DNA of 64,000 nucleotides from an uncultured Pseudomonadota bacterium (lineage in GTDB: Bacteria > Myxococcota_A > Polyangia > Fen-1088). The notes under the pieces are model-generated. The model saw only the letters and a program-made list of their open reading frames with translations. It was not told where the DNA came from and made no database searches. Below are positions 1 to 64,000 of this stretch, piece after piece (positions within the stretch are counted from its first letter, which is position 1; each line of letters opens with the position of its first letter). Position numbers and translations under genes: made by a program. The DNA lies in contig CAVSAG010000003.1 of assembly GCA_963725905.1 (NCBI GenBank), positions 449,546 through 513,545 on the forward strand, written 5' to 3'.

Positions 1-956
1 GTGACGTAGAGGGTCCTGCGGTCGGCGCCGCCGAACGTGCAGTTGGAGGGCGCGGCGGGCAAGGGGATACGGCCGAGGAGCTGGCCCGAGGGGTCGAACA
101 CCTCGATGGCCCTGATCTCGTCGCTGTTGTTCGCGATGTAGAGGTTGCCGGTGTCATCGACGCAGATCCCGTCGGGGACCTTGAAGCCGCCGGGGACGCG
201 CGCGCCGTCGATGAGCAGCGTCGGGGCGCCCGCGGCGGCGCCGGCGGCGTCGAGCGGGAGCTTCCAGACCTTCCCCTGCACGTCGCTGCCGATGTACAGC
301 GTCCACCCGTCGGGCGATAGCGCGACGCCGTTCGGTTTCTCGATCTGCAGCACGCGATCGAGAGGACCCCGCGGCGGCACCCGGTAGACCGCCATCGGCG
401 CGTGCGCCCCGCCGGGGCGCGCGCCCCAGTCGGTGTCGGTGAAGTAGATGTTCCCGTCGGCCCGCACGACGACGTCGTTCGGGGCGTTGAGCGGCATTCC
501 CGGGTGTCCCGGCGTCGAGGGTGGCCAGGCGTCGGCCAGCACCGTCCGCTCCCCTTCGGGCGAGACGCGGACCAGGCGCGCGTTCCAGCGCTCGCAGGCG
601 ATGAGGCCCCCGGCGGCGTCGAGCCCGAGGCCGTTGGTGCTGGTCGGCTCCCGGTCGGAAACCGCGTAAGGGAAGATCGAGAAGCGGCGCATCGCCGGAT
701 CGAAGCGGTAGATCACCGCGCCGGGGCCGTTTTTCTCCACGACGTCCGAGAAGAGCAGATAGGGGCCGTCGGCAACCCAGAGCGGGCCCTCGAGTGAGAT
801 GAAGGGAATGGGGATCGGGAGGGCGGACGGCCTCCCCGCGCCGGCCAGCAGCAGCGGCGGCGGACCCGCGGCCGATCTCACGGGGGCCGATGCGTCGGGC
901 GAGGTGGCGCAAGAGCAAGCGGCGACCGCGAACAGGATCGGCGCGAGGCGACTCAA
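1..956 (-). CDS. SMP-30/gluconolactonase/LRE-like (SGL) beta-propeller lipoprotein; 3' end lies outside the window
   Basis: Not in the ORF track: it has a TTG start at 956 and stays open to position 1. My minus-strand translation gives LSRLAPILFAVAACSCATS (signal/lipobox), then LEGPLWVADGPYLLFSDV, PNDVVVRADGNIYFTD, PNGVALSPDGWTLYI, PDGICVDDTGNLYIANN and NCTFGGADRRTLYV. These are the repeated blade motifs of the SGL family. The listed 154..918(-) ORF is the Arg-rich wrong frame. Confidence 0.75.
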   Translation of the reverse strand, partial: MSRLAPILFAVAACSCATSPDASAPVRSAAGPPPLLLAGAGRPSALPIPIPFISLEGPLWVADGPYLLFSDVVEKNGPGAVIYRFDPAMRRFSIFPYAVSDREPTSTNGLGLDAAGGLIACERWNARLVRVSPEGERTVLADAWPPSTPGHPGMPLNAPNDVVVRADGNIYFTDTDWGARPGGAHAPMAVYRVPPRGPLDRVLQIEKPNGVALSPDGWTLYIGSDVQGKVWKLPLDAAGAAAGAPTLLIDGARVPGGFKVPDGICVDDTGNLYIANNSDEIRAIEVFDPSGQLLGRIPLPAAPSNCTFGGADRRTLYV

Positions 957-1068
957 TCGGGGGCGCACGGAGCCTGCATCAAAGCACGCGGCGTGGATTC
1001 TGGCGACGGGTCGATTTGTTGCGACGATCTTCGGCGGCGGCTAGCATCGGGGGGCGGCCTGGCCGCGC

Positions 1069-1449
1069 GTGACGATGCGATTCTTGTTGGTCTGCCTGGG
1101 CGGCGCCGCCGGAACCGGCGCGCGGTACCTGTTCGGGGGATGGGCGCAGCGGACGCTGGGGGCTGGTTTCCCCTACGGCACGCTCATCATCAACGCCGTC
1201 GGATCGTTCCTGCTGGTGATCATCATGCACCTGTCGCTCGAGACCGGCGCGATCTCCCCGGACGCGCGCGTCATCCTCGGCACCGGGGTCATGGGGGGCT
1301 TCACCACCTACTCGACGTTCAACTACGAGAGCTTCCGGCTGATCCAGCAGGGGTCGTTCGGCGCGGCCGGGCTCTACCTCGCGGCGACGGTGTTCGGCTG
1401 CCTCGGCGCCGGGGCGCTCGGCCTCGTGCTGGCGCGCGCGCTCGGCTGA
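1069..1449 (+). CDS. crcB: Fluoride ion channel CrcB/FluC
   Basis: 126 aa with four hydrophobic segments. CrcB signature motifs are present: GGAAGTGARY, GTLIINAVGSFLL, GVMGGFTTYSTF. GTG at 1069; an alternative ATG lies at 1075. Confidence 0.9.
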   Translation: MTMRFLLVCLGGAAGTGARYLFGGWAQRTLGAGFPYGTLIINAVGSFLLVIIMHLSLETGAISPDARVILGTGVMGGFTTYSTFNYESFRLIQQGSFGAAGLYLAATVFGCLGAGALGLVLARALG

Positions 1450-1547
1450 GCTCCGCGCGCGCCGCCGGGCCGGGGCCATTCAGGAGTTTTCCGGGGAGTT
1501 TCCCCGATGGTCGGTGGTGCGCCCCGGATCCACGATGACGGAGGCGC

Positions 1548-2234
1548 GTGATGAAGCTGCTCGCGTCGGTGGCTCTGGTGGGCATGGTGGCGGTGGGATC
1601 CGCGTCGCGCGCCGCGGGCAACGAGCCGCCTGCGGCGCCCGCCGTGGCGAACGCTCCGCCCGCGGCGCCCGCCGCGGCGAACGAGCCGCCCGTCGAGCGA
1701 TTCTCGGCGACCGGGTACGGCTACGTCGTCCCCGACGCCCCCAACTTTCTCGTCGGGATGGCGGCGGCTGACCTCGCCTGGCTTCACTTCGAGGGACGCT
1801 ACAACTACGAGGCGCTGCGCACCGGGTCGGCCTTCGCGGGCGTGAACATCGGCCTCGGCCAGCGGCTGCGGCTGGAGCTCACGCCGATGGTCGGCGGCGC
1901 GTTCGGACGGGTCGACGGCATCGTCCCGGCGCTGCGCCTGACGGTCACCTGGTGGCGGTTCGACCTCTTCAGCGAATCCGAAGTGGTGATCCCTTTCACC
2001 GACCCCGGGGGCAGCAGCTTCTTCTACGACTGGACGGAGCTGGGTCTGTCGCCGCTGCCCGGGATCCGCGTCGGCGCGGCCATCCAGCGCAGCCTCGTCT
2101 TTCAGACCTCGCTGGCGGTCCAGCGCGGCCTCTTCGCGGGCCTCCACCTCGGCCCCTTCAACTTCACGGTCTACGAATACAACTGGGGCTGGCTCTCCCC
2201 GACCTTCGTCTTTGCCCTGGGTGTGACGATCTAG
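1548..2234 (+). CDS. Hypothetical exported protein, possibly an outer-membrane beta-barrel
   Basis: Signal peptide MMKLLASVALVGMVAVGSASRA. Ala/Pro linker, then an aromatic-rich alternating pattern (WLHFEGRYNYE, LTVTWWRFDLFSESE, FNFTVYEYNWGW). Normal amino-acid composition. No family recognised. Confidence 0.65.
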   Translation: MMKLLASVALVGMVAVGSASRAAGNEPPAAPAVANAPPAAPAAANEPPVERFSATGYGYVVPDAPNFLVGMAAADLAWLHFEGRYNYEALRTGSAFAGVNIGLGQRLRLELTPMVGGAFGRVDGIVPALRLTVTWWRFDLFSESEVVIPFTDPGGSSFFYDWTELGLSPLPGIRVGAAIQRSLVFQTSLAVQRGLFAGLHLGPFNFTVYEYNWGWLSPTFVFALGVTI

Positions 2235-2235
2235 C

Positions 2236-2418
2236 CTAGGTGCCGGCGTCGCCGGCGTCGACGTGTGCGGCGTCGGAGTGAGGGTCGACGCCGAGCGGGA
2301 CGTCGACGCTGCAGCGGGCGGCGGCCAGGGCGAGGGCGAGCGCGAGCGCGAAGGCGATCACCGCCGACCACGCGTTCGCCGCCCACGCGTTGGCCGCCCT
2401 TGGTCGCCCGGCGCTCAT
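2236..2418 (-). CDS. Small single-pass membrane protein (hypothetical)
   Basis: This is the last 60 codons of the listed 2236..2877(-) ORF: MSAGRPRAANAWAANAWSAVIAFALALALALAAARC... Its ATG (2418-2416) overlaps the TGA (2417-2415) of the upstream gene as ATGA, which suggests translational coupling. The rest of that listed ORF is off-frame junk. Confidence 0.35.
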   Translation of the reverse strand: MSAGRPRAANAWAANAWSAVIAFALALALALAAARCSVDVPLGVDPHSDAAHVDAGDAGT

Positions 2419-3335
2419 GGGGTGCTCGCCCGCCCATCGATGGTGTAGTTGAGCGACAGACCGAGCCACAGGGAAGGCGTTTCGCCGATCGTGCCGTAGG
2501 GGACCACCTGCAGGTGGTAGGGGCGGGGCTGCCAGCGGAGGTTGATCGCGGCGGCGACGCCGATGCCCCCGAACAGGCGCAGCGTCGCGCCGGCCATCGC
2601 CAGCACCCCGAGATCGAGCCGCCACTGCCGATCCGTCTCGACCAGATCCTGACCGAGGAGCGCCGTCGGCGTGGCGGATCCGCCGAGCACCAGCCAGGGG
2701 CGAAACCGCCCCAGGTACCAGGTCACGCGGGCGCCGGCGTCGAGCGGGAAGCGGAGCAGCTCCGCCTTGAAGCCGCCCTCGAAGGTCAGCGTGGCGGGGC
2801 CCCGCGCGCCGGCCGCCCCGACCAGCGACCAGCGCCCACTGCCGAGCGCGCCGCGAAACTCCGCGCCGGGAGCCCACGGCGTGCCGGCGCTCCCCGGCGC
2901 GACGTCGAACACGGCCCCTTTCTCGATCGTCCAGATGGGCGGTCCGAAGACCTGCTGGTGCGATCGGAGGTCGGCGGCGATGATGGCGGCTGCCTGCCGC
3001 GCGCGCGCGCCGCAGTCGCGCGCCGGATCGTCCAGCGTCGTCACCGTCTGGCGCACGGCGATGCGGTAGTGAGGTCCTTGATCCGAGATCGCGACGGGGA
3101 CGCCGCGCGCCTCGTCGGCGGTGACGAGCTCGGCCAGCAGGCGGCGCAGGGTTGCGGCGTCGGGGCAGGCGCCCACCACGTCGGGGGCGAGCCCGTCGTC
3201 GGCCCCGGCCTCGGCCCCGTCGTCCGACCCGGCGCTGGCCTCACCTTGGGTCGCCGCGGCCCCCGTCGTTTTCGCCGCGGCGGCCAGCAGCACCGTCAGA
3301 GCCACCAGCCCAGCTGCACGCGGCATCGCAGCCAC
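2415..3335 (-). CDS. Hypothetical exported protein
   Basis: 306 aa. Signal peptide MAAMPRAAGLVALTVLLAAAA, an acidic linker, and a C-terminal half with beta-strand-like alternation ending LSLNYTIDGRASTP. Balanced composition compared with the overlapping Arg-rich frames. Confidence 0.65.
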   Translation of the reverse strand: MAAMPRAAGLVALTVLLAAAAKTTGAAATQGEASAGSDDGAEAGADDGLAPDVVGACPDAATLRRLLAELVTADEARGVPVAISDQGPHYRIAVRQTVTTLDDPARDCGARARQAAAIIAADLRSHQQVFGPPIWTIEKGAVFDVAPGSAGTPWAPGAEFRGALGSGRWSLVGAAGARGPATLTFEGGFKAELLRFPLDAGARVTWYLGRFRPWLVLGGSATPTALLGQDLVETDRQWRLDLGVLAMAGATLRLFGGIGVAAAINLRWQPRPYHLQVVPYGTIGETPSLWLGLSLNYTIDGRASTP

Positions 3336-3413
3336 CCAACCTTATTCGGTGGCCGCGCCGAGGCGATGCGCCGTTCGCTGATTCGACGGCGCTCCGATCG
3401 CGGCGCCGCGTCG

Positions 3414-4640
3414 TCAGCGTGAAGCCGCCGAGGTGTCGAAGAGCACCTGGTCGTGGAGGTAGAGGCGCTCGAACAGGTTGGCGGCCTCCTCGCCCATCCC
3501 GGCGCAAAGCGCGATCTCGCCCGCCGAGCGCTCGCCGTCGATCTGGTCGTGCAGCGCGAGCTCCCGGTCGTCGAGCGGCAGACAGAGATCGCGGTAGGTG
3601 TGGGCGCGATTGACGAGCACGGCCGCCGCGCCGGTCGGCAGGCCGTCGCGAATCGTGATCGCGTCCGGGACCGGCAGCGGCACGTAGTCGCGCCAGGCGT
3701 CACCGGCGAAGTCGACGGCCGTCGCGGCCTCCTCGTCGTCGTCCCGGACGATGATCGCGCTGTGGCGGACCATGGTCCCCCGGTAGAGCTCGGCCGCCGC
3801 GTACTGCTCCCGCGGCGGAAGCCCGAGGAGGCGGCCGCCGTGCGGCAGGAGCTGCATGACGCCGCAGGCGGGACTGTAGGGCGCCTGCCTCAGCCAGCGC
3901 ACGAACCGGCAGCCGCCCCGCGCGAGGAGGTCGTAGAGCTGCGGCACCGAGTAGGCGCGATCTTGCGGGTGCAGCAGCGCGTCCGCGATCCCGGCCGGAT
4001 CGCGGAAGTCGGGCGCCTCTCGCGCGAGCGCCGCCAGCGGGTGCGACTGCGGCAAGACGCCGAGCGCGGCGCCGAGATCGGCGATCTCCCCGGCGGTCGC
4101 CCGCACGCCGATCATCCGGCAGAGCTCCTGGAACATGTAGACGCCGGTCCGCCCGTAGGGCGCGTAGACCATGAGGTGCATCGCGCCTCCCGGCGCCAGC
4201 ACCGACCGCAGCGCGCCGAGCCCCCCGACCGGATCGGCGAGGTGGTGGAGCACGCCCGTGCAGATGATCTGGTCGAACGTCGTCGCGAGCTCGCCGACCC
4301 GCTCGAGCGCCAGCTGGTGAACCTGAAGGTTGGCGAGCTCGTACTTTCGTTTGAGCACCTCGGTGCTGCGGACGGCCGTGGCGCTGAAATCGATGGCGGT
4401 CACCCGGGCGACGGGCCAGCGCAACGCGTGCTTCACCGCCTGCGAGGTGCCGCACCCGGCTACGAGGATCGACGGGTTCTCGGCGAACGGGCGCGCGGGC
4501 CAACAGAGGTGATGGTCCGCGCGCCGTCTCCAGGGGTCTTGCCAGCGTTCGCGATAGCCCTCGAGATCGTCGACCGGCGGTGGGTAGGGGTGGGCGTCGT
4601 AGAAGCTTCGAACCCTGTCGGCCACCGCGGCGTGATCCAC
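3414..4640 (-). CDS. Class I SAM-dependent methyltransferase
   Basis: 408 aa. Motif I ILVAGCGTSQ, then VTAIDFS, DQIICTGVLHHL and PGGAMHLMVY. Starts 4 nt after the sulfatase stop on the same strand, so it is probably co-transcribed. Confidence 0.85.
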   Translation of the reverse strand: MDHAAVADRVRSFYDAHPYPPPVDDLEGYRERWQDPWRRRADHHLCWPARPFAENPSILVAGCGTSQAVKHALRWPVARVTAIDFSATAVRSTEVLKRKYELANLQVHQLALERVGELATTFDQIICTGVLHHLADPVGGLGALRSVLAPGGAMHLMVYAPYGRTGVYMFQELCRMIGVRATAGEIADLGAALGVLPQSHPLAALAREAPDFRDPAGIADALLHPQDRAYSVPQLYDLLARGGCRFVRWLRQAPYSPACGVMQLLPHGGRLLGLPPREQYAAAELYRGTMVRHSAIIVRDDDEEAATAVDFAGDAWRDYVPLPVPDAITIRDGLPTGAAAVLVNRAHTYRDLCLPLDDRELALHDQIDGERSAGEIALCAGMGEEAANLFERLYLHDQVLFDTSAASR

Positions 4641-4644
4641 GGCG

Positions 4645-6124
4645 TTAGTGATGGACCTCGGTGACCTGGCGCATGACCTCGTCCAGGTTGAACGAGGCCG
4701 GCTTTTGGCGCGGCGGGAACCTGGCGAAGTCCTCGATGTTCTTCGCCACCACCTCCTGCATCTCGTAGATCATGAAGGCGTGGCTCGCCAGCCAGTCGTA
4801 GTAGGTGTTCGAGTTGTGCTGCGCGCGCTCGAACGGATCGCGCCGTAGGCTGAATATCATGGGGACGCGCAGCTTGTGCAGCGGCTCGGCCCAGACCTGC
4901 ATCCGCTGGGCGCGCTGCTCGCCGAGCACGAACTTCCAGTCGCCGTGGCGGAGCGCCATCACCTCACCGTCGTCGCTCATGTAGAAGAAGTCGTTGCGCG
5001 GGCTCTCTTTCACCTGGCCGGTCAGGTAGGGGAGCATGTTGAGGCCGTCGATGTGCACCTTGAAGGTCTTGTCGCCGACCTTCATCCCCTTGAGCAGCTT
5101 GGCGCTCGACGTCGGGGTCGCCGGCGACCGCCAGCAGCGTCGGCAGCATGTCCTGGTGCGAGACCATGCCGTTCAACACCGAGCCCGGCTTGATCTTCCC
5201 CGGCCAGCGGATGAACGCGGGGACGCGCCAGCCTCCCTCCCAGTTGGTGTCCTTCTGGCTGCGAAACGGCGTGTTCGCACCGTCGGGCCAGGTGTCGTTC
5301 TCGGGGCCGTTGTCGGTCGAGTACATGACGATCGTGTTGTCGGCGATGCCGAGCTCGTCGAGCTTGTCCAGCATCTGGCCGATCTGCTCGTCGTGCGTGA
5401 CCATGCGGTCGCTGTATTCATCCTGCCCGCTTTTGCCGCGATTTTTCTCGGCGAGGTGCGTGCGGAAGTGCATCGCGGTCGAGTTGTACCAGAGGAAAAA
5501 CGGCTGATCGCCCTGGGCCTGCTGCTCCATCCAGGCAAGCGCCTTGGTGGTGATCTCCTCGTCAATCGTCTCCATTCGTTTCTTGGTGAGCGGGCCGGTG
5601 TCGACGACCTTCTGGCCCCCCTTGCCGTCCGCGGTGGCCTGCAGCACCCCGCGCGGGCCGAACTTCTTCTTGAAGCCTGGATCCTTGGGGTAGTCGGGGT
5701 GCTCTGGCTCCTCCTCGGCGTTCAGGTGGTAGAGGTTACCGAAGAACTCGTCGAAGCCGTGCACCGTGGGAAGGAACTCGTCTCTGTCGCCGAGGTGGTT
5801 CTTGCCGAACTGCCCGGTCGCGTAGCCGAGCGGCTTGAGCAGCTCGGCGATCGTCGGATCTTCGGCATGTAACCCGACGGTGGCGCCCGGCATGCCGACC
5901 TTGGTGAGGCCGGTGCGGACCGGGTTCTGGCCGGTGATGAAAGCGGCGCGGCCGGCGGTGCAGCTCTGCTGCGCGTAGAAGTCGGTAAAGGCAACGCCCT
6001 CGTTGCCGACGCGATCGATGTTCGGGGTGCGGTACCCCATCTGTCCGCGGCTGAAATAACTGATGTTCCACATCCCGATGTCGTCGCCGAACAGGATCAG
6101 GATGTTGGGCTTCTTCGTCGCCAT
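4645..6124 (-). pseudogene. Cys-type arylsulfatase interrupted by a +1-nt frameshift near 5095-5108
   Basis: Two listed ORFs in different frames make one sulfatase: 4964..6124 (N-terminal 340 aa good) and 4645..5085. Motifs: NILILFGDDIGMW, formylglycine motif SCTAGRAAFITG (C-x-A-x-R), GKNHLGD, YSTDNGPE. The reading ...LPTLLAVAGDPDVE should continue KLLKGMKVGDKTFKVHIDG, which is found one frame over. One extra base in GAGCGCCAAG explains the break. Confidence 0.85.
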
Positions 6125-6240
6125 GGATTCCCCTCCTCGTCGAGAGTCACGAACACACGAAAACCGCGTTGACGATGGGCCCTGGGCGCGCGGTCGCCAG
6201 GGAGCCGGCGGCCGTTTACGCGAACGGCTGAGGGCGCCGA

Positions 6241-6543
6241 CTACTTGGACTTGGCGGCGCCGCTCTTCGACTCGATGGTCTTGGCCGACATCGTGTACTC
6301 GATGGTGACCTTGTCGCCGACCTTCACGTCAGCGGGCGACTTGGTCTCCTTGTCGCGCGCGAGCTGCCACTTCTCTTTGCCCTTTTGCACGGTGATGGTC
6401 GTGTCCGTGACCTCCAGGACCGGCCCGGTCACCTGATAGGTCTTGGTCGATTCCGCGCGCGCCGCGCCAGGGACGGCGCCCGCCGCGGCCAACGTCAGGA
6501 GGCCGGCCAACAGCACGGCGCGGATAAGGGTCGCGAGCTTCAT
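6241..6543 (-). CDS. Small exported protein (hypothetical)
   Basis: 100 aa. Signal peptide MKLATLIRAVLLAGLLTLAAAGAVPGAARA, then a Lys/Thr-rich beta-type sequence (YQVTGPVLEVTDTTITVQKGKEKWQL, KVGDKVTIEYTM). Confidence 0.7.
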   Translation of the reverse strand: MKLATLIRAVLLAGLLTLAAAGAVPGAARAESTKTYQVTGPVLEVTDTTITVQKGKEKWQLARDKETKSPADVKVGDKVTIEYTMSAKTIESKSGAAKSK

Positions 6544-6748
6544 GGGATCCTCCTGGCGGGGACCCTGCGGTCAGAGGCATGACGCGACAAGATGGGCCGT
6601 TCCCTGATTTCCCCCTGGATCGCCGGGTCCAGGCGGGCGGACATGTCCGATCATGTCGACGGCACCTCGCCCGGCTTCCATTCGCTTCGATGGGCGCCAA
6701 GCCCGCGGAAAAGCGGCGGCCGCGCGGGATCGCGGGCAGGCGCGTTCT

Positions 6749-6764
6749 TGGCATCACGGTTGCT
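6749..6764 (+). promoter_or_regulatory. Candidate sigma54 (-24/-12) promoter upstream of the ECF sigma gene
   Basis: TGGCATcacggTTGCT matches TGGCAC-N5-TTGCW with the correct GG-N10-GC spacing. It lies 13 nt upstream of the ATG at 6777 and 64 nt upstream of the second in-frame ATG at 6828, which has a GAGG four nt upstream. Confidence 0.4.
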
Positions 6765-6776
6765 CTAGGCGGCCGT

Positions 6777-7364
6777 ATGGGAAACAGCACCAAGAGGGTT
6801 GCCGACTCCTCCGCGGGGGACGAGGCGATGGCGCGCTATGCCGAGGGCGACGACGCCGCCTTCGCGGTGGTCTACACGGTCGTCACGCCGCGGCTGGATT
6901 GCTTCTTCCGTCGCCGGCTGTTCGACAAGAACGCGATCCCCGACCTCGTGCAGGAGACCCTGCTGCGCATCCATCGATATCGCGGGACGTTCGCCCGCGG
7001 ATCGGGGCTCATGCCCTGGGCGCTGACCATCGCCCGGCGCCTGCTCATCGACCTGCTTCGGCGCGCGGGCCGCGAGCAGCAGAGCGATCCGGCCTGGCTG
7101 GATGACCTCGGAGATCGCCTGTCGCGGGAGGGGCTTCCGACCGGAGAAGAGATCGTCGCGGCCAAGCAGATGGTCGCGCGGCTCGACGACGCCTGGTCGC
7201 GCGTCTCGGAGCCACAGCGCGCCGCGCTCCGGCTGGTGCGGGGCGAGGGGTTGTCGGTCGCCGAGGCGGCCGTCAGGCTCGGCACCACCGTCACGGGCGT
7301 CAAGCTGCGAACGCACCGCGCCTCGCGCACGCTGCAGGCGGGAATCGCGGCCTTCGCCGCCTAG
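6777..7364 (+). CDS. ECF-type RNA polymerase sigma-70 family factor
   Basis: Internal part of the listed 6579..7364 ORF. Region 2 DLVQETLLRIHRYRGTF...WALTIARRLLIDLLR; region 4 HTH PQRAALRLVRGEGLSVAEAAVRLGTTVTGVKLRTHRA. Start could be 6777 or 6828. Confidence 0.85.
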   Translation: MGNSTKRVADSSAGDEAMARYAEGDDAAFAVVYTVVTPRLDCFFRRRLFDKNAIPDLVQETLLRIHRYRGTFARGSGLMPWALTIARRLLIDLLRRAGREQQSDPAWLDDLGDRLSREGLPTGEEIVAAKQMVARLDDAWSRVSEPQRAALRLVRGEGLSVAEAAVRLGTTVTGVKLRTHRASRTLQAGIAAFAA

Positions 7365-7390
7365 TCGATGTCCTCGCCAGGGTTTCGTCT

Positions 7391-8395
7391 ATGCTCGCCC
7401 CGCAGATGGAATCGTGCGACCGACGCCGGTCCGCGGGAACGGCGAGGACCGGGGGGGCGTTGCTGGTGCTGGTGACGTTTGGCTCAATCGCCTGCGCGGT
7501 CGACAACCGGATGCTGAGTGGGCCGCCCGACGCAGGCAAGGGCGGCGCCGCCGGCATCGGTTCGGTCGGTTCGGCGGGCGGCGCCGGCGGTGCCGCGGGG
7601 GCGACGGTCATCGGCTCGTCCGACGCCGGCGGGAGCGACGCCCCTCTTCTGCCGCCGCTGACCTGGGTGGCGATCTCCGGCGGATTGTTCGCGATGGGCG
7701 CCGACGACAGCTACGGCGGCGACGACAACATGCCCATTCACACGGTCACTGTGCCGAGCTTCGAGATGACCCAGACCGAGATCACCGTCGCCGCGTACGA
7801 CGCCTGCATCAACGCCGGCTGGTGCCAGGACCCGCTCTCCACCAACGCTTCGAGCACATGTACCTGGTCGAGCGGCGAGCCCCAGCAATACGCAACCCTC
7901 CCTGTCGACTGCGTGAACTGGGTGGACGCGCACCGGTTCTGCAGTTGGGTGGGGGGCAGATTGCCCAGCGAGGCCGAGTGGGAATACGCGGCGCGCAGCG
8001 AGGGGCAGGCGACGACGTACCCCTGGGGCGAGGCGACGCCGACCTGCACTCTCGCGGCCAACGATCTGGCGGGTTGCAGCCTCTCGCTCCCCGATCCGGT
8101 CTGTTCGCATCCGTTGGGGAACACGGCGCAGGGGTTGTGCGACATGGCCGGCAACGTCTGGGAGTGGGTCGAGGACGCCTGGTCCTCGTCGGGGTACGCC
8201 GGCGCTCCGACCGACGGGTCGGCACCAGAAACCGGCGCGCCCTCGGGGCCCGACGGTCAGCCTCGGGTGGAGCGCGGGGGCGGCTTCAACGATGGGGTGA
8301 CCGACGTGCTCCGAAACGTTTACCGCGACCACCTGGGACAGCTCGCCGCCGGCTTCACGCTCGGCATCCGCTGCGCGCGATCCGCCACGCCCTGA
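7391..8395 (+). CDS. Exported FGE-sulfatase (SUMF1/EgtB/PvdO) domain protein lacking the FGE catalytic Cys pair
   Basis: 334 aa. Signal peptide plus Gly-rich linker. Domain motifs: WVAISGGLFAMG, VTVPSFEMTQTEITVAAYDAC, PVDCVNWVDAHRFCSWVGGRLPSEAEWEYAAR, MAGNVWEWVEDAW, RVERGGGF, LGIRCARS. Where true FGEs have C-x4-C after RGGS, this protein reads GGGFNDGVTDVLRNVYR. Confidence 0.85.
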   Translation: MLAPQMESCDRRRSAGTARTGGALLVLVTFGSIACAVDNRMLSGPPDAGKGGAAGIGSVGSAGGAGGAAGATVIGSSDAGGSDAPLLPPLTWVAISGGLFAMGADDSYGGDDNMPIHTVTVPSFEMTQTEITVAAYDACINAGWCQDPLSTNASSTCTWSSGEPQQYATLPVDCVNWVDAHRFCSWVGGRLPSEAEWEYAARSEGQATTYPWGEATPTCTLAANDLAGCSLSLPDPVCSHPLGNTAQGLCDMAGNVWEWVEDAWSSSGYAGAPTDGSAPETGAPSGPDGQPRVERGGGFNDGVTDVLRNVYRDHLGQLAAGFTLGIRCARSATP

Positions 8396-8451
8396 AGGAG
8401 CTTCGAGGGCGCGCTCACTTCAGGCAAAGAAGAGTCATCGCAAGAAAACAA

Positions 8452-9357
8452 ATGGAGAAAATTATGTTCGCATCGGGAGCGCAGATGGAAGATCGCAATG
8501 CAACGAGGGCTTTGGCCACCATCGGCGCGCTGTTTCTGGCGGCGTGCACGAGCGGCAGCGGAACGCCCGGCACGGGCGGCAGCGGCGGTGGCGCCGGAAC
8601 GATCGGGACCGGCGGTGCGGCGGGACAGGGAGGCGCCAGCGGCGCGGCCGGCGCGGGCGGCGGAATCGCCGGCGCGGGCGGCGGGGCAGGTCAAGGCGAT
8701 GGCGTGGCCTGCGGCGCGCCGACCGTGGACCCCGAGCAGGTGACCGGCACGCCCAACTGGACCGCGGTCGCCTGGGCCGTCTTCGTGGCGCCCCTCGGCA
8801 CCATCGATAGTCCACCTGCCACGCTCGCCGCGAGTGAGTCCGCGGTGTGGGCGCCCAAACACGTCTACGACACGGGGATGAACACCTTCAAGTCGGCCGT
8901 GCCCCACGCGCCACCGTACGACGGCGAGCTGGCGGCCGGTCTGGCCCAAACCACCTTCGTGAACACCGGGTGCTTCCCCGCCTCGGCCTTCCAGGCGCCG
9001 AGCGGCGTGTTCGTGGCGGGGATACTGGTGCCTTCCGCGACGGCTCCCACCGGGAGCTCGTACGAGGTGGCCTCGGATGGCCCGATCATTTCCGGGGAGT
9101 TGGTCGTGGACGGTGATCTCCTCCGGAACGGGGTCGTCATCGACCCGGCGTTCGACTCGACTTACCCGCCGGCGAAAACCATCTATGGGGGCACGGTTGC
9201 CTACGCCGGGTATCGACACATGATCCTCAACTTCGCCGAGAACAGCGACTTCTCCGGTGGGGCGGCGCTGACGGCAGGCGACTACACCTTTCGGGTGAAA
9301 ATCAGCGACGGCAGCGGCAGCTCGACGTCGCAGCTGATTCACTTCACCGTCAACTGA
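8452..9357 (+). CDS. Lipoprotein with Gly-rich linker (hypothetical)
   Basis: Tail of the listed 7102..9357 ORF. MEKIMFASGAQMEDRNATRALATIGALFLAACTSG (lipobox LAAC), a GGSGGGAG linker, then a globular domain ending YTFRVKISDGSGSSTSQLIHFTVN. Confidence 0.75.
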   Translation: MEKIMFASGAQMEDRNATRALATIGALFLAACTSGSGTPGTGGSGGGAGTIGTGGAAGQGGASGAAGAGGGIAGAGGGAGQGDGVACGAPTVDPEQVTGTPNWTAVAWAVFVAPLGTIDSPPATLAASESAVWAPKHVYDTGMNTFKSAVPHAPPYDGELAAGLAQTTFVNTGCFPASAFQAPSGVFVAGILVPSATAPTGSSYEVASDGPIISGELVVDGDLLRNGVVIDPAFDSTYPPAKTIYGGTVAYAGYRHMILNFAENSDFSGGAALTAGDYTFRVKISDGSGSSTSQLIHFTVN

Positions 9358-9360
9358 GGG

Positions 9361-10749
9361 TCAGCCCCGGCTGGTCTCCTTGCGGATCTGTTCGAGATCC
9401 AGCGAGTCGATCTTCTCCATCAAGCGGTAGAGGCGACCGCGGCCGACGCCCAGGTCGGCCGCCGCCCGCCGCACGTTGCCGCGGCACTTTCGCAGCGAGG
9501 CGAGGACGGCTGCCGGGTCGGGGTCGGCGTCGGTCCGCGTGTCGGCGCCGGCCGGATCGACATCGTCCGCGTCGTCGGCGTCGCCGGCGCCCTCCACGTC
9601 GTTCTTCAGGAGGTCCTCCAGCATCGCCCGGTCGACAAGCGTCGCCTCGGGGTGGATGGCCAGGAGGCGGATCACCAGCGACGTCATGTCCCGCATGTTG
9701 TGGGGCCAGGCGTGGGCACACAGCGTCTCCACCGCACCGGCGTCGAGGCGCGGGACGCGGTCGGGCGACGAGCGCTGGGCGAGCAGCTTGGCGAACAGCA
9801 GCGGAACCTCCTCGACGCGCTCGCGCAGCGTCGGCAGCTCGAGGATGAATCCCTTGAGGCGGGCGAAGAGATTGTCGCGGAACCGGCTCTTCGCCACCGC
9901 GGTCCGCAGCGGAACGTGCGTGGCGGCCAGGATTCGTACGTCGATCGGGACCGCCTTCGTCTCACCGAGGGGGACCACCTCGCGTTCCTGAATGGCTCGC
10001 AGCAGCTTGGCTTGAACGGCCAGCGAGAGGTCCGCGATCTCGTCGAGGAGCAGCGTTCCCCCCTCGGCCGCCCGCAGGAAACCCGGGCTCGGACGATCGG
10101 CGCCGCTGAAGGCGCCCTTTCGGTAGCCGAACAGCTCCCCCTCGGCCAGCGCCTCCGGCAGCGCCGCGCAGTTGAGGGCAAGAAAGGGTCCGGGGCGTCG
10201 GCTCCAGGCGTGGATGGCGCGCGCGGCGCCCTCCTTGCCCGCGCCGGTCGCTCCCTGGATGACGATCGACAGTTCGGTCCCGGCGATCAGGCGGGCCGCG
10301 GCCAGCCGGGCGCGCAGGGTGGGGCCGGCCCAGTAGCCCGGGGTCAGCTCCTCGAGGCTGAAGGAGGTGGCGGCGCCGGTGTCGGCGCTGGCGCCCGATT
10401 CGGCGACGCTGGTGACGACGCCGACCCAGTCGCCGAAGCGGACGACGTCGCAGAGCCGCAGCGGTGCCTGGCCGACGCGGCGCCCATTCAGGAACACACC
10501 GTTGCGGCTGTCGAGATCCCGCAGCATCGGGACCCCCGCCGCCTGGCGCCGGATCTCGGCGTGCCGGCGGGAGACCGACGGACCGGCGAGGCTGACGTCG
10601 ACGTCCGACTCGCGGCCGAACACGATCGTGCCCGAGGTGAGGCGGGTGACTCGGCCCGCCTCCTCCGGAAAGATCCATCGAATCGCCAGCGAGGCGGGCT
10701 TCTCGCCCGGCGGCGCGATGTCGGCGTGGGGGATCGTCGTGTCGCTCAA
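9361..10749 (-). CDS. FHA-domain sigma54-dependent transcriptional activator (bEBP)
   Basis: C-terminal 462 codons of the listed 9361..12309(-) ORF, with a TTG start at 10749. FHA: GRESDVDVSLAGPSVSRRHAEI...DLDSRNGVFLNGRRV. AAA+: GATGAGKE, GYRKGAFSGA (a GAFTGA variant), GGTLLLDEI, VRILAAT. C-terminal Fis-type HTH NVRRAAADLGVGRGRLYRLMEK. Confidence 0.85.
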   Translation of the reverse strand: MSDTTIPHADIAPPGEKPASLAIRWIFPEEAGRVTRLTSGTIVFGRESDVDVSLAGPSVSRRHAEIRRQAAGVPMLRDLDSRNGVFLNGRRVGQAPLRLCDVVRFGDWVGVVTSVAESGASADTGAATSFSLEELTPGYWAGPTLRARLAAARLIAGTELSIVIQGATGAGKEGAARAIHAWSRRPGPFLALNCAALPEALAEGELFGYRKGAFSGADRPSPGFLRAAEGGTLLLDEIADLSLAVQAKLLRAIQEREVVPLGETKAVPIDVRILAATHVPLRTAVAKSRFRDNLFARLKGFILELPTLRERVEEVPLLFAKLLAQRSSPDRVPRLDAGAVETLCAHAWPHNMRDMTSLVIRLLAIHPEATLVDRAMLEDLLKNDVEGAGDADDADDVDPAGADTRTDADPDPAAVLASLRKCRGNVRRAAADLGVGRGRLYRLMEKIDSLDLEQIRKETSRG

Positions 10750-10851
10750 ACAGCGCCAGCATGCGTGAACCGCCGCGAGAAGCCAACTCCCCCCTGCGGC
10801 CTGCTCTGCCCCTTCTTGACAGGCCGAATTCCGACGGGCTTTCATCAGTGG

Positions 10852-12168
10852 GTGGTGACGGGGAGTCCATCTTCGCGCGGCGGTCTGGAGCTGGCGGGGA
10901 GCGTCTTCGATGGGCGCTTCGAGATCGATCGGCGGATCGCGGAGGGCGGCTTCGCGGTCGTGTACAAGGCGCGGCAGGTCGCGCTCGATCGGGTGGTGGC
11001 GCTCAAGGTGTTGAAGGCGCGGGCGGCGGGTGACGACGCCGCGCACGTCGAGTTTCGGGCGAAGTTTGCGGCCGAGGCGCAGACCATCGCGCGGCTGCGC
11101 CACCCGCACATCGTCGACGTCTACGACTTCGCCGTCTCCGCGCTCCCGACCGGGGAGCTGGCGCCCTGGATGGCGCTCGAGTGGCTCGAGGGCGAGACGC
11201 TGGCCACGCGTCTTTTGCGCCGCCGCGAGGCGGGGGAGACCGGGCTGCCGCCGCGCGAGGCGCTGGCGCTCCTGCGCCCGGTCATGGAGGCGCTCGCGCA
11301 TGCGCACAGCCAGGGCGTCGTCCACCGCGACGTCAAGCCGTCGAACATCATGGTGACGCCGGCGCCGCACGGCGAGAGCCTGCGCGTCCTCGACTTCGGC
11401 ATCGCCAAGATTGTCGCCGCCGACGAGCTCCCGAAGACCGGCGACACGCGCACCGAGAGCGCGCCCGCGTTCTCCCCCGCCTACGCCGCGCCCGAGCAGG
11501 TCGCGTTTTCGCGCACCGGGGCCTGGACCGACGTCCACGCGCTCGGGCTCGTGCTGGTCGAGCTCATGACCGACACGCCGCCGTTCTTCGACCCCGACCC
11601 GGAGGCGCACCTGTTCGAGCAGGTGATGTCCCGGACGCGGCCGACACCGGCCAGCAAGGGGAAGGACGTGGGGGCGTTCGAGCCGGTGCTCGCCCGGGCG
11701 CTCGCGCTCTCGCCGCGCGATCGCTGGCGGAGCGCGCGCGAGCTGCTGGACGCGCTCGAGCAGGCCTCGCGGGCCCCCGCCGTCGCCAGCCTGGGCCCGA
11801 CGGTGCCGCCGGTGCGCTCGCGCCGCGCGGTGCGGGGCGTCGGGGTCGCGGTGTCGACCATCGCGCTCGCGGTCGGCTTCGGCTGGCGAAGGCACCTCGC
11901 GACCGAGAGAGCGCGCGCCTCCCGCGAGGGACAAATGCCCACCGCCATCGCGACGGCCCGGACGACGCCGATCGTTTCGGCCGCGCCGCCGCGGCCCGCC
12001 TTCCCGCCGAGGCCGGAGCCGCCGGCGTCGACCGAGCCCGCGGCGGCTCCGGCCGCCGACGAGGCGAAGCCTGCGCGTGGTTTGATCCGCCGGCGAAAGA
12101 AGCCGGCGCAGGTGCAGACGCAGGCGCCAGCGAACAACAGTCGTGACCTGTTCGATGACACGAAATAG
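10852..12168 (+). CDS. Hanks-type Ser/Thr protein kinase, membrane-anchored
   Basis: C-terminal 438 codons of the listed 9652..12168 ORF, with GTG starts at 10852/10855. Motifs: GGFAVVYKA, VALKVLK, HRDVKPSNIM, DFGIAK, APEQ. TM helix GVGVAVSTIALAVGFGW, then a Pro/Ala-rich tail. Divergent from the FHA-bEBP gene. Confidence 0.85.
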   Translation: MVTGSPSSRGGLELAGSVFDGRFEIDRRIAEGGFAVVYKARQVALDRVVALKVLKARAAGDDAAHVEFRAKFAAEAQTIARLRHPHIVDVYDFAVSALPTGELAPWMALEWLEGETLATRLLRRREAGETGLPPREALALLRPVMEALAHAHSQGVVHRDVKPSNIMVTPAPHGESLRVLDFGIAKIVAADELPKTGDTRTESAPAFSPAYAAPEQVAFSRTGAWTDVHALGLVLVELMTDTPPFFDPDPEAHLFEQVMSRTRPTPASKGKDVGAFEPVLARALALSPRDRWRSARELLDALEQASRAPAVASLGPTVPPVRSRRAVRGVGVAVSTIALAVGFGWRRHLATERARASREGQMPTAIATARTTPIVSAAPPRPAFPPRPEPPASTEPAAAPAADEAKPARGLIRRRKKPAQVQTQAPANNSRDLFDDTK

Positions 12169-13210
12169 CGACGCCGCGCGGGCGCTGGCGCTCGCCTGGC
12201 TCTGCGGCGCGCTGCTCGCGCTGTTTCCGCTGTCGGCTCGCGCCGTGGGGGACGAAGCGGGCGCGCGGGTGCTGTTCGGGGAAGCGCGAAAGCTGGTGGC
12301 CGCCGGCAAGTATCAGGAGGCCTGCCCCAAGTTCGTGGACAGCTACCGGCTCGACCCCGGAATCGGGACCAACTTCAATCTCGCCGACTGCCTCGAGCAT
12401 ATCGGGCGCACCGCCAGCGCCTGGGCGAGGTTCCTCGACGTCGCGGCCGCCACCAAGGCGGCCGGGCAGCCGGAGAGGGAGCGTGTCGCGCGCGCCCGGG
12501 CCGCCGCCCTCGAGCCTCGCCTACCGCGAATCTCGATCCAGGTGCAGTCGCCGGCGCCGGATCTCGTCGTCCTCCGTGACGACGTGCGGGTGGAGGCGCC
12601 CTCCTGGGGAATGGCGGTCCCTGTCGATCCGGGTTCGCACCAGATCGAGGCGTCGGCGCCCGACCGGAAGCTGTGGGCGAAGACGGTCGAGGTGCCGGCG
12701 CTCCCGGCGACCGTCGAGGTGCTCGTTCCGGCGCTCGAGCTCGCAGCACCGGCGCAGGCGCCCGTGGCCCCGCCGGGCGTGGTCTCGCTTGGGCCCGCGG
12801 CCGGGAAGGGGCCCGAGGGGCTGGTCGTCGCGCACGAGGAACGCCGGCGCTGGTCGCGTCCGGTCATCGTGCTCGGGAGCGTCGGGCTGGCCGCGCTGGT
12901 CGCCGGCGTCGTTTACGGGATCAAGTTCGAGATCGACAACGGCGACGCCCAGCAGATCTGCAGCAGCATGACCACCGCGACGAATTGCCCCGCTCCAGAC
13001 CAGCTCAAGCACTCCACGCTCGTGGATGCCGCCTACACCGATCGCACCGTCGAGCTCCTGAGCTTCGGCGTGGGCACCGCCGCGCTGGTGACGGCCGGTT
13101 ATTTGTGGTGGCAGGACGCGCGGCACCACGCCCATCGGTCGGAGACGCAGCTGTCGTTCGCGCCGCTCGCGCCGGGGTTTCCCGGCCTCGCGCTGAGCGG
13201 CGTCTGGTGA
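12155..13210 (+). CDS. Exported/membrane-anchored protein with TPR-like N-terminus and PEGA-like middle region (hypothetical)
   Basis: Listed as 12143..13210; the ATG at 12155 is the likelier start and overlaps the kinase stop. Signal ALALAWLCGALLALFPLSARA. LFGEARKLVAAGKYQEACPKFVDSYRLDP..GTNFNLADCLE. TM helix VIVLGSVGLAALVAGVVYGI. Confidence 0.7.
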   Translation: MTRNSDAARALALAWLCGALLALFPLSARAVGDEAGARVLFGEARKLVAAGKYQEACPKFVDSYRLDPGIGTNFNLADCLEHIGRTASAWARFLDVAAATKAAGQPERERVARARAAALEPRLPRISIQVQSPAPDLVVLRDDVRVEAPSWGMAVPVDPGSHQIEASAPDRKLWAKTVEVPALPATVEVLVPALELAAPAQAPVAPPGVVSLGPAAGKGPEGLVVAHEERRRWSRPVIVLGSVGLAALVAGVVYGIKFEIDNGDAQQICSSMTTATNCPAPDQLKHSTLVDAAYTDRTVELLSFGVGTAALVTAGYLWWQDARHHAHRSETQLSFAPLAPGFPGLALSGVW

Positions 13211-13241
13211 CGGGCCCGCGCGCTCGCGCGCCGGTCGCCCC

Positions 13242-14414
13242 TCAATAAGCCGTGGTGGTGATCCCCGAGACGGCGGCGTCGTAGGTCGTCACCGCGGCGC
13301 CGGACTTGGCCGTCACGCTGGAGCCGTTGATGAACGAGACGCCGGTGGCGTGGAAGATCTCCATGCCGCTGGTTCCGGAGAGCTTCACGTTGTCGAAGGT
13401 CATGTTGGAGATCTTGGCCTCGGGCAGGCCCCAGAGGATCCCCGCCGTCGTCGCGCCGGTGGCGGTGACGTTCTTGAGCGTGATGTTCTGCCAGTACGGC
13501 GTCGTCGAGGTGACCGCCATCGCCGTGTCGGTCGTCGGGTCGGTCGGCAGCGTCGGGTAGTACGACGTGATGTAGACCGGCGAAGGCACGTTGGTCATGG
13601 TGACGTTCGAGTAGGTGAGATCGGTGACCGTGCCCCCGCGATCGCGCGCCGACTTCATCCGGATGCCGGACGTCGTGCCGTTCATCGTCAGGTGATCGAC
13701 GGTGACGTGCGAGACGCCGTTCTGCGTGATGCTGCCGATCGAGCAGCCGTGACCGACGCCGAACGTCGAGTAACCGATGTAGAGGTTGGTCCCCGACATG
13801 GCGATGTTGTCGTCGCCGTCGGCGATGTTGTTGTTGCAGAAGAACATTCCCGTCGCCGTGACGTCGACGCCGTCGGTGTTCTTGGGCGCCGACTTCCCCG
13901 ACACCGCCAGCGTCGAGATGGTGATGCCGGTGATGGTGACGTTGGTGTCGCTCTTGACCCAGATGTGCTCTTCGGGCGAGTTCGTCAGCTTGATCCCGCT
14001 GATCTGGATGCGCGTCACCTTGCCCAGGTTCACCTCCTGGGGGCGCGTGATCGATGAGTCGGAAGCGAAGGCGTCCCACCAGTCCTGGCCTTGACCGTCG
14101 ATGGTCCCCGAGCCGGTGATGGCGATGTCGTGCGTGCTGCCGCCGGAGGTCGTGATGAACGCCGGCGCCGCCGTCGGGTAGCTGGCCCGCGGCAGCATCT
14201 TGAGCGTGGCGCCCGACGCGAGCTGCAGGTTGGTGCCGCTGCCGATCATGATCGGCCCCGACAGGAACGTCCCCGAGGGAACGACGACCGTGCCGCCGCC
14301 CGCGCTCTGCGCGGCGGTCAGCGCGGCCTGAATCGCGGTGGTGTTGTTGGTCGCGTTGTCGCCCTTGGCGCCGTAGGTGGTCACGTCGAACGTGCCCGCG
14401 GGGATCGTCGGCAA
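13242..14414 (-). CDS. Glycoside hydrolase family 28 (polygalacturonase-like), catalytic domain
   Basis: 390 aa. GH28 motifs NTDGVDV, DGDDNIAM, GVGHGCSIGS, GIRMKS in right-handed beta-helix repeats. The same frame stays open upstream through a Gly-rich linker with no start codon. The only signal peptide (MQSPRLRPVALVLSALLGASC, 14964..) is in another frame, so there is an apparent 1-nt indel near 14870-14900 (see findings). Confidence 0.85.
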   Translation of the reverse strand: MPTIPAGTFDVTTYGAKGDNATNNTTAIQAALTAAQSAGGGTVVVPSGTFLSGPIMIGSGTNLQLASGATLKMLPRASYPTAAPAFITTSGGSTHDIAITGSGTIDGQGQDWWDAFASDSSITRPQEVNLGKVTRIQISGIKLTNSPEEHIWVKSDTNVTITGITISTLAVSGKSAPKNTDGVDVTATGMFFCNNNIADGDDNIAMSGTNLYIGYSTFGVGHGCSIGSITQNGVSHVTVDHLTMNGTTSGIRMKSARDRGGTVTDLTYSNVTMTNVPSPVYITSYYPTLPTDPTTDTAMAVTSTTPYWQNITLKNVTATGATTAGILWGLPEAKISNMTFDNVKLSGTSGMEIFHATGVSFINGSSVTAKSGAAVTTYDAAVSGITTTAY

Positions 14415-15045
14415 CGGGACCGTGGCTGCGTTGCTCGACCCGCACGGATCGCCCGCGCCCGCCGCGCCTCCGGTTCCGGTGACGGCGCCTCCCGTTCCGG
14501 TACCTCCGCTGCCGGTACCGCCGCTGCCGGGCGCCCCGGCCGCGCCTCCGGTGCCGCTCCCGCCGCGTCCGGTCGCGCCCGCCGCGCCCCCGGTTCCAGT
14601 TCCGCCGGTTCCACCGCCGGCGCCGCCGAGCGGCGCGCCCCCGGCCCCGCCCTTGCCGCTGCCGCCCGTGCCGCTACCGGCGCCGCCGGTGCCGGTCGCG
14701 CCGCCCGTGCCGCTACCGGCGCCGCCCGTGCCGTTAGCGCTCGTGCCACCGGTCCCCGACCCTCCGCTGCCGGTCGTGCCTCCCGTTCCCGCGCCCCCGG
14801 TCCCGGTCGCGCCGCCCGTGCCCGAGCCGCCGCTGCCGTTGGCGCCGCCCGTCTCCGCCGCGCCCCCGGTGCCTTCTCCCGATTCCGCCGCCTCCGTTTG
14901 CGCAGCTCGCGCCGAGGAGGGCGCTCAGGACGAGGGCGACGGGACGCAGTCGTGGCGATTGCATGCGGGTGAATGCGCCACGGCGTGGAAATCGATCACC
15001 AAAACGCGCCCGGGCTTACGGCCCGAAATTCGGGGGTTTCTGGCC

Positions 15046-17049
15046 CTACGGGCAGGTCGCGCGGGCGTTGTTCTGGGTGATGTCGACGGACGTGGCGCCG
15101 GTCTGCGTGGCCAGGGCGCGGGCCTGACAGCCGGGGAGCTGCGGGTTGGCGGTGATCTCCAAATACGTGACCTGCTGGAGCGCCGCGAGCGGGGCGAGGC
15201 TGGTGAGCTTCGGGTTCGAGTCGATGTCCAGGTTTGTGACGGTCGTCAGGCTCTCGAGTCCCTGCAGCGAGGCGAGCGCGTTGTTGGAGGAGATCTGGAG
15301 GTTGGCGAGAGTCGTGACGCCGGCCAGGCCGGCGAGATTGGTGAGCTTCGGGTTGCTTGCCAGGGTCACCTGCGAGAGCCCGGACCCCTGGACGACGAGC
15401 GTCGACAGACTCGTGAGCAGCGGGTTCTGGTAGAGCTGGAGCGAGCCGGAGGCGTCGAAGGTGATCGCCCCCATCCCCTGCAAACTGGTCACCCGCGTGC
15501 TGGCGATGTTCAACCCGCCCAGCTCGGCGAGGTTGCGTAGCCCCGCGACCGTCGTGATGGGGCCGTCGATCTCGATCGTGCCCGCCTGCACCAGGCCACG
15601 CAGGCCCTCGAGACTGGTGAGCGTCTTGTTGTTCGAGATCTGCACATCGGCGGCGGTCGTCAGGCCGGCCAGCGACTCCAATGACTTCAGCAACGGGTTG
15701 TCGTTGATCGACAGGTTGTGGACGGACGTCATCGTGAGCCCGGTGATGTCAACCAGGCTCGGATTGAACGCGATCGCCACGTCGCCGAACGCGGTCGCCC
15801 CGCCGAGGCCCGTCAGGGTGGTGAGCGCGGCGTCATTGCTGATGTCGAGGTCGTAGGGGTTGCTGACGCCGCCGATGCCCGCGACGCTGGTGAGTGCGTC
15901 GTTCTGCGAGATCGTGAACAGACCGTCGACGGTCGTGAGCGCCGAGAGGTGGTCCAGATTGGTCAGGGCCGGGTTCAAGGAGATGGTCAAAGTTCCGACC
16001 TGGGTGAGGTGGTCGAGGCCGGCCAGGCTCGTCAGTTGATTGTCGCCCGAGATGAAGAGGTAGCCCACGGTCACGACGTTGGTCAGACCCGCGAGGCTGG
16101 TGAGGACGAGGTCTCCGGTGAGCGTGAGATCGCCGGTCACGGAGGTGAGCCCTTCGAGCCCGGTCAGATCGGTGAGAGAGGGGTTGTTCGTGACCGAGAT
16201 GGACCCAGTCACCGACCGGAGGCCGCCGAGGCCCGCCAGGTTGGACAGGAGGTCGGCGTCGTCGATCTGCAGATAGGCGCCGATCGATTCGAGCCGTTCG
16301 AGCCCGGCCAGCGACGCCAGCTGCTGGGCCAGCGTGATCACCACGCTCCCGGTGACCTTCCGCAAGCAGCCGAGATGACCCAGCCCGGCGACGTGCTCGG
16401 AGATGGAGAGATCGCCGTCGATCTCCGAGATGAGGGGCAGCGCATCCACCGTCGGCTGACCCAGCAGCGACAGCGATCCCGCGTAAGGTTGTGCGGCCGC
16501 GCAGTCGGCCTCCGTCAGAGCTCCGCCGCCGCCGCCACCGCCACCGGCCGCGGCGCCGCCCGCGCCGCCCACGGCGCCCGTGCCGCCCGTGCCGCCCGTG
16601 CCTGAAGAGACCGCGCCCCCGACGCCACCCGAGCCCGGCGCGCCGCCCGCGCCCGCGAGTCCGGTCTTCGCGCCGCCGGCCCCCGCGGCACCGGGAGCTC
16701 CGCCCCCCGCGCTCCTGCCGCCGGCCGCGCCACCCGTCCCGATGCTTCCCGCAGCGCCGCTCGGGCTGGTGCCGCCCGCAGCGCCGCTCGGGCTGGTGCT
16801 TCCCGCAGCGCCGCTCGGGCTGGTGCTTCCCGCGGCGCCGCTGGGGCTGATGCCGCCCGATCCGGTCAGGCCGCCGCCTGTGTTTCCGCCCGTCGGCGGC
16901 CGTCCGGAGGTGCCTCCGATGAGACCACCCGAGGTCCCGCCGGAGCCCGTCAACGACTCCGATCCGCCGCAGCCGACCTGACCGCCGATCGCCATGGCGA
17001 TCGATAGCACCCAGGCCCAACGTCGAACCCTCTCACCAAAGCCAGGCAT
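15046..17049 (-). CDS. Exported leucine-rich-repeat / receptor-L-domain-like repeat protein
   Basis: 667 aa. Signal peptide, a ~170-aa Gly/Ser/Ala linker, then about 18 repeats of ~22-24 aa (L.sL.GL..l..v.G.l.i..N..L), e.g. LTNLAGLAGVTTLANLQISSNNALASLQGLESLTTVTNLDIDSNPKLTSL. C-terminal Cys pair: PGCQA...ARATCP. Confidence 0.8.
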   Translation of the reverse strand: MPGFGERVRRWAWVLSIAMAIGGQVGCGGSESLTGSGGTSGGLIGGTSGRPPTGGNTGGGLTGSGGISPSGAAGSTSPSGAAGSTSPSGAAGGTSPSGAAGSIGTGGAAGGRSAGGGAPGAAGAGGAKTGLAGAGGAPGSGGVGGAVSSGTGGTGGTGAVGGAGGAAAGGGGGGGGALTEADCAAAQPYAGSLSLLGQPTVDALPLISEIDGDLSISEHVAGLGHLGCLRKVTGSVVITLAQQLASLAGLERLESIGAYLQIDDADLLSNLAGLGGLRSVTGSISVTNNPSLTDLTGLEGLTSVTGDLTLTGDLVLTSLAGLTNVVTVGYLFISGDNQLTSLAGLDHLTQVGTLTISLNPALTNLDHLSALTTVDGLFTISQNDALTSVAGIGGVSNPYDLDISNDAALTTLTGLGGATAFGDVAIAFNPSLVDITGLTMTSVHNLSINDNPLLKSLESLAGLTTAADVQISNNKTLTSLEGLRGLVQAGTIEIDGPITTVAGLRNLAELGGLNIASTRVTSLQGMGAITFDASGSLQLYQNPLLTSLSTLVVQGSGLSQVTLASNPKLTNLAGLAGVTTLANLQISSNNALASLQGLESLTTVTNLDIDSNPKLTSLAPLAALQQVTYLEITANPQLPGCQARALATQTGATSVDITQNNARATCP
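16748..16855. repeat. In-frame tandem repeat, 4 x 27 nt, within the LRR-protein linker
   Basis: cccgcagcgccgctcgggctggtgc(cg/tt) occurs four times with 0-4 mismatches. On the coding strand it encodes (SPSGAAGST)n. Confidence 0.85.
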
Positions 17050-17106
17050 TCGGTCTAGCCCTCGAATGTTATGGGCGGAAGGTCGGGATTCCTTCGTTCT
17101 GCTCGA

Positions 17107-18996
17107 TCAGCGGCTGCGCTCGATCGCCGGTCCCAAGATCGCGGCCAGGTCATCCCGTTCCAGCGTCTCGTGCTCCAAGAGCGCGACCACCAGTCGATCC
17201 AGCTCTCCCCGACGCTGCGAGAGCAGCACCGATGCTTCCTCCAGGGCGCGGGCGAGGACCCGCCGGGCCTCCTCCTCGATCACGGTGATCGTCGACGAGC
17301 TGGTTCCGCTCTCGGTGCCGATGCGCTGGCCGAGGAACGGATGCTCCGCCTCGTGGTCGTAGTAGACCGGGCCGAGGCGCTCGCTCATTCCGTAGTGGGC
17401 CATCATGTGGGAGGCGAGGCGGGTCGCCTCCTTGAGGTCGTTTTCAGCGCCCGTCGAGATGCTCCCCAAAACGAGGCGCTCGGAGGCGTAGCCGCCCATG
17501 AGGACGCGCAAGCGGGACTCGAGCTCCGCCTGCGCCATCAGGTGGCGATCCTCGCCGGGGCTCTGCTGCGTGGCCCCCAGCGCCATCCCGCGCGGGATGA
17601 TGGTCACCCGATGCAGCGGCTCCGCGTCGGACGAGAAGCGGGCGACGACGGCGTGTCCCGATTCGTGAACCGCGACGCGGCGCTTTTCCTTGGCGTCCAG
17701 CTTCGCCTCGCGCAGATCGCCGAGCACGATCTTGTCGAAGGCCTCGGCGAAGTCGTCAGCGGCGATGTTCTCGCGCGCCTTGCGCGTCGCCGACAGGGCC
17801 GCCTCGTTGACCAGGTTGGCGAGGTCCGCGCCGGAGAACCCCGGCGTGTTCTGGGCGACGACGTCCAGGTTCACGTCGGGGGCCAACGGCTTCCCCTTGG
17901 TGTGCACGCCCAGGATCGCCTTGCGGGCCGCCAGCTCGGGGCGGTCGACGAGGATGCGCCGGTCGAACCGACCTGGTCTCAGCAGCGCCGGGTCGAGCAC
18001 GTCGGGACGGTTGGTCGCGGCGATGACGACGACCAGATTGGTCCGGTCGAACCCATCCATCTCGGAGAGCAGCTGGTTCAACGTCTGCTCGCGCTCGTCG
18101 TTCCCGCCGCCGAGACCCGCGCCGCGCGAGCGACCCACGGCGTCGATCTCATCGATGAACACGATGGTGGGGGCGCTCTTCTTGGCCTCCTTGAAGAGGT
18201 CGCGCACGCGCGCAGCCCCGAGGCCGACGAACATCTCGATGAACTCCGACCCGCTGATGGAGAAGAACGGGACGCCCGATTCGCCGGCCACCGCGCGGGC
18301 CAGCAGCGTCTTGCCGGTGCCGGGCGGCCCCGCCAAGAGAACGCCGCGGGGAACCTTTCCGCCGAGGCGCTGGAACCGTTCCGGCTCCTTGAGAAACTGG
18401 ACGATCTCCTGCAGGTCCGACTTGGCCGCCTTCAGCCCGGCGATGTCGTTGAACGTCACGTTCACCGAGGTCGCCTTGTCGAACTTGCGGCTCTGGTTCT
18501 TGATGAGCCCCCCGAGGGGTCCGCCCGCGGCGAGCATTCCTTTCGCGCGCTTGGAGATCCAGAACCAGGCCCCGATGATCAGCACCCACGGCAGGAGGGT
18601 GAAGAGGATCTGGACGGCGAACGGCTGCCTCTGGCTCCTGACGCTGATGCGCACCCCTTTTTGCCGGAGCAGCGGGAGAAACTGTGGGTCGTTGGGCGCG
18701 ACATTGGTCTGGAGGTCCTTGATCTGCCGGCCATCGAGCGGCTCCGGCTTTTTCAAGGTGGCAGCGACCACCTCACCGTCGAGCACGACCGACTCCACCT
18801 TGTCCTGCTCGATCCACTGGTAAAGCTGCGAGTAGGCGACCGGCGGTTGTGCACTCCCTTCGGAGTAGCTCTTCCAGAGCCACATCCCCAGCAACATCAG
18901 CGGTAGAAACAGCAGCGTCCGGCGCGAGGCTCCTGGTTCGGGGGGCGCTCCCTTCAGTCGTCGGCTGTCGTTGTCCTTGGGCTCTGCGCCGGCCAT
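17107..18996 (-). CDS. ftsH: ATP-dependent zinc metalloprotease FtsH
   Basis: 629 aa. Two N-terminal TM segments. Walker A GPPGTGKT, Walker [33 protein letters not shown], zinc site HESGHAVV. Confidence 0.95.
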
Positions 18997-19075
18997 CTTC
19001 GATTCCGGTTCTAGCGCCTGATCGGCCCTTACGCTCTCGGCGAGTGCCGAACGGTCGCCGACCGAGCAGGTTGCG

Positions 19076-20341
19076 TCAGGAGGCGTGCGCGCCGAGCTCG
19101 TCGTCGAACAGCCGCCGCATGAGCGCGGCGGCCTCCACCTTGGCGCCCGCCGCGTGCGGGGCCACCGCCGCGGCGAACTCGGCCGCGCTCTGGAAGCGCT
19201 GCGCGCTGTCGACGGCGAGCGCTCGCTGGAGGATCGGGCCCGCGATGGGCAGCCGATCGAGCCGGGTCAGCTGCACGGGCGTCGGCCCCTGGCCGGCCCG
19301 CCGCAGGTGCTCGAAGCCGCCGTCGGCGCTCTGATAGAGGTGCTCGTCGGTGAGGGCGTGGTGGACGACCAGGCCCAGCGAGAAGAGGTCGGAGCGCGCG
19401 TCGACCGGCTCGCTGCGCGCCTGCTCGGGCGACATGAAGTCGATGTTTCCCTTGACCACGCCCTCCTCGCTCTTGGAGATGCGGCCGATCGACTTGACGA
19501 TGCCGAAGTCGAGCAGCTTCACCTCGCCCCGCTCGGTCAGCATGATGTTGCCGGGCGAGACGTCCCGGTGCACGAGGCCGAGCGGCCTCCCCGTCGCGTC
19601 GCGGAGCGCGTGCGCGTAGGCGAGCGCGTCGAGCACCTCGTGCGCGACGAAGAGCATCAGCTTGCCGTCGAGCGGGCGCCCGAGGCGTTCGACGTGACGC
19701 CGCAGGAGCTGCCCGATGTCGCGTCCCACGACGTACTCCTCGGCCAGGAAGTACTCGTCGCCGACCTTGCCGAAGTCGAACACGGGGACGATGTTGGGGT
19801 GGACCAGCGACGAGCCGAGGTTGGCCTCGTCGATGAACTGCTCGACGGCGTTGCGGCTGCGCGCCAGCTCCGGGCGCAGCCGCTTGATGACGAACAGCCG
19901 GCGAAACCCCTCCGCGCCGTGCAGGACGGCGGTGTAGATGTCGGCCATCCCGCCGCCGTCGATCCGCCGCAAGAGCTTGTAGCGGCCGAACGTCAGCGGC
20001 TCGGAGGCCGGCGAGCGGGGCGTCCCGATCTTCGAGGTGGAGCGCCGGTCCTCCCCGGTCCGTCCGGCACCGCTTCCGATGTAGACGGTCGCGTTGCGGT
20101 GGGTGGCGGTCTCCGCCGTCACCGCTGTCACCGCCGGCACCTCTGTCTTGGGTGCCGCGGCCGCGACGCCGGAGTCAGCGCCGCGACGCCAGAACAGCAC
20201 CGCCGACAGCGTCGAGAGCGCGGCGATAGCGAGCCAGATCCGTGGGTCGTGCGCGTCGACGAACACCGCGCGGGTGGCCGCCGCGGCGGCCGCGATCGCC
20301 GAGACCCAGAGGCCGATCGTCGCTTTGCCTCGAGGGTTCAT
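19076..20341 (-). CDS. Ser/Thr protein kinase with N-terminal membrane segments
   Basis: 421 aa. Two N-terminal hydrophobic helices. Kinase motifs GGGMADIYTA, FVIKRL, HRDVSPGNIML, DFGIVKS, MSPEQ. Confidence 0.85.
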   Translation of the reverse strand: MNPRGKATIGLWVSAIAAAAAATRAVFVDAHDPRIWLAIAALSTLSAVLFWRRGADSGVAAAAPKTEVPAVTAVTAETATHRNATVYIGSGAGRTGEDRRSTSKIGTPRSPASEPLTFGRYKLLRRIDGGGMADIYTAVLHGAEGFRRLFVIKRLRPELARSRNAVEQFIDEANLGSSLVHPNIVPVFDFGKVGDEYFLAEEYVVGRDIGQLLRRHVERLGRPLDGKLMLFVAHEVLDALAYAHALRDATGRPLGLVHRDVSPGNIMLTERGEVKLLDFGIVKSIGRISKSEEGVVKGNIDFMSPEQARSEPVDARSDLFSLGLVVHHALTDEHLYQSADGGFEHLRRAGQGPTPVQLTRLDRLPIAGPILQRALAVDSAQRFQSAAEFAAAVAPHAAGAKVEAAALMRRLFDDELGAHAS

Positions 20342-20440
20342 CTCGCTTCTTCGTCGTGGCGGTCACCGGGGCGGAGCGCCCCTTTCCGCAACGCATAGCA
20401 CCGGTCGACCGAGCGCGGAAGCGATTCGCGTCGCGGCGGC

Positions 20441-21625
20441 TCAGAACTCGATGCGCCCGAAGCCGGTGGTCATCGTGAACCAGAGGCGGCCGCCCGGGTC
20501 GAAGGCGAGGTCGACGGGGAGGGTCTGGTCGGCGAGCTGGATGAACGTCAGCTGACCGTCGGCGGTGACCCGGCCCAGCTGAGCCCGCTCGAACACGGCG
20601 AACCAGAAGCTGCCATCCGGGGCGCGCACGATCGAGCTCCCGCTCTTGTCCGAGGTCGGCGTGGCCGACGCTGGCAGGGGATAGGCCTGAAACGTTCCGT
20701 CGTGCGCCACGTGCCCAACCTCCTGCGGGTCACCGAGCGAGACGAACCAGATCGAACCGTCCGTGTCGGCGGCGAGTCCGGTGGGTGCGTTCGTGTCGCC
20801 GCCGAGGTCGGTCCAGACGAACCCGCTGCCGACGACACGCCCGATTCGTCCCTGCCAGTAATCGCTGACGAAGATCTGACCGTCGCTGGCGACGACCACA
20901 CCCGCGGTGGGTGGGGTCATGGGCACCGGCGTGTTGTCGACCGCCAACACGGAGACCTGAAGCGTCCCGTCGACGCTCCCCACGGCCGGCTGGCTCCCGC
21001 CGGTCACCCAGAAGCCGCCGCGGCCGTCGCTGGCGACGCCGCTCGGACGCGCGAGCGCATCGGGCAACTGCGGCGTTGCTAGGTTATGGGTCACCGTATC
21101 GAACCGGCCCACGCCCGAGAACGAGCCCCCGATGACCATCAGGAGCGCGCCCTGTCCATCGGAGACGAGGCCCCCGCCACCGCCGTTGCCCTCCGGAAGC
21201 AGCTGCACGGCGCCCACCGTGTCGTCCGGCGCGACCCGCAGCAGCTGGTTGGCGGCCCCGAACCAGGGCGCCCCGTCGGTCGCGATCGCGACACCCGCGG
21301 TTTGGTTGCTCAAGTCGCCGGTGAAGCCCAGGTTCGGGTTGAAATAGACAGCGGTCCCTCCCGCGGTGAGTGGGACCCGCTGGATGGTGACCGGGACCGG
21401 CGTGAAACCTGCCTCGCCGCCCGCCCCCGCCCGGCCGCCCGGCTGACCGCCCGGTGAGCTGCCGGCCTGGCCGCCGGTCCCCACCTGACCGCCCGGCGGG
21501 CCGCCCGCCTGACCAGTCATGCCCCCGTCGAGATTGTCGTTGGTGGTGCACGCGCCGAGCGCGAGCGACCCGAACAGAGCGGAGGCAACCACCGCGGACC
21601 TGAACGCCTTGGTTCGATTCAGCAC
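20441..21625 (-). CDS. Lipoprotein with Vgb-like (virginiamycin-B-lyase-type) beta-propeller repeats
   Basis: Listed as 20441..21712; the GTG at 21625 gives the start VLNRTKAFRSAVVASALFGSLALGAC (lipobox). Gly/Pro linker, then repeats such as DGSIWFVSLGDPQEVGHVAHDGTFQAYPLP and DGSFWFAVFERAQLGRVTADGQLTF. Confidence 0.75.
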   Translation of the reverse strand: MLNRTKAFRSAVVASALFGSLALGACTTNDNLDGGMTGQAGGPPGGQVGTGGQAGSSPGGQPGGRAGAGGEAGFTPVPVTIQRVPLTAGGTAVYFNPNLGFTGDLSNQTAGVAIATDGAPWFGAANQLLRVAPDDTVGAVQLLPEGNGGGGGLVSDGQGALLMVIGGSFSGVGRFDTVTHNLATPQLPDALARPSGVASDGRGGFWVTGGSQPAVGSVDGTLQVSVLAVDNTPVPMTPPTAGVVVASDGQIFVSDYWQGRIGRVVGSGFVWTDLGGDTNAPTGLAADTDGSIWFVSLGDPQEVGHVAHDGTFQAYPLPASATPTSDKSGSSIVRAPDGSFWFAVFERAQLGRVTADGQLTFIQLADQTLPVDLAFDPGGRLWFTMTTGFGRIEF

Positions 21626-21752
21626 GCCTGCAATCGTAGCAATTTGTGCGCCCCGGAGTCTGGCCCCGAGAAAGAAAGGTCTTTCGGCCCGCCGGCCCCA
21701 TTGCTGGGCCAAGGATCAGGACATTCCTGTCACGGGTGCGGAGATTCGGCGC

Positions 21753-23477
21753 TCAGCGCGAAAGCGATTCGCGCAGGCGGGCGAGGCGCGCGGCGGCTTC
21801 CGGATCGCCGCCGCTGCTGGTCATGGCCTTGGCCTTGGCCTTGTCGAGCGCGGGAATCGCCTCGGCGCCGTAGATGTCACGGATGGCGCGCGCGGCGCTC
21901 CGACTGGCGGTCGGATGCGCGGCGGCGGCGAGCAGATCGGTGAGCATCTGGGGGTCGCCGCGACAGGTTGAATCGACACCGGCGGCCCGCACGTATCTGT
22001 CGACGGAGTCGCTGTACCAATCGAGCCCGGCGTAAGCGTGTCCGAGCAGCAGCCAGGGGCGCGGGTCGCCGCGATTTTCGTTCGCGAACTCGTACACCGG
22101 GGCCAGCGCCCGCTGGCTGAGGTGCGCGCCGCGATTGAGGCGGTCGCGGATCGACTTGAGAGCGCGCGGGAGCGGCGCGCGCCAGGGGTTGCGGGCACGC
22201 GGCCGCGCCGGACGTTCGGTTTTCGGCGGCCCGGGCTCGGCCGACGGCGCTTCGTTGTCCGCTGGCGCTTGGGCGTGCGCCTCCGTCGGCGGCTTGCTCG
22301 GCGCAGGCTTCGGCGTCGCCGGCGCCGCCAGCTTGGCCGGCGCCGGTTCCGAGGAGAGCGCGCGCTTGGGCGGCGGCTCGGCGGGCCGCGCGGCGGTCTC
22401 GATCGGCGTCGCCCGTTCACGCCGCAGAACCACCGCCGCGGCCGCGATTCCCGCCGCGAGCGTGACCACCGTGATTGCGCGGCGCCCGAAATGCGCGCCC
22501 GACGGCGAGGCGCCGCGCGCACCAGCGGGGGTCGGTTTGCCGCGCGTGACGGCGCTGCGGGCGATCGCGGCCGCGACCTGCCGGCGGGCCACGACCGCCT
22601 CCAGCCCCGCCAGCATCGCCCCCGCGTCCTCGAATCGCTCGGCCGGCTTCTTCGCCATCGCGCGCTCGATGAACCGCTGGAACAGTCGCGCGGCCGGAAC
22701 CCTGGGCCGCACCTTCGCCAGTGAGGGAACCGGCTGCGTGAGGTGCGCCCCCATGTAGCCCTCGTAGGTGTCGGCGACGAACGGACGCCGACCGGCGAGC
22801 AGCTCGAAGAGCAGGATGCCGGCCGCGTACACGTCGCTGCGCGCATCCACCGCCCCCGCCTTCACCTGCTCGGGGGACATGTACGCGGGCGTGCCGAACA
22901 CGACCCCGGCGCGCGTCAGGTTCTCGGGCACGGTGCGCGAGCTCGAGCCCTCGAGAAACTTCGCCATCCCGAAGTCGAGCAGCCGCACGTGATCCGCCTG
23001 GTCCGGCAGCTCCTGCAGGAACACGTTGGCCGGTTTGAGATCGCGGTGGACGATCCCCTTGCCGTGCGCGAAGGCGAGCCCGCGCAGCGTCTGGCGGACG
23101 ATGTCCAGCGTTCGCGCGAGCGGCAGCGGTCCTGGCACTTCCTTGATCAGCTCCCCCAGCGTCTTGCCCTGCAGGAGCTCCATCACCAGAAACGGCACGC
23201 CGCCGTCGATCCCGAAGTCCGTCACCGGAACGACGTTGGGATGCGCCAGCGCCGACAGCGCCTTCGCCTCGCGCTCGAACCGCCGCCGCCACTCCGGAAT
23301 GCCGGCCGCATCCTGGTGCAGCACCTTGATCGCCACGAACCGCCCGAGGTGCGTCTGGCGCCCCCGGTAGACGACGCCGACGCCGCCCTCGCCGAGGCGC
23401 CCCAGCACCTCGTAGCGGGCGTCGAGGATCCGTCCGATGAGCGGATCGGGATCGGTCTTGGACAGATCTACGCCCAC
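21753..23477 (-). CDS. Ser/Thr protein kinase with TM segment and C-terminal helical (TPR-like) domain
   Basis: 574 aa. GEGGVGVVYRG, VAIKVL, HRDLKPANVFL, DFGMAKF, MSPEQ. TM helix ITVVTLAAGIAAAAVVL. Pro/Ala-rich spacer and a C-terminal helical domain. Confidence 0.9.
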   Translation of the reverse strand: MGVDLSKTDPDPLIGRILDARYEVLGRLGEGGVGVVYRGRQTHLGRFVAIKVLHQDAAGIPEWRRRFEREAKALSALAHPNVVPVTDFGIDGGVPFLVMELLQGKTLGELIKEVPGPLPLARTLDIVRQTLRGLAFAHGKGIVHRDLKPANVFLQELPDQADHVRLLDFGMAKFLEGSSSRTVPENLTRAGVVFGTPAYMSPEQVKAGAVDARSDVYAAGILLFELLAGRRPFVADTYEGYMGAHLTQPVPSLAKVRPRVPAARLFQRFIERAMAKKPAERFEDAGAMLAGLEAVVARRQVAAAIARSAVTRGKPTPAGARGASPSGAHFGRRAITVVTLAAGIAAAAVVLRRERATPIETAARPAEPPPKRALSSEPAPAKLAAPATPKPAPSKPPTEAHAQAPADNEAPSAEPGPPKTERPARPRARNPWRAPLPRALKSIRDRLNRGAHLSQRALAPVYEFANENRGDPRPWLLLGHAYAGLDWYSDSVDRYVRAAGVDSTCRGDPQMLTDLLAAAAHPTASRSAARAIRDIYGAEAIPALDKAKAKAMTSSGGDPEAAARLARLRESLSR

Positions 23478-23513
23478 GGGACGCGACTATAGCGCGGGCG
23501 CGCGAGCTCCGGC

Positions 23514-23873
23514 TCAGTTCGCGGCCGGCGGCGGGATGCGGAACCACAGGGTGCGCGGCGCGTGGCAGCGCCGGCAGACGAGCGCGATTTCGCGCAAGAC
23601 ACCGCGGGCGCTGGAGGTCGCGCGGTCGCCGCGCATCTCGAGCTCGGCGCCGCACTGGATGCAGGGCGTGGCGCGGGCCGCTCCCTCGACGACGGAGGCT
23701 GACGTGACGTCGATGGGTTGGTCGGGCGAGGCGCCCGGCAGCTCGCGCGCGAGCTGCTCGGTGTGACGGACCTGCTTGCGCAGCTCGCGGGCGTGCGCGC
23801 GTTGCGCGCGGCGGGGACGAGGCGGGCGGGCCACGGGTTCTTGTCGCACGTTACCGCGCGCCCGTCGGAGCAT
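23514..23873 (-). CDS. Small basic protein with C-terminal zinc ribbon (hypothetical)
   Basis: Last 119 codons of the listed 23514..24362(-) ORF, from the ATG at 23873. MLRRARGNVRQEP...CIQCGAELEM...VCRRCHAPRTLWF (CxxC-N29-CxxC). Ends 36 nt upstream of the kinase gene on the same strand. Confidence 0.45.
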   Translation of the reverse strand: MLRRARGNVRQEPVARPPRPRRAQRAHARELRKQVRHTEQLARELPGASPDQPIDVTSASVVEGAARATPCIQCGAELEMRGDRATSSARGVLREIALVCRRCHAPRTLWFRIPPPAAN

Positions 23874-23961
23874 CCATGTCGCGACGCGAACCTGACGCGG
23901 TCCGAAGCCCGTCCGGTGGAAGCGCTGGAGCTGGCGCGCGGGACCCTCTATCATCCGGCTC

Positions 23962-24777
23962 TTGCTTCGGCTGCCCCCGCATCTGTCGCTGCCCCTGGCG
24001 CTCGCCGTCTGGGTCGTCCCGATCTCGGGCGTCGCCGCGTCGGCCAAGCCGTCGCTGTCCAACTGGACGGCGGCCAAGCACGGCAAGGTCCTGGTGCCGG
24101 CGAAGGCGCCCGCGCCGAAGGCAGCCGCGCCGAAGGCAGCCGCGGCGAAGGCGCCCGCGGCGAAGGCGCCTGCGCCCGCGCCGCGGCCCGCCGCCGCGTC
24201 GCGGCCTACGGCCGCCGCCAGCGCTGGCACGAAGTCCAAGTCGAAATCGGAAGGCCCCGCTGTCGAAGGCCGGATCGCGGTGTTCGGCTTCACGGGTGAG
24301 GGCGCCGCGCGTGTCCAGCAGGTGGTCGTCAGCACGCTGCGCATGCGCGGGCTGCAGGTCACGACGACGCTGCGCCCGGTCGACAGCGCCGAGCAATTTC
24401 GCGAGATGGCTGCGACGCTGCGGCTCGCCGCCTACATCGAGGGGTCGGTCGGCGGCGCCGGGCCGCGCGGGCAGGCGACCGTGCACCTCCGCAGCGGCGT
24501 CACCGGACGGCGGATCGCCTCGGTCCATTTCTCCGGCGAGCGCGGCGCGCTGGCTGACGACGTCGGCAACGGGCTCTGGCCGCGGACCGGCGGCCAGCTC
24601 GCGCGCCTCTGCGCCGAGGCCAACAAGCCGCGCAAGGGTGGGCGGCGCGTGATGCGCATCGACGCGGGCACGCCGCTCGAGGCCACCGCGCCCGACGACT
24701 ACATCCCGCCGCACCTGCGCAACGAGCCTCCCAAGGGCCGCCAAAAGGACAATCCCTGGGCCGACGAAGGAACCTAG
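23962..24777 (+). CDS. Hypothetical exported protein with (A/P/K)-rich repeat region
   Basis: 271 aa. Signal-like N-terminus LSLPLALAVWVVPISGVAASA, a PAKAPAPKAAAPKAAAAKAPAAKAPAP low-complexity stretch, then a globular C-terminal half (GRIAVFGFTGEGAARVQQVVVSTLRMRG). Confidence 0.6.
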   Translation: MLRLPPHLSLPLALAVWVVPISGVAASAKPSLSNWTAAKHGKVLVPAKAPAPKAAAPKAAAAKAPAAKAPAPAPRPAAASRPTAAASAGTKSKSKSEGPAVEGRIAVFGFTGEGAARVQQVVVSTLRMRGLQVTTTLRPVDSAEQFREMAATLRLAAYIEGSVGGAGPRGQATVHLRSGVTGRRIASVHFSGERGALADDVGNGLWPRTGGQLARLCAEANKPRKGGRRVMRIDAGTPLEATAPDDYIPPHLRNEPPKGRQKDNPWADEGT

Positions 24778-24936
24778 CCGAATCCTTCGGCGTGGCCGCC
24801 GCCTCCGAGCGGCCGTAGACGATTCGGAGCGCGGCTCGGCCGCTCGCGCTGACAGCGACGTATCGTCGGGGAAGGCGGCGGCTATCCCACGGCCCGCAGC
24901 TTGCGCCGGGAATGGGAGTTGCAGAACGAGGCTCGC

Positions 24937-25719
24937 ATGAGAATCGGGTCGAGGGGAGCGACGAAGCGCGGGAGGGTGTTCGTTGCGGCGCTCGCCTGCC
25001 TCGCGGGCGGCTGCGCGACGGTGGACGACGGGCGCTACGGCGTGCCGGTCGATGCGGCGAACCGGCCGCAATCGGCGGCGGCACCGCAGCCGCTGATGGT
25101 CAGCGCCAGCGAGGCGGCGAGCTACTCGACCACTTACATGGGGCTGGTCGAGGTCACGTTCGAAAACCGTACATCTGTCTGGAAACAGGTCGACCACGTG
25201 GCGGTGGACTTCGGCAGCCCGGCCAAAAACCAGAGCGTCACGATCGCCTCGGCAGACGACATCGACGTCTGGGAGCGGGCGCTCGCGCTCAGCAGCGCGG
25301 TCACGCGCTGGCCCCTCGCCGCCACCGGGATAGAAGCGCTGGGGCTGGACGCCGGCGACACGCTCGGTGCCTGGGCCGGTCACCGCCGTCGGGCGTCGAC
25401 CGCAGGCGCCGGCGGCGCGCCGGACGTGGCCGCCCTCGAGCCGAGCGCCGTCCCGACGACGTCGTCCTACCCGGACCAGCACCTTCTCACCACGCCGATC
25501 CGCATCCCTCCGGGGCTGTTCACGAAGCGCTGGATCCTGCTCACCACGCCCGCCAACCCGCCCGGCGGCTGCATCGATTCGATGATCCTCAGCTACGAGA
25601 CCAGCGATCACGCGACCGGCCGGGTGAGCCTGACGTTCAAGATCCGCGGGACCGCCTGGCAGGGGCCGGCGTGCCCGATCTCGACCATCGACTACAACCG
25701 CTCGCTTCCGATGAACTAG
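24937..25719 (+). CDS. Lipoprotein (hypothetical)
   Basis: Listed as 24901..25719; the ATG at 24937 gives MRIGSRGATKRGRVFVAALACLAGGC (lipobox). Globular remainder. No family recognised. Confidence 0.65.
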   Translation: MRIGSRGATKRGRVFVAALACLAGGCATVDDGRYGVPVDAANRPQSAAAPQPLMVSASEAASYSTTYMGLVEVTFENRTSVWKQVDHVAVDFGSPAKNQSVTIASADDIDVWERALALSSAVTRWPLAATGIEALGLDAGDTLGAWAGHRRRASTAGAGGAPDVAALEPSAVPTTSSYPDQHLLTTPIRIPPGLFTKRWILLTTPANPPGGCIDSMILSYETSDHATGRVSLTFKIRGTAWQGPACPISTIDYNRSLPMN

Positions 25720-25835
25720 CCCCGGCGAGGCGGAAAACGGCCGATGGGTCGGGCAACCATTCTCCGAGTACTTCGTTCGCCTCGTGGCATCCACCTCTTA
25801 TGGCGCGCCGCGCGCGCGTCGAAGGAGAGACCGAC

Positions 25836-26222
25836 ATGAATAGACGTGAATTCGTGAACCTGACCACCGGAACCGTGATCGCCCTGGGGGGCTCGCTGTT
25901 TCTCGTGTCCTGCGGAAACGACAACGGCACGTCCAGCGGCGACAGTCCCGCGGCGCCGCCGCAGCAGAGCGGCACCCAGATCGTCTACACGACCAGTTTC
26001 GTCGGCGAGCACTCCCATACGTTCGGGGTCGAGACGTCGGCGTTCACCGCGCCCCCCACGGACGGCGTCATGGGCTCGACGAGCAACGACGCGGGGCACA
26101 TGCACACGGTCGCGATCTCCATGACCGACCTGCAGAACGTCGGCGCCGGCCAGACGGTCAGGGTGACGACCGGGCTAGACAGCGGCCACACGCACGTGCT
26201 GACGCTCGTGAAGCTCGCGTGA
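25836..26222 (+). CDS. Small Tat-signal lipoprotein with three H-x-H motifs (hypothetical metal-binding)
   Basis: Tail of the listed 24912..26222 ORF. GAAGGAGAGA Shine-Dalgarno 6 nt before the ATG at 25836. MNRREFVNLTTGTVIALGGSLFLVSC (RR motif plus lipobox). EHSHTF, GHMHTV and GHTHVL are spaced about 35-40 aa apart. Confidence 0.7.
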   Translation: MNRREFVNLTTGTVIALGGSLFLVSCGNDNGTSSGDSPAAPPQQSGTQIVYTTSFVGEHSHTFGVETSAFTAPPTDGVMGSTSNDAGHMHTVAISMTDLQNVGAGQTVRVTTGLDSGHTHVLTLVKLA

Positions 26223-26269
26223 GTCGCTGACGCGCTTCACGACCCGCGACGAAACAGCTGCTCTGACGC

Positions 26270-26662
26270 CTACCACTTCTTCAGCTGCGACACCTGCACC
26301 AGGTTCCCGCAGCCGTCTCGCAGGATCGCGACCTTCGCGTACCCCAGGTCCTTGGGCGGCTCGGTGAACTCCGCCCCGCGCCCCTTCATGCGGTCGTAGT
26401 CGGCCTGCACGTCGTCGCTGAAGAACATGGTCGCGGTCTGGTTCTGCTGGAACTTCGCCTGCTGGTAGGCCTTGTCGGCCGGGGCGCTGTTGAGCGCCAG
26501 CTGCAGCTCGGTCCCCTCCGGCTCCTCGGCCGAGGCGACGGTCAGCCAGCGGTACCCACCGTTGGTCATGTCCGCCTTCTTCACGAAGCCGAGCACCTCC
26601 GTGTAAAAGCGCAGCGCCCGGTCCTGGTCATCGACATACACGGTCGTCAGTTTGATCTTCAT
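26270..26662 (-). CDS. VOC/glyoxalase-bleomycin-resistance family protein
   Basis: 130 aa. MKIKLTTVYVDDQDRALRFYTEVLGFVKK...GAEFTEPPKDLGYAKVAILRDGCGNLVQVSQ. Typical paired beta-alpha-beta-beta-beta VOC fold sequence. Confidence 0.9.
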   Translation of the reverse strand: MKIKLTTVYVDDQDRALRFYTEVLGFVKKADMTNGGYRWLTVASAEEPEGTELQLALNSAPADKAYQQAKFQQNQTATMFFSDDVQADYDRMKGRGAEFTEPPKDLGYAKVAILRDGCGNLVQVSQLKKW

Positions 26663-26717
26663 TGGCTCCTCCTGGCTTGATGACGAAACCCAACTCCAGA
26701 ATGTGACCGACTGAAAC

Positions 26718-27613
26718 TCAGCCGATCTCGATATCGAGCGCGCCGAGCTGATCGTCGTCCATGATCAGGTCGATGCCGGTGATCTTGCCGCCCACGATCG
26801 TGAACACGAACGCCGAGCGCACCTGATCGCGCACCGCCCAAACCGCCCCCGGCTGGCCGTCGATGAGCGCGGGCAGCGCGGCGGTCGCGCGGCCCTGGAA
26901 GGCGTGCGCGACCTCGGCGGCGCCCCGCATCTCGGGCGCGAGGGCGGGGCCGCCCCGGTCCCGGTAGGCCGCCGCCACGCGCACGGAGGTGGCGTCGGCG
27001 CGCAGCACGGCGTCGGGCGACAGCACCGCCAGCAGGCGATCGAAGTCGCCGTCGCGGGAGGCGGCCAGAAAAGCGCCGACCAGCTCGCGGTGTTGCGCGA
27101 CGTCGGTGGGGGGAGGGCGGCGCCGCGGACGCGGCGGCGGGCGCGGCTGGCGAGCTGGCGGGCGGCCGCCGGCGTGCGCTCGACGATGGGCGCGATCTCT
27201 TCGAACGAGAGGTCGAACATGTCGTGCAGCACGAACGCGACGCGCTCCTGCGGCGCCAGCATGTCGAGGACGACCAGCAACGCGGGGCCGATCGCGTCGG
27301 CGAAGGCCACCTCGGACTCGGGGGTGGCGCCCGCCGGCAGCGCGTCGGCGTCCGGCCCCAGCGGCTGCTCGCCGCGCGCGCGGCGCGCGCGCAGCATGTC
27401 CAGGCAGACGCGCGCGACGACGGTGGTCAGCCAGCCGCCGAGGTTCTCGACGCCGGACGTCTCCGCGCGGCTGACCTTCAGCCAGGCCTCCTGCACGGCG
27501 TCGTCCGCCTCGCCGGCGGCGCCCAGCATCCGCAGCGCCACCGCCCGCAGGTGCGGGCGGCTGTCGTCGAACCGTTTGGCCAACCAGTCGTTGTCCTTCT
27601 CTTGGTCGTCCAT
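26718..27613 (-). pseudogene. SigJ-type ECF sigma factor (sigma2-sigma4 plus SnoaL-like C-terminal domain) with a 1-nt frameshift in a G6/C6 run
   Basis: The listed ORF 26765..27613 is good through ...RQLASRARRRVRGAA and then turns to junk. The SnoaL-like domain (PPTDVAQHRELVGAFLAASRDGDFDRLLAVLSPDAVLRADA...GKITGIDLIMD) is the tail of the listed ORF 26718..28121, in another frame. The frames switch at the homopolymer at 27108-27113; seven C's instead of six would restore one ORF. Confidence 0.8.
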
Positions 27614-27828
27614 CGCTTGCTCCCTCTACCAAACTACCTCCCTGACGGATCGGCGCGCGGGAATGTGACCGATGGGTGCCCGCGAGGCCCGGCGTAAGAT
27701 GGCGGTGGTGCCTGATCGCAAGCGCCTCGGGTGTTGGTTCGCTCGCTGCGCTGCCAGCATGCTTTTGGTGGTGGGGGCGAGATCCGCGCGCGCCGAGCCA
27801 GCCGAAGGCTACGCGATCTGAATGGCGG

Positions 27829-28039
27829 ATGAGGCGCCTCGAGGTGGCGGTGACGGTGGCTCTGGCGACGCTGGCCCTCGGCGGCTGCGCGACGACGAGC
27901 GGGACCGAATCGGCGAACGACAAGATGTATGGCGGCGGCGACGGGACGAGCTGCGCGCAGGCGGTCGTCGTCCACGCGCAGAACGAGTTCGCCGGAGGCA
28001 GCGTCCAGGGAGGCGCGCGCCAAGGTATCATTCGACCCA
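27829..28039 (+). pseudogene. Possible truncated lipoprotein gene fragment
   Basis: MRRLEVAVTVALATLALGGCATTSGTESANDKMYGGGDGTSCAQAVVVHAQNEFAG is a convincing lipoprotein start. After about 27990 the frame becomes Arg/Gly-rich and runs 275 nt into the next gene. I read it as a remnant. Confidence 0.3.
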
Positions 28040-28456
28040 ATGAGCGTCCGCGCGCCGCTGCTCGGAGGTCTCCTGCTGGCGGCGGTTGTCTCCTGTCTGA
28101 CGCCCCCGGCGCAGCCCGCAAAGGCGCCGGCCCCCCCCGAGCCTTCGAAGCCGGCCCTCAGCGGCGAATTGGATCCGCCGGCAGTCGCCAAGTACATCCG
28201 TTCACAACTACTCAACGTCAAGGCCTGCTACGAATCGGCACTCAAGACAGACCCGATGCTCGTCGGCAGAGTCGACACGCACTGGACCATCGATGTCGAC
28301 GGAGTCCCACGTAACGTCGCTGTCGAGTCTAACTCCATGCAGTCTTCGGCCGTGGCCGACTGCGTACGGGCCCTCATCGAAGAATGGCGTTTCCCGAAAC
28401 CGGCGGGCGGCAGCGTAGAGGTCAGCTTTCCCTTCGTGTTTCAGTCCCACAAGTGA
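28040..28456 (+). CDS. AgmX/PglI C-terminal-domain protein (TonB-C-like fold family)
   Basis: ATG at 28040, inside the listed 27929..28456 ORF. Signal MSVRAPLLGGLLLAAVVSC and a Pro/Ala linker. Domain: IRSQLLNVKACYESALKTDPMLVGRVDTHWTIDVDGVPRNVAVESNSMQSSAVADCVRALIEEWRFPKPAGGSVEVSFPFVF. Confidence 0.75.
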   Translation: MSVRAPLLGGLLLAAVVSCLTPPAQPAKAPAPPEPSKPALSGELDPPAVAKYIRSQLLNVKACYESALKTDPMLVGRVDTHWTIDVDGVPRNVAVESNSMQSSAVADCVRALIEEWRFPKPAGGSVEVSFPFVFQSHK

Positions 28457-28503
28457 CGCGTCAGGGCTCGGTTCCGTGCGGGTGACGAAGACACGCGTGG
28501 CGG

Positions 28504-28956
28504 TCAGGGGCTTCCCCGCGGCGAGGCGCTCAGGGTGTAGCTGCGTCTCGCGAAGCGCGCATACTGGATGCGCGAGCTGCTCTGGTAGCGGTCGGAGATG
28601 AGCGCGAGATCGTAGACGCCGTCGTCGTAGAGACCGCCCCCGCTCTTCTCGAAGCGGAAGTATCCGTGACCGTCGGTGCTGCTGGTGCCGAGCACCTTCC
28701 CGTTCTGGGAGAGGACCACGGTCTGGAAGGTGACGGGCTGGCTGGCGGCCAAGCTCTCGACCCGCACCACCCCCACGATGATCCCCACGCCGGTCTCCGT
28801 GGGCGACGAGACCTCCGGGCGTTGGGGCATCGCCGCGAGGTCCGTGGGCGCCGCCTCGTATTGCCCGCATCCGGAAGCGGCCGCCACCGCGGCGAGGGCC
28901 ACGGCCACGACCGAGGCCACGACGGACGCCACGATCGAGCCGAGCTGCCGCTTCAC
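28504..28956 (-). CDS. Lipoprotein with carboxypeptidase-regulatory-like beta-sandwich
   Basis: Listed as 28504..29097; the GTG at 28956 gives VKRQLGSIVASVVASVVAVALAAVAAASGC. GIIVGVVRVESLAASQPVTFQTVVLSQNGKVLGTSSTDGHGYFRFE is the typical CarboxypepD_reg-type pattern. Confidence 0.6.
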   Translation of the reverse strand: MKRQLGSIVASVVASVVAVALAAVAAASGCGQYEAAPTDLAAMPQRPEVSSPTETGVGIIVGVVRVESLAASQPVTFQTVVLSQNGKVLGTSSTDGHGYFRFEKSGGGLYDDGVYDLALISDRYQSSSRIQYARFARRSYTLSASPRGSP

Positions 28957-29011
28957 GCGGCCACCGTCGCACGGCCTGCCATCCGGGTCGATGGTGGCGA
29001 TCACGAACGGA

Positions 29012-29578
29012 TCAGAACGAGTATCCCCACGCGATTCGAGCCTGCGGGCCCCACACGCCGGCCACGGGCGAAAGCTTCTCTCCTGGTTCGCAGCCATCGA
29101 TCAGATTCGAGCAGTAGCTTCCGCCGCCGAGCCCATCGGTGATCCCCACGGCTGCCAGAAACGTGATGCCCTGGGTGGAAATGAGCTGCAGCCCCGCCGC
29201 GTCGACGTTGAGCCAGACGGGGTGCCCGGTCGAATTCAGGGGGTTCGTTGGGATCGCGACCGAGAGACCCACCCCGGCAACGAACTGCACCGCTCGGTTC
29301 CCGAGCACGAGCTTGGGCATGAGGGAGAGCTGCGTCCCCGAATCTCCGATTCCGACGCCAGCCTCGATCTGAAGGACATCGCCAAAGGTGCGTGCAAAGG
29401 TGATCCCCAGCTCACCGACGACCGACGCGATGCCGAGGTCCAGGCATATCGCGTTCGGGCGAGGGGTCCGCCCGTCGCCCTCGGCGAGGGTCTGGGCGCG
29501 AGCGGCGACCGGGGCGGCCACCAGGAAGATGACCGACGCGAGAGAGAGGATTGCTACCTGCGACCGCACGGCCATCAC
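29012..29578 (-). CDS. Small outer-membrane beta-barrel-like protein
   Basis: 188 aa. Signal MMAVRSQVAILSLASVIFLVAAPVAARA. Alternating hydrophobic strands. The C-terminal ...ARIAWGYSF has the terminal aromatic typical of OMPs. Confidence 0.7.
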   Translation of the reverse strand: MMAVRSQVAILSLASVIFLVAAPVAARAQTLAEGDGRTPRPNAICLDLGIASVVGELGITFARTFGDVLQIEAGVGIGDSGTQLSLMPKLVLGNRAVQFVAGVGLSVAIPTNPLNSTGHPVWLNVDAAGLQLISTQGITFLAAVGITDGLGGGSYCSNLIDGCEPGEKLSPVAGVWGPQARIAWGYSF

Positions 29579-29678
29579 GAGAGCAATCGGCGGACCACGA
29601 CGAAGGGCCGGCGATCAGCGCTGCGTCCTGGCGAATTGGCAAACCCCCCGTTTAAAAACGAACACCGCCCGACAGTGT

Positions 29679-29699
29679 CGCGCCGATCGCGACTACATC
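29679..29699. repeat. J-box repeat, truncated copy 1
   Basis: cgcgccgatcgcgactacatc is identical to the first 21 nt of the copy at 35007. The copy at 42561 starts at ccgatcgcgactacatc. Confidence 0.8.
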
Positions 29700-29902
29700 C
29701 GTCGGCCGACGCCGTATCGGGGACCAATCTTCGGTCTATTCGACCCCACCGTCGATCTGCGAAAGCTCCGGGTCGACGGCTTCCCGCCCGAGCTGGGTTT
29801 TCCTGCGTACGAGAAGAACCAAGCAGAGTTCAGTTGTGAGCTCGAAGACGAATGGGACGTGGCGATGCTGCTGCGCCTCGTTTTCCACGAGACCTGACAA
29901 CC

Positions 29903-30301
29903 TCAGCGGCGAATGATGGCGTCGAGATCGGCGCGAACGTCCCTTAAGTCTACGCCCTCGCCGCGATCGAGCGCTCTCCGAGTCCGCCCCTGGACGCTTC
30001 AGACGCGGACGAGCTCGAAGTCTGATCCCGTCTGCTTCTTTCCTGTCCACCGCTCGGTCCCGAGCGCATCGTCGAGCTCGTCCTCGACGTCAAACAACCA
30101 ATCTGGCGTTTTCGAGCAAGTCGGCAGGCCGCACCACTCGGATTGACCGTGAGCGCACAATCCCTCTTCGAGGCCCCCCGGCGCGTCGGGCACGGGCCTT
30201 GCTGCGATCACCGCCGATCGTGATTCGACATCGGCTTTGGTTCGTGGTGCTCGTGGGCTTCCTCGTCCTCCCCCTCGTAGCCTGTTCGGGCTCGGGAGCA
30301 C
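29903..30301 (-). pseudogene. Degenerate antitoxin-like gene with an in-frame TGA before a conserved ParD-like tail
   Basis: The listed ORF 29999..30301 ends ...SDFELVRV*. The same frame then continues SVQGRTRRALDRGEGVDLRDVRADLDAIIRR*. That 23-aa tail is nearly identical to the tail of the antitoxin at 38127..38342. No toxin gene follows. Confidence 0.4.
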
Positions 30302-30392
30302 GGGGAAGCGGCGGACCCGGTGGAGGCGCCGGTGCCGTTTGGCGACAGCCGTCGGTCAGTCTCACCCGTCCGGTGAGCGATGAAGGACTCGT

Positions 30393-31259
30393 TCAAGCCG
30401 CGGGAACATCGAGAGAGGGCGCTGGAGGCGCGGGCGGCTCTTGCCTCGACCGCCTTTCTGCCTGCCGGGCGTTGATCATGAACGCGATGGCACCGGCGGG
30501 AATTGAAAACGACAGAATCCATGGGCTGACGAGGCCGTCGTGCGCCGCGGAGAGACCGAAGAGTTGAACGGTGAGCGCCTGGATCGCGACGGCGCCGGTG
30601 ATCCAGTTGACCGACAATTTGAAAGGGCACGCCAGGGCGATCGCGAGCAACCACCACCACTTTCGCTTCGTGATGTGCCGCCGGCGAAACCATGACACCA
30701 GCGCGGCCACGATCGTTGCCGCGACCGCGATCATCGCGAGGATGAACGCATACTGGACGAGCCCCATGTTGCCGAGTGAGAAGGCGTTGAGCACCTCAAG
30801 GGAGACCGACAGAGCCTTCGCGTGCAAGCCCACAATTCGACGGTCTCCCTCGTCTACCCGACGCAAGACAACGTCGGTGACCACGTAGGCGCCGTCGTAT
30901 GTCGACTCGAACGTCACGTTGCTCATCTCGGTGGTCGAGCCACGGACCATCTTCACGAAACTGGTCCGATAACCAACGAGGCGAACGCCGATCGGGGCGC
31001 CCTGAGGGAACTGCGCCGCAAGGAGCTTAAGACTACTTTCGGGATCAGGAGTTCGCTGGGACTCGTCCAGACGAGCGGCGATCGCCACGATATCTCCGCG
31101 CGCGAGACTGTCGGTGATCTGTCGCGCTTCGACGGCGTCCGGGCGATTCGCAAACCTGGCGAGGTCTGGTGCGCCACAGCCTGCAAGCCCGCTCATCGCC
31201 AGCAGGAGCACCATTTTCATTGCTCGCGAGGGTCGTGCGACGAACATCCGAGAAATCAT
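30393..31259 (-). CDS. Lipoprotein/membrane protein (hypothetical)
   Basis: 288 aa. MKMVLLLAMSGLAGC lipobox (an internal Met may be the true start), a periplasmic domain, three or four C-terminal TM helices, and a Pro-rich tail. Its last ~25 codons are duplicated at 35053-35131. Confidence 0.7.
   Translation of the reverse strand: MISRMFVARPSRAMKMVLLLAMSGLAGCGAPDLARFANRPDAVEARQITDSLARGDIVAIAARLDESQRTPDPESSLKLLAAQFPQGAPIGVRLVGYRTSFVKMVRGSTTEMSNVTFESTYDGAYVVTDVVLRRVDEGDRRIVGLHAKALSVSLEVLNAFSLGNMGLVQYAFILAMIAVAATIVAALVSWFRRRHITKRKWWWLLAIALACPFKLSVNWITGAVAIQALTVQLFGLSAAHDGLVSPWILSFSIPAGAIAFMINARQAERRSRQEPPAPPAPSLDVPAA
30424..30499. repeat. 76-nt dispersed repeat, copy A (3' end of the 30393..31259 gene)
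   Basis: ggaggcgcgggcggctcttgcctcgaccgcctttctgcctgccgggcgttgatcatgaacgcgatggcaccggcgg matches 35053-35131 with about 4 differences. Confidence 0.85.
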
Positions 31260-31304
31260 AGTCCAGTGGAGGTGCCCCGGTCGATAACGCCCTGGGCCGC
31301 GGCA

Positions 31305-31913
31305 CTAGTCGCTACAGAAGGTCGCGCCCCAGACACCACACTCGCACACCATGGCCCCCCAGCTGCAGGCTTCCCCCCACTCTTGGCATCCGCCGTCCAT
31401 GGCGCAGGGCGTTCCGGCCCGGGGGCGCGTGGCCGGACAGTCATTCGGCCTGGCGGCGCACTCAAGGCCTCCGCCGCCGCACAGGCAGTTTCCTTCGGGA
31501 TAGACGCACTCGTACGACGGACCGGGCTGACAGCTGACGATCGCGTCCGGCGAGTCGGGGAAGGTCGGCGGGCAGGCGGGCTGTGGGGTCGGGCAGCCGC
31601 TCGCCGGGTCGGTGGCTGGCTGCTGCACACTCCAGCCGCTCGCCGTGCAGGTCGCGAGCGTATTGCAACTCCAGCGCGGGTCGTCCCCGTACTCGCAGGG
31701 ACTCGCGGTCAGCCCGCACGGCAGACCCTGAGCCGGGACCGTGAGCGGACAGGCGGAGGTGATGTAGCAGCCACCTTGCCCTGGAGTCCCCGCCGCGCCG
31801 GAGTCGGGCTGCGGGCGGAGACCGCCTGCCGGCGTCAGATTCTGCGCCTGACACCCCGCCCAAAGCGCCAGCGCCAGGGTAGCGCCTACCCGCAGCCACT
31901 CCCGAGACCTCAC
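31305..31913 (-). CDS. Cys-rich lipoprotein (hypothetical)
   Basis: 202 aa. Signal MRSREWLRVGATLALALWAGC. About 26 Cys in patterns such as CPTPQPACPP, CVYPEGNCLCGGGGLEC and CECGVWGATFC. Confidence 0.7.
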   Translation of the reverse strand: MRSREWLRVGATLALALWAGCQAQNLTPAGGLRPQPDSGAAGTPGQGGCYITSACPLTVPAQGLPCGLTASPCEYGDDPRWSCNTLATCTASGWSVQQPATDPASGCPTPQPACPPTFPDSPDAIVSCQPGPSYECVYPEGNCLCGGGGLECAARPNDCPATRPRAGTPCAMDGGCQEWGEACSWGAMVCECGVWGATFCSD

Positions 31914-32014
31914 CCCTCAACTATCGGAGGAATGGCGGCGGCAAGCAATCAGGGTCGCGATTCCGTCGCGTCCACGCACGCGGCCCGCTAGGGAACTGGT
32001 CCTTCGGCCACAGC

Positions 32015-32845
32015 GTGATGATCAGACTACGCTTCTATATGATGGGGGGCGGCGTGCAGCTTCGGCGTCTCCCATCCTTTGCGTTGCTCGCGCTCGCCGC
32101 GTGCGCCGGTAAGGCGCCTTCCGGTGCTGTTACGCCTCCACTCGCAAAGCCCGCCGCGCCGGTCGATGGCGGACGTGCACTCCCGAACCAGACCGACGTC
32201 AGTAGGGTAATCGGCGAAAATCGCGCCGACATCAGGACATGCTACCAACAGGCACTCCAACGAGACGACAGGCTCACCCACGGCAAGATTACGGTGAAGG
32301 TCACGATCGAGACCTCGGGGCAGGTCAAGAACGTCGAGATCCAAGGCCCACCGCAGTTTCAGTTGCTGCAGCCTTGCATCAAAGAGCGCATCGGCCTTTG
32401 GTCCTTTCCCCAATTCTCCGAACAATATGGAGCCGAGTTCGTCTACGTCTTTCGCGGGAATGAGGACCCGATCGCTGCAACCGAGACGGCGAAGGCAGCC
32501 AGGTCTGACCCCGAATTGGATCCACGCGCGGTCGCCCAGGTCGTCCGTTCGCAGCTGCCGAAGGTGAAGGAGTGCTGGACCAGGTCACTCAAGACAAACC
32601 CGACGCTTGCCGGGCGGGTCGTCATGCACTGGACGATCGACGCCGACGGACTCCCGTTTAACATCAGTGTCGAGTCCAACTCAATGCAGCCGTCGGCGGT
32701 GCCCGATTGCGTCCGGGCCCTCATCGAAGCGTGGCGCTTCCCGAAACCGTCGGGCGGTAAGGTAGAGGTCGCGTTTCCTTTTGTTTTTCGGCTGGACGAC
32801 GGCTCGGTGGAACCTCGCTCCGGAGGCGAGCAGACCCCGCGCTAG
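32015..32845 (+). CDS. Exported protein with two tandem AgmX/PglI C-terminal-type domains
   Basis: 276 aa. Signal LRRLPSFALLALAAC. Domain 1: IGENRADIRTCYQQAL...GKITVKVTIETSGQVKNVEI...CIKERIGLWSFPQ. Domain 2: VRSQLPKVKECWTRSLKTNPTLAGRVVMHWTIDADGLPFNISVESNSMQPSAVPDCVRALIEAWRFPKPSGGKVEVAFPFVF, about two-thirds identical by eye to the 28040 protein. Confidence 0.75.
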   Translation: MMIRLRFYMMGGGVQLRRLPSFALLALAACAGKAPSGAVTPPLAKPAAPVDGGRALPNQTDVSRVIGENRADIRTCYQQALQRDDRLTHGKITVKVTIETSGQVKNVEIQGPPQFQLLQPCIKERIGLWSFPQFSEQYGAEFVYVFRGNEDPIAATETAKAARSDPELDPRAVAQVVRSQLPKVKECWTRSLKTNPTLAGRVVMHWTIDADGLPFNISVESNSMQPSAVPDCVRALIEAWRFPKPSGGKVEVAFPFVFRLDDGSVEPRSGGEQTPR

Positions 32846-32938
32846 ACGGGCGCTAGACGTGCGGTCAATGTGTCAAGCCTTCCGTCGTCCAACCTTGAGG
32901 GAAATAGGTCGAGGTTGTGAGAACATTGCGGCGAAGCC

Positions 32939-33454
32939 GTGCATCGTTACTTCGTAGTCGCACTCTTCGCTGGCGTTGTGTCGATCGGATGCGCGTCCAG
33001 TCAGCCGGTCGCGGTCGTCGACATGTCGCGCGCGCTGCGAGAGTGCCGCGAGGGCCGCGCCGCGATCTCCGACCTCCACGGTGTCTACGTGACCTATCAA
33101 GCGCAACTCGACCAGCGTCAGGTGGCGCTCAAGCTCGCCCTCGAGAGGATGAAGGCCGAACGCGAGCGAGGTTTGCCTGTTGCGGCGGAGCGCGAGGCCG
33201 CTGCCCGCCGGGAAATGCAGGAGCTGGAGGCCGAATACCTGCAGCTGCAGAAACAGCTCTCGGACGAGGAGCGTCGGCGCGCGGCGCCAATCCAAGCGCG
33301 TCTCGAGGTGACGCTCAGCAAGCTGGCCGAGACTCGCCGGCTGGGCACGGTCAAGAGGGTCGGCTCGTTCGTTCCGGGAGTCGATCGAGAGCTCGACATC
33401 ACACCGGATCTGATCCAGGCCATGGACGCAGCAACTCCGCCCGCCAAGCCCTAG
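32939..33454 (+). CDS. OmpH/Skp-like periplasmic chaperone lipoprotein
   Basis: 171 aa. MHRYFVVALFAGVVSIGC lipobox. VAVVDMSRALRECREG..., a long coiled-coil (LEAEYLQLQKQLSDEERRR) and a C-terminal ITPDLIQAMD. This is the Skp family architecture. Confidence 0.65.
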   Translation: MHRYFVVALFAGVVSIGCASSQPVAVVDMSRALRECREGRAAISDLHGVYVTYQAQLDQRQVALKLALERMKAERERGLPVAAEREAAARREMQELEAEYLQLQKQLSDEERRRAAPIQARLEVTLSKLAETRRLGTVKRVGSFVPGVDRELDITPDLIQAMDAATPPAKP

Positions 33455-33555
33455 ACCCGCCATCGAAGGGGTCGCCACTGAGCCGCCGTTCGTAAACAAT
33501 GAAGACATGAGATAGTTCGTTTCGGTCCGCGACTAACGTCAAACCAGGGAGCGCC

Positions 33556-34977
33556 ATGCGCCGATTCAGTCTCCGTTTCCCCGTGGCATTTGCGATGGCG
33601 CTCGGCGCTTGCGGATCGTCCGGCGGAGGCGGCGCTGGTGGAAGCGCCGGCGGCGGAGCCGGGGGGACCGCGGTTGGCGCTGGCGGAGCAACGGGCGGCG
33701 CGAGTGGGCGCGCCGGTGGCGGAGCCGGGGGGACCACCGTTGGCACCGGTGGAACAGCGGGCGGCGCTGGTGCCGTCGCTGGTCATGGTGGCTCGGGCGG
33801 CGGCGGCGCGGGCGCCGGCGGCGGAACTGCTGGCTCCCCGGGTGGAACGACCGGTGGCGCGGGCGGTGGCGCGGGCGCGGCGGGCAAGGGGGGCGGGTCA
33901 GGTGGCGCGAGCGCCACGGGTGGCGGGGGCGCGGCGGGCAAGGGGGGCGCGTCGGGTGCCTCGGGAGGCGTGGGTGGCCGCAACACGGGCGCAGCGGGCG
34001 GCGCGGGCACGTCGGGGGCCGCTGGTTCGACAGGAAGCGCCGGCGCGCCGGGGACGGGTGGCACCTGGCCGCCAGCGCTCAAGGAATTCCCGCTCAGTCA
34101 CTCGGACGCCGCGGCCTGCAACTTGGTTGCGGGGCCCGACGGCAACATCTGGTTCGCCGAATATCACCGCAGCAACATCGGCCGCATCACGCCTGCGGGC
34201 GTGATCACCGAGTTTCCCACGCCCAAGATCAGCAGTGGCCCTTGCGAGATGACGGTCGGCTCGGACGGCGCCCTCTGGTACATCGAGGTGGCTGGGATCG
34301 GGAGAGTGACCGTCGCCGGATCGTTCACCGAGTATCCGACCACCTATCGACCGCGGTCCATCACCGCGGGGCCTGACGGCAATCTTTGGTTCATCGAGGG
34401 AACCGACGTGAACGACGTGGACGCCAACGCGATCGCCGCCATGTCGGTCGCGGGGACGATCGTGGCCGAATACCCGATCCCCACCGCCAATGCGGACGCG
34501 ACGAGCATCACCACCGGGCCCGACGGCAATCTCTGGTTCACCGAGGAGTACTTCACCGCGAACCAGCTCGGGCGCCTCACGCCCGCGGGCGTCTTCACGG
34601 AGTTTCCGCTGCCCATCGCCGAGGTGCAGTCGGATTGGATCATCGCCGGGCTCGGGCAGACGCTGCTGTACTCCGAGTCGGAGTTCATGCCGAACATCCA
34701 AGACTGGGTCGGCCAGATCACGACCGGCGGGGCGTATTCGCAGACGCTCGTCCCGACCATCCAGGGGGGCGTCGCACGCCTCGCGGTGGGGCCCGACGGC
34801 AACATCTGGTTCACGCAGTACCTCGGCAACAACGTCTACCGGATGACGTCCTCGGGGACCTTGTCGCTCGCGTTCAACCGGAACGCCACCTATCCGCAGG
34901 ACATCGTCGGCGGTCCGGACGGCAACATCTGGTTCGTCGAGTCCTACACCGGCGTGATCGCCCGGCTGACGCTCTGA
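33556..34977 (+). CDS. Lipoprotein with Vgb-like beta-propeller repeats
   Basis: 473 aa. MRRFSLRFPVAFAMALGAC, a ~170-aa Gly-rich linker, then about 7 repeats of GPDGN(I/L)WF.E.....IGR(I/L)TP.G..TE(F/Y)P. Confidence 0.8.
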   Translation: MRRFSLRFPVAFAMALGACGSSGGGGAGGSAGGGAGGTAVGAGGATGGASGRAGGGAGGTTVGTGGTAGGAGAVAGHGGSGGGGAGAGGGTAGSPGGTTGGAGGGAGAAGKGGGSGGASATGGGGAAGKGGASGASGGVGGRNTGAAGGAGTSGAAGSTGSAGAPGTGGTWPPALKEFPLSHSDAAACNLVAGPDGNIWFAEYHRSNIGRITPAGVITEFPTPKISSGPCEMTVGSDGALWYIEVAGIGRVTVAGSFTEYPTTYRPRSITAGPDGNLWFIEGTDVNDVDANAIAAMSVAGTIVAEYPIPTANADATSITTGPDGNLWFTEEYFTANQLGRLTPAGVFTEFPLPIAEVQSDWIIAGLGQTLLYSESEFMPNIQDWVGQITTGGAYSQTLVPTIQGGVARLAVGPDGNIWFTQYLGNNVYRMTSSGTLSLAFNRNATYPQDIVGGPDGNIWFVESYTGVIARLTL

Positions 34978-35006
34978 CCTGTGACCGCGAGCTGGACGAC
35001 GCGTGG

Positions 35007-35131
35007 CGCGCCGATCGCGACTACATCATCGCCGACACGAACGGCTCCGCCCGGAGGCGGCGCGGGCGGCTCTTGCCTCGACCGCTTTTCTGACTGCCGG
35101 GCGTTGATCATGAACGCGATGGCACCGGCGG
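35007..35131. repeat. Composite repeat: J-box copy 2 (35007-35051) followed by copy B of the 76-nt repeat (35053-35131)
   Basis: cgcgccgatcgcgactacatcatcgccgacacgaacggctccgcc matches 42561-42601 with 1 mismatch. The following ggaggcggcgcgggcggctcttgcctcgaccgcttttctgactgccgggcgttgatcatgaacgcgatggcaccggcgg matches 30424-30499. No intact ORF covers it. Confidence 0.85.
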
Positions 35132-35243
35132 AGGGGGTGGGGGCCGGACCCGGCCGAGTCCCTTAGGGTCGGCGCGACCTTGGTCAGGAACGGGCCTTCC
35201 GCGGCCAAGCCAGGTCGGATCGACTCTGACCTATAGTTATCCG

Positions 35244-36953
35244 GTGAACAGGCCATGGCTCGCCCGGTCGGCGACGTGGTGTTGGTGTGTCTCGACACTG
35301 GCCGTCGCGCTCGTCGTTCAGCCGGCGTTTGCCGAAACGCCCGAACCTCATCCCACCGATGCCTGGGTTGACGACTGCCTCGACCGGATCGAATGGAGCG
35401 ATCCGGCCAGCTTTGCAGGTGAGTGTGTTCGACTGGCGCAGGAGGAGAAGCGATTCGGCGATGTCCTCGTCGCGTTTCTTCCACGCCGGCAGGAGGTGCG
35501 CGTCGCGGCGACGAAGAGCCTCGGCAAGAGATACGAGCAGTGCGTCCTGAACGCCCTCGGTAGCAAAGCCTGCCTTCTTCACCCACCTGCGAGAGCCGAC
35601 GCCTTCGAGTGGACTCGCCTCTACGACCTCCAGATCGGCAAGGCGGTGCCCAATCTCCCCGAGGCTCATCGGCTGAGCGAGGCCTGGGCGGCCGACAGGA
35701 ATGCCTCGTTCTGGACGCGCCAAGGGGCCCGAGCGGCTCTACGAAAGTTGTTGCCGGAGGACATGACGGTCGAGGCGAATGGGTGTCTGAGACAGCCCGC
35801 GACCGCCGCCTTGGGTAGCGCGCTGACGTCCTGGCTTTCAGGAGCGGGGAGAGCGGTACCGCCGATTTGGCGCCAGCCACTGGACGCCATTGTCGGGGAC
35901 GGCATTCGACACGACGAATGGGTTCGGATAGGGCCGAATCTCCTGGTGAACCTCGTCACCCGCAGTTGGTCCGGGTCCGAGCCGCCGGAAGATCTTCGAG
36001 AGATCCTGGAGCCCAGGAGCTCCCTCCAGGGGACCACCCTCTGTCTGCGGCCGATCGATGCTGCTGCCGAGGCTGGGATTCACGCTCGCATGAACGCCGT
36101 GGGAAGAGGGTGGCAAGGGAGCTTTGACGATGTACTGATGAACCCGACGGTGGCTCTCCCCGCCGATCGACGCTACCGTGACCTCGCACTGCCCGACCGG
36201 GCCATCTGCGGTGTCGACGAGGCAGGTGCCTTGTTCTGCGCTGGCTCTCGCGCCGTTGCCCCGGCGTTGACAGGGCGGTTCGTGGAGATCGCGGCAGCGG
36301 GACGGCGTGTCTGCGCAAGATCGGGGGACGGGGCGTTCTCCTGTCAGGCAGAAGGCCGAGCGATCGAGGTCGCTCCACCCGGGGTCTACAAGACCATGTC
36401 CACATCCGCGGATCGGACGTGCGGCGTGAAGTCCGATGGAGCCCTTTCGTGTTGGATGTTCACCGGCGGCTCAGAGCCGACCCCCCCCGGCCATTTCGTC
36501 AGCCTCGCGCCCAATGGTGGTCGCTGTGCGCTCCGAGACGATGGCCACGCCATCTGCTGGAGCACGAACGCCCAGCTCCGGGTCAGTGCCTGGGACGTGG
36601 CCGGCGACGTGGTCTCGGTGGATGGCGCCCCGGTCGGCGGGTGCATCGTCCGGAAGGATGGCAGCGCATCCTGTTGGTCCAGAGGCAGAGTCCTCAAGCC
36701 CGTAGCGGCAGACGCGCCTCTTCGACAGATCTCCATGGGAAGCGATGCCTCATGGTGCGGAGTCACGACACACAGTGACGTCCTTTGTTCGGAGGGCGGG
36801 GGTTCCGCGACGCTTCATCGGGGCGCCTTCCGTCGCGTCGTCAAGGGGCCGGGAAATGCCTGCGCGCTGGCCGAGGCCGGCGCCGTCAGTTGCTGGGGCT
36901 CGTTCTGGCCCTGGGCCGCGATGGGAAGCTCATCTCAACTGGGGCTGCACTAG
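35244..36953 (+). CDS. Exported protein with C-terminal RCC1-like repeats (hypothetical)
   Basis: 569 aa. GTG start; signal VNRPWLARSATWCWCVSTLAVALVVQPAFA. The C-terminal ~270 aa contains a recurring C(G/A)v..DG...CW pattern (ICGVDEAGALFCAG, TCGVKSDGALSCW, RCALRDDGHAICW, GCIVRKDGSASCW, ACALAEAGAVSCWG). Confidence 0.7.
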   Translation: MNRPWLARSATWCWCVSTLAVALVVQPAFAETPEPHPTDAWVDDCLDRIEWSDPASFAGECVRLAQEEKRFGDVLVAFLPRRQEVRVAATKSLGKRYEQCVLNALGSKACLLHPPARADAFEWTRLYDLQIGKAVPNLPEAHRLSEAWAADRNASFWTRQGARAALRKLLPEDMTVEANGCLRQPATAALGSALTSWLSGAGRAVPPIWRQPLDAIVGDGIRHDEWVRIGPNLLVNLVTRSWSGSEPPEDLREILEPRSSLQGTTLCLRPIDAAAEAGIHARMNAVGRGWQGSFDDVLMNPTVALPADRRYRDLALPDRAICGVDEAGALFCAGSRAVAPALTGRFVEIAAAGRRVCARSGDGAFSCQAEGRAIEVAPPGVYKTMSTSADRTCGVKSDGALSCWMFTGGSEPTPPGHFVSLAPNGGRCALRDDGHAICWSTNAQLRVSAWDVAGDVVSVDGAPVGGCIVRKDGSASCWSRGRVLKPVAADAPLRQISMGSDASWCGVTTHSDVLCSEGGGSATLHRGAFRRVVKGPGNACALAEAGAVSCWGSFWPWAAMGSSSQLGLH

Positions 36954-36985
36954 AACGCGGAGACGCCACCCCGACGGCCTGGCGT

Positions 36986-37025
36986 GCGTCTGCCTGCTCG
37001 CCGACGCGGCGGCGCGCGCGCACGG
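36986..37025. repeat. R-family repeat, copy 1
   Basis: gcgtctgcctgctcgccgacgcggcggcgcgcgcgcacgg has 1 mismatch to 37800-37839. It sits 34 nt upstream of the 37059 lipoprotein gene. Confidence 0.8.
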
Positions 37026-37058
37026 GATCCGCGCCACCCGGATGTTCAGTCGACTACT

Positions 37059-37412
37059 ATGGTCTCGATGAGCTCGCGCACACTGGCGTTCGCGCTGCTC
37101 GTTGCGACGGCCGCCGGGTGCGCGCACGTGGAAGCGACTCGCCTGCGGATCCGCTGTTGCATCGAACGCGACAAGCCGGACGGCACCTGCGACGAAACCC
37201 GCAACGCTCCAGTCCTCCTGGACGGCGCGGCCGCCGGTGTGTGCCGGGACTGGGGAGGCGAGGGACGGATCACGACCGCCGAGGGCCACCAAATTCGCGT
37301 CAACTCGGGGGGCGCCGCTGACTCGTGCTGCATGTCGTCCGAGGTCTACGTCGAAGTCCCCGCCGGGAAACGAACCGACGTTCGCGTTTATCTTTCGCTG
37401 TACCCGGACTGA
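37059..37412 (+). CDS. Small Cys-rich lipoprotein (paralog of 41491..41838)
   Basis: ATG at 37059 inside the listed 36984..37412 ORF. MVSMSSRTLAFALLVATAAGCAH...RIRCC...VLLDGAAAGVC.DWGG...SCC...VEVPAGKRTDVRVYLSLYPD. About 45% identical by eye to the 41491 product. Confidence 0.7.
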   Translation: MVSMSSRTLAFALLVATAAGCAHVEATRLRIRCCIERDKPDGTCDETRNAPVLLDGAAAGVCRDWGGEGRITTAEGHQIRVNSGGAADSCCMSSEVYVEVPAGKRTDVRVYLSLYPD

Positions 37413-37767
37413 CGCCTCGATGGGTCTACAGCCGATGGTGACCCCCGCCGAGACCACCGCCGCCTTTCTGCTCGCGCGCGTGCGGGCGGCGCGCGGGGCG
37501 GCGTGGGACGAGGGGCGCGGTCGCGTGCCGGCGCCGGCGCCGCCGTCCGGCCCGGCGTTGCGGACGTTCGCCTCACTCGGGAACCCTGGGAGGGTTCCCG
37601 AACCCTCCCGCGACGGACGCCGCCGGGCAAAGCCCGGCTACGTCCACGCGCCGAGCGGCGCGTCCGCGGCGTCCCCGAGGCGGTGGTCCGCGGCCTGCCC
37701 GCCTGGGACCGCGGCGAGCGGACGATCGACGCTGGGACCTCCTCTTCGAGGTCCCCCCGGCGCGCCG

Positions 37768-37839
37768 GGTGCTCGCCCTCCAGGCGCGCGGGCGGCGCTG
37801 CGTCTGCCTGCTCGACGACGCGGCGGCGCGCGCGCACGG
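37768..37839. repeat. R-family repeat, copy 2 (full-length hybrid)
   Basis: gtgctcgccc..gcgcgcgggcggcgctgcgtctgcctgctcgacgacgcggcggcgcgcgcgcacgg. The 5' half matches copy 4 (41420-41455) and the 3' half matches copy 1. It ends 4 nt from the ParE stop codon. Confidence 0.8.
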
Positions 37840-37842
37840 ACC

Positions 37843-38130
37843 CTACTTCTTCGCGATGGGGCGCCTGGCGTGGTGATAGACGCGGACGATTCGCAGCGCT
37901 TCCGCTGATCGCTGGTAGTAGATTCGGAACGACGCCACCGGCCAGCTCCTCACGACGGCGCCCGATCGCAATTGCACCTCCGGTCCCTGGAACTCACCTC
38001 GCGCGAGCCTTTCGATCATCGAGAGCAGCTGATCCTTCAGCTCGGTCGCCGCGATCGGGTTACTCGCTGCGAGGTACTCGACGGCGGAACGAAGATCTTG
38101 TCGCGCGCGTGGGGAGAACCTGACCTTCAA
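37843..38130 (-). CDS. parE: Type II toxin, ParE/RelE family
   Basis: 95 aa. KVRFSPRARQDLRSAVEYLAASNPIAATELKDQLLSMIERLARGEF...SFRIYYQRSAEALRIVRVYHHARR. Its TTG start overlaps the antitoxin stop as TTGA. Confidence 0.85.
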   Translation of the reverse strand: MKVRFSPRARQDLRSAVEYLAASNPIAATELKDQLLSMIERLARGEFQGPEVQLRSGAVVRSWPVASFRIYYQRSAEALRIVRVYHHARRPIAKK

Positions 38131-38342
38131 CGGCGGACGATCGCGTCGAGGTCAGCGCGAACTTCATCCAGATCGGCGCCTTCGCCGCGATCCAACGCAG
38201 CGAGCGCCTCTTCCAAGCCCTGTTCCTGCTCGGGCGTGAGCGCCGGCACAGCGTCGAGCGATTCGATCACATAGCGGCCTTCGGGCAGCTTGCGAAGCTC
38301 GTCCGGCAAGTCCCGGCCGTTCCACTTGAGCACCGTCGCCAT
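38127..38342 (-). CDS. Putative ParD-like antitoxin
   Basis: ATG at 38342 inside the listed 38127..38393 ORF. 71 aa: MATVLKWNGRDLPDELRKLPEGRYVIESLDAVPALTPEQEQGLEEALAALDRGEGADLDEVRADLDAIVRR. Acidic, and located upstream of and overlapping the toxin gene. Confidence 0.7.
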   Translation of the reverse strand: MATVLKWNGRDLPDELRKLPEGRYVIESLDAVPALTPEQEQGLEEALAALDRGEGADLDEVRADLDAIVRR

Positions 38343-38779
38343 ACCAGGACAATCATACACGAGGGTCCTTCGCCAGGGGGGAGCGTGGCGCACGGCACCG
38401 GGCTCCGCCCAAGGATCGAGACGTCGTCCAAAACATCATCGACGACGTTCCGCCCCCCAAGCCGGTGGACGATCTGGAAGGCGATCTCCTGGGCCTCTAC
38501 CTGACCACGGGACGCCTGCTGGCGGCGGGCGGTGCCGAGATCGAGCACGCCGGCGTGCAACCGGACGTCGAGATGGCCTGGCCCCCCGGCCAGCACCGGC
38601 AACCGGATGAAGACTGCGTGCGCCAGTTCGCGGAGGCCTTGATCGCTCGGGCCCGCGGTCCGGAGCGTTCGACGCTGCTCGCGACCGCGAAGACGCTCCC
38701 GGCCGAGGGGTTGTGCCGGTCGGTCGGGTTGCGCGGAGGCTAGCTCCGGGAGACGCGGCGCCGTTGCGCCTGCGCCTGG

Positions 38780-38816
38780 CATGCCTGCGGGGCGACGCGG
38801 CGGCGCGCGCGCACGG
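38780..38816. repeat. R-family repeat, copy 3
   Basis: catgcctgcggggcgacgcggcggcgcgcgcgcacgg lies about 20 nt 3' of the second ParE/RelE toxin gene. It shares gacgcggcggcgcgcgcgcacgg(g)gatcc with copy 1. Confidence 0.75.
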
Positions 38817-38835
38817 GGATCCCGCGGTGGGGCAG

Positions 38836-39141
38836 TTACGGCGCGTCTTGCAGCCGAGGCCCGCGGCGGCGGCTGGCGCCCCAGACGGCGCGGACGACGA
38901 TGCCTTCTTTGTCGAAGGTGAAGTAGACGTGCACGCCGATTCTTTCCACGAAGACCCGACGAACGCCCGGCACTCGTGGATACGACGTGCTCGCACCAGA
39001 TAGCCTGGCAATCAGGTCGATCGTCCGCTCGAGGTCCGACGTGAACGCCTCGACGTGATCGCGGTTACTGGTCCACCAATCGCGCTCGTGGAGGACGTGA
39101 CGTCGTGCCGTCGCGGTGAACTGAACGCGTCGCCGTTTCAC
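38836..39141 (-). CDS. Type II toxin, RelE/ParE family
   Basis: 101 aa. VQFTATARRHVLHERDWW...FTSDLERTIDLIARLSGASTSYPRVPGVRRVFVERIGVHVYFTFDKEGIVVRAVW. Its start overlaps the upstream antitoxin stop. Confidence 0.75.
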   Translation of the reverse strand: MKRRRVQFTATARRHVLHERDWWTSNRDHVEAFTSDLERTIDLIARLSGASTSYPRVPGVRRVFVERIGVHVYFTFDKEGIVVRAVWGASRRRGPRLQDAP

Positions 39142-39362
39142 GGCCGGCGGAGTTCGCGCAGCACGTCTTCGGCGCTGACGAGTCGACCGGCTTCGACGTC
39201 GCTCTCGGATTCCCGGAGCGCATCGTGAAGACGTGCTCGATCGGACTCGTCGAGCCAGTCCCCGGGGTCGAGCGGAAGAAGTTCGACCTCCGTCCCTTCG
39301 GGCAGATCCGTCGGCTCATCGACCACCAGCCGCCCGCCCTTCACGCGTGCCTTCAGGGTCAT
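39138..39362 (-). CDS. Putative antitoxin (swapped-hairpin/DUF104-like N-terminus)
   Basis: 74 aa. MTLKARVKGGRLVVDEPTDLPEGTEVELLPLDPGDW..., acidic C-terminus, 4-nt overlap with the toxin gene. Confidence 0.7.
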   Translation of the reverse strand: MTLKARVKGGRLVVDEPTDLPEGTEVELLPLDPGDWLDESDRARLHDALRESESDVEAGRLVSAEDVLRELRRP

Positions 39363-39603
39363 GGGGAGAGTCTACTGCACGGGCCGCGGGTCGACAGATC
39401 GCGACGCGCGCGAAGGGAGAATCGGACCTTCAACGGCGAACGATGGCGTTGAGGTCGGCCCGAACGTCCTCGAGGTCCGCGCCCTCGCCGCGATCGAGCG
39501 CGTCTACCCCGAGGGCGCCGATCGGAAAGAACGTGCTCTTCCCGCTTCCCGGCGGGCCCGCCACGACGATCATGACCGGGCGGGCGGGCTTCTTCGCGGC
39601 CAC
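39359..39603 (-). pseudogene. Chimeric TA wreckage: P-loop (zeta-like) toxin N-terminus fused to a ParD-like tail, followed by a 24-codon ParE 5' remnant
   Basis: My minus-strand translation of 39603..39430 is VAAKKPARPVMIVVAGPPGSGKSTFFPIGALGVDALDRGEGADLEDVRADLNAIVRR*. That is a Walker A N-terminus joined to the same 23-aa antitoxin tail seen at 38127 and 29903. Overlapping its stop (TTGA), LKVRFSLRARRDLSTRGPCSRLSP* (39433..39359) copies the first 13 codons of the 37843 ParE gene. Confidence 0.5.
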
Positions 39604-39609
39604 GGCGAC

Positions 39610-39855
39610 TTAGCCGGTTTCGACGCTGGTCAGCGACGCCGGACGCATGTCCGGGGGGAGCTCCCGAGAGACGAGGCGACCGTCGCCATCGATCACACCC
39701 ATCTGCTCCAGCCGCGACCGCGCTTGCTGTATCCGCCGCTCGGCCATGGCGTCCATGCGCGCGTCCCACGTCGCAACGTCAGCTTCGTCGTCGAGGTCGA
39801 GATCGTCGACACGAGCCTCTGGAATGGGGGACTCGTCCAGGGCGGTGGCGGCCAT
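39610..39855 (-). CDS. Small acidic protein, probable orphaned antitoxin of the truncated P-loop toxin
   Basis: 81 aa. MAATALDESPIPEARVDDLDLDDEADVATWDARMDAMAERRIQQARSRLEQMGVIDGDGRLV... Its stop lies 6 nt before the P-loop remnant. Confidence 0.5.
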   Translation of the reverse strand: MAATALDESPIPEARVDDLDLDDEADVATWDARMDAMAERRIQQARSRLEQMGVIDGDGRLVSRELPPDMRPASLTSVETG

Positions 39856-39901
39856 GATTCCTATTTTAGCACCGGCCTTCGGCGAGGGCGCTGACCTTCG
39901 G

Positions 39902-40744
39902 TCAGGGCCCTCTGCGGTCGTTCGGCGAGGAGATTACGGTCTGGGACCTGGAAAGAATGCCGGAGCCGTCGCTGGCAAAACGAATCACCACGGCCGAGAT
40001 GCGGTTGAAGGATTGGTAGTTCGCGGCCACGAGACGAATGGCTCCCGCCACGTCCTCCGCGGGCACGTCGCCGATGACTGTCCCCTGGTCGGTTTCGGCG
40101 AACAGACGCCAATGTGTCCAAGGCGGCTCGACGGCGGGAAGGCGGCGCTCCCACTTGGCTCGGAGTCCTGCACCCGGAAGGACGGGAGAGCCGGTCAGCA
40201 TCGCGGCCACCTCGTCCGTATCCCACCGTGCGGCACCGATGTGCTGCGAGATGATGTCGCCGTCCTTGACGATGAAGGTCGCTGGAATGGAGCGTGTCTC
40301 GAAGATCGGTGGCGTGTCGTCGGCGAGGACGAAGATCGGGATCCTCCACGGCTTACGAGAGGCAAAGGCCTTCACCTTCTCGAGCGGCTCGGTGGTGACG
40401 CACGCGAAGGCGACGTTCGCGCCCTCCAATCGACGCATCAAACGTTCGATGCTGGGCAACTCGGCCACGCAGGGCGCGCACCAAGTCGCCCAGAAATTCA
40501 GGAAGAGCGTCTGGCCCCGAAAAGTGCTCGCGCTGACGACCTCGCTCTCCAAAGTCCGCAACCGCATCTCGTAGTCCCAGCCCTTGAGCAGCTGCGGCCG
40601 CGCCGATTCAAGGCGGGAGGGCAGACGCCGCCGGACGAGCCGCAGGCCGAACCACAGCAGCACCCCGAGCAGCGCCAGCGTGACCAGCACCCCCAGCGCG
40701 ACGCCTATCAAGAGATCGTGCCTCACGGTGGTGACACCCGACAC
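39902..40744 (-). CDS. TlpA-family thiol:disulfide oxidoreductase, membrane-anchored, with an extra C-terminal domain
   Basis: 280 aa. TM helix LLIGVALGVLVTLALLGVLLWFGL. Thioredoxin motif LFLNFWATWCAPCVAELP; IPATFIVKDGDII. A ~100-aa C-terminal extension of unknown type. Confidence 0.8.
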   Translation of the reverse strand: MSGVTTVRHDLLIGVALGVLVTLALLGVLLWFGLRLVRRRLPSRLESARPQLLKGWDYEMRLRTLESEVVSASTFRGQTLFLNFWATWCAPCVAELPSIERLMRRLEGANVAFACVTTEPLEKVKAFASRKPWRIPIFVLADDTPPIFETRSIPATFIVKDGDIISQHIGAARWDTDEVAAMLTGSPVLPGAGLRAKWERRLPAVEPPWTHWRLFAETDQGTVIGDVPAEDVAGAIRLVAANYQSFNRISAVVIRFASDGSGILSRSQTVISSPNDRRGP

Positions 40745-40816
40745 TACTCGCCCCTTTGATGGATCGGCCAGGGGGAATCTGAGTCGACGCTGCGGCGGAG
40801 AGCTAGGACGGCTCGT

Positions 40817-41113
40817 TCAGCGCCGGGTCCAGTATCCCGAACGTCGCTTCAGATGCGCGACCGCAACGATCTCGATCTCGTCATCCGAAATCAGTCGATA
40901 GACGAGGGCGTAAGGAAACCGTCCCATCAACGTCCGTCGAGATCCCCGGGCCGCGGCCCAGCGCTCGGGTGCCTCCACGATCTCGTCCGCCTTCTTGCGA
41001 ACTGCGTGTACGAATCGGAGGCCGAGGCCGGGCGAGCGTTCGTCGTACCAAGCTGCAGCATCCTGCAGCTCGGCCTCGGCCATCGGGTTGAACCGCAGCC
41101 GTCTACTTGCCAC
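40817..41113 (-). CDS. Type II toxin, RelE/ParE family
   Basis: 98 aa. LRFNPMAEAELQDAAAWYDERSPGLGLRFVHAVRKKADEIVEAPERW...FPYALVYRLISDDEIEIVAVAHLKRR. Confidence 0.8.
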   Translation of the reverse strand: MASRRLRFNPMAEAELQDAAAWYDERSPGLGLRFVHAVRKKADEIVEAPERWAAARGSRRTLMGRFPYALVYRLISDDEIEIVAVAHLKRRSGYWTRR

Positions 41114-41330
41114 CGAATCGCTGCTCGAGACGCGCGAAAACGTCTTCGGCCGGGACCGTCTTCACGCGGCCGGTGTCCACGTCCTCCATCCGCCGCTTGA
41201 TCTCGCCCTCCCAATACTCGCCCAGATCCGACAGATCGAGACTGGCTGACAGCTCGTCGACGAGCTCTTCGCGCTCCTCGGGCCGAAGCTTGAGCGCGGC
41301 CTCGAGAACAGCCTTCGTGGCGGCGGACAT
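41103..41330 (-). CDS. Antitoxin of the 'putative addiction module component' type
   Basis: 75 aa. LKLRPEEREELVDELSASL...YWEGEIKRRMEDVDTGRVKTVPAEDVFARLEQR. 11-nt overlap with the toxin gene. Confidence 0.75.
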   Translation of the reverse strand: MSAATKAVLEAALKLRPEEREELVDELSASLDLSDLGEYWEGEIKRRMEDVDTGRVKTVPAEDVFARLEQRFGGK

Positions 41331-41419
41331 GGATTGATTTTACTTAGTAAACGCGGTTCTGGCGAGGCCATGGTACCGCGCCGGGACGGACTGCCCTTCG
41401 AGGCTCTGCCTTCGCCCCC

Positions 41420-41455
41420 GTGCTCGCCCGGGAAGCGCGCGGGCGGCGCTGCGTC
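41420..41455. repeat. R-family repeat, copy 4 (5' half only)
   Basis: gtgctcgcccgggaagcgcgcgggcggcgctgcgtc matches the 5' half of copy 2. It lies 36 nt upstream of the 41491 lipoprotein gene. Confidence 0.7.
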
Positions 41456-41490
41456 GCACCCCATGCAGGCGTTGGCTAAGATGGTCTTGG

Positions 41491-41838
41491 ATGCGTTTGC
41501 GCAGACTGGCTTTCGCGCTGCTCGTTGTCGGGGCGGCGGGGTGTGCGCACATGCAACCGACCCGCCTGTGGATCCGCTGCTGCGCGGGGGATGAACGCCC
41601 GGGCGGAGCCTGCGAAGAAGAGCAACGCTTCGCACAAGTCGTCCTGGACGGCACGGCGGCGGGTAAATGCGAGGACTGGGGAGGCGCCGGACGGTTGCTG
41701 GCGCCGGGGTGGCACCACATCGACGTCCAGGTTCGAGACGGTCGGGAAGGCTGTTGCTTCGCCGCCGACGTGGACCTCGAGGTCCCACCCGGCCAAACGA
41801 CCGCCTTTCGAGCCTACCTCGGTCGATTCCCCGATTGA
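41491..41838 (+). CDS. Small Cys-rich lipoprotein (paralog of 37059..37412)
   Basis: 115 aa. MRLRRLAFALLVVGAAGCAH...WIRCC...VVLDGTAAGKCEDWGG...GCC...LEVPPGQTTAFRAYLGRFPD. Confidence 0.7.
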   Translation: MRLRRLAFALLVVGAAGCAHMQPTRLWIRCCAGDERPGGACEEEQRFAQVVLDGTAAGKCEDWGGAGRLLAPGWHHIDVQVRDGREGCCFAADVDLEVPPGQTTAFRAYLGRFPD

Positions 41839-41911
41839 GGGCCCCGGTGACCCCCGTGGCGGAAGTAAGTGGGCAACCGGGTAAGCTCGATCGCAACCAG
41901 GAGCAGAATCG

Positions 41912-42590
41912 GTGCCTGTATCGACCACGATCAGAGCGGCAAATGCGGACGAGCTGGGGGTGATCGCGCGGCGGATGGACCGCGGGCGCGAAGGTGCCTT
42001 CGCCAGGGGGGGAGCGTGGCGCCGGGAAGCGGTTCGCGTGGGCGTCATTGGCGCCGTGGCGACGGTGGCTTCTGCGGTCCTGGTCCTCCGGACGCAGACA
42101 GGCGCCTTCGTCATCGGCGGCGCGCTCGGACTGACGTTCGTGGCCTTTGGTCTGCTGGGCTCGCGGCGTGCTAGCCGGTCGATCGAGGTTCGGCTGGCGG
42201 AATGGGGGCAGGCGCGCCATCACGGAATACCGGATCACGGCTGATCGGATCGTCACCGCCGCGGGCGAGGACGGAGACGTGTGGTGGCTGTTCCGGATCG
42301 ACCCTGGTGCTTGGCTGGCCTTCGAGCAAGGACAGTGGGATGGCGTCGACGGGTCGGCGCACCTGTGGTGCCGTGAGGCACGAATCGGCGTGGATGCTCA
42401 TCGCACGGTTGTTTCGATCGAGAGCACGGGCGACCCCATCGTGGTCGAACGACGCGACCTGCGACCACCGGACTTCGCGCCGACACCCGAGACACTGTTC
42501 TGGTCGCCGCCCGACGAGGCCGGCCCGTTACCCGTGCAGATCGCCGGTGATCCGACCGTCCCGATCGCGACTACATCATCGCCGACATGA
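41912..42590 (+). pseudogene. Two-TM membrane protein with a probable 1-nt insertion in a G5 run
   Basis: The listed ORF 41912..42244 has two TM helices (VGVIGAVATVASAVLVL, FVIGGALGLTFVAFGLL). The listed ORF 42147..42590 is only protein-like from ...AITEYRITADRIVTAAGEDGDVWWLFRIDP onward. The frames meet at the G5 run 42204-42208; G4 would give ...IEVRLAEWGRRAITEYRIT... The last 30 nt overlap J-box copy 3. Confidence 0.5.
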
Positions 42591-42730
42591 ACGGCTCCGC
42601 CGTGTTCCTGCTCGCCGCGCTGAAGATGCGGCTCGGCCTGGCGGCGCGGCGGTGTGGGGTCGGCGCGGAGGCGGCGGGACGGGGCGGGGGAGGCGGGGCG
42701 GGTGTTGGGGTGGTTCGAGGGGCTGGGGCG
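42561..42730. repeat. J-box copy 3 (42561-42601) plus G-rich cassette leader copy L (42651-42730)
   Basis: ccgatcgcgactacatcatcgccgacatgaacggctccgcc, followed 50 nt later by ggtgtggggtcggcgcggaggcggcgggacggggcgggggaggcggggcgggtgttggggtggttcgaggggctggggcg. The latter aligns with 46521-46597 at about 70-75% identity by eye, with the blocks in the same order. Confidence 0.7.
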
Positions 42731-42852
42731 CGGCTCGAAAACGGGAAACCCGCCGAGCCATTGATTCTTCCAGTAGGTTGGTAGTAATGTTGTGGTGAAC
42801 GTTGAGCTAGGAAGACGGGCCGCGCAATCGACATCCGCCACAGTAGGGAGAG

Positions 42853-44050
42853 ATGGCCGGCAAAGGATGAAACGTCCTAGAAGTTGGGAGGCTAAAAGCC
42901 GTCGCACCTGGGCAGGCGCTCGGCTACAGCCTCCAGTTCACCCGACTCACGGAGATGCTTCTTGCCGCGGCGCCAGGAACGTCGTGCACCTTGGAGGTTC
43001 TCGATGCGGAGATTGGCACCCATTGGCAGGTTGTCCTTGGGCAATCCAAGAGTGCGTTGACGGACAATCCAGTCGCCGACAGGGCACTTCCGCTCTGGAA
43101 GACGATCTCGACGGCTTGAAGGTTGCGAAGGAAGGCCTTGTCGAGCCTGAGCGCAAGACAACAATGTTCGAGCTCTATGTCTCGCGCCCGGTCAGTGGGA
43201 CGCTGATCGACGCATTCAACGCTGCCCGAACTCATGAGGACGCTGTGTTGGCGTTAGAGAAGGCGCGCCACGAACTCTGGGGCGACGGCCCCGATCTCTC
43301 TTCGCCCTTCCCTGTCGACCGCGATCGCCCCATACGTAAACGAGGTACTCGAAACCGAGGATTGTCTCCTCGCGCCGATCGTGATGGGCGACCTTACTGC
43401 GGCTCAGGGAGCCCTCAAGCCGATATCGAGGCGGCGATCCGCCAGGGGCCCGTGTCGGATGCGAAGGTCTTCACGATTGCGGACAAAATGTGCGGCTGGG
43501 TAAAACGACAGGTCGACAAACAGCTTGAGCGCGGGCTTCCGGCATTAGTTCAACGGGACGATTTTCATCGCGAGTATGTGGCGTTTGTTCGAAGTGTTGA
43601 CCGAGATATCATTCTTAGGAGCTTCGCAAAAAAGCCGTCTCAGTCCGATCTCCTGAGAGCACTTACCGGACCTATTTGTCCAGCAGCTCGACTGGATAGA
43701 CTTGGGGTTCGACGAGAAGTTGGAAGCTGTCAGTGACTATCTCAGATCTTCGATCGGGTCACCTGGAGCAAATCCGGTGATGTGCATGAAGACTCGTTCA
43801 TTGGCCTCAACGAGCAGCTGTGCCGCGTCTGGCGGAATAGCGCTCGTGCAGCCAGCCTAGAAGGCGCGGCGAGTTCAGACACCGAGCGTGAAAGGCGTGC
43901 ACTCGCTGTATGACCTACGAAACAAACGTGCAAGGCATGGAGGCCCCGGCGCACTTTGTTCCAGGATGTTTTCATCGGCTCGCCGACGAAGCGACCATTG
44001 GCTGGCATCCAGCGTATAAGGCCCGCTTGAAAGCTCGCTCCGCGTCATGA
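42853..44050 (+). pseudogene. ABC-3C-type effector gene (DUF4297/Cap4-like nuclease N-terminus plus ABC-3C C-terminal domain), multiply disrupted
   Basis: Conceptual translation pieced from three frames. MAGKG*NVLEVGRLKAVAPGQALGYSLQFTRLTEMLLAAAPGTSCTLEVLDAEIGTHWQVVLGQSKSALTDNPVADRALPLWK / LDGLKVAKEGLVEPERKTTMFELYVSRPVSGTLIDAFNAARTHEDAVLALEKARHELWG / LSTAIAPYVNEVLETEDCLLAPIVMGDLTAAQGALKPI / VFTIADKMCGWVKRQVDKQLERGLPALVQRDDFHREYVAFVRSVDRDIILRSFAKKPSQSDLL / HLPDLFVQQLDWIDLGFDEKLEAVSDYLRS / IFDRVTWSKSGDVHEDSFIGLNEQLCRVWRNSARAA / NVQGMEAPAHFVPGCFHRLADEATIGWHPAYKARL. Lesions: TGA at 42868, and frameshifts near 43100, 43290, 43425, 43658, 43745 and 43900. Confidence 0.55.
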
Positions 44051-44548
44051 CGGCGCTGGCGCGAGAGATACGGAATATCCAAAACCCCGCTCTCGGTGCC
44101 GGTCTAGTTTGGCGGTTCGTCTGCTGGCTACACGTCGGATCACCCGACCCGTGATCCGGCTCCGCTTCCCGCCTTGTTTCTTGTACTGCCCATTGTCTTG
44201 CACGAAGAGACTGACTCGTTCGTCCGGAGCACTCTACTGTCTTCCGGCCTTCGGTCATTCGCGGCGAAGTTCGGCACCTCCGCAAACTCAAAGCAAGATC
44301 TGCTGCTGGCGATTCACGCACGGATGCTTGCTCTGCGTCCGTTGACCCTCGCCTCAGTGCGCATCGCGCTCGCGACGCGACTCCTTCACCTTGAGACGGC
44401 CGCCGTGATTCCACTCTCGACGACCAAGGCCCAGGCCGGCATCCTCCCTGACACAAAACGGCTGATGAAGAGTGCGGAAAAACTTGGGGCGTGGTGCGGT
44501 CGCCTGACCTTGCACGAGATTGCGACAACCTTGAAAGTGAGATTGTGA
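44047..44548 (+). pseudogene. ABC-3C middle-component gene with one frameshift
   Basis: The ATG overlaps the upstream stop (ATGA). MTALAREIRNIQNPALGAGLVWRFVC, then a shift near 44122-44150, then GYTSDHPTRDPAPLPALFLVLPIVLHEETDSFVRSTLLSSGLRSFAAKFG...DLLLAIHARMLALRPLTLASVRIALATRLLHL... (listed ORF 44174..44548). The pattern matches what I recall for three-component ABC system middle components. Confidence 0.55.
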
Positions 44549-44551
44549 AAC

Positions 44552-46599
44552 GTGTTGTTCCAAATCAGAGAACTTGTCCTCTGGCCGCGCGACACAGCCT
44601 TCGCTCCGCGACGCGTGCCATTTGCGCCGGGGAAGGTCACGGTGATCAGCGGTGCTTCACGCACAGGAAAGTCTGCCGTCATACCAATAATCGACTATTG
44701 CTTGGCCTCCAGTGCCTGCCTGATCCCTGTCAAGACGATCCGTGAGGCCTCTGAGTGGTTTGGGATCGTGGTCAGCACCGCCAATGGCGATAAGTTGCTC
44801 GCGCGTCGGGAGCCCGGGAGTCAGCGGTCTACAGATGACAGGTTTCTCCTCGAGGCTCCCACAATTTCAGAGGTGCCTAGAGTCATCAGAAAGAACACGA
44901 GTGCGCCCGAGGTGCGCAGACTTCTCGATGAACTGGCAGGTCTCGAACCTGGACTTCGGTAGCGGTGAGACGCAGCAAGGCTTCGACGCGAGGCCGAGTT
45001 TCCCAGACCTAAGTGCCTTCACATTCCAGCCAGAATGTTGTCGCCAACCGAGAGATCCTGTTTTCAAAACGGATCGCTACGAACATCGTGAAAGCTTCGC
45101 AAGATATTCCCCTACGTTCTCGGCGCTATCACCCCGACTTTGCTGGCCGAACAACACGAGCTTAGGCGGCTGCAGACGGAATTGAAGCGAAAAGAACGAG
45201 AACTGCGCGATGCGCAGCAGATATCCGCGCAGTGGATTGCTGAGCTGAGAGCGCGGGTCAGCGAGGCGCGAGAGCTCGGCTTGCTGCCGATGGCGGCATC
45301 AGGTGATCTCGCTGAAGCGATGATCGTGCTCCTGAGGAAATTGTAACAGCGGACGGACGCGACTTTAGCCGTCAGTGCATCGACGATCTCGGACGCTGTT
45401 CGCGAACTGAATGCGCTCGACAATGAGGAGTCGAGTGTATCCCACGACCTAACAAGGCTTCGCTGGCGCCTTACGGAAATGAACCGCGTGCGCGAGAGCG
45501 TCACTAGCTATCGCGACGCTCTGCGGATACAGCGTGATCGACTTAGCTTGGCGGACTGGCTTGGAACCCACAGATCGGGCGATGAAAAGTGTCCGCTGTG
45601 TGGTGGAGGAACGGAGCCCAGCGAGAAAATGCTGCATGAACTCCAGGCATCCCTAGTGGAGCTTGCTCGTGAGGCGGGCGATACGTTCGAGGTTCCCGAA
45701 GTTTGACCGGGAATTCGAGAGGGTTCAGACGGACGTAAATGACGTCGCCGACAAGCTGAAGGCTGTGCAGATTCGCAAGCGAGCGCTGTCGCAGCGGTCG
45801 AAGGAGTAGATGATATGCAATACCAGGCGAAGAAGGTCGAGCGCTTCATAGGTAATCTCGAGAACGCGCTGACGTTGTACCGACGCCTCGGCGAGGACGG
45901 AGGGATCGCGACGGAGGTCGAGATGTTGCGCCTGCAGGTCGCGAAACTGACCGAAGAACTCCGTGCGCAAAACCTCGACGAACGGAAACGCCGCGCTTTG
46001 CGTATCGTCAACGGAAACGCTGGTCGCCTAATGCCGCTGCTGGATACCGAACGACCAACCGATCCTGTATCGCTGACATCAACGATCTGACGATCAGGGT
46101 AACGGGCACGGCGCGTGAAGACTACCTCTCCGAGATCGGCAGCGGATCAAATTGGCTCTCGTATCACCTCGCCATGAGTCTCGGCCTTCAGCAGTTTCTG
46201 ATCACCTTAGACCACAACGCAGTCCCGAGCTTTCTCGTGTTCGATCAGCCGAGTCAGGTCTATTTTCCTAAGAGAGCGGCGATTCGCGACTCGGAGGTGC
46301 CGGACGATCCGGGGCTCAGAGACGAAGACACCGAGGCCGTTCGGAAGGCATTCGAGGTAATGGGTCTGGTTGTAGGTAGTGCCAAGGGTCGACTCCAGAT
46401 CATTGTTCTCGACCATGCGCCTCGTGAAGTGTGGGGATCGGTTCCCAACGTGGTTGAGTTCGAGGAGTGGCGCGGCGGGAAGAAGCTCGTCCCTCCGGAG
46501 TGGATTCTAAGTAGCCGTCAGGCGTGGGCGGTAGCGGAGGCGGCCGGACGGGCTGGGGAGGCGGTGAGGTGTTGCGGCCGCTTGAGGGGTGAGTGCTAG
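44552..46599 (+). pseudogene. DUF3732-type ABC/SMC-like ATPase of an ABC-3C system, multiply disrupted
   Basis: N-terminus [65 protein letters not shown] (Walker A). Then FTFQP/QNVVANREILFSK/TDRYEHRE/KLRKIFPYVLGAITPTLLAEQHELRRLQTELKRKERELRDAQ. Coiled coil with KCPLCGG (~45589-45606). C-terminus DINDLTIRVTGTAREDYLSEIGSGSNWLSYHLAMSLGLQQFL...VPSFLVFDQPSQVYFP...LQIIVLDHAP. Lesions: frameshifts near 44930, 45030, 45068, 45093, 45705, 45808 and 46075, plus an in-frame TAA at 45344-45346. The native stop was probably near 46510; the ORF tail runs into leader copy M. Confidence 0.75.
46521..46597. repeat. G-rich cassette leader, copy M
   Basis: ggcgtgggcggtagcggaggcggccggacgggctggggaggcggtgaggtgttgcggccgcttgaggggtgagtgc. 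This is a high-GC patch inside the low-GC island, collinear with 42651-42730. Shared blocks: GCGGAGGCGGC.GGACGGG, GGGGAGGCGG, GGTGTTG.GG, GAGGGG.TG.G.GC. Confidence 0.7.
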
Positions 46600-46842
46600 A
46601 CAGGACCGTCAATGACACTTCGTAGGTATGACGGTAGACACTCGAGGGCGGCCATCTCCATGGGCTCAACCTCACGCCGGGCGGTGGGTGACCTGTGTTG
46701 TCTTGTGACCGGCGACGGTATACAGTTGTTCAGGTATGGTCCTCCGGCTTCTCGATGGCCTCCAGAACCGAAGAACGAAGCCCATCCAAAAATGCGCTTC
46801 GGTGAGCGGCAGGTAGAGTCATGCTCCGCTTATCTCGTCACC

Positions 46843-47727
46843 ATGAACATCTTCGACTCGCCGGCCCAAACGCTGGTGAATACGGTGAATACCGTCGGGA
46901 TCATACTGGGCAAGGGAATCGCCGCCGAATATAAGAAACGATACCCCGAGATGTTCCACCGGTACGCCGAGTTCTGCGCCAACGGAATGCTAACCACCGG
47001 GATGTTGTACCTCTATCGAAGCCCGAACAAGTGGGTGCTGAACTTCCCAACCAAGCGTCATTGGCGGAATCCTTCCAAAGTAGAATACATTGAGGAGGGA
47101 CTTAAGAAGTTCGTGGCCACCTGGGCTGAGTACGGCATCACGAGCATCTCGTTTCCACAGTTGGGTACAGGCAACGGCGGGCTGGACTGGGAAAAGGCCG
47201 TTCAGCCCCTGATGGAGCGACACCTAAAGGATCTGCCCCTATCGATATTCATCCACGTTGCGAAGACCCGCTCCGATTTGTCCCTGAGCAGAAGAACGCG
47301 GTCAGCCGGAAGCACTTGCTCAAACCGAGAGTGGACGTCAGTTTCAATGAGTTTTTTTCTGATTCCTCTCGGAACACGCGAGTGGCGTGGAGCCGGTGGC
47401 GAGCAATGAGACCGGACGAGAGGAGCCAGAACCTCTTCCGCGGCTCCGATGCTCCGATCGTCTGACCATAGCCGGGGAGGATTTGCGCTCTCTGTGGCTC
47501 TATTAACCTTGCGCGGGGCGTTGCGGATCGACGAATTCCCCGCCAGCCTCAAGAAGCATTCTGAGGTCGTAACTTCGTTACTTCTTCAGCTCGGCTACAT
47601 CCGTCCGGCTCAGTTCACGGGCGATAGCGCGCGCAACATGAGAGGAATCCGCTTCGCTCCTGCTGCCGATGAGTCTCCTGAGTCAACTCAGCCGATGACG
47701 CCCGAGCTTGAAGCCCTGGGCCGGTAA
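46843..47727 (+). pseudogene. DarG-like macrodomain protein with a C-terminal extension, disrupted by frameshifts
   Basis: From the ATG at 46843: MNIFDSPAQTLVNTVNTVGIILGKGIAAEYKKRYPEMFHRYAEFCANGMLTTGMLYLYRSPNKWVLNFPTKRHWRNPSKVEYIEEGLKKFVATWAEYGITSISFPQLGTGNGGLDWEKAVQPLMERHLKDLPLSIFIHV. These are the macrodomain hallmarks VNTVN..G..GKGIA, FPTKRHWR and GNGGLDW. The reading continues in other frames: EDPLRFVPEQKNAVSRKHLLKPRVDVSFNEFFSDS... and ...LTLRGALRIDEFPASLKKHSEVVTSLLLQLGYIRPAQF. Frameshifts near 47255, 47463 and 47505. Confidence 0.8.
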
Positions 47728-47773
47728 GCTTCGGCAGCATGTCTTTGGCTGGCAGAAAACGCTGCCAAAGGAC

Positions 47774-48609
47774 ATGGCCCAGTTCGTCTATCGCTTCGAC
47801 GAACTTAAGAATGCCATCAATATCTTAAACCAGGGGTACTGGCCCAGTTGAGCCGAGTGCGAGAGGCGGGGTGTTCCGTTCGTAGATTGCGCGAGTTCAA
47901 CCGTCATCGCGAACACCCTCGGCTCCCATAAGGACTTCGTCCGCATTCTATCCTCGAACCCCGACGCAGTACCACAACGAAGGGATCCGGCCCGTATCGT
48001 CCTATTCGAACCAGGGGGCTCACTGCGCTGTACCCGTGTTCATGATGTTCGATTTCGTGAACTTGCTCGCCGACGACCAGACGCAGTTTTCGATAGGAAA
48101 CATGGCGAGCGCTGGCGTTGAGTTCGGCGCCAGTGAGGCACTCTTCGCAGAGTATTCCATTCGACCTCGTATATCACCGAGGATCGACCTGGGGCCATCA
48201 GAATGCCGGTACGATTACGTTTCATCGCCACGCCGAAGTGCTGGTGCCCGTGAGCTTGTCCACAGAGGGAATCAAGCGGATCGTTTGCCGTTCGCATCCC
48301 GAACGCCGAACGCTCCTGTACGGGTTGAGCCCGGGAATCCGTGCGCGCTTTGAAAACGTAGTTAGCGTCGAGGCAAGTGAGTTTTTCGAGCGCGCTTGGG
48401 CGTTTGTTGAAAAGGTCGAGCCGGGAAACGGTTCTTTGAAATTTACCTTTCATGCTGCCGATTCTCTCCCATCACCCCTGCGTGTGACCTTCAGGTACGA
48501 GGACGGGACCCGTACGTGGGGCTGGCAAGAACACTGGCAACTTCGCAGGCCGTTGACTATGGACCTCTCGAAGGCCGGTCCTATGGGAGTGGCGACGCTC
48601 TGGATTTGA
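47774..48609 (+). pseudogene. DarT-like ADP-ribosyltransferase with a C-terminal extension, disrupted
   Basis: Pieced translation: MAQFVYRFDELKNAINILNQGYWPS*AECERRGVPFVDCASSTVIANTLGSHKDFVR / FYPRTPTQYHNEGIRPVSSYSNQGAHCAVPVFMMFDFVNLLADDQTQFSIGNMASAGVEFGASEALFAE / IPFDLVYHRGSTWGHQNAGTITFHRHAEVLVPVSLSTEGIKRIVCRSHPERRTLLYGL..., followed by ~100 aa more. The motif order (N-terminal ..NIL..G, F.PRTP..Y, FS.GN.AS, RHAEVLVP) parallels DarT/DUF4433 as I remember it. Lesions: in-frame TGA at 47849-47851 and frameshifts near 47945 and 48155. Confidence 0.5.
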
Positions 48610-48667
48610 AGGAGCCAAGGCGTTCCAAGACAAGGTTATTCTCACTGAAGCGCCACTCTGATCGCAG

Positions 48668-48700
48668 GCCGCCCCACCCTCGACACCCCGCCCCCTCCTC
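48668..48700. repeat. Possible inverted partial copy of the G-rich leader at the right island edge
   Basis: The reverse complement gaggagggggcggggtgtcgagggtggggcggc resembles ggggaggcggggcgggtgt...tcgaggggctggggcgcggc of copy L. It is short and low-complexity, so this is tentative. Confidence 0.3.
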
Positions 48701-48716
48701 TGCTAAACCCGCGCCC

Positions 48717-49913
48717 ATGAAACTCTTCGTCGAGGACCTCCCCGTCACTGGCAAGCGCGTCATCGTGCGCGTCGACTTCAACGTCCCCCTGAAGGACGGG
48801 AAGGTGGAGAGCGACAAGCGGCTCCGGGAGTCGCTGCCGACCATCGAGTACCTGCGCAAGAAAGAGGCGAAGGTGATCTTGATGTCGCACCTCGGGCGGC
48901 CCGACGGGAAGCGCGTGCCGGAGATGAGCCTGCGGCCCGTCGCCGATGCGCTCTCCGCGCTCCTCAACTCGCCCGTCGCCTTCGCCGAGGACTGCGTCGG
49001 GCCGGCCGCCGAGAAGGCCGTCTCCGCGCTCGCCCCCGGCGGCGTGCTCCTGCTCGAGAACCTCCGCTTTCACGCCGCCGAGGAGGAGAACGATCCCGCG
49101 TTTGCCAAGCAGCTCGCCGCGCTGGCCGACGTCTACGTGAACGACGCGTTCGGCAGCGCCCACCGCGCGCACGCGTCGACCGAGGGGATCACCAAGTTCG
49201 TGCCGCAGGCGGCGTCGGGGTTCCTCATGAAGAAGGAGCTCGACTACCTGGGCGAGGCGCTCGGGAATCCGAAGCGGCCGTTCGTCGCGGTGATCGGCGG
49301 GTCGAAGGTGTCGGGGAAGATCGACGTCATCAAGAACCTCCTGCCGCGCGTCGACAAGCTGCTGATCGGCGGCGGCATGACCTACACGTTCCTGAAGGCG
49401 CAGGGGCTGGAGGTCGGCAAGTCGATCGTGGAGAACGACAAGATCGAGCTCGCCAAGAGCCTGATGGCCGAGGCCGGCGACAAGCTGGTGCTGGGGACCG
49501 ACTTCGTGGCGACCGACAAGCTGGACTTCAAGGCGCGCACCGTGGGGGCGACCAAGGTCGTGACCAGGACGACCATCCCGGCCGACTGGGAGTGCGTCGA
49601 CATCGGGCCGGAGACCACGGCGGAGTTCACCAAGATCCTGCTCGGCGCCAAGACCGTCTGCTGGAACGGCCCGGTGGGCGTGTTCGAGATTGATGCCACC
49701 GCCAAGGGGACGATCGCCGTCGCCGAGGCGCTGGCCAAGGCGACCGCGGCCGGCGCGACCACCATCATCGGCGGCGGCGATTCGGCGTCTGCCGTGAAGA
49801 AGGCGGGCGTCGCCAGCAAGGTGTCGCACGTCTCGACCGGCGGCGGCGCGTCGCTGGAGTTCCTCGAGGGCAAGGTGCTCCCGGGCGTCGCGGCGCTCAG
49901 CGACAAGAAGTGA
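48717..49913 (+). CDS. pgk: Phosphoglycerate kinase
   Basis: ATG at 48717 inside the listed 48516..49913 ORF. 398 aa. VIVRVDFNVPL, LMSHLGRPDG, NDAFGSAHRAHAST, AVIGGSKVSGKI, LLIGGGMTYTF, WNGPVGVFE, STGGGASLEFLEG. Confidence 0.95.
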   Translation: MKLFVEDLPVTGKRVIVRVDFNVPLKDGKVESDKRLRESLPTIEYLRKKEAKVILMSHLGRPDGKRVPEMSLRPVADALSALLNSPVAFAEDCVGPAAEKAVSALAPGGVLLLENLRFHAAEEENDPAFAKQLAALADVYVNDAFGSAHRAHASTEGITKFVPQAASGFLMKKELDYLGEALGNPKRPFVAVIGGSKVSGKIDVIKNLLPRVDKLLIGGGMTYTFLKAQGLEVGKSIVENDKIELAKSLMAEAGDKLVLGTDFVATDKLDFKARTVGATKVVTRTTIPADWECVDIGPETTAEFTKILLGAKTVCWNGPVGVFEIDATAKGTIAVAEALAKATAAGATTIIGGGDSASAVKKAGVASKVSHVSTGGGASLEFLEGKVLPGVAALSDKK

Positions 49914-49948
49914 GCGACGGCCTGCGCGCGTAGGGAATTCGAACAGGG

Positions 49949-49965
49949 CGTCTCAAAACGAGACG
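49949..49965. terminator. Weak hairpin between the convergent pgk and 49953(-) genes
   Basis: cgtctc-aaaac-gagacg: a 6-bp stem with no U-tract, overlapping the stop codon of the minus-strand gene. Confidence 0.2.
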
Positions 49966-50630
49966 GTCGCACCGCCGAACGCGAAGCGCTGGGCCGGGTC
50001 GTAGCCCAGCTGCCATTGCAGCGGCTGCTTGCTCAGCCGATTGTTCTTGTTCACCAGGTCCGTCAGCTCCTGGTGGGTGGGCCAGCTGGCGTAGGCGACC
50101 AAGCCTCCGGCAATCATCGCGCCGACACCCAGAAAGCCGAACGCCGCCATCTTCTCGACGTTCCCCTGGTTGCAAGCGCCCCAGGCCGCGGAGTCCGCCG
50201 CGAAATTGGGGTCGGTGATCGAGGGTTGGGCGCAGTTGTCCGCGCTCGCCACGCCATAGATCACGGAAATTAGACCGACGGCGATTCCGCCCGCCAAGAC
50301 GACCTTCGCCCTGTCTTCCCGGGACTCGAGGCGCGCCGCATCCGGCGCCAGCTGCCCGTAGAGACCGGGATCGCTCGACCTGATGCTCTCCAGGTACGCC
50401 TGGAACCCGGTGACGCTGGCGTCGAAGCGCTGGTTCCCGGCCTGGAGGTGCTCGGGAATCACGACCGCGCTCTGATTCGAGGCGGCCTGCTGCTGGAGCA
50501 TCTGTTGATTCATATTCTGCTGGAGCAGTTGCTGTTGCAGGATCTGATCCTCCTGCGCTCGCCCGGCACGCGGCGCGAGGACCGCGGCAACCAGCAGGCT
50601 CACTCCCAACGACACTCGATATTTCGTCAT
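49953..50630 (-). CDS. Exported Gln-rich protein with C-terminal membrane segments (hypothetical)
   Basis: ATG at 50630 inside the listed 49953..50927 ORF. MTKYRVSLGVSLLVAAVLAPRAGRAQ signal, a QQQLLQQNMNQQMLQQQ stretch, two hydrophobic helices, and the ending ...AFGGATVSF. Confidence 0.65.
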   Translation of the reverse strand: MTKYRVSLGVSLLVAAVLAPRAGRAQEDQILQQQLLQQNMNQQMLQQQAASNQSAVVIPEHLQAGNQRFDASVTGFQAYLESIRSSDPGLYGQLAPDAARLESREDRAKVVLAGGIAVGLISVIYGVASADNCAQPSITDPNFAADSAAWGACNQGNVEKMAAFGFLGVGAMIAGGLVAYASWPTHQELTDLVNKNNRLSKQPLQWQLGYDPAQRFAFGGATVSF

Positions 50631-50740
50631 GACTCCTCCCGATCGACGCTCCGGGCAGAAACCACAGCAATCAGAGGGCCAACCACCCGCTGGCGTTTTT
50701 GGTGAGCACCCGCAGAAGGGAGGTCTAAGCTCGAACGACA

Positions 50741-51385
50741 ATGTATGGGCGGGTTGGTCGTTCGCTAGCTCTGACCGCGTTGCTCGTTGCTTGCTCGAGC
50801 GCGCCGTTGACGCCGACGGGTGGTGGGGGCTTCGGTGCGTTGGGTGGAAGAGGCGCGGGCGGGAGAGGCGCGGCCGGAGCCGGCGGTCGGATGGCCGGAG
50901 GCGGAGGCGCGGCGGGCCCGGGTGCACCCGTCGATGCTTCGGCCCCCGATCCCTGGACGTACAACGGGCAGCCCGTGACCAAGATCGACGTCAAAGGGTG
51001 TCGCCCTTACTACGGGTGCGACGTCTGCACCCTGACGCTGGCTGGCTCTGCGGACGCGGCCGTGCCCAACAACTATGGTTTGCCTTCGCAGCTGCTCTGC
51101 TCCCCGCCGCCGGCCGAGCCCGGCACGGTCGATTCGTCGTCGCTCGTGGACCAAGGCGGCCTTTCGCTGCCCGCGCTTTGTGGATTCTCCGCTCCGGATG
51201 GGGGCTCCTCCCCGACGATCACCGAGATCGTCCTTCAGCCGGACGTCGGCCCGTCGCCCCGCAGCGGATTCCCGAACGCCTACTGTCAGTTCCTGCCCGG
51301 CCCGACGATCGCCGAACCGGATGGATGCCTCTTCCTGAACCTCCAGGATGATTTCTGCGTCTCCGATTGCTCGCAATGTCCGTAG
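50741..51385 (+). CDS. Cys-rich lipoprotein (paralog of 56217..56993)
   Basis: 214 aa. LALTALLVACSS lipobox and a Gly linker. Motifs shared with the paralog: APVDAS.PDPW.Y.G.PVT.IDVK.C, AYCQFLP, CVSDCS.CP. Confidence 0.7.
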   Translation: MYGRVGRSLALTALLVACSSAPLTPTGGGGFGALGGRGAGGRGAAGAGGRMAGGGGAAGPGAPVDASAPDPWTYNGQPVTKIDVKGCRPYYGCDVCTLTLAGSADAAVPNNYGLPSQLLCSPPPAEPGTVDSSSLVDQGGLSLPALCGFSAPDGGSSPTITEIVLQPDVGPSPRSGFPNAYCQFLPGPTIAEPDGCLFLNLQDDFCVSDCSQCP

Positions 51386-51482
51386 GTGGGCACGCCGTGG
51401 CGAGGACGTTCCTCGTCCTCGAGTTGCATGTCCCGGACCTGGGGCCGGTCGCTTTCCCGCAGGCCCGAAGCGCGCCGGGTCG

Positions 51483-52136
51483 TCAGCGCTTCTGGTAGGT
51501 CTCGGCCCGATCGGAGTTCGGGCTGCTCGTGCCCGAGTTCTTGATGAAGATCGTGAACGTCGTGGGGGTCGCCGTGAAGGTAGCCGTCGAGGTGTCGAGC
51601 GACAAGGGCCCACCGTCGACGCCAAGGTCGATGCAGGTCACGGTCCTGCTGATGGTCGCCCCCGACACCGTGCGGGTGGTGGAGACGGTCACCGGGATTG
51701 GCAAGCTGGTCACCTCCTGGACGCACGCGCCCGCGATCTCCAGCGTTGCGTTGACCGGTGTCGACGAGCAAGCCGTCGTGCCGTAGTAGGTCTGCGAGGT
51801 GAGCGTGTACGTCCCGTCGACGATTGTTCCCCCTCTCCCGGTCGGAATCGCTCCGGCCACGCAGGTCGGCGTGACTGCCGCGCCGACGCTCGCGACCGTG
51901 TTGCAGGCCTGACCGGCGGGGACGTTGGCGCTGCAGCTCCCGGCGCCGGCGTCCGACGCTGGGCCGTTGCCGGCGTCCGATGCGGCGTCGCCAGCATCCG
52001 CGACGGTCTTGCTGGCGTCCGATGTTGGGCCGTTGCCGGCGTCCGATGCGGCCTGGGGTGACCCGCAAGCGGCCCCAGCACAGAGGTACGCGATGGCCGC
52101 AACCCAAAGACAGCTCGCCCCGTATCGATAAGTCAT
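51483..52136 (-). CDS. Lipoprotein (paralog of 54820..55719)
   Basis: ATG at 52136 inside the listed 51483..52286 ORF. MTYRYGASCLWVAAIAYLCAGAACGS. DAG/DAS repeats. GGTIVDGTYTLTSQTYYG and the C-terminal ...FTATPTTFTIFIKNSG are shared with the paralog (GGTIVDGTYYLSESISYTG). Confidence 0.7.
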   Translation of the reverse strand: MTYRYGASCLWVAAIAYLCAGAACGSPQAASDAGNGPTSDASKTVADAGDAASDAGNGPASDAGAGSCSANVPAGQACNTVASVGAAVTPTCVAGAIPTGRGGTIVDGTYTLTSQTYYGTTACSSTPVNATLEIAGACVQEVTSLPIPVTVSTTRTVSGATISRTVTCIDLGVDGGPLSLDTSTATFTATPTTFTIFIKNSGTSSPNSDRAETYQKR

Positions 52137-52194
52137 GTGTGAGAGCGTACGCCGAAGCTCCACTGCCGCATAAATCGGGCGGCGGACGTCGGAG

Positions 52195-52659
52195 TTGTGG
52201 AATGCTTGCGCAATGGTCGATCGCCGCGCGTTCTCGGTCGCCGTCTTCTGCCGCAACGGCGGGGAGATCCTGCTCGTGCGCCACAAGCGCCTCGAGCTTT
52301 GGTTGCCGGTGGGGGGCGAGATCGAGCCGGGCGAGACGCCGCTCGAGGCCGCGCGCCGCGAGCTCCGCGAGGAGACCGGCCTCGAGGGCGTCTTCCCGAC
52401 CGTCTATCCGGCCGGCCAGGCGGCCGGCTTTGGCGTCGACGGCACGCCGCCCGGCCTCATCGGCTACGAGGAGCACCCGGCCGGCAGCAAGGGGCTGCAC
52501 CTGAACTTCGCGTTCGTCGCCGACGTCGCAAGTCGCGCGCTCGTTGCCTGCGACGAGTACACCGCCGTCCGTTGGGTCGGCGATCCCGTCGACGTCGAGT
52601 GCCCGCTCAACGTCCGCCAGCTGGTCCGCCTCGCGCTTGCCGCGGGTCGACCGGGATAA
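52195..52659 (+). CDS. NUDIX hydrolase
   Basis: 154 aa. Nudix box GGEIEPGETPLEAARRELREETGL. The start may be the Met at 52213. Confidence 0.85.
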   Translation: MWNACAMVDRRAFSVAVFCRNGGEILLVRHKRLELWLPVGGEIEPGETPLEAARRELREETGLEGVFPTVYPAGQAAGFGVDGTPPGLIGYEEHPAGSKGLHLNFAFVADVASRALVACDEYTAVRWVGDPVDVECPLNVRQLVRLALAAGRPG

Positions 52660-52664
52660 CGGCC

Positions 52665-53345
52665 GTGTGGTGGGTCGTCGGCGGGGTCCTGATCGCGGCG
52701 GCGGTCGTGCGGTGGGTCTCCGGCCGGGATCGCCCGGACGCCGTTCTCGACCAGCCCGAACGGGTCCGGCGCGCGTTCGAGGCGGTTCACCGCCGGCGGC
52801 GGACGGCGATCGCCGCGGCGGGGGAGGGGCCGGTGCTGATTGCCGGGAAGGTCGCCGCGCGGGACGAGCCGCTCACCTCGCTCCTGACCCGGCGACCCTG
52901 CGTGCTCTACGACGTGCGGATCGACGATCTCATGGCGTCGAGAAATGATTCCCGATGGACCGATCGGCAACCGTCGACGGTGATATTCAAGCGGCGCGAC
53001 GTGCGACCCTTCTTCGTCACCGACGAAACCGGTACGGCGCTGGTCGCGTTCGACGGCTTCGCGGAGGTGTCGTTCGTGGTGGCCGCACAGAGCTTCTCGG
53101 GCCGAAAGCTCCGGGAAGCAACCGCCATCCAGGAGGCGTTGTTCGAGCTCGGGGTGGCGTCTCACGGCGCCATCTCCGTCCAGGAGGCGGCCATCTTCGT
53201 CGGGGACGAGGTCAGCGTGGCCGGCGTGGGGATGCGCGAGGTCGCGCCGGACGGCGAGGTAGCCGGGCTACGTTCCGCGCCAACCCGGTACGTGGTTCGC
53301 GCCGATACCGAGCACTTCCTGGCGATCTTGAAGCGGAAGCACTGA
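52665..53345 (+). CDS. N-terminally anchored membrane protein (hypothetical)
   Basis: GTG at 52665 inside the listed 52197..53345 ORF. VWWVVGGVLIAAAVVRWV TM helix, then a globular domain (VLIAGKVAARDEPLTSLLTRRPCVLYDVRIDD...FFVTDETGTALVAFDG...VGDEVSVAGVG). Confidence 0.6.
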   Translation: MWWVVGGVLIAAAVVRWVSGRDRPDAVLDQPERVRRAFEAVHRRRRTAIAAAGEGPVLIAGKVAARDEPLTSLLTRRPCVLYDVRIDDLMASRNDSRWTDRQPSTVIFKRRDVRPFFVTDETGTALVAFDGFAEVSFVVAAQSFSGRKLREATAIQEALFELGVASHGAISVQEAAIFVGDEVSVAGVGMREVAPDGEVAGLRSAPTRYVVRADTEHFLAILKRKH

Positions 53346-53454
53346 GCACGTCGGCAACCGCCCGTTCGGCTTCCTCTTCTTCTTCGTTTCTTCTTCGTCC
53401 TCTTGGCCGGCGCGCTTTCTGTGAATCCGTAAATGCGTTAATAGTGAGCTCCTA

Positions 53455-54756
53455 ATGAGCTCTTGTTGCGCGCGCACGAGGTTCGCTGTTTCTCGATTTT
53501 CCTCGGCTGCACGACTCACCCGCGTGGCGGCGGTGCTCCTGGCCGTGTCGGGCTGCGATGGCTCTTCCGGCTCTGGCACCTCGGCCGGAAGCGGAGGTGG
53601 CGGCGGGGTGACCGGGAGCGGCGGGAGCGGCGCGGTGGGCGGGATGAGCGCCGGCGGCGCCGGTGGACTTTCCGGCGGCGCCGGCGGTGCCGCGAACGGA
53701 GGCTCGGCCGGCGGCGCTCCGCCCGGAATCGGCGGGGACTGCTGCGCTCCGCTCGGAACCGGCGGGACCGGCGGCGCGACGCTCGGGGGCGGCGGTGCGG
53801 CCGGCCATCCCGCGGGCGGAGGCGCTGCCGGCAGCGGTGGCGCCGGGGGACATCCCGCGGGGGGAGGCGCTGCCGGCAGCGGTGGCGCCGGGGGACATCC
53901 CGCGGGGGGAGGCAGCGGGGGCGCGGGCGGTCAGGGCGCGCACGGCGGCGTCGGCGGAGGCGCGGCCGGTAGCGGCGGCGCGGGCGGCAAGGCGGGCAAC
54001 ACAGCTCAGATCTGCACGCCGGGCGAGCACGCTTGCCTCGGAAGCGCTCTTTACGTCTGCAACACCGCCGGCACGGCTCGAACGCAGCAGATTCTCTGCG
54101 CCGCCGGCACGTATTGCGACGTCCCGACGCTCGGCTGCCTGCCCCAGATCTGCACGCCGCAGGATCCGGCGTGCGACGGCCAGGTCGCCACGACCTGCAA
54201 CATCACCGGTTCCGGCTACGAGGGGACGCGCACCGATTGCTCGGCGACGCCCGGCCAGCACTGCGAGAGCGGGATGTGCACCTCGCTCACCACCGCCACG
54301 GTCGGCTCGCCGCAGGACACCGGCGCGGTCGGCTCCAGCGAGATGACGTTCAACTTCTACGCCGTGACGGTCAACGTGGCCCTCGCCGAGATCGACGAGC
54401 AGCTGGAAACGAACGCCACCACGAACGTCGCCTGGGCGGTGTACGACGCGGGGACCAATCCCCAGGACGAGTACTACCTGGTCTCGTGGGCGGAGATGTA
54501 CACCTTCTCGAGCTACTACACCTCCTCCGGGCCGATCAGCGTCCCCTTGCTGGCCGGTCACAACTACGCCATCGGCATCTCCGTGCTCGGGTCGTCGCTG
54601 TTTTATTCGGAGACGGGAGCTCTCCCGCAAACGACCAGCTTCGGCACGCTCATCAGCGCGGGGAGCTATTCCGGTGCGCCGCCCCCCTCGACCGGAATCC
54701 CCTGGCGCGCGCCCGCGGGCTTCTTCTATCCGCAAATCCTGAAGACCCAGCACTAA
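53455..54756 (+). CDS. Lipoprotein with a long Gly-rich linker and a Cys-rich/beta domain (hypothetical)
   Basis: 433 aa. VAAVLLAVSGC lipobox. A ~150-aa Gly linker containing the 45-nt repeats. Cys-rich segment ICTPGEHACLGSALYVCN...CESGMC, then a globular C-terminus. Confidence 0.7.
   Translation: MSSCCARTRFAVSRFSSAARLTRVAAVLLAVSGCDGSSGSGTSAGSGGGGGVTGSGGSGAVGGMSAGGAGGLSGGAGGAANGGSAGGAPPGIGGDCCAPLGTGGTGGATLGGGGAAGHPAGGGAAGSGGAGGHPAGGGAAGSGGAGGHPAGGGSGGAGGQGAHGGVGGGAAGSGGAGGKAGNTAQICTPGEHACLGSALYVCNTAGTARTQQILCAAGTYCDVPTLGCLPQICTPQDPACDGQVATTCNITGSGYEGTRTDCSATPGQHCESGMCTSLTTATVGSPQDTGAVGSSEMTFNFYAVTVNVALAEIDEQLETNATTNVAWAVYDAGTNPQDEYYLVSWAEMYTFSSYYTSSGPISVPLLAGHNYAIGISVLGSSLFYSETGALPQTTSFGTLISAGSYSGAPPPSTGIPWRAPAGFFYPQILKTQH
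53806..53916. repeat. In-frame tandem repeat, about 2.4 x 45 nt
   Basis: catcccgcggg(c/g)ggaggcgctgccggcagcggtggcgccggggga repeated; it encodes (HPAGGGAAGSGGAGG)n. Confidence 0.85.
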
Positions 54757-54819
54757 ATCCTGAAGACCCGGCGCTGAGCCAGGTGAGCCGATGCCGGCGC
54801 GACGTTCGCCGGCCGTTGC

Positions 54820-55719
54820 TCACTGCTTGATGTAGAGGCTGGCGCTGTTGCCCAGGATGGGCATGAAGGTGGTGGCGGTCGCCGTGTAGCCGAAGCTCAA
54901 TGAGTCCGGCGTGGGGCAGGTGACCGCGGCGGTCGCCATCGTTCCCACCGGCGTGAAGGTGAACGAGGTGCGTTCGTCCGGAGCGGCGTTGCTCGAGGTC
55001 ACCTCCTCGACGGTGGCGATCCCCGAAGCGGCGTTCGTGATGACCAGCGTGTCCTGGATGGTCATCCCGGTAGGACCCGAGGCTCCGTTCGGACCCGTGT
55101 AGCTGATCGACTCCGAAAGGTAGTACGTCCCGTCGACGATTGTCCCCCCGAGCGGAACCGGCGGATTCGCGGTGGCCTGGAACTCCCCGACCACCGGCGC
55201 GGAGTTCACCACGGAATTGCAGCCGCCCGCGGAGGAGCCAGCGCTTCCACTCGCCCCGGCGATTCCCCCGGTGCCCGTCGCCCCACCGACGCCGCTCGCG
55301 CCGCTCGCGCCGGTTGTGCCCGTCGCCCCACCGACGCCGCTCGCGCCGCTCGCGCCGGCTGTGCCCGCTCTCCCACTGGCGCCGCCGGCGCCGGGAGCTC
55401 CGCCTCTGCCGGCCGTCCCGCCTGCGCCCGTCGCCCCACCGATCCCCATCATGCCGGCGGCTCCGGCAGCGCCGGTCGCTCCGGAGGCTCCCCCGGCGCC
55501 CCCGTTCGTACCCACAGCGCCACCGATCGCGCCCGCCTTGCCCGCGGTTCCGCCACCGGCGGCAGCAATGGCCCCGCCTGCGCCGGCGCCCCCGCGACCC
55601 GCGTCCGAGTCCGTCAAGGTCTCCGACCCGCAGGCCGCCAGCGCGAGGGACGCAGCGACGAAGAGAGCAACGAGGAGAACCCGCCTCGAGACCGGACGAC
55701 ACGCCATGCCGCCCACCAT
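54820..55719 (-). CDS. Lipoprotein (paralog of 51483..52136) with an expanded Gly linker
   Basis: ATG at 55719 or 55707 inside the listed 54820..56022 ORF. MACRPVSRRVLLVALFVAASLALAACGS, a ~170-aa Gly/Ala/Thr/Ser linker, GGTIVDGTYYLSESISYTG, ending ...TATTFMPILGNSASLYIKQ. Confidence 0.7.
   Translation of the reverse strand: MVGGMACRPVSRRVLLVALFVAASLALAACGSETLTDSDAGRGGAGAGGAIAAAGGGTAGKAGAIGGAVGTNGGAGGASGATGAAGAAGMMGIGGATGAGGTAGRGGAPGAGGASGRAGTAGASGASGVGGATGTTGASGASGVGGATGTGGIAGASGSAGSSAGGCNSVVNSAPVVGEFQATANPPVPLGGTIVDGTYYLSESISYTGPNGASGPTGMTIQDTLVITNAASGIATVEEVTSSNAAPDERTSFTFTPVGTMATAAVTCPTPDSLSFGYTATATTFMPILGNSASLYIKQ
55271..55368. repeat. In-frame tandem repeat, about 2.2 x 45 nt
   Basis: gtgcccgtcgccccaccgacgccgctcgcgccgctcgcgccgg(t/c)t repeated. 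On the coding (minus) strand it encodes (TGASGASGVGGATGT)n. Confidence 0.85.
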
Positions 55720-55827
55720 CGTACGCTGCCGGAGGCGCCGCTGCGACTCTGCCTGGTTTCGCGATGGTCGCTCGCGCCTGGAAACCACCGGGCAACATCG
55801 TTCGAGCGCTTCGGGTAAGATGGGGGC

Positions 55828-56046
55828 ATGAGCCGGTTGCAGACGCAGGACGAGGTGGATGCGCTGGTTCGTGATCGCGTGGCGAAGCAGCTTTCGAAGG
55901 ACATCTCCGCGTATCGCGGCGCGCCCGCCGCCGCGAAGGAGATTCTCCGGGGGTTCGCCTCGGCGCGGATGTTGAACATCGATCTGCGGCCGTTCGAGGA
56001 CGCGCTGGCCGACAAGCATCAAGAGCTGGACTCCAGCGCCGCCTGA
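55828..56046 (+). CDS. Small hypothetical protein
   Basis: 72 aa. MSRLQTQDEVDALVRDRVAKQLSKDISAYRGAPAAAKEILRGFASARMLNIDLRPFEDALADKHQELDSSAA. Balanced composition. Its last 8 codons form the left copy of the 24-bp direct repeat. Confidence 0.5.
   Translation: MSRLQTQDEVDALVRDRVAKQLSKDISAYRGAPAAAKEILRGFASARMLNIDLRPFEDALADKHQELDSSAA
56023..56046. repeat. 24-bp perfect direct repeat, left copy
   Basis: gagctggactccagcgccgcctga is identical to 58761-58784. Confidence 0.9.
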
Positions 56047-56216
56047 CGCTCGCCGCTCGCGCCGAAACCCCGGACAACTGAGCCGGGCGGTCTCAGCTTT
56101 CTGAGGGGCGCGGTCGTCAGGGCGGCGCGCCGTGCAGGGTCTGCTCTGGTCCGGAGGTTGCTTCGTTCAACGCGACGATGCGACCAAACGTTCGGTCTGA
56201 TCTAAGCTCGAGCGAC

Positions 56217-56993
56217 ATGTGCTGGCGCGCGGTTCGCCGTTCCATTGTTCTGACCGCGTTGCTTCTTGGTTGCGCGCAGCAGTCGTTGATGTCGACCAGC
56301 GGCGGGGGCGCAGGTGGGTTCGCCGGCGGGGCCGTCGGTGGGGGCGCAGGTGGGGTCGCCGGCGGGGGCGCGACGGCTGGAACCGCGGGCGGGCTCGCCG
56401 GAGGCGGAGGCATGGCGGGCGGCGGCGGCGCGGGTGGGGTGGCGGGCACGCAGGGGGGGTATGCAGGCATTGCCGGCGCGATCGCCGGTGCGGCCGGTGC
56501 GGCCGCCGGCGCGAGCGGAACGGGCGGTGCGCCCGTCGACGCTTCCGTGCCCGATCCTTGGTCGTATGGCGGGCGCCCGGTGACCCAGATCGACGTGAAG
56601 TGGTGCCCCGCGTACAACTTTCGTTGCGCCGTCTGCAGCTACACGCTCGGGGGGACACCGGATGCGGGCCCCCCGCCGAGCACGCCCTATGTTTGGCCGG
56701 CACCGGTCTGCGAGCCGCGGCCGGTCGATGCCGGCACGGACGGTGCGTCGTCGGCCGTCGCGCACCGGGTCGGTCCCGTTCCCTGCCTAGGCGGAACTCT
56801 CGACGGCGGCGCCCCCGAGTTCACCGAGGTGGTCGTGCAACCGAACGGCGGGACGGCGTCGCTCCCGCAGGCCTACTGTCAGTTCCTCCCTGCCAACCCC
56901 ATTGCGACCAACATGTATGCCTGCCAGTTGCTGAACTTGAACAAGAGCTGCGTGTCCGACTGCTCGGACTGTCCGCTGGCATTTCCGCCGTAG
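56217..56993 (+). CDS. Cys-rich lipoprotein (paralog of 50741..51385)
   Basis: ATG at 56217 inside the listed 56178..56993 ORF. MCWRAVRRSIVLTALLLGC, a ~90-aa Gly linker, and the shared motifs APVDASVPDPWSYGGRPVTQIDVKWC, AYCQFLP, CVSDCSDCP. Confidence 0.7.
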   Translation: MCWRAVRRSIVLTALLLGCAQQSLMSTSGGGAGGFAGGAVGGGAGGVAGGGATAGTAGGLAGGGGMAGGGGAGGVAGTQGGYAGIAGAIAGAAGAAAGASGTGGAPVDASVPDPWSYGGRPVTQIDVKWCPAYNFRCAVCSYTLGGTPDAGPPPSTPYVWPAPVCEPRPVDAGTDGASSAVAHRVGPVPCLGGTLDGGAPEFTEVVVQPNGGTASLPQAYCQFLPANPIATNMYACQLLNLNKSCVSDCSDCPLAFPP

Positions 56994-57010
56994 TGAACGG
57001 AGGCAAGGAG

Positions 57011-58723
57011 ATGCTGCGTCCGGGTCCAAAGTCGCTGGTCGTCTGGGGGTGGGTCGCCCTGGCGATGGCCGGCTGCACGTCGTCGAACGGCGCACCGACC
57101 GGTCCGGGTGGCCAGGGAGGGCCCGGCGGCGCGGCGGGACTGGCGGGGGCCCCAAGCACGGGCGGCGCCGCGGGGATCGGCGGCGCCGCGGGCATCGGTG
57201 GCGCCGCGGGCATCGCGGGCGCTCCGGGAATCGCCGGGGCGGCGGGAACCGGGATCCTCCCCGGTACGGGCGGGGCCGGGGGAGCGTCGCCCCCGTTCGG
57301 GGTCGTTTATGCCGGCACCGAGGTCGAGTTCGTGGACCTCGTCAATCCGACCAACATGGTCGACATCCTCTTCGTGATCGACGACTCCCCCGCGATGGCC
57401 TCCGCGCAGCAGAAGCTGTTCTCTGAAGTGCCGGGTTTCCTGACGGCCTTGAACCAGATGTCGCCCACGCCGTTGAACCTGCACATCGCCGTGACCTCGG
57501 CGGACATGGGCGCGCCCGGGGATGCGGGTGTCTGCTCGACGACCGGCGACGCGGGTGAATTTCAATTCGCGCCGCGTGGGTCCTGCGCCGCCACGACGCT
57601 GGCCCCCGGCGCGACCTTCCTGACGATCGATGAAAACGGCGTCTCCAACTCGACCGACCCGCCAGAGCAGGTCTTGCAGTGCATCGGGCTCCTGGGTGGG
57701 GGCGGCTGCGGATTCAGCCAGCCGGTGGCGGCGGCGCTGGCCGCGCTGGGTGTCAGCAGCGCGGGCTTCCCGCTCGACCCGCCCCCCGCGAACGTGGGGT
57801 TCGCCCGGCAGGGCGCGGTCCTGGCCGTCATCATCCTCACGGACCAGGACGACTGCTCGGCGCCGGCGACCACCGACATGTTCTCGTTGCTCGGGTACCC
57901 GAACAATCTCGAGAACCCGCTGGGCCCGCTCACGCCGTTTCGCTGCAATCGATATGGACACCTCTGCACGAATCAGGCGGGCGCCACGGGCGTCAGCCCG
58001 CCGCTCAAGATGCCGGCGGGGACCAGCGTCGTCGAGCTCGATGACTGCGTCTCGAACGACAGCCAGAGCAGGCGGATCGCGTCGGTCGGCGATCTCCTCG
58101 ATGAATTCAGGTACGTCGCGCCGTTTCCAAGCTCCCGGCTCGTGATGGCCGGCCTGATGCCGCCGGCCTCCCCCTATGGTGTGCAGTGGTACCAGGAGAC
58201 GGCGACCGGCGAGGCGTGGCCCGAGGTGCAGCACAGCTGCGGTCCGGCCGGGGGCGCCGACGTGTCGCCGGAGGCCACCTCGACCAGCGACGGGTCCTTC
58301 GGCGACCCGGCGGTCCGGCTCACGCAGCTCGCGACGTCGATCGAAAATCACGTCATCGCGTCGAGCTGCGACGCCAGCTACGGCGCGTCGCTCGCGGCGA
58401 TCGCACAGAAGGTCATCCGCGCCGCGACCGTCTCCTCCTGCGTGCAGGGACCGATACAACGCGACAGCCAGGGACAGCCCAACTGCGTCACTTACGAGGC
58501 CTATCCGGACAATTCCTCTTCGACGTTCGAGATGGTTTCCAACTGCGCCGAGAACGGCGGCGCGGTTCCCTGTCTCACCGCCACGCCGGACCCGGAGTGT
58601 CCCCAAGGTGGCTACGTCTTCAACGCCAGCCTGGACCCGCGCATCACCGACCAGACGCGCTACGACCTCACGGTGGAATGCATCCACTGCCAGCCCGGCT
58701 CGACGGCGCCAGGCTGCGACTAG
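57011..58723 (+). CDS. Lipoprotein with a vWA-like domain (hypothetical)
   Basis: AGGAG Shine-Dalgarno, then the ATG at 57011 (tail of the listed 56219..58723 ORF). 570 aa. LVVWGWVALAMAGC lipobox. (GGAAGI)n linker. VDILFVIDDSPAM (MIDAS-like), VLAVIILTDQDDCS. Many conserved Cys toward the C-terminus. Confidence 0.75.
   Translation: MLRPGPKSLVVWGWVALAMAGCTSSNGAPTGPGGQGGPGGAAGLAGAPSTGGAAGIGGAAGIGGAAGIAGAPGIAGAAGTGILPGTGGAGGASPPFGVVYAGTEVEFVDLVNPTNMVDILFVIDDSPAMASAQQKLFSEVPGFLTALNQMSPTPLNLHIAVTSADMGAPGDAGVCSTTGDAGEFQFAPRGSCAATTLAPGATFLTIDENGVSNSTDPPEQVLQCIGLLGGGGCGFSQPVAAALAALGVSSAGFPLDPPPANVGFARQGAVLAVIILTDQDDCSAPATTDMFSLLGYPNNLENPLGPLTPFRCNRYGHLCTNQAGATGVSPPLKMPAGTSVVELDDCVSNDSQSRRIASVGDLLDEFRYVAPFPSSRLVMAGLMPPASPYGVQWYQETATGEAWPEVQHSCGPAGGADVSPEATSTSDGSFGDPAVRLTQLATSIENHVIASSCDASYGASLAAIAQKVIRAATVSSCVQGPIQRDSQGQPNCVTYEAYPDNSSSTFEMVSNCAENGGAVPCLTATPDPECPQGGYVFNASLDPRITDQTRYDLTVECIHCQPGSTAPGCD
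57161..57232. repeat. In-frame tandem repeat, 4 x 18 nt
   Basis: ggcggcgccgcggg(g/c)atc units encoding GGAAGI GGAAGI GGAAGI AGAPGI. Confidence 0.8.
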
Positions 58724-58760
58724 TTTCGCGGTGGACGGCTCGCTGCCGCCCGCGTCCCCG

Positions 58761-58784
58761 GAGCTGGACTCCAGCGCCGCCTGA
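58761..58784. repeat. 24-bp perfect direct repeat, right copy
   Basis: gagctggactccagcgccgcctga, non-coding here, 38 nt after the stop of the 57011 gene. Confidence 0.9.
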
Positions 58785-58867
58785 TCCGCCTGCCGTCGCC
58801 GGGGTTCGTGGCTCAGATCACCCAACGCGCGGTGGCCATTTCCGGGATCATTGCCTAGCCTCTGGGC

Positions 58868-59887
58868 ATGGCTTCCGCGCGATCGGCGACGCCGCGGCCG
58901 GCGTGGCAGCGCTACGGCGCGGCTGTCGTGCTGACCTGTGTGGCTGTGGCGGGGCGGCTGGCGCTCGATCCGGTGTGGGGACACCAGCACAACCGCCACC
59001 TGGTTTTTCTTCCGATGGTGATGGTGGCGGCGTGGCTCGGGGGGCTTGGCCCGGGCGTCGTCTCGGCCGTGCTCTCCACGGCGGCGCTGGGATACTTCTG
59101 GGCCGACGGCGCGCGCGAGCCGGTCGCGGTGACCGTCGTCGATCTGGCGCTGTTCTTCGCCATCGGCGCGGCGTTGAGCGCGATGGTCGAGTCTCTGCAC
59201 CGGGCGCGCGCCCGCGCCGAGGCCGCCGTCCGTTCGCGGGCGCGGGTGATGGAGATCGTCGCCCACGATCTGCGCAATCCCCTGGGCGCGATCGGGATGA
59301 GCGCCGAGGCGCTGCTGCGCCGGGCTGTGGACGAGCCGGAGCGGCGTCCCATCGAGCGAATCGTGAACGCGGTGTCGCGGATGGACGGCCTCATCGGGGA
59401 TCTGGTCGACGTCACCGGGATCGAACACGAGACGCTGGCCGTGACGCGCACCCGCGAGGCGGTCGAGCCGATCGTGCGCGAGACGGCCGAGGCCTTCCTG
59501 CCCAGGGCCGAGCAGCGCAACATCACGCTGGAGGTCAGCAACCCAGCCGCCGAGCTCACGATCGCCGCCGACCGCGCCCGGATCGTTCAGCTGCTGGGGA
59601 ACCTGATGGGGAACGCGCTGAAGTTCACGCCCGAGGGGGGCCACGTGGCGCTCCGGGTCTCGGGGCAGGAGCGCGAGGTGCGCTTCGAGGTCGCCGACAC
59701 GGGTCCCGGGATCGCGGCTGAAAACGTCCCGCACATCTTCGAGCAGTACTGGAAGGGCGACACTCAGGGATCGGGGCTGGGGCTGTTCATCGCGCGGAGC
59801 ATCGCGCAGGCCCACCGCGGCGAGCTGGGGGTGAGGACCGCGCCCGGCGCCGGCGCCACCTTCTTCTTGACGCTGCCACGCGAATGA
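58868..59887 (+). CDS. Sensor histidine kinase (membrane N-terminus, HisKA plus HATPase_c)
   Basis: 339 aa. Three or four N-terminal TM segments. H-box VAHDLRNPLGAI; N-box LLGNLMGNALKFTPEGG; G1 DTGPGI; G2 GSGLGLFIARS. No response-regulator gene is adjacent. Confidence 0.85.
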   Translation: MASARSATPRPAWQRYGAAVVLTCVAVAGRLALDPVWGHQHNRHLVFLPMVMVAAWLGGLGPGVVSAVLSTAALGYFWADGAREPVAVTVVDLALFFAIGAALSAMVESLHRARARAEAAVRSRARVMEIVAHDLRNPLGAIGMSAEALLRRAVDEPERRPIERIVNAVSRMDGLIGDLVDVTGIEHETLAVTRTREAVEPIVRETAEAFLPRAEQRNITLEVSNPAAELTIAADRARIVQLLGNLMGNALKFTPEGGHVALRVSGQEREVRFEVADTGPGIAAENVPHIFEQYWKGDTQGSGLGLFIARSIAQAHRGELGVRTAPGAGATFFLTLPRE

Positions 59888-59911
59888 ACCGTCGTTGCGG
59901 GAAGACTCCCA

Positions 59912-60604
59912 ATGGCGGCGCGGCCCGGCGCCCCAAACATTGTCGAGGTGGGGAAGGGGCCATTGCGGCGCGTGCTCGTGCTGGTGGGGTCGGTGGTGGC
60001 GCTGGTCGCCGGAAGCGCCGCCGGCGGGCGCGCGCTCACGGCGTCGCTCGCGCCGCGGCTCGTCCCGGTGCCGCTGATCTCGCAGTCGTCCCCGTGGACC
60101 TGCGGTCCGGCCGCCTTGATGGCGGTGCTCGTCTATTTCGGGGTCTACGACGGGGCCGAGTCGCAGCTCGACGCCGAGCTGGCCGTCACGCCGGAGGACG
60201 GAACCCGCGTCCGCGACATGGTCGCCGTCGCGCGCCGCTTCGGTCTCCGGGCCGACGCGCGGACCGGGCTCGGGTTCGAGGATCTGAGGCGGGAGCTGGC
60301 GCGGGGCGCCGTCGTCATCGTGGCGCTGCAGGCCTGGGCCACCGGGCAGGTGACCGACTGGCGCTCGGACTGGGAGGACGGCCACTACGTGGTCGTCGTC
60401 GGCGTCGGCGGCGATCGCGTCTACTTCATGGATCCTTCCGTGCGCACGGGATACGCCTACCTGCCGCGGGCCGAGTTCGTCGACCGCTGGCACGACTACG
60501 ACCTCGACCGCGGCCGGAAGGTCGTCTGGGACCGGCTGGGGATCGTGATCCGGGGCGGGGCGGGGCTCGGGCGGTACCCGGCCGAGCCGACGCCGGTCCA
60601 ATAG
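59912..60604 (+). CDS. C39-like (papain-fold) cysteine peptidase domain protein, membrane-anchored
   Basis: 230 aa. TM helix VLVLVGSVVALVAGSAA. QSSPWTCGPAALMAVLVYFG (catalytic Cys context), DGHYVVVVGVGGDRVYFMDP (His), and the C-terminal WHDYD. Confidence 0.7.
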   Translation: MAARPGAPNIVEVGKGPLRRVLVLVGSVVALVAGSAAGGRALTASLAPRLVPVPLISQSSPWTCGPAALMAVLVYFGVYDGAESQLDAELAVTPEDGTRVRDMVAVARRFGLRADARTGLGFEDLRRELARGAVVIVALQAWATGQVTDWRSDWEDGHYVVVVGVGGDRVYFMDPSVRTGYAYLPRAEFVDRWHDYDLDRGRKVVWDRLGIVIRGGAGLGRYPAEPTPVQ

Positions 60605-60635
60605 CGCCCGCCTCGCGTAGGATGCCCCGGGATCC

Positions 60636-61499
60636 ATGAGCGCCCGGCGGACAACCGCGTCTTCGTTCGCGTCTTCGCTCGCGTCTTCGCTCGCGTCCTC
60701 GCTCGCGTTCGCGTCCTCGTTCGCGCTCGCGCTCGCGCTCGTGCTCGCCCTAGCGTTGGCGGTGGGATGCAGCGCTACGCAGCCGCCCGTGACAGTCAAT
60801 CCGTTCGACGGCAGCGCGAGCGCGTGGCCCGACGTCGCCCCGCCGTTCAACGTCCTGCTCTTCAGCCGCACCGCCGGCTTCCGGCACCAGTCGATCCCGA
60901 CGGCGATCGCGGCGCTGAAGGCGCTGCAGTCGGCGGGCGACTACGTTGCCGAGGCGACCGAGGACGCGACGCAGTTCTCGCCCGCCAACCTGGCGCGGTT
61001 TCAGGTGGTGGTGTTCCTGCTGACCACCGGCGACGTGCTCGACGCCGACCAGCAGGCCGCCTTCGAGGCCTGGATCGGCGCGGGCGGAAACTACCTCGGC
61101 GTGCACTCGGCCGCCGACACCGAGCACGACTGGCCGTTCTACGGCACGCTGGTCGGCGCGTACTTCGTCAGCCACCCGGACGTGCAGTCGGCGAGCGTCG
61201 ACCCCGAGGCAGCGGGCAACCCGATCGTCGCCGGGCTGCCTTCGCCCTGGGTGCGCACCGACGAGTGGTACAACTTCGACGTCGACCCCCGCCCCAACGT
61301 CACCGTGCTAGCGACCGTCGACGAATCGACGTACACGGGCGGCACGATGGGCGCCGACCATCCGATCATGTGGCAGCACCCGACGGGCGGCGGCGGCCGC
61401 GCGTTCTACACCGCCATGGGCCACACCGACGACAGTTACCGCGATCCTCTGTTCCAGCGTCTGCTGGTCGGCGGCCTGCGTTGGGCCGCGGGCCGCTGA
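60636..61499 (+). CDS. ThuA-domain protein (exported lipoprotein)
   Basis: 287 aa. Repeat-encoded signal peptide ending LALAVGCS. VLLFSRTAGFRHQSIP, GGNYLGVHSAADT, YFVSHP, DEWYNF, HPIMWQH, RAFYTAMGHT. Confidence 0.85.
   Translation: MSARRTTASSFASSLASSLASSLAFASSFALALALVLALALAVGCSATQPPVTVNPFDGSASAWPDVAPPFNVLLFSRTAGFRHQSIPTAIAALKALQSAGDYVAEATEDATQFSPANLARFQVVVFLLTTGDVLDADQQAAFEAWIGAGGNYLGVHSAADTEHDWPFYGTLVGAYFVSHPDVQSASVDPEAAGNPIVAGLPSPWVRTDEWYNFDVDPRPNVTVLATVDESTYTGGTMGADHPIMWQHPTGGGGRAFYTAMGHTDDSYRDPLFQRLLVGGLRWAAGR
60655..60746. repeat. Degenerate 6/12-nt tandem repeat inside the signal-peptide coding region
   Basis: gcgtcttcg(t/c)tc x3, gcgtcctcgctc, then gcg(c/t)tc units. It encodes SSFASSLASSLASSLAFASSFALALALVLAL. 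Confidence 0.8.
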
Positions 61500-61551
61500 G
61501 CGCGCACCTCTACCTCTGTACGCTCGCCGCCGCCGGCCTCACAATGAGCGT

Positions 61552-62529
61552 GTGGACAGAAACCTGGCGCTGGAGGTGGTTCGGGTGACCGAGGCGGCGG
61601 CGCTGGCGGCGGCCCGCTTCGTCGGGCGCGGCGATCGGGACGGCGCGGACCGCGCGGCCACCGAGGCGATGCGCAAGACGTTCGGGTTCATCCACGTCCG
61701 CGGGCGCGTCGTGATCGGGGAGGGGGAGCGCGATGAGGCGCCGATGCTCTACATCGGCGAGCCGGTCGGGGACGGCGCCGGTGACGCGCCCGAGGTCGAC
61801 ATCGCGGTCGATCCGCTGGAGGGGACCAACCTGGTCGCGAACGGACTGGCCGACGCGCTGGCCGTGGTCGCCATCGCCGAGCACGGGCAGTTCCTGAACG
61901 CCCCCGACACCTACATGGACAAGATCGCCGTGGGGCCGCAGGCGCGCGGCACGATCGACATCCGCAAGAGCGCGACGCACAACCTCGCTGCCGTCGCCGA
62001 GGCCAAGCGGGTCGAGGTCAGCGATCTGACCGCTGTCATCCTCGATCGCCCGCGCCACGCGGCGCTGATCGCCGAGGTCCGCAAGACGGGCGCGCGCATC
62101 CGCCTCATCTCCGACGGCGACGTCGGTGGCGCGCTGGCCACCGCCGATCCTTCGACAGGCGTCGACATCTTGCTCGGCATTGGCGGGGCGCCCGAGGGGG
62201 TGCTGGCCGCGGCCGCCCTGCGCTGCGTGGGCGGCGAGATGCAGGGGGTGCTCAAGCCCCGCAGCGTCGAGGAGCGGGATCGCGCGACGGCGATGGGGAT
62301 CGCCGACCTCGATCACGTCTTCGCGATCGACGAGCTCGCGCGCGGCGACGTCATGTTCGCGGCGACCGGCGTCACCGAGGGGTTTCTCCTGCGCGGCGTC
62401 CGCTTCACCGCGACGGGTGCGGACACGAACTCGATCGTCATGCGCTCGCGCTCCGGCAGCGTCCGGTTTCTCGAGACGCGCCACCGCTTCGAAGGGCACC
62501 CGGTCTACGGGGCCGCGCGGCAGCGGTAG
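61552..62529 (+). CDS. glpX: Class II fructose-1,6-bisphosphatase
   Basis: 325 aa. LEVVRVTEAAALAAARFVGRGD, IAVDPLEGTNL, MDKIAVGP, VILDRPRH, RLISDGDV, LGIGGAPEGVLAAAALRC, MFAATGVT. Confidence 0.92.
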   Translation: MDRNLALEVVRVTEAAALAAARFVGRGDRDGADRAATEAMRKTFGFIHVRGRVVIGEGERDEAPMLYIGEPVGDGAGDAPEVDIAVDPLEGTNLVANGLADALAVVAIAEHGQFLNAPDTYMDKIAVGPQARGTIDIRKSATHNLAAVAEAKRVEVSDLTAVILDRPRHAALIAEVRKTGARIRLISDGDVGGALATADPSTGVDILLGIGGAPEGVLAAAALRCVGGEMQGVLKPRSVEERDRATAMGIADLDHVFAIDELARGDVMFAATGVTEGFLLRGVRFTATGADTNSIVMRSRSGSVRFLETRHRFEGHPVYGAARQR

Positions 62530-62574
62530 GTCGCGCTCTCACGATCCGTCACATCTTCGGCGGTACCCACATCC

Positions 62575-63009
62575 GCGCAATCAAGATCGAGCCGTCCGCG
62601 CGCCGACGCGCCCGACCCATCCGCTTCCCGGCGCCGCCGACCGGACCTCCGCGGAATCAAGTCACGCGGGTGCCCCGCAGCAGCCGACAAGTCACGCGAG
62701 CGCCGCGGTCCCAGCGGAATCAAGTCGCCGCGGTCGCCGCGGCGGTCGGCCTCACACCGCGCAACCCGCCGCGGTCCGCGCCCGACAACGGGACATGCGC
62801 GGAATCAAGACGGTGCGACGGCGTCAGCTCAACTTGCCCCTCGGGGCGCCACGCACCTGGGGTGGCGCTCGCAAGGGCGCCGGGCGGAAACCGCGCGGCC
62901 GTCTCTCGATGCCCCACGACACGCGGCCGAAGGTCGATCCGCGATACCCGGTGCAGGTCACCATTCGCGCGACACCGGGGCTGCCGTCGCTCCGCTCTTG
63001 AATCCGCGG
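62575..63009. repeat. Cluster of GCGGAATCAAG motifs (4 direct, 1 inverted)
   Basis: gcgcaatcaaga at 62575; gcggaatcaagtc at 62651 and 62714; gcggaatcaaga at 62799; inverted cttgaatccgc at 62997. aagtcacgcg also recurs at 62659 and 62689. Confidence 0.75.
62795..63001 (+). pseudogene. N-terminal fragment (68 codons) of an IS200/RAYT-like transposase-family gene
   Basis: MRGIKTVRRRQLNLPLGAPRTWGGARKGAGRKPRGRLSMPHDTRPKVDPRYPVQVTIRATPGLPSLRS*. The WGG.RKGAGRKP...H..RP......PV.VT.R...GLPSLR pattern is the N-terminus I recognise from myxobacterial Y1-transposase-like (REP-associated) proteins. The HUH/Tyr catalytic part is absent. Confidence 0.4.
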
Positions 63010-63079
63010 ATGTTTGGCGGCCCGGAGATGTGGCGAATCGTGAGAGGCCCGCGCTAAGCCCGCCGCGAAGCTTGGGGCG

Positions 63080-63760
63080 TCAGCAGCCGTCGTTGGGACT
63101 GCCGCAGGTGTCCAGGCCGGGCCTGGTTGGATCGCAGATCTCGCCGCCGCAGGCGGCTGGGTTGAAGGTCCCACAGTCGTCCAGGCAGTTCGTCGGATCG
63201 ACGCAGAGGATCCAGCAGGAGGCGTCCGGTTGGCCGCAGCTGTCCTCGCAGGCGCTGCCGCATGCCTGGCCCCCGCAGGCGTAGGGGTCGAAGTTTCCGC
63301 AATCGTCGGCGCAGATTGAAACGGTCGTGCAGGTCGTCGGAACACAACAGCATCTGGAAGCGTACCGGCCGCAGGTGTCCTGACAGCTTCCTGGATAGCG
63401 CGGATCGCACTCCACGCCGGCACAGGCTGCGGTGTCCGCGATGCCGCAGTTGTCGACGCAGGTGTCCGGATGGGCACAAAAGGTGGCGCAGGCGTTGTCG
63501 GGGTTGCCGCACTCGTCGACGCACGCCGAGGATGACCGGCAGGATCCGACGACGCAGGGGACGCATGTTCCGCCGCTGTCGCATACGTCCCCCTGCGCGC
63601 AAGGACAGGTCAGGCCGCCGCAGCTGTCCCTGCAGCTCGAGGTGTCGGAGCAGGACGGAACGCAGGTGACGGTCTTCGTCGCGTCTCCGCACCCGAGCAG
63701 CACGAGGGCGCCGGCAAAAGCCATCGCCCGCCCCAGACCTGCTGCGCCGTTGAAGTCCAA
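63080..63760 (-). CDS. Cys-rich repeat lipoprotein
   Basis: 226 aa. MAFAGALVLLGC lipobox. About 45 Cys in recurring C.D.CG..D..AC units (ACVDECGNPDNAC, TCVDNCGIADTAAC, ICADDCGNFDPYAC, ACEDSCGQPDASC, NCLDDCGTFNPAAC). Confidence 0.75.
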   Translation of the reverse strand: MDFNGAAGLGRAMAFAGALVLLGCGDATKTVTCVPSCSDTSSCRDSCGGLTCPCAQGDVCDSGGTCVPCVVGSCRSSSACVDECGNPDNACATFCAHPDTCVDNCGIADTAACAGVECDPRYPGSCQDTCGRYASRCCCVPTTCTTVSICADDCGNFDPYACGGQACGSACEDSCGQPDASCWILCVDPTNCLDDCGTFNPAACGGEICDPTRPGLDTCGSPNDGC

Positions 63761-63893
63761 TGCCCCCCGCCTGGGGCGTCATCGACCGAACCGCGCTCGG
63801 ACTTGACCCGCGGATGGGCTGGCGCTACCGGCCCAGACGACCCGCGCTTAGGTTCAGATCATTGGTCCGGCAGACCAGGTGGGAGGGGAAGGC

Positions 63894-64000
63894 ATGGCGA
63901 TCCAGGGGGCAGAGAGTGGCGGGCGAGCGCCGAAGCGCGGGAAGGACGAGCTGGTGAGAGAGATCGCCACCGTCCGGACGGATCTCGCCGGGACGATCGG
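63894..64000 (+). CDS. 5' end of a CDS that runs off the window (hypothetical)
   Basis: GGGAGGGGAAGG Shine-Dalgarno, then the ATG at 63894. MAIQGAESGGRAPKRGKDELVREIATVRTDLAGTI..., open to the window end. Not in the ORF track because it is truncated. Confidence 0.4.
   Translation, partial: MAIQGAESGGRAPKRGKDELVREIATVRTDLAGTI

Follow-up and report, generated by a model that had tools for sequence, protein, structure and literature searches.

A decayed macro-first DarTG-like gene pair in an uncultured bacterium and the family to which it belongs

When a DarG-like macrodomain gene is found in front of a DarT-like ADP-ribosyltransferase gene, and both are broken, is this a DarTG system whose genes have been rearranged, or a relic of a different kind of cassette? 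The question is raised by a stretch of 64,000 nt from an uncultured bacterium (hereafter the window), in which a first-pass annotation had noticed such a pair. In DarTG2, found in Thermus, M. tuberculosis and EPEC, the thymidine-specific single-stranded DNA ADP-ribosyltransferase DarT2 is accompanied by the macrodomain antitoxin DarG (PMC5179494, PMC11543638), in DarTG1 the guanine-specific transferase DarT1 is accompanied by a NADAR antitoxin (PMC11543638), and in the recently recognised DarHTG a DarT is found with an ARH-type DarG3 and a UvrD-like helicase (PMC13069673). We are highly confident of the identity of the pair in the window, of its membership in a macro-first family and of its pseudogene status. 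As an overall explanation, it is likely that the window holds a dead copy of a macro-first DarTG-like cassette whose intact members are toxin-antitoxin systems.

Two overlapping pseudogenes in a low-GC island

The features of the cassette and its surroundings are as follows.

43000..48661, no strand: low-GC island with the gene pair and a decayed ABC-3C system (composition profile, ORF lists, Pfam)
46698..46736, + strand: conserved upstream block TTGTCTTGTGACCGGCGACGGTATACAGTTGTTCAGGTA
46821..47727, + strand: macro-domain protein pseudogene, presumed antitoxin (67% identical in amino acids, over the three frames together, to the intact macro protein of L001; DNA alignment)
46843..47268, + strand: DarG-type (TARG1-like) macrodomain (Pfam, PADLOC, NCBIfam; motifs VNTVNTVG..GKGIA, NFPTKRHW, GNGGLDW)
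47269..47724, + strand: family-specific C-terminal domain of the macro protein, kept across 36 family members
47708..48661, + strand: DarT-family ADP-ribosyltransferase pseudogene, presumed toxin (tblastn with P0001 and P0002; DNA alignment; Pfam DarT)
47780..48312, + strand: ART (DarT) catalytic domain (motifs YRFDE, FYPRTPTQY, FSIGNMAS, RHAEVLVP; HHalign; Foldseek)
48400..48640, + strand: fibronectin-III/Ig-like beta-sandwich at the transferase C-terminus (AF2 model of P0001; Foldseek)

If intact, the macro gene would encode ~299 aa, from the start codon usual in the family (ATG 46821) to the stop TAA 47725-47727, and the transferase gene ~317 aa, from TTG 47708 to TGA 48659-48661. The TTG precedes the macro stop by 20 nt, as in the intact homologue L001, so that the two genes overlap. 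The first-pass annotation had drawn these borders differently: it began the macro gene at 46843, an alternative ATG that is separated from the family start by a 4-nt insertion; it placed the second gene about 47 nt after the first, where there is in fact an overlap; and it ended a transferase of about 280 aa at 48609, where a frameshift masks the last 17 codons.

Lesions were called by DNA alignment against L001.

46831..46836, + strand: 4 nt inserted after the family start codon and before Met-7, which shifts ATG 46821 out of frame (aligned with L001 and L093)
46901..46906, + strand: in-frame 3-nt insertion, GIMGKG to GIILGKG; the Met lost there is invariant in 36 family members
47279..47280, + strand: 1-nt deletion, frameshift, macro gene
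47364..47365, + strand: 2-nt insertion, frameshift, macro gene
47503..47504, + strand: 1-nt deletion, frameshift, macro gene
47849..47851, + strand: nonsense TGA in the DarT gene, CGA in the intact homologue
47944..47945, + strand: 5-nt deletion, frameshift, DarT gene, just 5' of FYPRTPTQY
48148..48148, + strand: 1-nt insertion, frameshift, DarT gene
48605..48607, + strand: 1-nt insertion in a T run, frameshift, DarT gene, resulting in the false stop 48607-48609

At least eight lesions disable the pair: six shift the frame, one is a nonsense codon and one is the insertion at an invariant Met. That both genes are broken had been recognised, although with three lesions assigned to each; against L001 there are four in the macro gene and four in the DarT gene. 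Judged by these changes, the window pair is a non-functional relic, inactivated in both genes. Obviously, frameshifts may also be errors of assembly or sequencing, in which case both genes would be intact in the organism, and it is true that small indels make up six of the eight lesions and that substitutions on the window branch are patterned like purifying selection: 70 codon changes are synonymous vs 23 non-synonymous, with non-synonymous/synonymous ratios of 0.30 and 0.35 in the window vs 0.20 and 0.36 in the intact L094. We nevertheless regard such errors as quite improbable, given that one lesion is a nonsense substitution, that the indels include some of 2, 3, 4 and 5 nt and lie mostly outside homopolymers, and that the damage stays within the low-GC island, which also holds the fragmented ABC-3C genes, while pgk and most other genes of the window keep long intact frames. 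Programmed frameshifting was also considered and rejected, since the lesions are too numerous and too diverse for it, and the intact homologues do without. It is odd, for genes with eight lesions, that the window-branch substitutions still look selected.

The cassette sits in a foreign low-GC island beside a decayed ABC-3C system. The GC content of the island is 0.54-0.61, vs 0.65-0.73 in most flanking windows of the composition profile. No ORF wholly within the island reaches 330 aa, the largest being one of 314 aa at its left edge (42792-43736) that matched no family, and the neighbouring ABC-3C genes are recognised by Pfam MC3 and DUF3732 matches on fragments; the flanking pgk is intact, and ORFs of 330 aa or more occur across the remainder of the window. 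A repeat search of 41500-49500 gave no convincing direct repeats flanking the island, and no tRNA was found anywhere in the window. Upstream of the macro gene, the 39-nt block listed above is the only stretch that is nearly invariant across the window, L094, L093 and L001. With TTGTCT and TATACA separated by 15 nt, it may serve the pair as promoter and/or operator; consensus scans of 46500-48800 returned no sigma-70 promoter and no intrinsic terminator.

Domains of the two proteins

The first gene had been read as encoding a DarG-type macrodomain followed by about 150 aa of unrecognised sequence, and both halves of this description hold, all the motifs quoted for the pair being present on the + strand. 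Its repaired product matches Pfam Macro at E 2e-17 and PADLOC DarG at E 1e-53, the latter over profile positions 8-152 of 329 only. Against NF048014 (antitoxin_DarG) it scores 170 bits, below the 250 cut-off, again over only part of the profile (positions 7-151 of 338), and the Pfam, PADLOC and NCBIfam matches are all confined to the N-terminal half of the protein. The motif with the catalytic Lys (K80 of DarG), NFPTK(R/K)HW, is strictly kept in 36 members and is found in the window too. When a model of the homologous macro protein P0105 was searched by fold (AF2 and Foldseek), its macrodomain was 40-41% identical to the DarG macrodomains of T. aquaticus and M. tuberculosis, with E 2.8e-11 and 41% identity for the T. 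aquaticus structure 5M31.

The C-terminal half of the macro protein is modelled in P0105 with a pLDDT of ~90. It matched no Pfam family and gave only chance-level matches to PDB sequences, where 7YK3 (deposited as an M. tuberculosis DarTG complex) was also unmatched, and its profile aligned with canonical DarG at an HHalign probability of 0.15%. In the fold search of P0105 the top 50 matches were all to macrodomains, masking the C-terminal domain. By these sequence comparisons the domain appears unrelated to the DarT-binding domain of DarG, with no homology between the two. The last ~60 residues (~47474-47655) have the order helix-strand-helix-helix-strand-strand and may resemble a winged helix, the secondary-structure order being the sole basis of this likeness.

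The second gene had been assigned to the DarT family, with the Glu of RHAEVLVP as putative catalytic residue and an additional beta-rich C-terminal domain, and here each point was borne out. Intact P0001 and P0002 align with the window by tblastn at 63-90% identity, in pieces and in three frames. The repaired product scores 59.7 bits against Pfam DarT (PF14487, DUF4433; gathering score 22.5), a family carried by all intact relatives, while NF048013 (toxin_DarT, cut-off 150 bits) is passed neither by the repaired window product, at 17 bits, nor by intact P0001, at 41; the best E-value among 41 family members for that profile is 5e-17. For structure comparison P0001, which is 76% identical, stands in for the broken window gene. 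Its AF2 model (pLDDT 95) recovers the ART fold, matching Thermus DarT 7OMY in Foldseek at E 8.7e-11 and a TM-score of 0.73 normalised to the target, and also matches 7YK3 (M. tuberculosis DarT) and 7OMU. HHalign joins the family to canonical DarT2 with a probability of 98.5% (170 columns, E 3.9e-15), the transferase being a remote homologue of DarT2. Residues ~233-312 of the P0001 model (pLDDT >90) form a seven-stranded FN3/Ig-like sandwich with Foldseek matches to FN3 domains at E ~1e-3, so the additional domain is real and ~90 aa long. A viral structure library gave only weak ART and FN3 matches and no close phage counterpart.

Across 41 members the Glu of RHAEVLVP and the Tyr of (V)R(L)YF do not vary, and both align with DarT2 residues, the Glu corresponding to E160 of Thermus DarT. 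HHalign pairs the Tyr of VRLYF with that of VPFYF, and the Glu of HRHAEVLVP with that of KQAEFLV, in DarT2, and the Glu is likewise aligned when the family profile is compared with M. tuberculosis DarT 7YK3. In the window the Glu codon is present, and the Tyr position falls at the 5-nt deletion. Two other active-site positions are more variable. The His of the H-Y-E triad (YHxTH motif) is replaced by Arg (YRFDE) in the window and its closest relatives, the wider family having mostly YHFTD; Arg at this position is the solution adopted in ARTC (R-S-E) enzymes, and by that analogy it may be compatible with activity of the transferases of this clade. The DarT2 QRR motif contains the proton-abstracting R51, and its two Arg face Asn-Thr of the macro-first family in an HHalign alignment that is of low confidence in this loop. 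As the R51 position is non-basic in the family, its chemistry or its target may differ from those of DarT2, or a structurally shifted Arg (invariant R48 or R79) may take the place of R51.

Gene order and spread of the family

Is the order of the two genes a peculiarity of this genome? In 80 of 80 genome loci examined, from many phyla, the macro gene lies immediately upstream of the transferase gene on the same strand. As a rule the transferase gene overlaps the macro gene (by 0-20 nt in close homologues) or starts within ~200 nt of it. Intact pairs were found in nine places, with six distinct DarT proteins, and all are macro-first on one strand except for a divergent B. cereus type. A scan of 185,579 species genomes confirmed 275 relatives, and ~830 clusters (50% identity) match the full-length transferase profile at E <= 1e-30. 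Each of the best 150 of these 830 cluster representatives matches in one stretch across both domains; they are mostly 314-349 aa long with near-complete coverage, apart from about a dozen shorter truncated entries and two longer ones. The family occurs in Chloroflexota, Myxococcota, Planctomycetota, Bacillota and others, and no description of a macro-first DarTG-like family was found in the searchable literature. The macro-first order defines a conserved family, not a local rearrangement, and this family is a widespread, apparently uncharacterised relative of DarTG. The idea that an antidote-first pair with an extended transferase is a distinct variant was therefore correct, and intact homologous pairs of this order do exist, their genes co-occurring in all the loci examined.

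For comparison we used four canonical DarTG2 loci taken from plasmids. All four are toxin-first, as the first-pass annotation had supposed; three have a DarT of 209-212 aa (with macro proteins of 340-362 aa) and the fourth, on a Klebsiella plasmid, has a DarT of 444 aa and a macro protein of 371 aa. Both kinds of system have a toxin with the ART fold, the same Pfam family and the catalytic Tyr and Glu, a TARG1-like macrodomain of the DarG type with the catalytic-Lys motif, adjacent genes on one strand and a two-domain antitoxin consisting of a macrodomain and a C-terminal domain. In contrast, gene order separates them without exception in the loci compared (80/80 antitoxin-first, 4/4 toxin-first), the macro-first toxin has ~320 aa and an FN3/Ig-like domain that the ~210-aa canonical DarT2 is without, the C-terminal domains of the antitoxins are not homologous, and the R51 position is non-basic in a family whose scores fall far below the NCBI equivalog cut-offs. 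Identity to characterised DarT2 and DarG is 15-20% for the toxin and 40% for the macrodomain.

A macrodomain that is clearly of the DarG type and a transferase within Pfam DarT might also be expected if a canonical DarTG2 pair had had its genes swapped locally in this genome and had then decayed, but this scenario is refuted. The same order and the same extra domains recur in all 80 loci and in intact close homologues with 78-86% nucleotide identity to the window, intact members reach 41 bits where the NCBI DarT equivalog requires 150, and the antitoxin has a C-terminal domain without homology to that of DarG. The term "reversed order", in the sense of a rearranged canonical DarTG, does not apply to what are only remote relatives (P0001 at 41 vs 150 bits, the window macro protein at 170 vs 250).

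What the window shares with L094 and L001 is the cassette alone (46690-48668), the flanks being different, and this suggests that its 2 kb travel together from one genomic context to another. The first-pass annotation took the damage in the window to be consistent with loss of a toxic function after decay of the partner, an order for which the sequence gives no support. The one informative relative is L093, where the antitoxin gene is intact and an IS element follows its stop codon immediately, in the place of the toxin gene; loss of the toxin with retention of the antitoxin is the order expected for a toxin-antitoxin pair. Several Chloroflexota loci have the same histidine-kinase and ABC-permease context. 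More generally, the large ORFs that flank the 80 loci (120 ORFs scanned) are mostly histidine kinases, MFS/ABC transporters and metabolic enzymes, with two or three restriction-modification methylases among the 120, so that enrichment in defence islands was not seen by this test, which is crude in taking only the longest ORF on each side in high-GC DNA with many spurious ORFs. Some relatives have Mrr, Schlafen/AlbA_2, AIPR or transposon genes as neighbours.

Proposed function and comparison with known systems

By homology with DarT2/DarG, an intact transferase would transfer ADP-ribose from NAD+ to a base of a nucleic acid, probably of single-stranded DNA, and would thereby block replication; the macrodomain of the first gene would remove the ADP-ribose mark, and the C-terminal domain of the antitoxin may additionally restrain the toxin and/or repress the operon. 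On this analogy we lean towards viewing the intact members as a toxin-antitoxin module that works by reversible nucleic-acid ADP-ribosylation, with a putative role in defence. Traits of that kind are the overlapping genes, the mobile cassette and the loss of the toxin from L093 with the antitoxin kept.

One may also consider an alternative explanation, in which the intact pair is a housekeeping writer and eraser whose reversible ADP-ribosylation of DNA, RNA or protein in the cell would serve regulation, in the manner of DraT/DraG. Reversible DNA ADP-ribosylation by DarTG has been proposed as growth control in M. tuberculosis (PMC12170906). The mostly housekeeping neighbours, the shared Chloroflexota context, which suggests stable vertical inheritance, and the lack of conservation of the proton-abstracting Arg of DarT2 all fit this explanation. 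However, the distribution is patchy (275 of 185,579 species), the 2-kb cassette moves between contexts, the window copy lies in a low-GC island together with another conflict system, L093 has lost the toxin gene but kept that of the antitoxin, and some relatives do have Mrr, Schlafen/AlbA_2, AIPR and transposon neighbours. We therefore consider a housekeeping role unlikely and return to the toxin-antitoxin module in comparing the family with other systems.

Like DarTG1, the family combines a DarT-family toxin with an enzyme that removes its mark, and it has the base-contacting Asn (FSxGN in the macro-first family, N104 in DarT1), which is uninformative as to the base because M. tuberculosis DarT2 has Asn at that position too; the antitoxin, however, is a macrodomain and not a NADAR protein. 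Against PDB sequences the family profile matched E. coli C7 DarT1 at E 0.25 and DarT2 structures at 4e-5 to 2e-3; this is the one comparison available with DarT1, since a DarT1 fragment gave no usable match when searched against plasmids and phages. DarHTG is similarly a DarTG variant in which the toxin has been kept and the partner changed, but there the partner is a protein of the ADP-ribosylglycohydrolase fold together with a helicase, whereas the macro-first family has no third gene and its DarG-type macrodomain is joined to a new C-terminal domain. Among PDB sequences the family profile matches 7OMU best (E 4e-5), a DarT-macro fusion from Thermosipho africanus. Toxin and macrodomain are physically coupled there too, although one polypeptide chain carries both, with DarT on the N-terminal side, and the FN3-like domain is lacking.

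Antitoxin-first order and overlap of the genes are also usual in type II toxin-antitoxin operons, for example the ParDE-like pair (ParE_toxin and Unstab_antitox) at 40817-41330 of the window; the tightly spaced genes of such operons likewise form a small, mobile and patchily distributed cassette. The macro-first antitoxin differs in being a predicted enzyme that would reverse the product of the toxin, as in DarG, and DNA binding by its C-terminal domain is conjecture only. A further, tentative proposal is that the family is a third, mechanistically distinct macrodomain-linked class of DarTG, in which a winged-helix-like antitoxin domain might mediate self-repression, a toxin lacking R51 might modify another base or nucleic acid, and the Ig/FN3 domain might be a dock for the antitoxin or might sense a phage trigger.

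DarT enzymes serve as the model of base-specific DNA ADP-ribosylation and are being developed into tools for genome editing; in M. tuberculosis, DarG is a target for drugs. To our knowledge, the DarT classes studied so far differ from one another both in the base that they modify and in the enzyme that reverses the modification. A class of such size and phylogenetic breadth, in which the operon logic and the catalytic constellation are altered and the toxin has an added Ig-like domain, could be a source of new specificities, and possibly of a new way to restrain a toxin. The window itself adds little biology beyond showing the death of such a cassette in a foreign island alongside a neighbouring conflict system.

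A conserved macro-first family

The interest of the relic in the window lies in the intact family behind it. Both of its neighbouring, overlapping reading frames (46821-48661, + strand) are fragmented, and their limits follow from alignment to L001, a close DNA homologue:

46821-47727, + strand: macro pseudogene, with the usual family start at ATG 46821, the next ATG at 46843 and the stop TAA at 47725-47727
47708-48661, + strand: transferase pseudogene, start TTG 47708, real stop TGA 48659-48661

The 20-nt overlap is identical to that in L001, and the intact length of the transferase, as repaired, is ~317 residues. All the motifs quoted in the first-pass annotation are found in the window, and its assignment of the first gene to the DarG-type macrodomain proteins and of the second to the DarT-family transferases is upheld by profile searches. 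The repaired first product matches Pfam Macro (E 2e-17), PADLOC DarG (E 1e-53, covering only the first 152 of 329 profile positions) and NCBIfam antitoxin_DarG (170 bits against a cut-off of 250, in the N-terminal half only). The repaired second product scores 59.7 bits with Pfam DarT (PF14487, gathering score 22.5) and only 17 bits with NCBIfam toxin_DarT (cut-off 150).

With the repaired transferase as protein query we found 104 relatives, mostly of 315-336 aa and nearly all with PF14487; in nine places, which cover six distinct DarT proteins, the gene directly ahead of the transferase has the same orientation, often overlaps it and codes for a ~300-aa macro protein. Hosts of the macro-first pairs examined include Myxococcales, Dehalococcoidia and Paenibacillus, and the only divergent arrangement among the pairs examined is the Bacillus cereus type. 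In that group (L008-L010, the most distant family members) a 336-aa DarT with the extra domain has a divergently encoded 350-aa macro protein as its partner; adjacent are Tn7-like transposition genes and a gene for an AIPR abortive-infection protein. One genome from each of 185,579 species yielded 275 family loci, and in 80 of the 80 that were fetched the macro gene lies immediately upstream on the same strand. These 80 come from Chloroflexota, Myxococcota, Planctomycetota, Acidobacteriota, Latescibacterota, Bacillota, Bacteroidota, Verrucomicrobiota, Gemmatimonadota and Alphaproteobacteria. A HMMER search of all 1.84 billion cluster representatives gave 830 proteins at E <= 1e-30; among the best 150 of these every match is one stretch across both domains, and most are 314-349 aa long with near-complete profile coverage, about a dozen being shorter (truncated entries) and two longer.

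The macro-DarT pair is thus a conserved module and not a rearrangement. An antidote-first variant had been proposed, and it proves to be a distinct family rather than a local oddity; the implied reversal of canonical DarTG falls away, the macro-first order being family-wide. In contrast, canonical DarTG2 loci on plasmids of Tolypothrix, Klebsiella, Meiothermus and B. thuringiensis are toxin-first in four of four cases, with macro proteins of 340-371 aa and toxins of 209-212 aa in three and of 444 aa in the Klebsiella plasmid. The latter toxin (p4-KP21300 of Klebsiella pneumoniae, L096 2368-3702) carries a C-terminal extension with an HD-like motif, LAAYLHDIGK, so that such extensions of DarT are not confined to the macro-first family.

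Automated labels already read "DarT family" and "macro domain-containing", and the PADLOC DarT and DarG profiles match; the family is visible to automated annotation, yet undifferentiated. Schuller reportedly defined five DarT groups in 2021. A DarT tree of ~5000 sequences has also been built (PMC11481870), and these broad trees may hold members of the macro-first family. Among known systems, DarTG2 has a macro antitoxin with the toxin gene first (PMC5179494), whereas the present family is antitoxin-first; DarTG1 has a NADAR antitoxin (PMC11543638), DarHTG combines an ARH-type DarG3 with a helicase (PMC13069673), and PDB 7OMU is a DarT-macro fusion. In the DarT literature searched, whose coverage stops short of LeRoux 2022 and Schuller 2021, we found, provisionally, no description of an antitoxin-first class, an FN3-like domain or an alternative antitoxin C-terminal domain.

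Folds and active sites of the two proteins

P0001, an intact transferase homologue, shares 76% identity with the window product as repaired, and its AlphaFold2 model (pLDDT 95) shows the DarT fold: from residue 1 to ~220 it can be superposed on Thermus DarT (7OMY; E 9e-11, TM 0.73 on the target) and also on M. tuberculosis DarT. Residues ~233-312 are modelled as a seven-stranded sandwich with best matches to fibronectin type III domains (E about 1e-3). A profile-profile comparison aligns the family with canonical DarT2 across 170 columns (98.5% probability, 19% identity). Of the H-Y-E triad, Y71 (VPFYF in DarT2) is matched by the Tyr of VRLYF and the catalytic E160 by the Glu of HRHAEVLVP, both being invariant in 41 members; most members also have the His (YHFTD), for which the window's clade has Arg (YRFDE). 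In this alignment non-basic residues stand opposite both arginines of the QRR motif of DarT2, one of which is the proton-abstracting R51 (PMC11543638); the family has invariant arginines of its own (R48, R79, R175 and R196). At the position that contacts the base (Thermus DarT2 H119, DarT1 N104) the family has Asn, as does M. tuberculosis DarT2, and therefore the target base of the family is not predictable from it.

The macro protein, modelled from the intact homologue P0105, has a macrodomain of moderate confidence (mean pLDDT 75) that is 40-41% identical to the DarG macrodomains of T. aquaticus and M. tuberculosis, and the catalytic-Lys motif NFPTK(R/K)HW is invariant in the family. Its C-terminal ~150 residues are family-conserved and have a pLDDT of about 90 in the model; they match nothing in Pfam or among PDB sequences and are dissimilar to canonical DarG (0.15% probability in HHalign). 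In the model this domain ends in the order helix, strand, helix, helix, strand, strand, which resembles, and may be, a winged helix.

Likely working of the intact module

By homology, intact members are most likely reversible ADP-ribosylation modules, in which the transferase would consume NAD+ and mark a nucleic-acid base and the macrodomain would take the mark off again. Mutual docking, DNA binding or the sensing of a trigger are possible roles for the FN3-like and antitoxin C-terminal domains. Several features fit a toxin-antitoxin cassette, namely the antitoxin-first layout with overlapping genes, the movement of a 2-kb unit among unrelated contexts, and a locus that kept the antitoxin with an IS element in the toxin's place. 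In this last locus (L093 8880-9774, Polyangia MAG GCA_035546895.1) the IS element (DDE_Tnp_1 transposase) directly follows the stop codon of an intact macro gene, beside which no DarT gene is detectable; the MAG is from a relative of the window's organism, since L093 74-843 matches window 23949-24775 at 76%. Of the non-coding sequence, only a 39-nt block ahead of the macro gene (46698-46736) is conserved among the four close homologues; it could be a promoter or operator.

Phage defence by intact members is plausible, but the family's gene context lends it no support: of 120 large ORFs scanned, the nearest ones flanking the pair in the 80 loci, most are housekeeping genes and only 2-3 encode restriction-modification methylases. 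In several Chloroflexota loci (Anaerolineae, Aggregatilineales; L057-L059, L068, L069, L079, L080, L083) the pair is flanked by an ABC permease and a histidine kinase of HAMP/HisKA type, and these shared neighbours suggest vertical retention in that lineage.

Decay of the window copy and its surroundings

Lesions were called from the DNA alignment to L001, and their exact positions were then determined (all + strand):

between ATG 46821 and ATG 46843: 4-nt insertion, putting ATG 46821 out of frame
about 46901-46906: macro, in-frame 3-nt insertion, replacing the invariant Met of the GxMGKG loop
after 47279: macro, 1 nt lost
47364-47365: macro, 2 nt gained
after 47503: macro, 1 nt lost
47849-47851: transferase, CGA to TGA
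after 47944: transferase, 5 nt lost
48148: transferase, 1 nt gained
about 48605: transferase, 1 nt gained

The last frameshift creates a false stop, which had been taken for the end of the gene (48609). The closest intact DNA homologues are all metagenomic contigs, L094 (83% nucleotide identity over 46690-48668), L001 (78% over 46799-48666) and L093 (86%, macro gene only). With L001 as outgroup, the window branch has 30 synonymous vs 9 non-synonymous codon changes in the macro gene and 40 vs 14 in the transferase, in total 70 vs 23, a ratio as in intact lineages despite 8 lesions; the branch of intact L094 has 25 vs 5 and 25 vs 9, respectively. Since these ratios are alike, nearly all substitutions on the window branch arose under selection, and hence inactivation was recent and indel-dominated, or was itself selected for, or some of the lesions are errors. 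With pgk intact, and ORFs of at least 330 aa throughout the rest of the window but none between 42300 and 48500, the damage is local and the frameshifts do not reflect a general assembly problem. The pair in the window is a dead relic, in which indels seem to have been at least as numerous as neutral substitutions since the genes were inactivated.

The pair lies among conflict systems, one decayed and one intact:

40817-41330, - strand: apparently intact ParE-type toxin-antitoxin pair (ParE_toxin PF05016, E 5e-9; Unstab_antitox PF09720, E 2e-10), just left of the island
about 43000-48661: low-GC island of 5.6 kb with the pair (GC 0.54-0.61; most flanking windows 0.65-0.73)
43100-46600: fragmented ABC-three-component (ABC-3C) system, upstream of the pair in the same low-GC stretch
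about 44110-44550: ABC-3C middle component MC3 (PF20131, E 6e-22), split over several frames
44552 (N-terminus) to about 46100-46520 (C-terminus): ABC-3C DUF3732 ATPase (PF12532, E 6e-41), split over several frames
48717-49913: intact pgk, directly downstream of the pair (Pfam PGK, E 2e-160)

The ABC-3C genes show the same kind of breakage as the pair; ORF pieces at 43100-43900 have no family match, and no tRNA, flanking direct repeats or integrase were found for the island. A distantly related macro-DarT pair in another Polyangia MAG (SMAG_U6167, L050 2895-8465) lies 2.4 kb from pgk-tpiA; it converges with pgk and is on its other side, the window pair being directly upstream. Insertion near pgk may be recurrent, or the shared vicinity may be a coincidence. 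Elsewhere in the window, the 500 nt at 53500-53999 have a GC content of 0.82 and a GC skew of +0.21, both far higher than their surroundings.
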